From NCBI GenBank assembly GCA_031316235.1, contig JALDRA010000001.1:3990001-4022000 (forward strand): a stretch of 32,000 nucleotides of DNA. The letters run 5' to 3'. The notes under the pieces are model-generated. The model did no database searches. It saw nothing but the letters and a program-made list of their open reading frames with translations, and was not told where the DNA came from. Shown here piece by piece: positions 1 through 32,000 of this stretch. The position numbers were made by a program, and so were the translations under genes. How positions within the stretch are numbered: the stretch's first letter is position 1; each line of letters starts with the position of its first letter. Source of the stretch: Candidatus Scalindua sp. (lineage in GTDB: Bacteria; Planctomycetota; Brocadiia; Brocadiales; Scalinduaceae).

Positions 1-1299
1 TCCTTCTATCTCACACTTCTCACCAACCTCCCAGTTGACAATCTTTATTACCTTGTCGTCTTCAATGTAAGCTATAACCTGTGCATTGTCCTGATGTTGA
101 ACTATTCTTATTTTATTCGAGGAAAGAGTGAAATCGTCAGGCACATTGCACGTTAACCGGATATCTTTATATTTTGTCTGATGTGCCTTATCCCAATAGT
201 CAGGATATTTGGAAAATGACCAGCGGGAATCCACACCCTGGGGACCGCTGATGTCAACCATCACCGCTGGATTTTTCAAGGCCTGCTCTTTCAAGGGTTT
301 AATGCGGTTCATATAATCCAGGGCGAATTCTTTGATCTCAACCTTATATTCAGTTCCTTTGATTTCAAAGATTTTCCCCACCTCTATCGGAATTTCTTTG
401 TGAATATTCTTATCTTCCAGTTCAAGAGTCAGGATCGGCAGACTGCCCTTCTCAACTGTTTTCGTAAGCCTCTCAAAATCCACGGTATTGTCAACCCAGA
501 AATACTCGACTCTCATATTACTTCCCGGGTCATTGTACCAGTTCAGTCCCTTCGCAAAAAGCCACCCCTCGGCGGTAATATCTTTCGATCCGGACATCTG
601 AACATATATTGCAGGGTTTACGGGATCACTTGAAATATTTATCGGGTTTTGAGTATATTCCGCATCTGGATAAAAATCTCTTATGGTAACTGAGTAATTG
701 GAGTCCTTAACTGCGTACTTTTTCCCGACTTTAACAGCAAGGGGGGTTTGAATATCTTTATCTTTGACATAGGAGATCAATCTGAACTTGGGGGGGTGTT
801 TCTCAATGAGAAAGTCGTCAAGATGTACCTCAAAATCCAGAGGAATTTTCTTATAATCACCACGTCTCAGATAGTAATCTACCGATTTGCCTTCATAAAC
901 ATTCACGCCACCCTTTTCTCCAAGCTGAAGGTCGATAAAACAGCCAATCATTATCAGAATAATACTTACATGCGTAAGGAGAAAGCCAATTTGAAGTACG
1001 GTATTCCTCCACCTCTTGATGGTACAGCTGGCAAGGTTTACACATAAAAGAAGCAGCAGGAAAGCAAACCAGTAGGAATGAAAAATGTCGGTGAACTGAA
1101 CAGCGGTAAAAAACTTCGTAACTCCTTCACCGTACCTTTCGACATACTCTTCAGGTGTACGCTGCTGGAGTATTACCGTACCTAACATACATGAAACGGC
1201 AAGCACTAATATAATGATAACTGCAAGCTTGACAGAACAGAGAAACTGCCATGCCTTACTCTCTCTCTTTTCTTCTTTTGAAATTGCTTCTTTTGACAT
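1..1299 (-). CDS. resB: Cytochrome c biogenesis protein ResB/CcsB (System II), N-terminal 433 aa; the C-terminus runs off the left window edge
   Basis: Absent from the ORF track because no stop codon lies in the window. Hand translation of the minus strand from the ATG (complement of 1297-1299) stays open to position 1: MSKEAISKEEKRESKAWQFLCSVKLAVIIILVLAVSCMLGTVILQQRTPEEYVERYGEGVTKFFTAVQFTDIFHSYWFAFLLLLLCVNLASCTIKRWRN... The layout of TM1, then HSYWF, then TM2 ending C..IKRW, then a large soluble domain is typical of ResB/CcsB. Confidence 0.8.
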   Translation of the reverse strand, partial: MSKEAISKEEKRESKAWQFLCSVKLAVIIILVLAVSCMLGTVILQQRTPEEYVERYGEGVTKFFTAVQFTDIFHSYWFAFLLLLLCVNLASCTIKRWRNTVLQIGFLLTHVSIILIMIGCFIDLQLGEKGGVNVYEGKSVDYYLRRGDYKKIPLDFEVHLDDFLIEKHPPKFRLISYVKDKDIQTPLAVKVGKKYAVKDSNYSVTIRDFYPDAEYTQNPINISSDPVNPAIYVQMSGSKDITAEGWLFAKGLNWYNDPGSNMRVEYFWVDNTVDFERLTKTVEKGSLPILTLELEDKNIHKEIPIEVGKIFEIKGTEYKVEIKEFALDYMNRIKPLKEQALKNPAVMVDISGPQGVDSRWSFSKYPDYWDKAHQTKYKDIRLTCNVPDDFTLSSNKIRIVQHQDNAQVIAYIEDDKVIKIVNWEVGEKCEIEG

Positions 1300-1666
1300 A
1301 CTTCCTTACTTCAATCCTGACTTCTTCATCTTTACACATTTTCCACCCTTTAAAAAGGCTTCAAGCAGATGCAAGAATATATCTTTAATATGAAATAAAA
1401 AATGTAATTACTGATATCCGGAGACTGCTGTTTACCTGAACTCACCATATGTCCCGATTGAGAGTATACCCTTATCCTCACGAAGAGCGGGTACTTTGAC
1501 CTCAGATACCCGGCGATTTCTCACAGAATCGCATCAGTGCCTCTCTTTAATACGGCAGTTCCCGAATCAAGCAACAAACCTTCCGGAAGCTGAATAATCG
1601 GTCCTTCATCACTATCTTGTATTGCTGCACCCCCTGCCCATGGACTCCGTGAGGCGTTCCAGCTCA

Positions 1667-1924
1667 CTACGGACACTTCTCCTTATCGCTTTCGGGGCAC
1701 TGCTCTTTTGCGCCTTTTGAACCGCGCTCTCTTTCGAGACTGCCGGTTAAATTTTCTATTTCGTATAACTGGTCGCGAATAGTAATCGCCTGTCGACGAT
1801 TTGCTATCCGAAGCCCTTCAAGCTCAGAGCAGCCAGTCAGGAAACCTGTAGACAACAAAAAAACTATAACAGGGCCGACACTCTTTAATGGAATTACCAA
1901 GTAATGTCTTCCTCCTGCAACCAT
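1667..1924 (-). CDS. Small putative lipoprotein (85 aa), function unknown
   Basis: ATG start. Signal peptide ends in a lipobox-like LTG|C (VIVFLLSTGFLTGC), followed by a charged C-terminal tail. No family recognised. Confidence 0.45.
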   Translation of the reverse strand: MVAGGRHYLVIPLKSVGPVIVFLLSTGFLTGCSELEGLRIANRRQAITIRDQLYEIENLTGSLERERGSKGAKEQCPESDKEKCP

Positions 1925-2015
1925 GTAACATTACAGACTCGTGAATATAACACTTAACTTTATCCTTTTCAAGTTTATTTCTTTTTATTTGTAAATACGG
2001 TGGAGTAGAGCTTTG

Positions 2016-2396
2016 TTAATATACGGTTTCTGGATCAAAAATTCTTTTTTCTGCTATTTCAACTTCGTTGGTTTCCAGATTAAATCTACGAAAATAGCAT
2101 GATTTGTATCCTTGATGGCACGCTGCTACTTTTTGTTCAACTTTGATAACAAGTGAGTTCCCCTCACAATCAAAGTATATTTGCTTGACTAATTGCACAT
2201 GCCCTGAAGTCTCTCCTTTGAGCATCAATCTGTTTTTTGAACGGCGGAAGAGATATATTTTTCCAGTTTCCATCGTCTTCTGCAGGGCCTCCTCGTTCAT
2301 ATAGCAGAGTGTTAACACCTGGTTGTCATCTCTATCAACGATGACAGCCGGTATGAGGCCCTTTTCATTAAATTTCAAGTTTTTCTGAAGCTCCAT
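2016..2396 (-). CDS. hisI: Phosphoribosyl-AMP cyclohydrolase (monofunctional HisI)
   Basis: 126 aa. GLIPAVIVD, CYMNEEAL, LKGETSGHVQ, DCEGNSL and the Cys-rich ACH.GYKSCYFR metal site match PRA-CH. No HisE part is present. Confidence 0.9.
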   Translation of the reverse strand: MELQKNLKFNEKGLIPAVIVDRDDNQVLTLCYMNEEALQKTMETGKIYLFRRSKNRLMLKGETSGHVQLVKQIYFDCEGNSLVIKVEQKVAACHQGYKSCYFRRFNLETNEVEIAEKRIFDPETVY

Positions 2397-2425
2397 CTCT
2401 TATTTCCTCCCATAATTTGATTGCC

Positions 2426-3061
2426 TTATAATGACGTATGATTTTTTATTATATCATACATTTTTCCGGCTGCCTGTTTTGGTTTTTCAGAACAAAGGAT
2501 AGCAGAGATAACGGCAACACCGTCTGCTCCGTTTTCCAATACTTCTTTAACATTGAATTCATTGATTCCTCCCAGTGCGATAAGAGGTATGGAAATATGA
2601 TTCTTTATTTCCCTCATTTCAAGCACGCTGAACGGTTTGGGAGAGGAACTTTTGCCCGCAGTATGATATATTGGACTTATGCTGACATAATCTACACCCT
2701 CAATGGCTGCTTTTTTAACCTCTGTCAGGCTGTGTGCTGAAAATCCTATCATTTTTTCAGGTCCTATCATTTTTCGAACAACATCCACACTTAAAGACTG
2801 CCAACCGAGATGGATACCGTCTGCATTGACTGCCAATGCTATATCAACCCTGTCGTTTATTACCAGGCTTGCACCACGAACTTCTGTTATATTGCGAAGT
2901 TTCTTTGCCAACGCATATAAATCTTTAGTACTTAAGTCTTTTTCTCTTAATTGAACAGTGCTGACCCCGGCCTCTATTGCAGGCAGAATGATATCACACA
3001 TATCACCGCCACACACTTTTCTGTCAGTTATCAGGATAAATTCCAGTGACTTCATATTCAT
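2426..3061 (-). CDS. thiE: Thiamine-phosphate synthase
   Basis: 211 aa. VQLREKD, INDRVDIALAVNADGIHLG, ISPIYHT..K and IPLIALGGI motifs of the ThiE/TMP-TENI fold. Lies 10 nt downstream of purB. Confidence 0.9.
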   Translation of the reverse strand: MNMKSLEFILITDRKVCGGDMCDIILPAIEAGVSTVQLREKDLSTKDLYALAKKLRNITEVRGASLVINDRVDIALAVNADGIHLGWQSLSVDVVRKMIGPEKMIGFSAHSLTEVKKAAIEGVDYVSISPIYHTAGKSSSPKPFSVLEMREIKNHISIPLIALGGINEFNVKEVLENGADGVAVISAILCSEKPKQAAGKMYDIIKNHTSL

Positions 3062-3071
3062 TGACTGCTGA

Positions 3072-4520
3072 TTATACTTTAAATTCTGCCTCTAAACCAA
3101 GAAACTGTTTGTACTTTTTTTGTATCGGCCTGACAACGGTTGTAACAAATTCGTCGACCTGCCTGGGCGCCCTGCCGATAAAATTCTTCGGATTCATGAT
3201 ATTTGATATCTTATCCTTAATTCCGGCAAAATCCTTATCTCTCTGAATTCTGTCCATGAGATCGTTGTCCGCTCCATTTTCTTTTATCAGGGCTGCTGCT
3301 TCCATGGAATAGGTACGGATTTTTTCATGTATCTTTTGTCTGTCGCCACCTGCCTTTACGGCTTCCATGAGGATATCTTCAGAGGCCATAAAGGGTAATT
3401 CCTGATTGACATGCTGCTCAATCATCTTCGGATAGACTACTAATCCCCTCGCAACTCCAAGTACAATGTTCAGCATTGCATCAGTCGCAAGAAATGTCTC
3501 AGGTATCACTAACCGCCTGTTGGCGGAGTCATCCAGGGTTCTTTCCAACCACTGCGATCCGCTGGTAAATGCGGAGTTCAGGCTGTTACAGATAATGTAA
3601 CGGGCTAATGAGGTAATTCTTTCACATCGCATTGGATTTCTCTTGTATGGCATAGCGGAAGAACCGATCTGTTTCTGACCAAAAGGCTCTTCAACTTCTC
3701 TCAAATTCTGTAATAATCGTATATCATTAGCAAACTTGTGGGCAGATTGTGCAATACCTGACAAAACGTCTGTGATCTGGCTGTCAGCTTTTCTGGGGTA
3801 AATTTGACCTGTAACCGCAAAAAGTTTATTAAATCCCATTTTATGAGCAATTTCATTGTCGAGGCGTTTTACCTTTTCTTCGTCGTTGTCAAAAAGGGAC
3901 ATGAAGCTGTTTTGAGTCCCGATAGTACCTTTTGCCCCCCTGAATCTTAAATTATTAATCCGATATTCGATATCCTCTATATCAATAATGAAATCCTGAA
4001 CCCATAAACATGCCCGTTTACCAACTGTTGTAAGTTGCGCCGGTTGATAATGGGTGAAGCCTAACGTAATTATGTCTCTATTTTTTTTTGCAAAAACAGT
4101 AAGTGCATCCACCACATTAACCATTTTCTTTAACAGGATCTTCAGGCCGTTTTTGATCAAAATCAGGTCTGCATTGTCCTGCACAAATGCACTTGTAGCG
4201 CCTAAATGGATTATGGGTTTTGCACCCGGGCATTGATCGCCAAAAGCATGAATATGTGCCATTACATCATGTTTTACCCTGAGTTCATGTTTCATTACAT
4301 TGGTAAAATCGATGTCACTCTGATATTTGACCATTTCATCTATCTGTTTTTTTGTAATAGCCTTGATTCCGAGAGTGCGCTGGGTTTGTGCCAATACAAT
4401 CCAGAGCTTTCTCCAGGTGCTATACTTATGATGGTCTGAAAAATTATAGTTCATTTCCTGGCTGGCATATCTTCCTGCCAGGGGACTCTGGTATATATTA
4501 AAATTTTCATGCTCCGCCAT
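3072..4520 (-). CDS. purB: Adenylosuccinate lyase
   Basis: 482 aa. Carries the fumarate-lyase superfamily signature GSSAMPYKRNP and PurB-like sequence throughout. Confidence 0.92.
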   Translation of the reverse strand: MAEHENFNIYQSPLAGRYASQEMNYNFSDHHKYSTWRKLWIVLAQTQRTLGIKAITKKQIDEMVKYQSDIDFTNVMKHELRVKHDVMAHIHAFGDQCPGAKPIIHLGATSAFVQDNADLILIKNGLKILLKKMVNVVDALTVFAKKNRDIITLGFTHYQPAQLTTVGKRACLWVQDFIIDIEDIEYRINNLRFRGAKGTIGTQNSFMSLFDNDEEKVKRLDNEIAHKMGFNKLFAVTGQIYPRKADSQITDVLSGIAQSAHKFANDIRLLQNLREVEEPFGQKQIGSSAMPYKRNPMRCERITSLARYIICNSLNSAFTSGSQWLERTLDDSANRRLVIPETFLATDAMLNIVLGVARGLVVYPKMIEQHVNQELPFMASEDILMEAVKAGGDRQKIHEKIRTYSMEAAALIKENGADNDLMDRIQRDKDFAGIKDKISNIMNPKNFIGRAPRQVDEFVTTVVRPIQKKYKQFLGLEAEFKV

Positions 4521-4736
4521 TTTGTCTCTTTTCCTCTCTATCCATATGCTGAATCACCTCGCAGCCCTTTTGTTTGTGGAAATTAAAACCGGTAACAGTT
4601 CATTTCGTTCTCATCATTCTTTCAAGAAAACGAAGCCTGTGGTACATTAAAAGCGTATAAGAAGGAACTCTTTCTGTACATCAGATTCCTGCAATTCTGA
4701 ATGAATGACCAATACTCTTTTAATCAGAAATGGTAT

Positions 4737-4774
4737 AAAAAAAATGCCATCCTTATTGCGGATGGCATTTTTTT
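4737..4774 (-). terminator. Rho-independent terminator of groES-groEL
   Basis: 9-bp stem ATGCCATCC (4744-4752) / GGATGGCAT (4760-4768) with a 7-nt loop. On the minus strand it is followed by a run of 7-8 T (A-run 4737-4743/4744 on the + strand). Sits 33 nt after the groEL stop. Confidence 0.7.
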
Positions 4775-4806
4775 CTTACTTTTACAGATTCATCCTGAAG
4801 AAGAGT

Positions 4807-6411
4807 CTATTTCTCCTGCTTATCTTCTTTTTCTGTGATCTCACTGACGATTGCATCGGTAGTTAATAACAATCCGGAAATACTGGCCGCGTTCTGGAGA
4901 GCCGTCCGGACAACCTTAGTGGGATCAATCACACCGGCTTTAACCAGATCAGTATACTCCTCATTGACAGCATCGTAACCAAAATTCCCTTTCCCTTCTT
5001 TAACTTTCTGGACAACAAGCTTTCCGTTGCAGCCAGCATTTGCAGCAATCTGCTCAAGTGGCTTTTCCAATGATTTCCGTATAATATTTATGCCGATCTT
5101 TTCATCTTCTCCGGCCTTGGTGTATGCTTTTTCCAGAGCACTTGCTGCCCTCAAAAGGGCAACACCTCCACCTGGCAGCACCCCTTCTTCAACAGCCGCT
5201 CTTGTCGCATGCATCGCATCCTCTATCCGCGCCTTCTTCTCCTTCATCTCGGCCTCTGTGGCAGCACCAACAATAATTTTTGCTATTCCTCCGGTAAGCC
5301 TGGCCAATCTTCCCTGCAGTTTCTCTTTATCATAGTCAGAGGTAGTCAATTCGATCTCGTTCCTGATCTGTTCAATTCTCCCCTGGATCGCCTTTTTAGA
5401 CCCGCCTCCCTCAATGATCATCGTATTCTCCTTGCCGATTACGACTTTTCTGGCTCTCCCCAGATCGGTAAGTTTGATACCGCTCAGGTCTATGCCAAGA
5501 TCCTCAAAAACAGCGGTACCGCCGGTCAAAGTGGCAATGTCTTCGAGCATGGATTTTCTTCTCTCGCCAAATTCAGGACTCTTTACCGCAGCACACTTTA
5601 ATGTGCCCCTGAGCTTGTTAACCACGAGGGTTGTCAGGACTTCTCCTTCTATATCCTCAGCAATGATAATCAGAGAGTTTCCTGTTTCTGAAATCTTTTC
5701 AAGCAGCGGCAGGAGATCCTTTATGGTTGAAATCTTTTTCTCATGTATAAGTATATAAGGATCTTCAAAGACTACTTCCAGTTTTTCAACATCAGTAACG
5801 AAATAAGGAGACAGGTATCCTTTGTCAAACTGCATCCCTTCTACTAAATCGACTTTCGTATCCAGTCCCTTTCCCTCTTCAACGGTTATGACGCCATCTT
5901 TCCCTGCCTTCTTCATAGCATTTGATATATGCTCGCCAATTTCGGAATCATTGTTCGCTGCTATCGTACCCACCTGCTTTATCTCTTTGTCGCCACTTAC
6001 TGGAATACTCATTTTACGGAGTTCTTCGATAACGGCTGACACTGCAGTATCAATTCCCCGTTTTATACCAACAGGATTTGCACCGGCCACACTGCATTTC
6101 AAGCCTTCTTTATAAATAGCTTCTGCTAATATTGTAGCGGTTGTTGTACCGTCACCAGAAGTGTCGTTTGTCCTGGATGCAACTTCTATTATCATTTTTG
6201 CCCCGATATCCTCGTAGGCATCCTCAAATTCAATTTCCTTCGCAACCGTAACACCATCTTTTGTTATCGTTGGAGAACCAAAACTTTTCTCAATAACAAC
6301 ATTTCTTCCCCTGGGCCCCATTGTGACCCTGACGGCATCAGACAGCTTACTGATTCCTACCTTTATGGCCTCTCCGGCTTTTTGACCATACACAACCTTC
6401 TTGGCAGCCAT
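4807..6411 (-). CDS. groL: Chaperonin GroEL (Cpn60)
   Basis: 534 aa. Unmistakable GroEL sequence ([27 protein letters not shown]). Ends in EKEDKQEK rather than a GGM tail. Confidence 0.97.
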
Positions 6412-6466
6412 TCTATTCCTCCTGTACCGTAGAAATTTATAATTACTTCAATCACACTAGACTCTT

Positions 6467-6754
6467 TTAATCGATGATGGCAAGAATGTCATCTTCACTC
6501 ATTAAAAGATATTCATCATCGTCAATCATTATCTCAGTACCAGCGTAAGAAGAGAAGACTACGGTGTCCCCTTTTTTGACCTGAAACTTTGACCTGCTTC
6601 CATTGTCCAGAAGCTTTCCATCTCCTAACGCAATAACTGTTCCTTGTTTCGGTTTCTCTTTAGCCGAATCAGGCAGAACGATCCCACCCGCAGTCTTTTC
6701 TACGGATTCAAGTCTCTTAATTAATATCTTTTCTCCAATTGGTTTTGTCTTCAT
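6467..6754 (-). CDS. groS: Co-chaperonin GroES (Cpn10)
   Basis: 95 aa. KPIGEKILIKR...TAGGIVLPDSAKEKP..G.V.A.G is classic GroES. Lies 55 nt upstream of groEL. Confidence 0.95.
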   Translation of the reverse strand: MKTKPIGEKILIKRLESVEKTAGGIVLPDSAKEKPKQGTVIALGDGKLLDNGSRSKFQVKKGDTVVFSSYAGTEIMIDDDEYLLMSEDDILAIID

Positions 6755-6799
6755 TGCTCCGATTTGCCACCCTTTCCATAAAAAAATTTTTCCATAAAA

Positions 6800-7204
6800 C
6801 TACTTCCAGTAATACTTCTCCAAAGACCGTTCAACTGCATACTTTATCGTCTCCTTGTTGATAGGTTTTGAAATCAGTGTGTATGCATTTGCTTCAATCG
6901 CACCCATCTTCAACTCCTTTGAAGTATCCGCAGAGACAAAGATACAAGGCATTATAGACTTCTTCTCTTCTTTGATAAACTCAAAGGTATCAAAACCACT
7001 GAAATCGGGGAGATGTATGTCTAAGATTAAGAGGTGAAGATATTTCTGCTTTGCGATTTCAACCGCTTCTCTGCCACAGCTTGCCAGATAAGTAGTATAG
7101 CCTTCGGGTTCAAAAATATCTTTCAGGCTATACCGGCAGTTTTCATCATCATCGGTTATCAGAATGCTGAAATCTTCTTTAAAATGTCTTAACAAAGTCA
7201 TCAT
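6800..7204 (-). CDS. Stand-alone response-regulator receiver (CheY-like) protein
   Basis: Acidic pocket ILITDDDE, phospho-acceptor context LLILDIHLPD, FVSADTS, and the conserved Lys in LISKPI. No output domain. The track start at 7219 is TTG; the first ATG (MMTLLRH, 7204) is preferred. Only 45 nt separate it from groES. Confidence 0.8.
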   Translation of the reverse strand: MMTLLRHFKEDFSILITDDDENCRYSLKDIFEPEGYTTYLASCGREAVEIAKQKYLHLLILDIHLPDFSGFDTFEFIKEEKKSIMPCIFVSADTSKELKMGAIEANAYTLISKPINKETIKYAVERSLEKYYWK

Positions 7205-7323
7205 AATAAAAAAAAGCAAATAGTCCTGCTTCTCAAAATCACAGGTGTTTGTTAAAAGTATTTCCCTGGAAATCCAGTTTTATGAAAAATAAAAAAATAG
7301 ATAAATGAGAGATATTATAAGTT

Positions 7324-7339
7324 AGCAATATTTGTGCCA
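7324..7339 (-). promoter_or_regulatory. Sigma-54 (RpoN) -24/-12 promoter
   Basis: The minus strand reads tTGGCACaaataTTGCTaac, i.e. TGGCAC-N5-TTGC(T), a full consensus match. It is correctly oriented and lies ~120 nt upstream of the receiver gene ATG. Confidence 0.6.
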
Positions 7340-7665
7340 ACACGATATTATTTAAAAATCTCCATACTACTCACTTCTGTAAGCAGTTGTAATAATGAAC
7401 CTTATGTGCAGGCTGAAAATTGTTAACCTTCTGCCGCTCTGGCGTACTTCTTTATAACGGATTTTTTCTCCTGTCATAATGGCATTGAAAAATTCATCAA
7501 TTTCTGGTAAAACGTGTAATCGGGCAAATCAGAATGGTTTTGTTGCAAAAAAAAAGAGATAACAAACGCTATGCTTCAATGGGCAGTTCTGTCGCGCAGC
7601 GTATTTTCATCTCGAACTGTAGTGTCCGGTTTGGTTTTTGCGTATTGAATTTATTGTTCAAAAGA

Positions 7666-7746
7666 TGTCATTCCCGCATGTTTTTAGCGGGAATTCAGGA
7701 TGAATGAGACTCTCTGGATACCCGATAAAAACACTCGGGTATGACA
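7666..7746. repeat. 81-nt palindromic element with two hairpins
   Basis: Bounded by TGTCAT / ATGACA. Contains ATTCCCGC-N9-GCGGGAAT (7670-7694) and ATACCCGA-N9-TCGGGTAT (7718-7742). It is nested inside a 12-nt inverted repeat, TGTCCGGTTTGG (7623-7634) / CCTAACCGGACA (7766-7777). Confidence 0.55.
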
Positions 7747-7799
7747 AAAGCCGTACGTGCAAATTCCTAACCGGACAATACTAACCTCGAACATGAATT

Positions 7800-8729
7800 A
7801 TGAAAGAAAATTATATTACTCCTGATAATGACGGCACTATCGAAAACCACAAGGCTGGTATCCTGAGAAGGCTGAGTTCAATTTTAACATTGATCAAATT
7901 TTCTCATACCATATTTTCACTTCCGTTTGCTGTCATGAGCGCATTTCTCGCTGCCAATGGATTACCTACACTCCGCCAATTTCTCTTAATCATTTTTGCA
8001 TTGATCATGGCTCGCAGTTGTGCAATGACCTTTAACAGACTGGTGGACGCAAAATACGATATTCATAATCCGAGAACGGCTTATCGTATTCACCTGCAGA
8101 AATTTGTCGGAAAAACAACTCTCTGGATCTTCACCATCATATGTACACTGCTCTTTGTGGCCTGCGCTGCCGGATTAAATAAGCTTTCGTTACTCGTATC
8201 GCCAATAGCCCTCATCATTATCTTCGGGTATTCATATACAAAAAGATTCACAAACCTGTCGCACTTTGTATTAGGGTTAGGGCTAGCGTTTTCTCCAATA
8301 GGAGCCTGGGTTGGCATAAGGGGTAGATTTGAGGTCGCCCCGTTTGTTCTGGCGCTTGGTGTTCTTTTGTGGACTGCAGGTTTCGATATTATCTACGCAT
8401 GCCAGGATGTCCAGCACGACATAAAAACCAATCTGCACTCCGTCCCCCAGAGACTGGGGATAAAATCCTCTCTGAAGCTGGCTCGTCTGCTTCACACTCT
8501 TATGTTGCTTGTTCTTTTCTCTTTTGTTTTCTTCACCGAGTTAGGCATTATTTATACTGTTGCCGTCTGCTTTGTAGGAATTATGATCTTTTATGAACAT
8601 TCGCTCATCAAACCCCACGATTTATCAAAAATCAATCTGGCGTTTTTTACCGTCAATGGATCGATAAGTATATTTTTGATGGTTATCACCATCATCGACA
8701 TCTATATTTTTAATTCCGGCTCCCATTGA
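7800..8729 (+). CDS. UbiA-superfamily aromatic polyprenyltransferase (4-hydroxybenzoate / MqnP-like)
   Basis: 309 aa and highly hydrophobic, with multiple TM helices. Asp-rich motifs NRLVDAKYDIHNPRT and DIIYACQDVQHD are typical of UbiA prenyltransferases. The substrate (ubiquinone-type versus menaquinone/futalosine-type) cannot be decided from sequence alone. Confidence 0.85.
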   Translation: MKENYITPDNDGTIENHKAGILRRLSSILTLIKFSHTIFSLPFAVMSAFLAANGLPTLRQFLLIIFALIMARSCAMTFNRLVDAKYDIHNPRTAYRIHLQKFVGKTTLWIFTIICTLLFVACAAGLNKLSLLVSPIALIIIFGYSYTKRFTNLSHFVLGLGLAFSPIGAWVGIRGRFEVAPFVLALGVLLWTAGFDIIYACQDVQHDIKTNLHSVPQRLGIKSSLKLARLLHTLMLLVLFSFVFFTELGIIYTVAVCFVGIMIFYEHSLIKPHDLSKINLAFFTVNGSISIFLMVITIIDIYIFNSGSH

Positions 8730-8765
8730 AGAGTCTGTCATCCATACCCATTGCAGAAATACAAT

Positions 8766-8987
8766 TCATTTTCTTCCGAATATCCAGAAAATGAGGGTAA
8801 GAATTATACTGATTACAATGCACGTCATTACCGGGAAATAAAACGCGAACTCTTTCTTCTTTATGACTATATCGCCAGGCAGCCTCCCGGGGAAAGGGAT
8901 ATTGTTTTTGAAAATCAACACAATACCGGTAATTACCAGTAAAATACCGAGAAAGAGAATCACCTTCCCCAGTTCAGGAATAATCAT
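8766..8987 (-). CDS. DUF2905-family small membrane protein
   Basis: 73 aa. Two TM helices flank a PGRLPGDI motif characteristic of DUF2905. Lies 11 nt downstream of lptB. Confidence 0.7.
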   Translation of the reverse strand: MIIPELGKVILFLGILLVITGIVLIFKNNIPFPGRLPGDIVIKKKEFAFYFPVMTCIVISIILTLIFWIFGRK

Positions 8988-8998
8988 ATTATCTCAGA

Positions 8999-9817
8999 TC
9001 ACAAATTGTGTAAGCTTTTTTTTTGATCTGCTTTTTCCTCTTTCTTTTTCCTCTCTCCGCTATACGCTTTAAAAGATCCGGGAGATCTGATATCATTAGT
9101 AAGAAACTTCTCGCCAAAATATAGCTTCTTTGCCAGCGGATCGTTAATGAGTTTTGCCGTATCTCCGCTTGTTACAATTGAGCCCTCACTGATTATATAG
9201 GAATGATCTGTAATACTCAGGGCCTCTCTCACATTATGGTCTGTTAACAGGATACCGATCCCTTTATCTTTCAGAATCAGAACTATTTCCTGAATTTCAG
9301 CAACAGCAATTGGATCAATGAACGAAAATGGTTCGTCCAGAAGTATTAATGAAGGCGATGTCGACATTGCTCTGGCTATTTCAAGGCGCCTTCTTTCTCC
9401 TCCTGAGAGAGTATTTGCGCTCTTTTTTGACAGATGTGTCAATCCCAATTCGCCCAACAGCTGATTCAGTTTTCTTTTCCTGCCACGATAATCAAATTTG
9501 AGTGTTTCCAGTATAGCCAGGATGTTCTCCTCAACTGTTAAACGCTGAAAAACAGAGGGTTCCTGAGAAAGAAAACCCATTCCCAGCCTTGCCCGCATAT
9601 AGATAGGGAGGTGCGTAATTTCTTCTCCGCCAAAAAAAACCTTACCATAGCTTGGCCTGATCATACCAATTACCATCGAAAAAGCCGTACTCTTCCCTGC
9701 ACCATTCTGGCCCAGAAGACCGGCTATCTGGCCCGCATGAACTTCAAAACTCACGTGATTCACAACGTTTTTTTTACCGTACGTCTTTACTAATTCTATT
9801 GCCTGCAGTAGTTTCAT
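8999..9817 (-). CDS. lptB: LPS export ABC transporter ATP-binding protein LptB
   Basis: Walker A GQNGAGKST, ABC signature LSGGERRRLEIARA, Walker B LILLDEPF, H-loop TDHNVRE, and the LptB-type ending KLYFGEKF. An extra Lys-rich tail of ~35 aa follows. ATG 9817 (MKLLQAIELVKTYG) is preferred to the track's TTG at 9829. Confidence 0.88.
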   Translation of the reverse strand: MKLLQAIELVKTYGKKNVVNHVSFEVHAGQIAGLLGQNGAGKSTAFSMVIGMIRPSYGKVFFGGEEITHLPIYMRARLGMGFLSQEPSVFQRLTVEENILAILETLKFDYRGRKRKLNQLLGELGLTHLSKKSANTLSGGERRRLEIARAMSTSPSLILLDEPFSFIDPIAVAEIQEIVLILKDKGIGILLTDHNVREALSITDHSYIISEGSIVTSGDTAKLINDPLAKKLYFGEKFLTNDIRSPGSFKAYSGERKKKEEKADQKKSLHNL

Positions 9818-9830
9818 GGTTGCCCGCAAT

Positions 9831-11321
9831 TTACTTCACAAAATTAATAGTACGCAAAGGCCAGAAAACAATAAAGGCCTTTCCTACCAGACTATCTTCG
9901 GGAACAAGCTTCCAAAACCTGCTGTCGTTACTGTTTCTGCTGTTATCACCAAGCACAAAGTATTCTTTTTCTCCCAATATCACGGGCTTTTCTGTCCCCC
10001 ATTGTCCAGAGTCCGCGTAAAAAATATCACGGAAAACAGAAATATTCCTGAAAACAGATTCCGTATCGATTCCGCCTATCATCAATCTGCTGCTGAATGT
10101 ATGACGATCAACGGATGAGAGATCAACATCAAAGTTATGAGAAAAGACAACAGTGCCATCTAATTTCAGGGTAAGGCTCTTGTCTACATTTGAAAATTCG
10201 ATCCTGTATTTCCTGTCCTGTTCCAGGAAAATATCAGCATTTTCTATCAGGTTCATATCTGATCCTTTAAGATATGATTTCCGTTTTTCATTTTTTGATC
10301 GTATAAAAGTCTCATAAAGGTTATCACCGGATTCCAGTTTTATGGAGATTCCTCCTGTGTCACGCATGGCGACGCAATCAAACTTTACCAATATGTCTCC
10401 AACTATGGCATTAGAAGTTCTCCCATTGTAAACATTGGAATCGGTAATCTTTCTGGAAAACGTTGCAAAGGAAGACTTGTTTTCATCTCGATGTACCGTT
10501 AAATGCAACTCACCATTATTCTGATTCCAGAAGCTCTCTTCCATGTTCCAGGCTGTGGAGATTTCCTGTTTTGCCTGGTAATTACTGTCAAACACCGGTA
10601 CCCAGAGTTTCTCTTGTACCTTTTCAGGTTTTCTCTGTATCTTGCCGTTAATGTAAATATCACCATTGACAATTTGAAGCTTTTCTCCCGGTAAACCGAT
10701 CATCCGTTTAATGTAATTTTTTCTCACTACCTGGGTATTTGTTGAATTGCACTGTTCGCAGACAACCTTTTCCTCGACATCACAACTTTTACAGGTTACC
10801 CTGTGAAACTGTTCCAACCCCAGGTAGCCTTTAAAAGTGTTAAATTTGGCATCAATGAAATTCTCCTTTTTCAGACTCGCATTGGAGCACTTTCCGCAGA
10901 TCATCGATTGCTGTGAAAAAAACCCGCACGATCTGCAGGCAACATCAATATAGGGATAGATAAAAACGGTGACATCCCATCTATCGGGTTTGCCAAAATC
11001 GTAAATAAACTTATTGACCAGGATCCTGTTGCCACCGCTCTTGCGATAATCAGACAATCGTATGCTGTAAAAACAGTTTGAACATTTCACATAACTGCTG
11101 TTGTGGTCGCAGTCAAATTTCCATGAACAGTTCGGGCATTTCACAACCTTGTGCAGACCCAATAATGTCGGCGCCATTGAGCCAGTAGGAATTTTAAAGG
11201 CTTCCACTATAAATATTCTCAAAATAAAAGCGAGAAAGATTGCAATCAGAATAGATTCAAAATTTTCCCGGACAAACCCCTTGCTCTTCTTCTCTTTTTT
11301 CTTTTCGTTGTTTACACCCAT
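9831..11321 (-). CDS. lepB: Signal peptidase I (S26 family) with Cys-rich and large beta-domain insertions
   Basis: One N-terminal TM helix (ILIAIFLAFILRIFIV). S26 boxes are present: PTGSMAPTL (Ser), GNRILVNKF, RWDVTVF, YIKRMIGLPGE (Lys), GDNSRNSNDSRFW. ATG 11321 (MGVNNEKKK) is preferred; the track start at 11342 is TTG. Follows lepA as in the classic lepA-lepB operon. Confidence 0.85.
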   Translation of the reverse strand: MGVNNEKKKEKKSKGFVRENFESILIAIFLAFILRIFIVEAFKIPTGSMAPTLLGLHKVVKCPNCSWKFDCDHNSSYVKCSNCFYSIRLSDYRKSGGNRILVNKFIYDFGKPDRWDVTVFIYPYIDVACRSCGFFSQQSMICGKCSNASLKKENFIDAKFNTFKGYLGLEQFHRVTCKSCDVEEKVVCEQCNSTNTQVVRKNYIKRMIGLPGEKLQIVNGDIYINGKIQRKPEKVQEKLWVPVFDSNYQAKQEISTAWNMEESFWNQNNGELHLTVHRDENKSSFATFSRKITDSNVYNGRTSNAIVGDILVKFDCVAMRDTGGISIKLESGDNLYETFIRSKNEKRKSYLKGSDMNLIENADIFLEQDRKYRIEFSNVDKSLTLKLDGTVVFSHNFDVDLSSVDRHTFSSRLMIGGIDTESVFRNISVFRDIFYADSGQWGTEKPVILGEKEYFVLGDNSRNSNDSRFWKLVPEDSLVGKAFIVFWPLRTINFVK

Positions 11322-11492
11322 ATCAGGTTTTACCTTCGACAAATTATGTATTTTGAAAAATCTCTCTCAATCCTGTAAAAACTTTCTATCGTGACACATA
11401 GTTTATTGGCTATTCAAGTTTCCGGGAAATACCCGGTTGTTTTTCCCTGAGTCCGGAGATATATCATTTTGCGGGTACGGGTACACTCAGAT

Positions 11493-13289
11493 TTATCCTT
11501 CAGCAGCCAGAACAGAGAGAAATGCTTTTTGTGGAATTTCAACATTACCAACATTTTTCATTCTTTTTTTCCCCTCTTTCTGCTTTTCAAGAAGTTTACG
11601 CTTTCGTGTAATATCTCCGCCATAGCACTTTGCGGTAACATTTTTGGACATTGCACGGATAGTTTCTCTTGCGATTACCCTGCTTCCAATTGCAGCCTGT
11701 ATGGGAACTTCAAACATATGTCGGGGGATATCTTCCTTCAACTTCTTGACTAAATTCCTCCCCTTTGAATCTGCCTTTTTCCTGTGCACAATGCATGAAA
11801 GCGCATCAACCCTGGTCCCGGCAACCATGATATCCAATTTCACAAGATCTTCCGGTACATAGCCCTTGAACTCATAGTCCAATGTTCCAAATCCCCTTGT
11901 AAACGACTTTAATTTGTCAAAAAAGTCAAAAATAATTTCACCCAGGGGCATTTCATACGTAAGAATGGCCCTCTTTTCACTGAGATATTCTGTACTCTTA
12001 TATTTTGACCTTCTCTCGCTGGCGAGCGTCATAATCGAACCAATATACTCTACCGGCAGGATAATTTTTGCTTCTACCATTGGTTCCCTGAATTCATCTA
12101 TCGTACTAACAGGGGGTAATTTCTCCGGGTTGTCAACCATCACTTTTGTGCCGTCATGAGTCACTATCTCATAGGTTACCGTTGGAGCCGTCTGAACCAG
12201 ACTGATATTGCTTTCCCTTTCAAGCCTCTCCTGAACAATCTCCATGTGGAGGAGTCCAAGGAACCCGCATCTGAAGCCAAATCCCAATGCCTGAGATGTC
12301 TCCGGTACAAAGGTAAATGATGAATCATTAAGCCACAGTTTTTCGATTGCATCTCTTAAAGGCATGAAATCGGTGTTGCTGGATGGATATAACCCGCAAT
12401 ACACCATGGGAAGAGGTTTGCGATAGCCGGGCAAGGCAACGTCTGTACCCTGTTTTTCAGAGGTAACCGTGTCGCCTATATGGACATCATGGATAGACTT
12501 TATGCTGGCGATACAGTACCCGACACATCCCGTAGTTAATTCACTCTTCGGAGACATTTCCGGTTTGAATATTCCTAACTCACTCACCAGAAATGATCTT
12601 TTCGTTTTCATCATGAGAATAGTATCACCTACCTTGATTGAACCGTCAACTATACGGAGATAGATAATCACACCACGATAATCATCATAAACAGAATCAA
12701 AGATAAGTGCACGCAACGGAGCCTTTGTTTTGCCTTTTGGCGGTGGTATACGGCTGATTATGGCATCGAAGACATCATCTATTCCATAGCCGGTTTTAGA
12801 ACTTACCTTGAGCATTTCTTCGTCCTCAATGCCCAGGATCGAAACCACTTCCCTGCCAACCTCCTGGGGTCTTGAAGATTTAAGATCAACCTTGCTGAGC
12901 ACAGGTATGATCTCAAGATCATTATCCATTGCCAGATACACATTTGTCAGGGTCTGCGCCTCAATCCCCTGCGATGCATCTACCAGCAGTAAACATCCCT
13001 CACATGCGCTGAGACTTCTGGACACTTCATAGCTGAAATCCACATGACCGGGTGTATCGATCAGGTTTAACGTGTAAACGGTGCCGTTTTTGTTGTAATC
13101 CAGGGAAACGGCGCTGGCCTTTATGGTAATACCCCGCTCCCTTTCGAGATCCATACTATCCAGCATCTGATCACGGAGTTTCCTTGAATTCACGGCATGT
13201 GCCTTTTCCAGGAGTCGGTCTGCCAGGGTGGACTTTCCATGATCGATGTGAGCTATTATACTGAAATTGCGTATTAAATTAACATCCAA
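11493..13289 (-). CDS. lepA: Translation elongation factor 4 (LepA)
   Basis: 598 aa. G-domain motifs AHIDHGKST and DTPGHVDF, plus the LepA-specific C-terminal region. TTG start with AGGAG 6 nt upstream. Confidence 0.97.
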   Translation of the reverse strand: MDVNLIRNFSIIAHIDHGKSTLADRLLEKAHAVNSRKLRDQMLDSMDLERERGITIKASAVSLDYNKNGTVYTLNLIDTPGHVDFSYEVSRSLSACEGCLLLVDASQGIEAQTLTNVYLAMDNDLEIIPVLSKVDLKSSRPQEVGREVVSILGIEDEEMLKVSSKTGYGIDDVFDAIISRIPPPKGKTKAPLRALIFDSVYDDYRGVIIYLRIVDGSIKVGDTILMMKTKRSFLVSELGIFKPEMSPKSELTTGCVGYCIASIKSIHDVHIGDTVTSEKQGTDVALPGYRKPLPMVYCGLYPSSNTDFMPLRDAIEKLWLNDSSFTFVPETSQALGFGFRCGFLGLLHMEIVQERLERESNISLVQTAPTVTYEIVTHDGTKVMVDNPEKLPPVSTIDEFREPMVEAKIILPVEYIGSIMTLASERRSKYKSTEYLSEKRAILTYEMPLGEIIFDFFDKLKSFTRGFGTLDYEFKGYVPEDLVKLDIMVAGTRVDALSCIVHRKKADSKGRNLVKKLKEDIPRHMFEVPIQAAIGSRVIARETIRAMSKNVTAKCYGGDITRKRKLLEKQKEGKKRMKNVGNVEIPQKAFLSVLAAEG

Positions 13290-13423
13290 ATGCTGCTCCT
13301 ATGTGATTTCAGATCCTGAAAAGATCCGAAATCCTGCTTCTGCCCGCCCAGACGCGATCCGGCACATACTGGCCTGAGGGATGGCTGAAAGGAGCGGGCA
13401 AAACAAAAAACATTCATAAATTA

Positions 13424-13464
13424 AAACCCTCTGCAGTGCAACACGGTAGCAAAACAGAGGGTTT
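13424..13464 (-). terminator. Candidate terminator after the cytochrome c gene
   Basis: 10-bp stem AAACCCTCTG (13424-13433) / CAGAGGGTTT (13455-13464). On the minus strand a T-rich tract follows (ttaatttatgaatgttttttgtttt). The 21-nt loop is long for a terminator. Confidence 0.4.
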
Positions 13465-13492
13465 CAGATATGCCCGGTAAAAGTGTTTTCTT

Positions 13493-13828
13493 TTACTTCA
13501 CAAATTTTCTCACATGTGCGGCCATAGCCTTGATTTCTTCTTCTGAAAGCATATCCCCGAATGGGATGTAATTAGGGTTTTCTTCTTTTCCATTCGTGAT
13601 TGAATGGAAAAACTCATCGTCCGAACGCGAGGCCTGCCATTCAGCATTAGTGAAGTCTTGGACTCCGAAATCAATACCCTGACTGGTGCCCTTGCCATCC
13701 GCACCGTGACACATCTCACACTTTTCAGCGTATATAGTATCAGTATCTATGGCGAATGCATGGGTACTGAGAAGGCAGATAGAAAACCCTGTAAACAAAA
13801 TTAAAGCAATCATTTTAAGTCTGAACAT
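13493..13828 (-). CDS. Monohaem c-type cytochrome (class I-like), exported
   Basis: Signal peptide MFRLKMIALILFTGFSICLLSTHAFA, a single CEMCH (CxxCH) haem site, and a candidate distal Met in FGDMLS. ATG 13828 with GGAG 9 nt upstream is preferred to TTG 13837. Confidence 0.85.
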   Translation of the reverse strand: MFRLKMIALILFTGFSICLLSTHAFAIDTDTIYAEKCEMCHGADGKGTSQGIDFGVQDFTNAEWQASRSDDEFFHSITNGKEENPNYIPFGDMLSEEEIKAMAAHVRKFVK

Positions 13829-13904
13829 CTTTAACAACTCCTTTCATAATATAAGTTACAAAAAAACAAAATTGATACAACATGTATGCAGAAAAACAAT
13901 AAAT

Positions 13905-14504
13905 CTATCCTGCAAGTTCCATCAATTTCTCACTAAAAAGTCTCAAAGCCAGAGCCCTGTGACTTACGCGATTTTTGACCTCAGGTTTTAATTCCGCAAA
14001 GGTCTGCCTGTATTCCGGCACAAAAAATATGGGATCATATCCAAAACCCTGTATCCCACGAGGTGCGGAGGCTATAAGCCCCTCACACTCCGCTTCAACA
14101 ACCAATAATAGTTCCTCAGGATCTGCCAGAGCTATGGAACAGCGAAACCGTGCCGTCCTTCTTTCAAAGGCCACTCCTTTCATCTCTTCGAGCAGCCGGT
14201 AACATTTCTCTTCATAACCGGTATCTTTGCCGCAATAACGGGACGACAGAACTCCGGGCCGCCTGTCTAATGCATCGACCTCCAGGCCTGAATCGTCTGC
14301 CATTACCCACATGTTGCAGAAACCTGCAAGTTCCCGTGCCTTTTTTACAGCATTTTCTTTAAACGTTGCTCCATCCTCGACAACATCAGGGGGGTTTTTG
14401 AAATTTTCCAGATCCAGCAATTTCACCGGAATCCCGGCAAGAATCTTCCTGATTTCCTCTTTTTTTTTCTGATTGGTTGTCCCTATCACGATACTTTTCT
14501 GCAT
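13905..14504 (-). CDS. rdgB: dITP/XTP pyrophosphatase (RdgB/Ham1 family)
   Basis: 199 aa. IGTTNQKK, DDSGLEVDAL, PGVLSSRY and GFGYDPIF motifs. Sits downstream of rph, the conserved pairing. Confidence 0.9.
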   Translation of the reverse strand: MQKSIVIGTTNQKKKEEIRKILAGIPVKLLDLENFKNPPDVVEDGATFKENAVKKARELAGFCNMWVMADDSGLEVDALDRRPGVLSSRYCGKDTGYEEKCYRLLEEMKGVAFERRTARFRCSIALADPEELLLVVEAECEGLIASAPRGIQGFGYDPIFFVPEYRQTFAELKPEVKNRVSHRALALRLFSEKLMELAG

Positions 14505-14556
14505 GGTGTATCGAACAAACGCAGCTGGCTTTCAAAAAGATTCTGTGGTCATGTTC

Positions 14557-15273
14557 CTATTCATCAAGCGCTGTCTGCTGAATCTGTGTCAGCTGGTTAA
14601 TCCCCTGTTTCGCCTGGGATATCATCGCGGAAAGTTCTTCATCGGAGAAAGAGTACTCTTCTCCAGTCCCCTGCAACTCAATGTACCTGCCCTCTCCTGT
14701 TAATACCACATTCATATCAACCTGGGCTTCGAAATCCTCTTCATAGCAGAGATCAAGAAGGGACTCACCATTTACGATCCCGACGCTTACGGCAGCGATG
14801 CTTCCCAGAACCGGTTCTCCCGTAATTTTTCCGTTTTTCTTCAACCAGTTAATTGCATCGATCAGGGCTACATACGCACCCGTTATCGAAGCCACCCGTG
14901 TCCCGCCATCAGCTTGAATAACATCGCAGTCAATCCATATGGTCCTCTCCCCAAGAGCTGAGAGGTTGACTATGGAACGCAGTGATCTGCCGATGAGCCG
15001 TTGAATTTCCTGGGTACGGCCGCTTACTTTTCCACGGGTTGCTTCCCGTGAAGCCCTTCTGGCAGTGGATCCCGGCAGGAGCGAGTATTCAGCGGTTATC
15101 CACCCTTTACCCGTGTTTTTCAGATAACCGGGTACACTCTCCTCTACCGAAGCGGTACAGATCACCTTGGTTTCTCCAAATTCTATCAATACAGAGCCTG
15201 GTGAAAATTTAGTGAAATTTCTCTCAATTGTCACAGGACGCAATTCGTCTGATCGTCTGCCGTCTTTTCGCAT
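14557..15273 (-). CDS. rph: Ribonuclease PH
   Basis: 238 aa. [26 protein letters not shown] and [15 protein letters not shown] motifs of RNase PH. Confidence 0.95.
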
Positions 15274-15293
15274 ACTATAATAAAACCTTTTAT

Positions 15294-16226
15294 TTATTTT
15301 CCGTTACTGCAGATGAGAAGCTTTAACAGGGCTTTCTGAAGGTGTAATCTGTTTTCAGCCTGATCGTAAACAATTGAATTCGATCCATCAATGACTTCAT
15401 CCGTTATTTCCTCTCCACGATGAGCGGGAAGGCAATGCATCACAAGGGCACCCTGTTTGGCAGCGGCCAGCAGTGAACCGTTTACCTGGTAATTTTTAAA
15501 ATCATTTCGCCTGGTTGCAGTTTCCGCCTCTCTTCCCATACTTATCCATGTATCTGTATAAACAATGTCTGCATCTCTTACCGCCTCAAGGGGATTTCTC
15601 TGCTGCTCTATACATATACCGGATTTTGCAGACATCATTGCCGATTCCAGTGATTCAGCCGGCAACTCATAATTTTCCGGAGAAGCTATCGTAAACGAGA
15701 CATCGAGTTTTGCACATAAAAAAGCCAATGACCTTGCAACATTATTTCCGTCTCCGACAAATGCGATTTTCACGCCGTCAAGCGTACCCTTTTTCTCTTT
15801 TATTGTATACAGATCAGTAAGAGCTTGACAGGGATGAGTATAATCAGAAAGGGCATTAATTACGGGTACCGATGAATGGTCCGCCAGTTCAACAACTGTC
15901 TCATGCGCATAGGTTCTGATGGTAATGCAGTCTACATATCTTGAAAGAATTGCTGCGACATCCTTGATAGATTCCCGCTCACCAATATTAATGTCCTGTT
16001 TCGTCAGATATATTGCATGCCCGCCCAGTTGTGTCATTGCTACTTCAAAAGAGACTCTCGTCCGCATTGAACTTTTTTCAAAGATCATACCAAGTGTTTT
16101 GCCCGCAAGAGAATGATCAGTCTGCCTGTTTTTGCTGGAACCTTTTATCTGCTCCGTCAATGCAAACAGTTCGTTAATTTCTTCAACTGCAAGATCTTTA
16201 ATTGTAACCAGGTTTTTACTATTCAT
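15294..16226 (-). CDS. argF: Ornithine carbamoyltransferase
   Basis: 310 aa. SMRTRVSFE (carbamoyl-phosphate site), HPCQAL, DTWISMG and [10 protein letters not shown] motifs. Confidence 0.9.
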
Positions 16227-16245
16227 CTCTGTTCTGTCTTAAACA

Positions 16246-16291
16246 GGCAACAATCGTAGCCAGGCATTTCTGTCTGGATCCGATTGTTGCC
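16246..16291 (-). other. Intercistronic stem-loop between argD and argF
   Basis: 11-bp outer stem GGCAACAATCG (16246-16256) / CGATTGTTGCC (16281-16291), with an inner CCAG/CTGG stem. No T-run follows, so it is more likely an mRNA processing or stability element than a terminator. Confidence 0.4.
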
Positions 16292-16326
16292 CCTTAGTAT
16301 TCCTTTGATCAATCTGCAAGGTTGTG

Positions 16327-17508
16327 TTATGTTTCCAATACACTCTTCAGGATATCCAGACCTTCATCAATATGCTCTTTCTGGACAGTTATCGGCGGCA
16401 TGAACCTGATCACGTTTTCATGGGTACAGTTGAGCAGCAGTCCAGCTTCCATACACTTCCTGACAGCATCCGGTGCTGGAATCGTAAGCTCTATTCCAAT
16501 CATCAGACCGATACCCCTCACGTCAGCAATACATGGCAGCTCCCGTGCAAAATCTGATAAACGGTCAGCGGCATACTTACCCATTCTGGTCGCATTATCA
16601 AGTAGATTTTCCGACTGAATAGTCTCAAAAACGGCAACTGCCGCTGAACATGCAAGGGGATTTCCTCCAAACGTCGATGCATGAGTTCCCGGTACCAGGC
16701 TTTTCGCTATCTCTGGTTTCGCCTCCATTGCGCCTATTGCTGTTCCATTTCCAAGAGATTTTGCAAGTGTCATAATGTCTGGATCGATATCGTAATGCTG
16801 ATAGGCGAAGTATTTTCCCGTCCTGCCCATTCCAGTCTGTACCTCATCCAGAATCAGGAGTATCTCCCTTTCATCACAGATTCTCCTCAGCTGCTTCATG
16901 AAATCCTGATCAGCTACATTGATACCCCCTTCACCCTGGATTGGTTCAAGCATTACACCGCAGGTTTTATCATCAATGGCCTTTTCCACTTCATCCGCCC
17001 TGTTAAAGGGGACATAGGTAAACCCCTCTAAAAGGGGTGTAAAACCCTTGTGATACTTCGGCTGTCCCGTTGCCGTTATTGTTGCAAGGGTTCTTCCATG
17101 AAACGAATCATTCATCGTAACGATCTTATACTTTCCCTTGTGTGAGTTATGCAGCCTTGCCAGCTTTATTGCCGCCTCATTTGCCTCCGCCCCACTGTTA
17201 CAGAAGAAACACTGCCCGTGAAAAGAGTTCTCTGAAATATATTCCGCAAGGATACCTTGAGGCTTTGTGTAGTATATGTTCGGCATATGCACCAACGTTG
17301 CAGCCTGTTCCTGGATTGCCTTTGTAACATTTGGATTACAATGCCCGATGGAACTGACAGCCCAGCCGGAAAACAGGTCAAGATATCTCCTGTTATTTTC
17401 ATCCCAGACATGCACACCGTCCCCCTTTACAAATACTATGGGATTACGGACATAATTTGGTATTACATATTTATCGTACTGCTCAATAATTTCACTCTTC
17501 TTCATCAT
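16327..17508 (-). CDS. argD: Acetylornithine aminotransferase (class III PLP aminotransferase)
   Basis: 393 aa. DEVQTGMGRTG and the PLP-Lys context MTLAKSLGNG. Placed between argB and argF. Confidence 0.9.
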   Translation of the reverse strand: MMKKSEIIEQYDKYVIPNYVRNPIVFVKGDGVHVWDENNRRYLDLFSGWAVSSIGHCNPNVTKAIQEQAATLVHMPNIYYTKPQGILAEYISENSFHGQCFFCNSGAEANEAAIKLARLHNSHKGKYKIVTMNDSFHGRTLATITATGQPKYHKGFTPLLEGFTYVPFNRADEVEKAIDDKTCGVMLEPIQGEGGINVADQDFMKQLRRICDEREILLILDEVQTGMGRTGKYFAYQHYDIDPDIMTLAKSLGNGTAIGAMEAKPEIAKSLVPGTHASTFGGNPLACSAAVAVFETIQSENLLDNATRMGKYAADRLSDFARELPCIADVRGIGLMIGIELTIPAPDAVRKCMEAGLLLNCTHENVIRFMPPITVQKEHIDEGLDILKSVLET

Positions 17509-17537
17509 GTTACATTTCCACTCTTATTTTGTATATA

Positions 17538-17645
17538 CTAAAACCGATCTGGTTTCCGGTTTTACCGGAAACCAGATCTTGGTGAAGGTATACTCGCTCA
17601 ATTTTACCTCGGATTTTATCCGAAATCCAGTATGAGATGAGTATA
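17538..17645 (+). repeat. 108-nt structured intergenic repeat, copy A
   Basis: Aligns without gaps to the reverse complement of 30899-31006 (100/108 identical, counted by hand). Contains a 15-bp stem GATCTGGTTTCCGGT-ttt-ACCGGAAACCAGATC and a second small hairpin TCGGA-tttta-TCCGA. Confidence 0.75.
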
Positions 17646-17700
17646 TTTTCTATCTTTCCCCTGCTCTCCAGATAGAGAGTAATCTCCAGCCAGCCAGCGG

Positions 17701-18708
17701 TTAAACAATAATCTGCGTTCCGATTCCCTTGTCAGTAAAAATCTCCAATAAGAGAGAATGGGGGATGTTTCCGTCAATAATATGCGCTTTTCCTACACCA
17801 TCTGTCAAAGCGGATATACAGGCCTTTGCTTTCGGCAGCATTCCTCCCTTGATTACCCCGCTTTCTATCAATTCATACACCTCATCCTCATGCAGCGTTG
17901 ATGCAAATGCTTCCGGATTAGAGGGATCAGTTGATATTCCGTGGGTGTTTGATATAAATACCAGTTTTTCCGCTTTCAGATAGCGTGCGATAAAGCAGGC
18001 TACATTGTCCGCATTCACATTGAAGTTTTCTCCGGCGGATCCCACCCCGATCGGAGGTACGACAGCAATGTGGCCGCTATCGCATAAGCAGCACAGCTTA
18101 TCGCAATCGATTGCCGTAATCTCGCCCACATAACCGAAATCAGGACCCGCGGATCCATCGTTCTCTTTTAATACATATTTCCTGGCCTTTAAAGGACTGG
18201 TATTCTTATTCCACACACAGACTGCATCAGCCCTCATCTCTTTTATCTTGTTGACAATCAAGGTGCTTATCTGGTTTGCGAGCACGTCAATTGCTATCTC
18301 CAGGGTCTCTTTATCCGTAATACGGTACCCGTTAACAAAGACGGGATCCTTCCCCCTTTTTTTCATTTCCTCACTTATATACGGACCTCCGCCATGAACT
18401 ATTATTGGTTTCATGCCGATAGCATGCATAAAAACCACATCCTGCAGGATACTGAGGAAGGTTTTTATATTGACCATGGCGCTGCCGCCAAATTTTATTA
18501 CGACAATCTTACCCTTAAAGGACTGAATATACGGAAGTGCCTCAATCAGGACCCTGGACTTCATAATTGCATCATCTAATGTTATACCTTTTGTATCAGT
18601 ATCCGCCAGCGCTTTCAGTCCGGCATTTGCTGATAAAGCCTCATCGCAGAGAATACCTGCAACGCCGCTCCTCTGTATATTTTCACTGGTTGCCTGTCTG
18701 TTCATCAA
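17701..18708 (-). CDS. argB: Acetylglutamate kinase
   Basis: 335 aa. EALPYIQSF.GKIVVIKFGGSAM and IVHGGGP motifs of the amino-acid-kinase fold. About 45 residues precede the conserved core, so the start is uncertain (alternative ATG at 18564). Confidence 0.88.
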   Translation of the reverse strand: MMNRQATSENIQRSGVAGILCDEALSANAGLKALADTDTKGITLDDAIMKSRVLIEALPYIQSFKGKIVVIKFGGSAMVNIKTFLSILQDVVFMHAIGMKPIIVHGGGPYISEEMKKRGKDPVFVNGYRITDKETLEIAIDVLANQISTLIVNKIKEMRADAVCVWNKNTSPLKARKYVLKENDGSAGPDFGYVGEITAIDCDKLCCLCDSGHIAVVPPIGVGSAGENFNVNADNVACFIARYLKAEKLVFISNTHGISTDPSNPEAFASTLHEDEVYELIESGVIKGGMLPKAKACISALTDGVGKAHIIDGNIPHSLLLEIFTDKGIGTQIIV

Positions 18709-18785
18709 ATCGTGTGTATCCTGAAAGTTACGTTAAAAAAGAAAGCAATTAAGACAATATTGCATAATACTTTATATTGATCGAA

Positions 18786-18815
18786 ATTATAGTCTTTCCT
18801 GCACACGCGTGTCAA
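18786..18815 (-). promoter_or_regulatory. Sigma-70-type promoter candidate for argB-argD-argF
   Basis: The minus strand reads TTGACA (18815-18810), an 18-nt spacer, then TATAAT (18791-18786). It lies ~75 nt upstream of the argB ATG and just after the ruvC stop. Confidence 0.45.
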
Positions 18816-18822
18816 GGTTAAA

Positions 18823-19314
18823 TCACCCGTTAATCAAACCATCCAGTTTTTTTCTATTACAGTGGCAGATAGCGATTGCAAGGGCATCTGAAGAGTCCAG
18901 GGGTTCAGGAAGCTTTGATAACTGGAGAATAATCTTTACCATTTCCTGGACCTGGGTTTTCTGCGCATTTCCAACACCGACTACTGATTTTTTAATGGCC
19001 GTGGGTGAATATTCTGATAGAGGAACGCCCGCCAGAGCGGCACATAAAATAGCAACACCCCGCCCCTCTCCGATTTTGATGGCAGCCTTTACGCTCTTTC
19101 CATAAAAGACCTTTTCCACTGCCACATGATCGGGTGTATGCTTTTCAAAAACCCGGCATAATCCTTCATAAATCTTCTTGAGCCTGTCAGGAAAGGGATC
19201 ATTTCTCCCGCTCTTGACAGCACCGTAATCTATAAGTGATAAGCGGCTCCCGCTATCTTCTACTACTCCGAAGCCGGTTATTATTGTGCCGGGGTCAATA
19301 CCTAATACTCGCAT
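18823..19314 (-). CDS. ruvC: Holliday junction resolvase RuvC
   Basis: MRVLGIDPG (catalytic Asp), VAVEKVF, and SDALAIAICH. ATG 19314 is preferred; the track's 24-aa N-terminal extension resembles nothing in RuvC. Confidence 0.9.
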   Translation of the reverse strand: MRVLGIDPGTIITGFGVVEDSGSRLSLIDYGAVKSGRNDPFPDRLKKIYEGLCRVFEKHTPDHVAVEKVFYGKSVKAAIKIGEGRGVAILCAALAGVPLSEYSPTAIKKSVVGVGNAQKTQVQEMVKIILQLSKLPEPLDSSDALAIAICHCNRKKLDGLING

Positions 19315-19473
19315 AGTTAATAAAACTACACATTTATTCTTAAATGTCAATACTTTATGAACTATTTCAATCACAAGGAATTTCAATTGTCAGGAACGAA
19401 AATTTTCACACGCTTTCTGCAGGAACATCGCCTGTCTGAAAATAGATCTTCAATAAATAACTGCTTTTTGTTA

Positions 19474-19630
19474 TAGTTAGTGCGTGAACGAAAACCCGGT
19501 GTTTGAACGAAAACTGCTCCGGTACGAGGTGCGAAATAATTACGTAACCGGTGCGTACTCAAGTACGTGAGGATTACATCCTTAGTGCAGCAGCGCCGTA
19601 GATGGGTTGTTTTCGTTCAACCACTAGTTA
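19474..19630. repeat. 157-bp MITE-like element with imperfect 22-nt terminal inverted repeats
   Basis: Left end TAGTTAGTGCGTGAACGAAAAC (19474-19495) matches the reverse complement of the right end TAACTAGTGGTTGAACGAAAAC (19609-19630) at 18/22 positions. TGAACGAAAAC also recurs internally at 19504-19514. Confidence 0.5.
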
Positions 19631-19667
19631 CGGATTTATGATTATTAACCAGTTTTATCAGGACATT

Positions 19668-20591
19668 ATGATGCCCAGACCGAATCTTGCCACAAATCTG
19701 TGTGGAATCAGGCTGTCGAATCCAACTATCCTGCCATCAGGATTCCTTGGGACCTCCCGGCCTCTGTTAAAAAGAGTCGCTGCTAATGGAGCCGGAGCAG
19801 TAACGATTAAATCTGTAGGACTTACGCCTCGAGAAGGACACAAAAACCCGACTGTCGTTACCTTTGAAGCAGGCATGCTGAACGCTGTTGGATACTCAAA
19901 TCCGGGAGTGGAAGAAACAGCCGGGGAATTTTCCAAGACGGAAGAAATTGATGTGCCGCTGATCGCAAGTGTTATCGGCACAGATGCGGAAGAATTTGTA
20001 CAGGTGATAGAAAGATTAGCGGATACCGCATTCTCGGCAATTGAACTCCCTCTTTCGTGCCCCCACACTCCAGGATTTGGTCTCCTTGCAGGTCAGGGTA
20101 CACCCGAAAACACCGGAAAAATAGTTTCTGCTGTCAGAAAGGCTACGAAACTCCCCATATTTGTCAAACTCTCTCCGAATGTTCCGGGCATTGGTATCCT
20201 GGCAAAGGTTGCTGAGGATGCGGGAGCAGATGCCATTACGGCCGTAAACTCTTTAGGGCCCGGTATGATCATTAATATCGAGGCGCGGTCTCCTGTTCTT
20301 TCATTCAAGATCGGCGGAGTCTCTGGCAGTGCCTTGAGGCCAATTGCAACGCGTTGTGTATACGATATTTACGAATCAGTCACCATTCCCATTATAGGTG
20401 TTGGCGGAATCTCAACCGGTCGTCATGCCATCGAGATGATTATGGCCGGGGCGACTGCCATTGGAATCGGTACGGGAATCTATCAAAGGGGGATTGACGT
20501 TTTTCAAAAGGTGTGCAGGGAGATGGAGTCCTGGATGTCTGAAAATAATCTTAAGGATATCGAAGAAATCAAAGGAGCTGCCCATGGGTGA
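19668..20591 (+). CDS. pyrD: Dihydroorotate dehydrogenase, class 1B catalytic subunit
   Basis: NAVGYSNPG, active-site Cys context ELPLSCPHT, GGVSGSALRPIA and IIGVGGI. ATG 19668 (MMPRPNLATNLCGIRLSNP) is preferred; the longer track ORF starts inside the repeat element. Confidence 0.9.
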   Translation: MMPRPNLATNLCGIRLSNPTILPSGFLGTSRPLLKRVAANGAGAVTIKSVGLTPREGHKNPTVVTFEAGMLNAVGYSNPGVEETAGEFSKTEEIDVPLIASVIGTDAEEFVQVIERLADTAFSAIELPLSCPHTPGFGLLAGQGTPENTGKIVSAVRKATKLPIFVKLSPNVPGIGILAKVAEDAGADAITAVNSLGPGMIINIEARSPVLSFKIGGVSGSALRPIATRCVYDIYESVTIPIIGVGGISTGRHAIEMIMAGATAIGIGTGIYQRGIDVFQKVCREMESWMSENNLKDIEEIKGAAHG

Positions 20592-21414
20592 TGCATTGAT
20601 ACAGTCTGGTCAGCCGGTGATGGTAAAGATTAATGAGATCATCAACGAGGCCAGTGACACAAAGACCTTTATCTTCAAACAGAAACTTGTATACAAGATC
20701 GGGCAGTTCCTGATGGTCTGGTTGCCGGGCATTGATGAAAAACCCTTTGCAGTATCAAACTATGGCAGCGACTTCTTTGGATTTACCGCGCTCGCAAGAG
20801 GTAAATTCACACAACAGCTGCATACCATGGTTGCCGGGGACCTGGTGGGTATACGGGGCCCTTTCGGGAGGGGATTCACCATTCCCGATACCATTGCGGA
20901 TGGTACCGGAAACGCATGTGTGATTGGAGGCGGATGCGGCATGGCATCGCTGACTACACTCATTGAACATATGCCGCATGGCAATGTGACAGTGCTCAAC
21001 GGAGCAACGACAAAACCTAATTTACTTTTTCCCGACCGGTTTGAAAACACCATCCTGATCACGGACGATGGCAGTATCGGTGAGCGGGGATATCCAACTG
21101 ACAGGCTGGAGGAGTTACACAGGGAACGGAGATTCAGCATAATCTACACCTGCGGACCTGAGATCATGATGTTCAAGGTGTATGAGTTCTGCAGAAACAA
21201 CGGTATACCTTGCCAGGTTTCTCTGGAGAGGTATATGAAATGCGGTATCGGTATCTGCGGGCAATGTGTCTGTGACGGAATGATGGTGTGTAAGGATGGT
21301 CCTGTCTTCAACTCAGAGGAGCTGGATATCATGAACGATTTCGGGAAGTATTCGTTGCTGAAAAGCGGCCGGAGAGTTACCGTAGCGGATTATGCCAGGT
21401 GGAGGCAGGATTAG
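20584..21414 (+). CDS. pyrK: Dihydroorotate dehydrogenase electron-transfer subunit (PyrK)
   Basis: Ferredoxin-reductase-like fold with a C-terminal Fe-S Cys cluster, CGIGICGQCVCDGMMVCKDGP. ATG 20584 overlaps the pyrD stop (ATGGGTGA), which implies translational coupling. Confidence 0.88.
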   Translation: MGDALIQSGQPVMVKINEIINEASDTKTFIFKQKLVYKIGQFLMVWLPGIDEKPFAVSNYGSDFFGFTALARGKFTQQLHTMVAGDLVGIRGPFGRGFTIPDTIADGTGNACVIGGGCGMASLTTLIEHMPHGNVTVLNGATTKPNLLFPDRFENTILITDDGSIGERGYPTDRLEELHRERRFSIIYTCGPEIMMFKVYEFCRNNGIPCQVSLERYMKCGIGICGQCVCDGMMVCKDGPVFNSEELDIMNDFGKYSLLKSGRRVTVADYARWRQD

Positions 21415-21536
21415 CCATGATCAAGGGGAGACAATGATACACGCCAACCAGTCATGAGGTAACAGTACACCTCTTCACTAGCTGCAGGTAAAATCAATAA
21501 CGGTCATTGAAACATCTTATTCTTGTATTCCAGTAT

Positions 21537-24215
21537 ATGTCTCAGAAAATAATCATCATTGACGGGAGTTCCTACATCTTCCGTGCCTTTTACGCAATCA
21601 GGACATCCCTTTCAAATTCCAGGGGACTTCCCACCAATGCCATATTCGGTTTTACCCGTATGCTGCTGAAGGTGGTTCGGGATGAAAATCCGGATTACGC
21701 TGCAGTGGTTTTTGATTCAGCGAAAAAGACCACCCGGCATGGATATTTTCCTCAATACAAAGCCAACCGTGCAGCCATGCCGGAAGATCTGGCACCGCAG
21801 ATTCCCTACATCCATGATATTGTCAAGTCATTCAATATCGATGTGGTCTGCGTTGACGGTATTGAGGCGGATGACATTATCGGCACACTGGCCGTGCAAT
21901 CGAGACAAAAAGGTCTGGAAGTTATTATTGTAAGCGGCGATAAAGATATGATGCAGCTGGTTGGTAATGGCATCACCATGCTTGATACCATGAAAGACAA
22001 AAGGATTGGACCGGAAGAGGTGCAGGAAAAATTGGGAGTTGCCCCTGAAAAGGTTGTCGAAATTATGGGTCTTATGGGAGATACATCGGATAACATTCCC
22101 GGCGTCCCGGGTATAGGGCCCAAGACTGCTTTGGAATTAATTAACGCATATGGTGATATTGAAAATACTCTTTCCCACGCACAGGAGGTGAAAAAAAAGA
22201 GTGTAAGAGAAAGGCTTTCACAATTCCAGGATCAGGCGAGATTGAGCAGAAAACTGGTAACCATTGTTACGGATCTCGACCTGGATTGTGATCCCGTAAA
22301 CTTCAAGGTAAGGGAAATGGATCATGATGCCGTGGTCCGTATCTTAAAGGAACTGGAATTCTCCGCCCTGCTCAAGGAATTAACTCCTTCTCACAAATCT
22401 GTGGAAAAAACAGAAAAAAACTACCATACGGTTTTAACGCAGCAGGATTTTGATAGAGTGCTGAAAGTTCTTAAAAAATCAGGAAGTTTTGCGGTTGACC
22501 TTGAAACTACCAGTAAACATCCCGTTAAAGCAGAGATCGTGGGTATTTCTCTCTCTTTTAAACCTCACGAAGCATATTATATCCCTGTTGCCCACGATTA
22601 TCCCGGTTGTCCGATTCAGCTGGATTTTAATGACGTATTGGAAGGACTGAAACCGGTCCTGGAAGATCCCGGGATTCATAAATACGGGCAGAACATAAAG
22701 TATGAAAAAATCGTACTGCAGAAAGCAGGGATCAATCTGCAGGGAATAGCTTTCGACACCATGATCGCCTCCTATCTTCTGGAACCGAACAAAAGAAACC
22801 ATAACCTGAATGATATAGCACTTGAATACCTGGAACACCGGATGATCACGTATAAGGAAGTTACCGGAACTGGCCAGAAGGAGATCGGTTTTCACCAGGT
22901 GGAAATCCCCAGGGCTTCAGAATATTCATGCGAGGATGCAGATGTAACGTTTCTCCTGACCGGAAAGCTCGCACCCATGATCAGATCCGAGGGGCTTGAG
23001 GTTCTCCTTCAAACAATGGAAATGCCCCTGCTGGAGGTGTTGGCTGAAATGGAGATAAACGGAGTCGGGATCGACGTCACTCTTCTCCGGGAAATGTCAG
23101 GCAGGCTTGAGACACAATTGCATGATATCTCGAAACGGATCCATCAGATAGCAGGTGAGGAGTTCAATATCAATTCACCAAAGCAGCTTGCCGTCATCCT
23201 TTTTGAGAAACTGAAGCTGCCGGCTGCCAGAAAGACCAAGACCGGATACTCGACTGATGAAGGAGTACTGGAAAGGCTGGCGGGCAGACACGAACTTCCG
23301 GCTGAAGTGCTCAACTACCGTAAACTCAGGAAATTGAAATCAACCTATGTGGATGCGCTGCCTGCCCTGGTCAATCCTGATACTGGCCGGGTACATACCT
23401 CCTTTAACCAGACCGTTGCAGCCACCGGCCGCCTGAGCAGTACCGAGCCGAACCTGCAGAATATTCCAACCCAGGCAGAGACAGGGATGGAGATAAGGAA
23501 GGCGTTTATTCCTGATGAAGGAAGCCTGATCCTTTCCGCTGATTATTCACAGATAGAACTGCGTATCCTTGCTCATCTTTCAGGGGATGAGATCTTGATG
23601 GAATCGTTTCATCAGGGAGAGGACGTCCATACCCGGACTGCATCTGAGGTTTTTCACCTCAGCCTGGAAGCGGTTACTCCTGAGATGCGGAAGATGGCCA
23701 AGGCCGTGAATTTCGGGATTATTTACGGGATTTCAGCCTTTGGACTGTCCAACGGGATCGGAGTCAGCCAGAAAGAGGCGAAGGAGTTTATCGATAATTA
23801 TTTCCAACTCTACCAAAAGGTAAAGCTGTATATCAACGAGTCAATTGAAAAGGCCCATACGGCTGGTTCTGTCTCCACAATGCTGGGAAGAAGCCGCCGT
23901 ATTCCGGAACTGAAAAGCCCGAACAGAAACCTGCGTGAATTCGGGGAAAGGATAGCGGTAAATTCCCCGATCCAGGGATCTGCTGCCGACATTATCAAAC
24001 TTGCAATGATAGCTATTTCCAGAGAGATGAAAAAAAAAGGGCTGCAGTCAAGGATGATCATCCAGGTACACGATGAATTGGTCTTTGAGGTGCCGGTATC
24101 AGAAAAAGCGGTCATGGAAAAGCTGGTACGGACTCATATGGAACAGGCCTATCCCCTGCAGGTTCCTCTGACGGTTGACCTCCGTTTTGGTGAAAACTGG
24201 AATGAGGCGCATTAA
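21537..24215 (+). CDS. polA: DNA polymerase I
   Basis: 5'-nuclease domain (IIIIDGSSYIFRAFYA, GD.SDNIPGVPGIGPKTA), 3'-5' exonuclease-like domain (FAVDLETTS), and Pol A motifs (DYSQIELRILAH, AKAVNFGIIYG, QVHDELVFE). ATG 21537 is preferred to TTG 21507. Confidence 0.96.
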   Translation: MSQKIIIIDGSSYIFRAFYAIRTSLSNSRGLPTNAIFGFTRMLLKVVRDENPDYAAVVFDSAKKTTRHGYFPQYKANRAAMPEDLAPQIPYIHDIVKSFNIDVVCVDGIEADDIIGTLAVQSRQKGLEVIIVSGDKDMMQLVGNGITMLDTMKDKRIGPEEVQEKLGVAPEKVVEIMGLMGDTSDNIPGVPGIGPKTALELINAYGDIENTLSHAQEVKKKSVRERLSQFQDQARLSRKLVTIVTDLDLDCDPVNFKVREMDHDAVVRILKELEFSALLKELTPSHKSVEKTEKNYHTVLTQQDFDRVLKVLKKSGSFAVDLETTSKHPVKAEIVGISLSFKPHEAYYIPVAHDYPGCPIQLDFNDVLEGLKPVLEDPGIHKYGQNIKYEKIVLQKAGINLQGIAFDTMIASYLLEPNKRNHNLNDIALEYLEHRMITYKEVTGTGQKEIGFHQVEIPRASEYSCEDADVTFLLTGKLAPMIRSEGLEVLLQTMEMPLLEVLAEMEINGVGIDVTLLREMSGRLETQLHDISKRIHQIAGEEFNINSPKQLAVILFEKLKLPAARKTKTGYSTDEGVLERLAGRHELPAEVLNYRKLRKLKSTYVDALPALVNPDTGRVHTSFNQTVAATGRLSSTEPNLQNIPTQAETGMEIRKAFIPDEGSLILSADYSQIELRILAHLSGDEILMESFHQGEDVHTRTASEVFHLSLEAVTPEMRKMAKAVNFGIIYGISAFGLSNGIGVSQKEAKEFIDNYFQLYQKVKLYINESIEKAHTAGSVSTMLGRSRRIPELKSPNRNLREFGERIAVNSPIQGSAADIIKLAMIAISREMKKKGLQSRMIIQVHDELVFEVPVSEKAVMEKLVRTHMEQAYPLQVPLTVDLRFGENWNEAH

Positions 24216-24562
24216 GAGTTTTTCCGTAAAGATCCGGAGAACATCTCTGCAATGGATATTTATACCAGTGTCCCTTCTTACCTCTCTCTACTTCTTCAGT
24301 CGACACATACTCATCTGAAGGCATACCATATACCCCTTTCCTGTTCAGTTGACGATTAGATTACGCTGAACTGCTGTACATCAGGCTCCATACCCATGGT
24401 ACGAAACAGACACCATCGAGCCAGCGCATCCTGCTCAACTCCTTCAAAATCAGTGTCTCGTTCCCGCGAGGATGTCTGCCCTCCCCCCGTACAAAGACAC
24501 GCTGATTACTCAACCGGGGGTCGTGCTGATGTGTCTGGGGATTACGGGATTCTTACAGAAGC

Positions 24563-25123
24563 TCAGCAGCAGCGCAGATCTCGTTCAGCCACCTGGCTAT
24601 TTCTCAATACGGCAATATAGGGGAGATTCCGGTATTTATTGTCAAAATCGAGGCCATATCCTACAACAAACTGGTTGTCAATATCAAAGCAGCAGTAGTC
24701 GGGAATGATATTCACTTCTCTTCGTTCTCTTTTGTTGAGAAGGACACATACCTTGACAGACAAGGGGTCATGCTTCTTGATCATCGGTAGAATCTTTGCC
24801 AGTGTATTGCCCGTATCAAGTATGTCATCCACGACAAGGACGTGTTCACATCGTATATTCAGCCTGGGAGTGTCGATGATCTCCGCCCCCCTCTCCGGGC
24901 AGGTGGCATCCCCGACATACGTATTAACACGAATGGTATCAATTTTAATGGTAAAGGGAATCAGGCGAATCAAGTCAGAGAGAAATATGAGACTCCCATT
25001 CAAGATTCCAATTATTGTCAGCTTTTTGTCTTCGTAATCAGCAGTTATTCTTCTTGCCAGCTCCTCAACCCGTTCCCGGATCTCAATTTCGCGAATGATA
25101 ACTTTTTCAATATCTTTTTCCAT
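24563..25123 (-). CDS. hpt: Hypoxanthine(-guanine) phosphoribosyltransferase
   Basis: 186 aa. PRPP-binding loop VLVVDDILDTGNTL and the GYGLD..YRNLPYI ending. Confidence 0.92.
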   Translation of the reverse strand: MEKDIEKVIIREIEIRERVEELARRITADYEDKKLTIIGILNGSLIFLSDLIRLIPFTIKIDTIRVNTYVGDATCPERGAEIIDTPRLNIRCEHVLVVDDILDTGNTLAKILPMIKKHDPLSVKVCVLLNKRERREVNIIPDYCCFDIDNQFVVGYGLDFDNKYRNLPYIAVLRNSQVAERDLRCC

Positions 25124-25166
25124 GAGTCACCTTATTCGTAAACACCCTGTTATCTGTCAGGGTGCT

Positions 25167-25183
25167 ATTATGAGATGAGTATA
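25167..25183 (+). repeat. 17-nt fragment matching the end of the 108-nt repeat
   Basis: ATTATGAGATGAGTATA is identical to the terminal 17 nt of copy B (read on its minus strand). It differs at one position from copy A (AGTATGAGATGAGTATA). Confidence 0.35.
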
Positions 25184-25186
25184 CAA

Positions 25187-25381
25187 TCAGAGGTCAATCA
25201 CATCTTTTCGATACCTGGCTGCATGGCATACGCAGGCGCGAATAACCTCATCTGTCAATAAACCGGGATAATTCTTCAATATCTCAACTTCGGATACATC
25301 GGATGCTGAGAATCAGGGTATAAACTCTACCATAATCGTTGTTCCTTTTATAGTCTCTTTTCCGCTCAATCTTCTATTCCT
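25187..25381 (-). pseudogene. DUF433-family (antitoxin-like) gene relic
   Basis: Minus-strand frame reads ..LSGKETIKGTTIMVEFIP*FSASDVSEVEILKNYPGLLTDEVIRACVCHAARYRKDVIDL*. This resembles the DUF433 core (GKP.I.GTRI.V..I......G.S..EIL.DYP.L..EDI.A.L.YA). It has an in-frame TGA (25313-25315) and lacks an N-terminus and start codon. Confidence 0.5.
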
Positions 25382-25411
25382 TCACCACTTTTCTTTTCAT
25401 TGAGATTTTAT

Positions 25412-26770
25412 ATGACAAATACCGACCATGAAAGAACTCACACATCCGGGAAAACGGTTGAACTGCGTAACAGAACACGGGTACAACTCATGCTGCCGAC
25501 TCAATTACACGAGCAGACCGGTACCATAACAAATACCGTTTCGATGAATCTCTCAGCTGGCGGCCTGTTTATAACCATGGATAATCCTCCCGTTCCGGGA
25601 AAGAGTTTCAGGATAGAAATTTTTTCTCTTCGCGGTGTGGCCATCTTATCCGGAACAGTTGAAGTACAGTGGCGTGTGTCCGAGGCGTCAGCCACTCTCC
25701 CCTGCGGCTTTGGAGCCAGGTTTATCCAGGTTGAGCTTAAAGATGAGAAGATCATTCATACCGTTGTGCAATCGGCGATCCACCAGGACAGTCTGCCTGC
25801 TCATGTAAGAAACCTGAGTAATCCGGCATCTACAGTAAACGAAATGACAGGTATCCAGAACATCAGCTTATCAGGGGAGCTGAAGAAGTTTATTTCTGAA
25901 TATGGCAAACACGGTGAACGGGATGAATTTATCTGGAAATGGGTATACCGGGGGCTTCAAATAACTTCATTAAGCTGTATTGATACATCACTGAAGGAGC
26001 AGGTGCAAACCATCAAATTCCTGGGTGTTATGTTTGACGTCATGCTGGATGATGCGGTGGATCAAATTCAGAACAAGGTACTGGTCGAACAGATGCTGCT
26101 GATCTCTTTTGAAAAGTCTTTCCTGCAAAGAAAAAAAGTTCCATCACACTATCTGGAGTATCTTGAATTTGCCAACCTTTTATGGGAAGAGATTGAAATG
26201 CGGTTCCGTAAATTACCCCGCTACAGCGAATTTATTGATCTTCTGGAATTTGACTACCGCCAGCTTTTTAACTGTATGAGATATGCACTAGTGGTAAATG
26301 AAGACCCCAGGCGTTTAAACCTGGCCGAACATGATCTTTATCAACCGCATAACATGCACATGATGGTCAATGCAACCATTGACATAATGGCATCTGGTGG
26401 ATTTAACAGGCAGGAAGCCGGTATTCTCCGGGAAGTGATCTGGAATGCCCAGGTAATGGGACGAATCGGCAACGCAATCAGCACCTGGCAGAGAGAATTA
26501 AAGGACAGGGATTTTACCAGTAAAATCTTTGCCCGGGCCCTTGCCGGAGGGGCATTAACCACGAATGATCTTTTAACGGAGAAACCAGAAAAAATTGAAC
26601 AGATTCTTCTGGACTCTCAGCTTGAAGATGAACTTCTTGCCGAATGGGGGAATCGTCATACATACATATCAGGGCTGGCTACCCGAATCAAAACTGTTGA
26701 CATCACCGGTCTGATATCCGGGCTTGAAAAACTGATTATACTTCATTTAGGCAGTCGCGGTCTCAAATAG
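25412..26770 (+). CDS. PilZ domain protein fused to a class-I terpene/isoprenoid-synthase-like domain
   Basis: PilZ signatures RNRTR (RxxxR) and, 22 aa later, NLSAGG ((D/N)xSxxG). The C-terminal ~320 aa carries LDDAVD (nt 26048-26062) and NAISTWQRE (nt 26471-26497), 141 aa apart. ATG 25412 is preferred to TTG 25400. Confidence 0.85.
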   Translation: MTNTDHERTHTSGKTVELRNRTRVQLMLPTQLHEQTGTITNTVSMNLSAGGLFITMDNPPVPGKSFRIEIFSLRGVAILSGTVEVQWRVSEASATLPCGFGARFIQVELKDEKIIHTVVQSAIHQDSLPAHVRNLSNPASTVNEMTGIQNISLSGELKKFISEYGKHGERDEFIWKWVYRGLQITSLSCIDTSLKEQVQTIKFLGVMFDVMLDDAVDQIQNKVLVEQMLLISFEKSFLQRKKVPSHYLEYLEFANLLWEEIEMRFRKLPRYSEFIDLLEFDYRQLFNCMRYALVVNEDPRRLNLAEHDLYQPHNMHMMVNATIDIMASGGFNRQEAGILREVIWNAQVMGRIGNAISTWQRELKDRDFTSKIFARALAGGALTTNDLLTEKPEKIEQILLDSQLEDELLAEWGNRHTYISGLATRIKTVDITGLISGLEKLIILHLGSRGLK

Positions 26771-26809
26771 TGTAGAGGAGAGGGTCACCTGTTATTACCT
26801 ATACCGAGC

Positions 26810-26838
26810 TTGACATTTATTGAAGATAGTCATATACT
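26810..26838 (+). promoter_or_regulatory. Sigma-70-type promoter candidate for hicB-hicA
   Basis: TTGACA (26810-26815), a 17-nt spacer, then TATACT (26833-26838). It lies ~120 nt upstream of the hicB ATG. Confidence 0.4.
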
Positions 26839-26959
26839 TATTCACCACAAACATGCAGGTTTCATAAAAGCTTCCTGATTAGGGAATTGCGAGATTTTCC
26901 TATATTCTCATTACGTTAAGGAGATGCTTGGGAATTTTTTTTGATCATGTACCATATTA

Positions 26960-27157
26960 ATGAAATATTCAGTTGTTATAAATAAAAGCGAATATGGATA
27001 CAACGCACATTGCCCTGTTTTTCCAGGTTGTCACAGCCAGGGTGATACATTAGAAGAAGCAATCGAGAACATTAAAGACGCTATCATAACATACCTCAAA
27101 ATGATAGCTGAAGAGACGAAGGATGCCACCGTTTATGAAGTAGAGGTATCTGTATAG
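26960..27157 (+). CDS. hicB: HicB-family (UPF0150) antitoxin
   Basis: 65 aa. MKYSVVINKSEYGYNAHCPVFPGCHSQGDTLEEAIENIKDAI matches the small HicB/UPF0150 fold consensus (PGC.SQG.T.EEA..N.K.AI). Confidence 0.8.
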   Translation: MKYSVVINKSEYGYNAHCPVFPGCHSQGDTLEEAIENIKDAIITYLKMIAEETKDATVYEVEVSV

Positions 27158-27158
27158 T

Positions 27159-27366
27159 ATGACATTTACAGATGTCTCCTCTGATCGTGCCATAAAGGCA
27201 TTTCGTAAAGCAGGGTTCAAGATTGTAAAAAGGTAAACACTTCGGTATGTCTGACGGTACCCACCGTATAACTATTCCAAATCACAAAAGACTTAACCCT
27301 TATACCCTCAAGTCTATTATTAAAAGCGCCGGTCTTAAGGATGAACAATTCAAACACCTCCTTTGA
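27159..27366 (+). pseudogene. hicA: HicA-family toxin gene, frameshifted
   Basis: Frame 1 reads MTFTDVSSDRAIKAFRKAGFKIVKR* (stop 27234-27236). The next frame continues GKHFGMSDGTHRITIPNHKRLNPYTLKSIIKSAGLKDEQFKHLL*. Deleting one A from the A5 run (27227-27231) restores a single HicA-like ORF of ~68 aa. Confidence 0.7.
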
Positions 27367-27415
27367 TTAACCGATTTACCTGGGACGGCACTCTTTTTTT
27401 CGCTGCAGTCGAGTA

Positions 27416-27549
27416 GGGCAGGCATTGCCTGCCAATAAAAATCATCATCATAATAATTTGTTCATTATTAAAATAGTTATACCCATTTCAAAAATTTAAC
27501 CCTATAAATTTCTCGTCTTACTATAAATGACGGCAGGCAATGCCTACCC
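27416..27549. repeat. Two 18-nt GC-rich palindromic hairpins in inverted orientation around a 98-nt AT-rich spacer
   Basis: GGGCAGGCATTGCCTGCC (27416-27433) matches the reverse complement of 27532-27549 (GGGTAGGCATTGCCTGCC) at 17/18 positions. Each is self-complementary. They lie between the convergent hicA and the restriction-like gene and may act as terminators. Confidence 0.5.
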
Positions 27550-27606
27550 AACGTGACTACTTGACTGACACACCCCTGTTTCATCTCCTGCTTTTTTGTC
27601 ATAGGC

Positions 27607-30600
27607 TTACCCAACGGCCATTTTAGCTGAATCTCTCCAGAGATAAGGAGGCATTGGCTCATTAAGTTTCCATTGTATACTCATAGGTTTTGACCCGTAA
27701 TGATCGATTAGGTTTCCTTCTCCAAGAAAAACAAATGACATTGTAATACCAAATTCATCTTTGTTTTTTTCACGGACAAAAAGGAGGATTTTCTTCCCTC
27801 TTTCTTTATGCTGTATATAGGATAATCCTTTTCCACTATCTGGCTTAGCTTCGTTTTGTGACTGCCAGTGAAAAATAGTTTCGCTAATAGCAAAATCGTT
27901 ATATAAAGTAGTGGGTGAGAAATCCTTTTCGGACTTAATAAGAGTAACAAAAAGCAATTCTGTGTTTTTCTCTTTACTAAAGGCAACACCTTCTCTTATT
28001 TCACTTTTTTTTGTGAATGAATGAAAACCAAATGCTGCTAATATTTGTTCCCTTGTATATCTACTGTGAACTTTAAGAGGTTGTGAAAAGGGAAGCTCAA
28101 TGTCTCTTTCAATAAAGTCTATTTTGTCAATTAGTATTTCAAATACCTCAATTATTTCTTCAGTCAGGATTTCATTCTCTCCGATTGCTTTGATACTTTC
28201 TTCAAGGGAGTTAAAATTGCCAGCTGTTTGCCACACATCATAATGGAGCATTAGACACATAGCTTTTTCTTCTTCGTTGAATTGATTAAAATGAATACGA
28301 AAATTTCTCTTTGCTAGTGATAAAACAAACTTAAAATAGGAATTCGAAATGGATGAAAGCCATTTATTATTTATTGCTCTACAAATCACCTTTTCATTAG
28401 TAGTAGAGTAATCTTTAATTTGTTCTGCTAAAAAACATAATTTTTTCCAGTTTCCTTTTTTGTAAATATTTTTAAGAGGAATATGGTAGAAGTTTGAAAA
28501 GTTTTTTAGATTAAGCGGTAAAGTTGTTTGGTGATTAAAATTTCTGATCTTTGTAAGCAATTGATTTCTGTTAAATGATGTTGCTTTTCTAATGTTTTGA
28601 AGAATGGACTCCTTTGCTTTTTTCTCCAAAATAATTGTACATCCCAAAGGTAGGTGAGGAAAATCATCTTCAATTTCTTTTTTAATAGAAGTATTTGTTT
28701 TTCCAACCAATGCTCTAAATTTCCCTTCAAAATCATATTCTGGCCGTGAGTTACCAACGAAATCTAATACAGTCAAACAATCTTTCCCCTCTGCTAATCG
28801 CAAGCCTCTTCCAAGCTGCTGAAGAAAAATTGTTAAGCTCTCTGTTGGTCGCAGAAACAGTAGCGTATCAATATCTGGCAAGTCAACTCCTTCATTGAAA
28901 ATATCAACAACAAAAAGGTAATTGATTTCCTTTTTTAGTAACTTCGTTCTTAGCTCATTTCTTAAATGGCTGTTTGAACTTACTAAATAATCCGCTTTCA
29001 AACCAGCTAGCGAAAACTTTTCAGCCATGTATTCAGCATGTTCTTGTGTTACGCAAAAACAAAGTGCTCTTACCTCATTAATATCTTTGAGATATTTATT
29101 TAGATTGTTAATTATCTCACCAACTCTTTTGTCATTATGCGTATAGATTTGTGTTAATTCGCCTGGTAAATATCTTCCATTACGCCAATCTACGCGTGAC
29201 AAATCAATGCTGTCTGTAACTCCAAAATATTGAAAAGGACAAAGTAATTTCCTATTCAATGCTTCTGGTAATCTTATTTCAGCAGCAATCCTGCCACAGA
29301 AGTCTTTGAGAATATCTTCACCATCCATTCTTTCAGGTGTGGCTGTCAGTCCTAAAATTATGTCTGGCTCGAAATGGTTTAAAATAGGCCGGTAACTTGA
29401 TGCAGCTATGTGATGAACTTCATCTACAATTATGAAATTATAAAATATTTTGGAAATATTCCATGAATCAATTCTGTTCTTCAGTGTTTGTACCGAAGCA
29501 AAAATACAATCATATGTTTCTGGTTCAATTCCATCAACCCATAATTCACCAAAATTGTTATCTCTTAAAATTCCCTGAAAAGTTGCTTGTGCTTGTTGCA
29601 ATATTTCTTTCCTGTGGGCAACAAATAAAAGTTTAGCCCCAGTGTTTTGTTTTCTGAAACTCTTAAAATCAAATGCAGATATAACAGTTTTACCGGTCCC
29701 AGTGGCTGCGACAATTAGATTACTATAACGATTATGAACTGTTCTTTCTGCTTCCAGCCTTTCTAAAATTTCTTCCTGATAATGATAAGGCTTAATGTCA
29801 AAATATACCGAGGGGTCGTTTCTTTCTGTAATTCGTTCCCCTTTGATAGCATCTCTTAGTTTTTCAGAATGATCTGCCTTATTAAATAACTCAAATTCTC
29901 TATCTTGCCAATAAGTATCAAATGTTTTTTGAAACTTATTAATAATGTGGCCAACCTCTTTTGTTGTTACTTTGAGATTCCATTCTAAGCCGTTAGTTAA
30001 AGCTGAACGAGAAATATTTGACGAACCTATATAGCCAGTATGAAATCCGGTATTTCTACAAAACAAATATGCTTTTGCATGCAGTCTTTCATTATTTGAA
30101 TTATATGAAACTTTTATTTCTGTGTTTCTCAATTCAGAGAGAAATTCCACCGCCTTCAGATCAGTTGCTCCCATGTAAGAAGTTGTTATTACTCTAAGTT
30201 GCCCACCTCTTTCAGTAAATTCTATTAATTCGTTTTCAAAAATTCGTATTCCTGTCCATTTGATAAATGAAACTAGAAAATTAATTCTATCTGAAGAAAG
30301 AATTTCTTTTTTGATTTCGCTTTCAAGCGAAATACCGGCATTATTGCCAGTGAATAATTCACTTTGAGACAATCTAGTGTAAGGGGTAATTTCTTTCAAG
30401 TATTTTTCAAAGTCAGAAAATCTTGCATCAATCTTCGAAAAAATAGCGGAAAGAATCTTTGCCTCTGTTCTAATCAAATCCTTATCAAACTCTTCATTGT
30501 TTAATTCATCTCGTAATAGAATAATAATTTTGTTAGACAGCTCAATTTGCTTTTCAATATTGTCATCATCAGAAATTGAATTTAAGGCAACCATGATAAC

Positions 30601-30747
30601 ATCACATAAATATTGTGATAAAAAGCCAGCCGCTTCGTTCTTATCAATTGTCGTTTCTTTTATGTAAAAAACATTTCTATCTAAATCATTCAATTTAGAT
30701 GAAATCAAATTACTTACAAGCTGTTCGTAAAGTCCTTGTTGGATCAT
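27607..30747 (-). CDS. PLD-family nuclease + SF2 (ResIII/DEAH) helicase + DUF3427 protein; SauUSI-like type IV (modification-dependent) restriction architecture
   Basis: 1046 aa. HKD-type nuclease motif RLHAKAYLF...GYIGSSNIS (aa ~220-245). Helicase motifs AATGTGKT (I), IIVDEVHH (II), GLTATPER (III), QQLGRGLR (VI). C-terminal ..HSRYTREQIL..LLFVTLIKSEKDFSPTTLYNDFAISETIFHWQSQ.. is typical of DUF3427. Hand-counted GC is 23-25% in the 60-nt lines at 28321 and 29401, against 42-48% in two counted lines of neighbouring genes. Confidence 0.85.
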   Translation of the reverse strand: MIQQGLYEQLVSNLISSKLNDLDRNVFYIKETTIDKNEAAGFLSQYLCDVIMVALNSISDDDNIEKQIELSNKIIILLRDELNNEEFDKDLIRTEAKILSAIFSKIDARFSDFEKYLKEITPYTRLSQSELFTGNNAGISLESEIKKEILSSDRINFLVSFIKWTGIRIFENELIEFTERGGQLRVITTSYMGATDLKAVEFLSELRNTEIKVSYNSNNERLHAKAYLFCRNTGFHTGYIGSSNISRSALTNGLEWNLKVTTKEVGHIINKFQKTFDTYWQDREFELFNKADHSEKLRDAIKGERITERNDPSVYFDIKPYHYQEEILERLEAERTVHNRYSNLIVAATGTGKTVISAFDFKSFRKQNTGAKLLFVAHRKEILQQAQATFQGILRDNNFGELWVDGIEPETYDCIFASVQTLKNRIDSWNISKIFYNFIIVDEVHHIAASSYRPILNHFEPDIILGLTATPERMDGEDILKDFCGRIAAEIRLPEALNRKLLCPFQYFGVTDSIDLSRVDWRNGRYLPGELTQIYTHNDKRVGEIINNLNKYLKDINEVRALCFCVTQEHAEYMAEKFSLAGLKADYLVSSNSHLRNELRTKLLKKEINYLFVVDIFNEGVDLPDIDTLLFLRPTESLTIFLQQLGRGLRLAEGKDCLTVLDFVGNSRPEYDFEGKFRALVGKTNTSIKKEIEDDFPHLPLGCTIILEKKAKESILQNIRKATSFNRNQLLTKIRNFNHQTTLPLNLKNFSNFYHIPLKNIYKKGNWKKLCFLAEQIKDYSTTNEKVICRAINNKWLSSISNSYFKFVLSLAKRNFRIHFNQFNEEEKAMCLMLHYDVWQTAGNFNSLEESIKAIGENEILTEEIIEVFEILIDKIDFIERDIELPFSQPLKVHSRYTREQILAAFGFHSFTKKSEIREGVAFSKEKNTELLFVTLIKSEKDFSPTTLYNDFAISETIFHWQSQNEAKPDSGKGLSYIQHKERGKKILLFVREKNKDEFGITMSFVFLGEGNLIDHYGSKPMSIQWKLNEPMPPYLWRDSAKMAVG

Positions 30748-30898
30748 AATATGGTTTTTAAAAGTTATCTACTCCTTAGGACCTGATCGTTATGCTCAAT
30801 AATGTTGAGATAAATACTATAATTGAAACAATGCTTACTCGATAAATTCTCTGTCCTTAAAATTCAGTTCGACGGTAAGATAGGTAGATTCTCATAGT

Positions 30899-31006
30899 TA
30901 TACTCATCTCATAATGGTTTTCGGAAAAAATCCGAGATAAAATTGAGCGAGTATACCTTCACCAAGATTTGATTTCCGGTAAAACCGAAAACCAAATCGG
31001 TTTTAG
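30899..31006 (-). repeat. 108-nt structured intergenic repeat, copy B (inverted relative to copy A)
   Basis: The reverse complement aligns without gaps to 17538-17645 (100/108). The stem sequence is GATTTGGTTTTCGGT-ttt-ACCGGAAATCAAATC. Confidence 0.75.
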
Positions 31007-31086
31007 AATATCTACCAGCGATTATTTTATGGAATTTTACAGTATAAGTTACTCTATTTGAATCAGTTGTAATAACCAACTTTTCC

Positions 31087-31422
31087 TCAAAAAAATAATC
31101 CTATCCGCCTTGAAACCTCAAGTATATTCCATCCTTCCAGAGACGCCTTCTTGAAATTAGAGAGTATTTTTTCAGCAGTAATAGTTACCGTAGGTTGTTC
31201 GTTTGTCTGGCTGATCTCCAGTATTTCATGCCATATATGGTCATCCTGGTTCAAATTCTCCGGCTGAAGATCTTTCAGGCCGATTTCTGATGGTATAAAA
31301 AACACTTTTTCATATAAATATTTCTCAATATCCTTTAAAGAAAACAGACCACGAATAATCACTGTATCAAACTCCTTATAATTGGCTGCGTCTCTGTATT
31401 GATACGTGAATACTGTGTTCAT
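31087..31422 (-). CDS. Hypothetical protein, 111 aa
   Basis: ATG-initiated ORF with host-like composition (~42% GC in the one 60-nt line counted). No TM or signal peptide. Distinctive YQYRDAANYK and DDHIWHE motifs. No family recognised. Confidence 0.6.
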   Translation of the reverse strand: MNTVFTYQYRDAANYKEFDTVIIRGLFSLKDIEKYLYEKVFFIPSEIGLKDLQPENLNQDDHIWHEILEISQTNEQPTVTITAEKILSNFKKASLEGWNILEVSRRIGLFF

Positions 31423-31582
31423 GATTGGGCCTTTTTTCCAGGATTAAGACGGATACTGTTTTTATTCTTATGTATACCCATGTGCAAAATAAACCGGCTT
31501 TCCGGACATAAAACCGACTCCAGCACAAAATAACAGATCAGGCTATTTCTTCCAGCAGTGGGCGGTACATATTGAGTCTTTT

Positions 31583-32000
31583 TTAAACCGGATCATTTTC
31601 CAATTGAGACAGATGCTTGATTCTCTTAAGCATATTCGGGTGTGTACTCAGCTTCTCCATCATCTTATCGCCAAATGTCAGACCAAGAGCGGCATGACGA
31701 ATCCTGGACAGCTCATAGGGATCAATGGTACCATCACGGTCCAGATCGAGCTGGCTCAAATCCCGCAGTTCACTCCTGGCGCGTGACGGATCATTCACAA
31801 AAAAGGCCTTAAGCCCCTCGGACTCTTTAAGCGCCTGCTTATCGATCCGTGCCGATCCATAAACCAGCTTATAGAGGGCGGACGCCATGACCGACGGCCG
31901 ATTGCCCAGGGCCACCGATCCTTTGTCGGCAAAATACTCCCTGATACGCGAGGCGTAAAGAACGAGCAGATTTGTAATAAAATAGAAAAAGAAGGCCGCC
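31583..32000 (-). CDS. M48-family (HtpX-like) metalloprotease, C-terminal part; the N-terminus lies beyond the right window edge
   Basis: The frame stays open from the window edge, upstream of the track's GTG at 31915: ..FFFYFITNLLVLYASRIREYFADKGSVALGNRPSVMASALYKL...LSTHPNMLKRIKHL. The SR.REY.AD and STHP...RI..L motifs are the conserved C-terminal elements of M48 peptidases. The HExxH motif would lie off-window. Confidence 0.75.
   Translation of the reverse strand, partial: AAFFFYFITNLLVLYASRIREYFADKGSVALGNRPSVMASALYKLVYGSARIDKQALKESEGLKAFFVNDPSRARSELRDLSQLDLDRDGTIDPYELSRIRHAALGLTFGDKMMEKLSTHPNMLKRIKHLSQLENDPV

What the first reader, a model, noticed from the sequence alone, without database searches (positions are those of the whole stretch)
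25412..26770. PilZ (c-di-GMP receptor) domain fused to a class-I terpene-synthase-like domain
Residues ~20-125 carry both PilZ signatures: RNRTR (RxxxR) and, 22 aa later, NLSAGG ((D/N)xSxxG). The remaining ~320 aa contains LDDAVD (D217-D221, numbered from the track's TTG start at 25400) and NAISTWQRE (N358-E366). These are a DDxxD motif and an NSE/DTE-type Nxxx(S/T)xxxE triad, 141 residues apart. That is essentially the spacing between the two Mg-binding motifs in characterised bacterial class-I terpene cyclases, about 140 residues in pentalenene synthase and epi-isozizaene synthase. The local context NAISTWQRE also resembles the usual ND(L/I)xSxxKE. A second-messenger receiver fused directly to a terpenoid-synthase fold would imply c-di-GMP control of a terpenoid or isoprenoid product. 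I do not know of a characterised example. Two caveats apply: the second residue of the triad is Ala rather than Asp, and I could not find the C-terminal RY pair.
Basis: partly seen in the sequence, partly recalled or inferred. Interest (0 to 1): 0.75.

Follow-up and report, generated by a model that had tools for sequence, protein, structure and literature searches.

The report
c-di-GMP receptor fused to terpene-synthase-like enzyme
This anammox-bacterium gene joins a receptor for the second messenger c-di-GMP to an enzyme domain with the fold and metal-binding motifs of a terpene synthase. The enzyme domain belongs to an undescribed family that is wired to signalling proteins and isoprenoid-precursor enzymes in hundreds of other bacteria, which suggests signal-controlled production of a small isoprenoid.

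Summary
The ORF 25412-26770 (+) encodes a 452-aa protein.

- **PilZ domain:** Residues 18-117 match Pfam PilZ above the curated threshold. RxxxR and NxSxxG are intact in all close orthologues.
- **C-terminal domain:** Residues ~155-452 match no Pfam, NCBIfam or PDB sequence. Two independent AlphaFold models (pLDDT 87 and 92) hit only class-I terpenoid-synthase-fold structures.
- **Motifs:** DDxxD (213-217) and NxxxTxxxE (354-362) lie 141 residues apart at the ends of two long helices. Their D/D/D and N/T/E residues are invariant in 45 homologues.
- **Family:** It is compact (782 clusters at 50% identity), unmodelled, and I found no paper on it.
- **Fusions:** The domain is always C-terminal. 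Partners are PilZ, cNMP-binding or REC domains, active DXP synthase, decayed DXS relics, or DHBP synthase.
- **Operon:** In 57 of 73 loci it sits beside sensor kinases; the commonest form adds REC-HD-GYP, IspH and FadL.

Membership of Pfam terpene-synthase family 2 fails at sequence level, and the substrate and product are unknown. The best reading is a c-di-GMP-gated terpenoid-synthase-fold enzyme that makes a small isoprenoid, possibly a signal. This is a new variant of a known kind, with high interest.

The parts
25412..26770 (+). Complete gene for a 452-aa PilZ + terpenoid-synthase-fold protein. The ATG start is at 25412 and an in-frame TTG lies at 25400. The stop codon is at 26768-26770.
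   Evidence: ORF list. A 100% identical 452-aa database protein and orthologues of 452 aa.
25124..25411 (.). 288-bp intergenic region shared with the divergently transcribed hpt gene (24563-25123, minus strand). It presumably holds the promoter. No riboswitch or other Rfam element was found.
25463..25762 (+). PilZ domain (residues 18-117). The model shows a six-stranded beta-barrel over residues 28-109.
   Evidence: Pfam PF07238 at E=2.4e-7, 31.5 bits against a cut-off of 22.5. TIGR02266 PilZ-type domain, sub-threshold. AF2 strands.
25466..25480 (+). RxxxR c-di-GMP-binding motif (R19-N-R-T-R23).
   Evidence: Read directly from the sequence. Conserved in all close PilZ-fused orthologues.
25547..25564 (+). 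[D/N]xSxxG c-di-GMP-binding motif (N46-L-S-A-G-G51).
25745..25858 (+). Helical linker (residues 112-149, two helices) between PilZ and the enzyme domain. It is the likely path for allosteric coupling.
   Evidence: AF2 secondary structure. The coupling role is inferred.
25874..26767 (+). All-helical class-I terpenoid-synthase-fold domain (residues ~155-452).
   Evidence: AF2 pLDDT mostly above 90. Foldseek top 50 hits are all terpenoid-synthase fold, replicated on a stand-alone homologue. The family profile spans this region.
26048..26062 (+). DDxxD motif (D213-D-A-V-D217) at the C-terminal end of helix 192-219. This is the proposed first Mg2+-binding site.
   Evidence: Invariant D213/D214/D217. 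Helix position.
26345..26365 (+). Family signature PHNMHMM (residues 312-318), which follows the conserved LNLxEHDLY. H313, N314 and M315 are invariant. Function unknown; the position in the model suggests the helix-G break region.
   Evidence: It also served as a search pattern that retrieved 97 relatives.
26471..26497 (+). NSE-type triad N354-xxx-T358-xxx-E362 (NAISTWQRE) at the C-terminal end of helix 333-364. This is the proposed second Mg2+-binding site.
   Evidence: Invariant N354/T358/E362, plus R351, W359 and R361. Helix position. It lies 141 residues after D213.
26747..26761 (+). Conserved C-terminal LGSRG (residues 446-450). R449 lies 95 residues after N354 and is a candidate counterpart of the Arg in the terpene-cyclase RY pair.
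   Evidence: S448 and G450 invariant; R449 at least 90% conserved. The distance comparison uses R314/Y315 in the terpene-synthase alignment. The equivalence is inferred.

Best explanation
The gene encodes a two-domain enzyme: an N-terminal PilZ receptor for c-di-GMP and a C-terminal catalytic domain with the class-I terpenoid-synthase fold.

**Shown**
- The PilZ profile match, and the RxxxR and NxSxxG motifs conserved in orthologues.
- The terpenoid-synthase fold.
- An invariant DDxxD and N/T/E triad with canonical spacing and helix positions.
- Across the wider family, recurrent fusion or linkage to isoprenoid-precursor enzymes (DXP synthase, IspH, a DHBP-synthase paralogue) and to signalling parts. 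These are PilZ, cNMP-binding and REC domains, plus hybrid kinase and REC-HD-GYP genes.

**Inferred**
- The two motifs hold a Mg2+ cluster that binds and ionises the diphosphate of an isoprenoid diphosphate.
- c-di-GMP binding to PilZ is passed through the helical linker (residues 112-149) to the N-terminal cap of the catalytic domain. It thereby switches activity on or off.
- The unusually high conservation of polar residues points to one fixed, small substrate. So does the absence of any chain-elongating prenyltransferase next to family members. A C5 unit such as DMAPP or HMBPP is favoured by the DXS and IspH linkage.
- In relatives, the operon looks like a DSF/Rpf-type circuit: synthase, then RpfC-like hybrid kinase, then RpfG-like REC-HD-GYP, then IspH, then a FadL channel. 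In it a small hydrophobic isoprenoid would be the diffusible signal and c-di-GMP turnover the output.
- In the Scalindua-type lineage those partners are absent. The fused PilZ puts the enzyme directly under c-di-GMP control.
For: - **PilZ:**
- **Fold:**, with an independent replicate. The hits include VenA, T-muurolol synthase, tolypothrichol synthase, geosmin synthase, isoprene synthase and aristolochene synthase.
- **Motif invariance:**
- **Weak sequence signal:** 16 of 73 members hit PF19086 and 2 hit PF03936. DDxxD maps to profile position ~10 and the NSE Asn to ~151-154 each time.
- **Only one DDxxD:** This argues against an isoprenyl-diphosphate synthase.
- **Isoprenoid link:** There are full DXS-TS fusions with an intact ThDP motif. 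IspH is present in 34 of 73 loci. A divergent RibB-like gene occurs in 15 of 73 loci and is mutually exclusive with the DXS fusion. RibB point mutants can supply DXP (PMC3424233). An FAD monooxygenase lies directly downstream of DXS-TS fusions.
- **Signalling link:** A kinase is present in 57 of 73 loci, and genuine HHExxDGxGYP regulators follow it. Separate PilZ genes lie upstream in 7 loci. There are cNMP-binding, REC+PilZ and Polyangium PilZ fusions. PilZ fusion arose in at least 3 lineages.
- **RpfC/RpfG architecture:** PMC4159695.
Against: - No sequence-level membership of any terpene-synthase family. The window protein has no Pfam hit outside PilZ.
- The best relative reaches 21.1 bits against the 23.7-bit cut-off.
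- hhalign against a pentalenene-synthase-type profile gives 0.5% probability.
- There is no PDB sequence relative.
- No RY pair is present, and no Arg lies 46 residues upstream of the triad (that position is D308).
- Foldseek E-values are moderate (~1e-4) and TM-scores are 0.5-0.65.
- The window contains no isoprenoid-pathway or signalling partner next to the gene. PilZ-fused orthologues have no conserved neighbourhood.
- Many family members carry decayed, ThDP-motif-less DXS relics. That fits a regulatory or scaffolding role as well as a catalytic one.
- Substrate, product, catalysis and c-di-GMP binding are all untested.
Confidence: 0.6

Rival explanations
1. The terpenoid-synthase-fold domain is a ligand-binding regulatory module, not an enzyme. 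It binds an isoprenoid diphosphate or MEP-pathway intermediate (IPP/DMAPP, HMBPP or MEcPP) through the conserved metal site. It then reports pathway status to its partner, which may be the fused DXS, the adjacent sensor kinase, or here the PilZ domain. The protein would integrate c-di-GMP and isoprenoid-precursor levels.
For: - The domain is always the C-terminal partner of regulatory or decayed domains.
- 15 of 15 shorter N-termini have lost the ThDP motif yet are retained.
- The gene sits immediately upstream of sensor kinases in 54 of 73 loci.
- Polar residues are unusually invariant for a terpene synthase.
- From general knowledge, DXS is feedback-controlled by IPP/DMAPP.
Against: - Complete invariance of both metal-binding motifs is typical of catalysis.
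- The operons also carry enzymes and a channel expected of a biosynthetic route: IspH, an FAD monooxygenase and FadL.
- About half of the collected family proteins are stand-alone, with no fused partner to regulate.
- PilZ usually gates an output activity.
Confidence: 0.2
2. It is a genuine enzyme with the terpenoid-synthase fold, but it is not a terpene cyclase/synthase in the usual sense. It might transfer a prenyl group to a polar acceptor, as the TS-fold N-prenyltransferases DabA/KabA do. Or it might act on a non-prenyl phosphate or diphosphate substrate related to DXP or DHBP, which are the products of its two fusion partners.
For: - DabA and KabA appear among the structural matches.
- Many invariant polar residues are present: D281, Q284, N287, R290, N303, E306, H313, N314, D324, R340, R351, R361, D367, S370 and H445.
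- Both fusion partners, DXS and DHBP synthase, make 1-deoxy-ketose phosphates (chemistry from general knowledge).
- The family lies outside the Pfam terpene-synthase models.
Against: - A DDxxD plus NSE trinuclear-metal site is specific for diphosphate esters (established enzymology).
- IspH, which makes IPP and DMAPP, is the most frequent enzymatic neighbour.
- RibB variants can feed DXP into the MEP pathway. The DHBP-synthase link therefore also fits simple precursor supply.
Confidence: 0.15
3. The C-terminal domain is an isoprenyl-diphosphate synthase or a squalene/phytoene-synthase-type enzyme that elongates or condenses chains, rather than a terpene synthase.
For: FPP, GGPP and heptaprenyl diphosphate synthases appear lower in both structure-match lists, at E~1e-3. 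They share the same superfold.
Against: - Those enzymes need two Asp-rich motifs. This protein has a single DDxxD, and the second site is the invariant N/T/E triad.
- There is no Pfam polyprenyl_synt or SQS_PSY hit in any of 73+ members.
- Terpene cyclases outrank them in both searches.
Confidence: 0.04
4. The motifs are chance matches in an unrelated helical domain of no enzymatic significance.
For: Short motifs are common, and no curated profile recognises the domain.
Against: - The shuffle probability is 0.03%.
- The motifs are invariant across 45 sequences and at least 90% conserved in 73 more.
- The fold match was replicated on two models.
Confidence: 0.01

Closest known systems
Bacterial class-I terpene cyclases (Pfam PF19086 Terpene_syn_C_2), e.g. 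pentalenene, epi-isozizaene, T-muurolol, tolypothrichol and geosmin (N-domain) synthases
   Same: - Single alpha-domain fold of about 300 aa.
- DDxxD at the end of one long helix and an N-xxx-S/T-xxx-E triad at the end of another, about 140 residues apart.
- A conserved Arg about 95 residues after the triad.
- Best structural matches and weak profile hits in a consistent register.
   Different: - No member reaches the Pfam threshold, and profile-profile comparison is negative.
- There is no RY pair and no Arg sensor at -46.
- There are far more invariant polar residues than terpene cyclases share with one another.
- The family behaves like one orthologous function rather than a diversifying enzyme family.
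- It is fused to signalling or precursor-supply domains and embedded in two-component operons, not natural-product clusters.
PilZ-gated enzymes such as cellulose synthase BcsA and the alginate co-polymerase Alg44 (from general knowledge)
   Same: A PilZ domain with RxxxR and D/NxSxxG sits in the same polypeptide as, or coupled to, an output activity. c-di-GMP therefore acts post-translationally on the enzyme.
   Different: The output is a soluble terpenoid-synthase-fold domain rather than a membrane glycosyltransferase or polymerase. PilZ is N-terminal and joined by a two-helix linker. No biochemical evidence exists here.
Rpf/DSF cell-cell signalling of Xanthomonas: RpfF synthase, RpfC hybrid kinase, RpfG REC-HD-GYP (PMC4159695)
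   Same: In relatives of this gene, the order is synthase-like gene, then a hybrid kinase (HisKA-HATPase-REC-Hpt), then REC-HD-GYP with an intact HHExxDGxGYP motif. PilZ proteins are encoded alongside, and a FadL-type channel for hydrophobic molecules is present.
   Different: The putative synthase has a terpenoid-synthase fold, not a crotonase fold, and comes with DXS, IspH or RibB-like genes instead of fatty-acid enzymes. The kinase has a HAMP-type input. None of these partners is present in the Scalindua window. The resemblance is architectural only.
Engineered or suppressor routes to DXP (RibB G108S/D113G, PMC3424233), and dedicated extra dxs copies in terpene gene clusters (the latter from general knowledge)
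   Same: The family is physically tied to DXP-forming enzymes. It has either a fused active DXS or a neighbouring or fused DHBP-synthase paralogue, and the two are mutually exclusive.
   Different: The linked RibB-like proteins keep G108 and have Glu at D113, which is not one of the tested suppressor changes. Whether they make DXP is unknown. Natural DXS-terpene-synthase fusions were not found in the literature searched.

Membership tests
PilZ domain (PF07238) | Profile match above the curated threshold | tested here: met
   31.5 bits against a cut-off of 22.5, residues 18-117.
PilZ domain (PF07238) | RxxxR and [D/N]xSxxG c-di-GMP-contact motifs about 20-30 residues apart | tested here: met
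   R19-R23 and N46-G51. Both are conserved in all close PilZ-fused orthologues.
PilZ domain (PF07238) | Six-stranded beta-barrel fold | tested here: met
   The AF2 model has six strands between residues 28 and 109, with pLDDT mostly 73-94. No domain-only structure search was run.
PilZ domain (PF07238) | Binds c-di-GMP | not testable with these tools
   Needs DRaCALA, ITC or a similar assay.
Class-I terpenoid synthase fold (terpene cyclase alpha-domain) | All-helical alpha-domain fold | tested here: met
   Foldseek top 50 hits are all this fold, for two independent models. Probability is 1.00, E is 7e-5 to 1e-3, and TM reaches 0.65.
Class-I terpenoid synthase fold (terpene cyclase alpha-domain) | Asp-rich DDxxD motif at the C-terminal end of a long helix (helix D) | tested here: met
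   D213/D214/D217 are invariant. They lie at the end of helix 192-219.
Class-I terpenoid synthase fold (terpene cyclase alpha-domain) | NSE/DTE triad (N/D)xxx(S/T)xxxE on helix H, about 140 residues after DDxxD | tested here: met
   N354/T358/E362 are invariant and lie at the end of helix 333-364. The spacing is 141 residues. The usual Asp after the first residue is absent. From general knowledge, that Asp is not a metal ligand.
Class-I terpenoid synthase fold (terpene cyclase alpha-domain) | The two motifs face each other across the mouth of an active-site cavity | not testable with these tools
   Model coordinates are not exposed, so only secondary-structure positions could be read.
Class-I terpenoid synthase fold (terpene cyclase alpha-domain) | C-terminal RY pair and an upstream diphosphate-sensor Arg (bacterial enzymes) | tested here: inconclusive
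   There is no RY pair. A conserved R449 lies 95 residues after N354, the same distance as R314 in pentalenene synthases. The position 46 residues upstream of the triad is Asp308, not Arg. Invariant R290, R340 and R351 could substitute.
Pfam terpene synthase families PF19086 / PF03936 | Sequence-profile match at the curated threshold | tested here: not met
   The window protein has no hit even at E<=10. The best relative reaches 21.1 bits against 23.7. 16 of 73 members hit only sub-threshold. hhalign against a 24-sequence PF19086 alignment gives 0.5% probability.
Class-I terpenoid synthase (enzyme activity) | Mg2+-dependent ionisation of an isoprenoid diphosphate | not testable with these tools
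   Requires an enzyme assay.
Isoprenyl-diphosphate synthases (PF00348) | Two Asp-rich DDxxD motifs (FARM and SARM) | tested here: not met
   The protein has a single DDxxD, and the second site is N/T/E. No PF00348 hit occurs in 73 members.
Rpf/DSF-type signal circuit (system-level analogy, relatives only) | Synthase gene adjacent to a hybrid sensor kinase and a REC-HD-GYP regulator | tested here: not met
   This is met in many relatives: a kinase in 57 of 73 loci and HD-GYP in 19. It is not met in this window or in any PilZ-fused orthologue. The synthase is not an RpfF-type crotonase.

The most novel reading that the evidence does not exclude
This family is the synthase of a previously unrecognised isoprenoid-based cell-cell or environmental signalling system in Planctomycetota, Verrucomicrobiota and Myxococcota.

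In that system, a terpenoid-synthase-fold enzyme is fed by its own DXS or RibB-like enzyme and by IspH. It makes a small hydrophobic isoprenoid that passes a FadL channel, is sensed by an RpfC-like hybrid kinase, and is read out through HD-GYP-mediated c-di-GMP degradation.

In Scalindua and several other lineages the loop is closed by fusing PilZ (elsewhere cNMP-binding or REC domains) directly to the synthase. A second messenger then gates production of the isoprenoid post-translationally. This would be the first enzyme of terpenoid metabolism under direct c-di-GMP control.
Probability: 0.25. Interest if true: 0.9.

Novelty: new variant of a known kind. Interest (0 to 1): 0.78.

Why it matters
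c-di-GMP is known to control polysaccharide synthesis, motility, adhesion and transcription. No enzyme of terpenoid metabolism is known to be one of its direct targets, and none surfaced in the literature searched. If the fusion works as its parts suggest, it adds isoprenoid chemistry to the outputs of c-di-GMP signalling. It would do so in anammox bacteria, where aggregation and biofilm behaviour matter for wastewater technology.

Beyond this gene, the survey shows a compact, unannotated enzyme family. It has 782 sequence clusters and no Pfam, NCBIfam or PDB relative. It is repeatedly fused to second-messenger and phospho-receiver domains and to the flux-controlling MEP-pathway enzyme, and it sits in an Rpf-like kinase/HD-GYP operon. 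That makes the hypothesis of bacterial isoprenoid signalling directly testable. Cultured Polyangium isolates that carry a PilZ fusion are available as starting material.

The family also supplies natural DXS-terpene-synthase-fold fusions, and possibly natural RibB-based DXP routes, which are of interest for metabolic engineering.

Tried and rejected
- **Sequence searches of the C-terminal domain.** Searches against Pfam, NCBIfam and PDB sequences, with a single sequence and with a 45-sequence profile, found nothing.
- **hhalign against terpene synthases.** Both gave 0.5% probability, with no usable alignment. The motif register could therefore not be confirmed by profile-profile alignment. That terpene-synthase profile was narrow (pentalenene-synthase-like), so the negative result is weak.
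- **Rfam and promoter/terminator scans.** Rfam found nothing across the window, so there is no c-di-GMP riboswitch upstream. The promoter and terminator scans around the gene were not above shuffle expectation.
- **Local context.** I looked for isoprenoid or signalling partners in the window and next to three other PilZ-fused orthologues and found none. The contexts differ in every genome.
- **Neighbour cluster 6.** This looked like a conserved unknown gene but is an antisense artefact of my ORF caller over the divergent DHBP-synthase gene. Counts were redone with tblastn seeds.
- **Neighbour cluster 8.** This ~310-aa gene directly upstream of DXS fusions has no Pfam hit and no similarity to the TS-like profile. 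It is left unexplained.
- **RibB suppressor positions.** I tested whether the linked RibB-like proteins carry the DXP-enabling substitutions G108S or D113G. G108 is kept and D113 is Glu in 15 of 16. This is suggestive at most, because housekeeping planctomycete RibB sequences were not compared.
- **Literature.** Five searches combined PilZ, c-di-GMP, DXS, HD-GYP, Planctomycetes or Myxococcota with terpene synthase. None found a description of this family or fusion.
- **Isoprenyl-diphosphate synthase and chance-motif readings.** Both were considered and rejected (see rival explanations).
Full report
**Observation**

The window carries an ORF on the plus strand from a TTG at 25400 (ATG at 25412) to a stop at 26768-26770. 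From the ATG it encodes 452 aa. That sequence is identical to a database protein from a 4.15-Mb contig of a Candidatus Scalindua MAG, annotated only as 'PilZ domain-containing protein'. Orthologues have the same length.

The D213-to-N354 spacing is 141 residues.

Shuffling gives the DDxxD/N-T-E pair at 125-155 spacing in 0.03% of trials and the PilZ motif pair in 0.26%. The real test is conservation, described below.

**PilZ half**

- Pfam PilZ matches residues 18-117 at 31.5 bits against a cut-off of 22.5.
- NCBIfam gives a sub-threshold hit to the PilZ-type TIGR02266 domain.
- The AF2 model shows six strands between residues 28 and 109, followed by two linker helices at 112-149.
- All close PilZ-fused orthologues (P0001-P0011, P0014, P0180) keep both RxxxR and [D/N]xSxxG. 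So do the more distant P0145, P0246 and P0253.
- c-di-GMP binding is therefore likely but untested.

**C-terminal half: sequence level**

- No Pfam, NCBIfam or PDB-sequence match exists, with either a single sequence or a 45-sequence profile.
- The domain has many homologues. A word-indexed search found 188 proteins.
- An exhaustive profile search of 1.84 billion representatives found 782 clusters at E<=1e-3 and 685 at E<=1e-10. This is a compact, sharply bounded family.
- In an alignment of 45 members that are 36-60% identical to the query, 39 columns are invariant. They include D213, D214, D217, N354, T358 and E362, as well as R290, H313-N314-M315, R351, W359, R361, D367, S370, H445, S448 and G450. 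Y291 and R449 are conserved in at least 90%.
- In 73 further, more divergent representatives, the first two Asp and the Asn remain invariant. The third Asp, Thr and Glu are at least 90% conserved.

**C-terminal half: fold level**

- The AF2 model of the window protein has mean pLDDT 87.1 and pTM 0.74, with the C-terminal domain mostly above 90.
- It places DDxxD at the C-terminal end of a long helix (192-219) and the N/T/E triad at the C-terminal end of another (333-364). Helices D and H carry these motifs in the same way in class-I terpene cyclases.
- Foldseek against the PDB returned, in its top 50, only aristolochene, T-muurolol, hydropyrene, tolypothrichol, geosmin and abietadiene synthases plus isoprenyl-diphosphate synthases. 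Probability was 1.00 and the best E was 1e-4.
- As a replicate, I modelled a stand-alone homologue, P0034 (pLDDT 92.0, pTM 0.88).
- Its top 50 were again exclusively this fold: VenA, T-muurolol synthase (TM 0.57/0.65), tolypothrichol synthase (0.60/0.62), isoprene synthase, taxadiene synthase, epi-isozizaene synthase and the TS-fold N-prenyltransferases DabA/KabA.

**Sequence-level link to terpene synthases**

- Sixteen of 73 members give sub-threshold hits to Pfam Terpene_syn_C_2 and two to Terpene_synth_C. No other helical enzyme family recurs.
- In each reported case the alignment puts DDxxD near profile position 10 and the triad Asn near 151-154.
- No member reaches the curated threshold; the best is 21.1 bits against 23.7.
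- hhalign against a profile of 24 genuine PF19086 enzymes finds nothing, at 0.5% probability.
- The domain is therefore a distinct family inside the terpenoid-synthase superfold, not a member of the Pfam families.
- It has a single DDxxD, which argues against an isoprenyl-diphosphate synthase.
- It lacks an RY pair. However, the conserved R449 lies 95 residues after N354, the same as N219 to R314 in pentalenene synthases.

**Family anatomy**

In all collected sequences the TS-like domain is C-terminal. N-terminal partners are:
- none, in about half of the collected proteins;
- PilZ;
- cNMP-binding domains (P0192, P0193);
- REC+PilZ (P0173);
- full-length DXP synthase with DXP_synthase_N, Transket_pyr and Transketolase_C;
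- shorter DXS-like regions in which only Transketolase_C is still recognisable;
- DHBP synthase (P0076, P0094).

The ThDP-binding GDG...N motif is present in 7 of 7 full DXS fusions and absent in 15 of 15 shorter N-termini. Those look like inactive relics.

An NJ tree places the window protein in a monophyletic PilZ-fused clade. At least two other PilZ-fused groups lie elsewhere in the tree. The cultured Polyangium sp. 6x1 also encodes a PilZ fusion.

**Genomic context of relatives**

I surveyed 73 non-redundant loci, mostly Planctomycetota, plus Verrucomicrobiia, Myxococcota and others. Counts below were made with tblastn seeds, and domain identities come from Pfam.

| Neighbour | Loci (of 73) |
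|---|---|
| Sensor kinase downstream on the same strand | 54 (3 more upstream) |
| IspH/LytB | 34 |
| FadL/TodX channel | 28 |
| REC-HD-GYP | 19 |
| Fused DXS | 18 |
| Divergent DHBP-synthase paralogue | 15 |
| FAD monooxygenase | 11 |
| Separate PilZ gene, divergent upstream | 7 |

- The commonest kinase form is HAMP-HisKA-HATPase-REC-Hpt.
- The HD-GYP proteins carry HHExxDGxGYP.
- The divergent DHBP-synthase paralogue never occurs together with a DXS fusion.
- The FAD monooxygenase lies directly downstream of DXS fusions and a few stand-alone members.
- E. coli RibB G108S or D113G rescues loss of DXS by producing DXP (PMC3424233).
- The linked paralogues keep G108 but have Glu at position 113 in 15 of 16. 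This is only a lead.
- The kinase/REC-HD-GYP pair has the architecture of RpfC/RpfG of the DSF system, in which RpfF is the signal synthase (PMC4159695).

**Context in this window**

None of those partners is present. The gene is monocistronic and divergent from hpt (24563-25123). polA lies upstream, and a HicB-type antitoxin and a PLD-helicase-DUF3427 gene lie downstream. The rest of the window is housekeeping.

Other PilZ-fused orthologues sit in unrelated neighbourhoods. No Rfam element, and nothing above shuffle expectation in the promoter and terminator scans, was found.

**Interpretation**

Shown:
- a PilZ domain with intact ligand-contact motifs;
- a terpenoid-synthase-fold domain with invariant, canonically placed DDxxD and N/T/E motifs;
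- family-wide physical linkage to MEP-pathway entry and exit enzymes;
- family-wide linkage to second-messenger and phosphorelay components.

Inferred:
- the domain binds Mg2+ and the diphosphate of an isoprenoid substrate and ionises it;
- c-di-GMP binding to PilZ is relayed through the helical linker to the N-terminal cap of the catalytic domain;
- the substrate is small and fixed, given the many invariant polar residues, the lack of any prenyl-chain-elongating enzyme in the operons, and the DXS and IspH linkage;
- in relatives the product serves as a diffusible signal in an Rpf-like circuit, and the fused PilZ is an alternative way to couple the same enzyme to c-di-GMP.

Main rivals:
- The domain could be a metabolite-sensing pseudo-enzyme. 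The decayed DXS relics and the constant kinase adjacency support this. The biosynthetic neighbours and the strict motif invariance argue against it.
- It could be a TS-fold enzyme with different chemistry, such as DabA-like prenyl transfer or a DXP/DHBP-related substrate.

**Novelty**

Five full-text searches found no description of a PilZ-terpene-synthase fusion, a natural DXS-terpene-synthase fusion, or this operon. The family has no Pfam or NCBIfam model and no solved relative. The components are known kinds. The combination, the family and its signalling wiring appear to be new.

Noticed in passing
window 26967-27366 (+): A 65-aa HicB-type antitoxin (26967-27164; PDB HicB 6g1c at E=6e-6) is followed by a HicA-like toxin reading frame. 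That frame is interrupted by a stop after 25 codons and resumes in another frame. It is probably a decayed hicA or a sequencing frameshift.
   Followed up: partly
window 27607-30747 (-): A 1046-aa protein combines a PLD-type nuclease, a ResIII/DEAD helicase and DUF3427. It lies in a stretch of 31-34% GC, against about 43% for the rest of the window. It looks like a horizontally acquired restriction- or defence-type gene.
   Followed up: partly
window 7800-8729 (+): A UbiA-family prenyltransferase is the only other isoprenoid-related gene in the window. It lies 17 kb from the finding, among housekeeping genes, and there is no sign that the two are linked.
   Followed up: no
window 19602-20591 and 20461-21414 (+): The dihydroorotate dehydrogenase (pyrD-type) ORF and the following pyrK-like Fe-S/NAD-binding ORF overlap by 131 nt as listed. 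The TTG start of the second is probably called too far upstream.
   Followed up: no
L037, L042, L043, L075, L079, L060, L064 and others (e.g. L042:8474-11074): Many family members carry N-terminal regions derived from DXP synthase in which only the Transketolase_C domain is still detectable. The ThDP-binding GDG...N motif is lost in 15 of 15, against 7 of 7 retained in full fusions. These appear to be pseudo-enzyme relics kept for a non-catalytic role.
   Followed up: partly
L013, L015, L017, L020, L022, L025-L027, L033, L040, L041, L047, L049, L062, L066; fused in P0076, P0094: A DHBP-synthase (RibB) paralogue is divergently adjacent or fused to stand-alone family members, never together with a DXS fusion. 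Fifteen of 16 have Glu at the position of E. coli D113. That is one of two positions where mutation lets RibB supply DXP (PMC3424233).
   Followed up: partly
P0192, P0193, P0173; L072:9455-10918 and L073 (Polyangium spp.): The same enzyme domain is fused to other receiver modules. These are a cyclic-nucleotide-binding domain (P0192, P0193), REC+PilZ (P0173), and PilZ in the cultured Polyangium isolate 6x1 (L072). The homologue in isolate 15x6 (L073) has a similar length but was not profile-tested. The cultured isolates could serve as experimental hosts.
   Followed up: partly
L018:7248-8171, L014:7491-8414 and four other loci: A conserved ~310-aa gene lies directly upstream of the full DXS-TS fusions and overlaps their start. 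It has no Pfam hit and no similarity to the TS-like profile. By eye its C-terminal half resembles a degenerate GGDEF domain (LIAPDHLAILFPATD), but this was not tested.
   Followed up: partly
window 31583-31915 (-) and L089:3530-4120: A small EF-hand protein lies near the PilZ-TS gene both in this window (about 5 kb downstream) and in the 'Pseudomonadales' MAG orthologue locus (about 4 kb upstream). This is probably coincidence.
   Followed up: no
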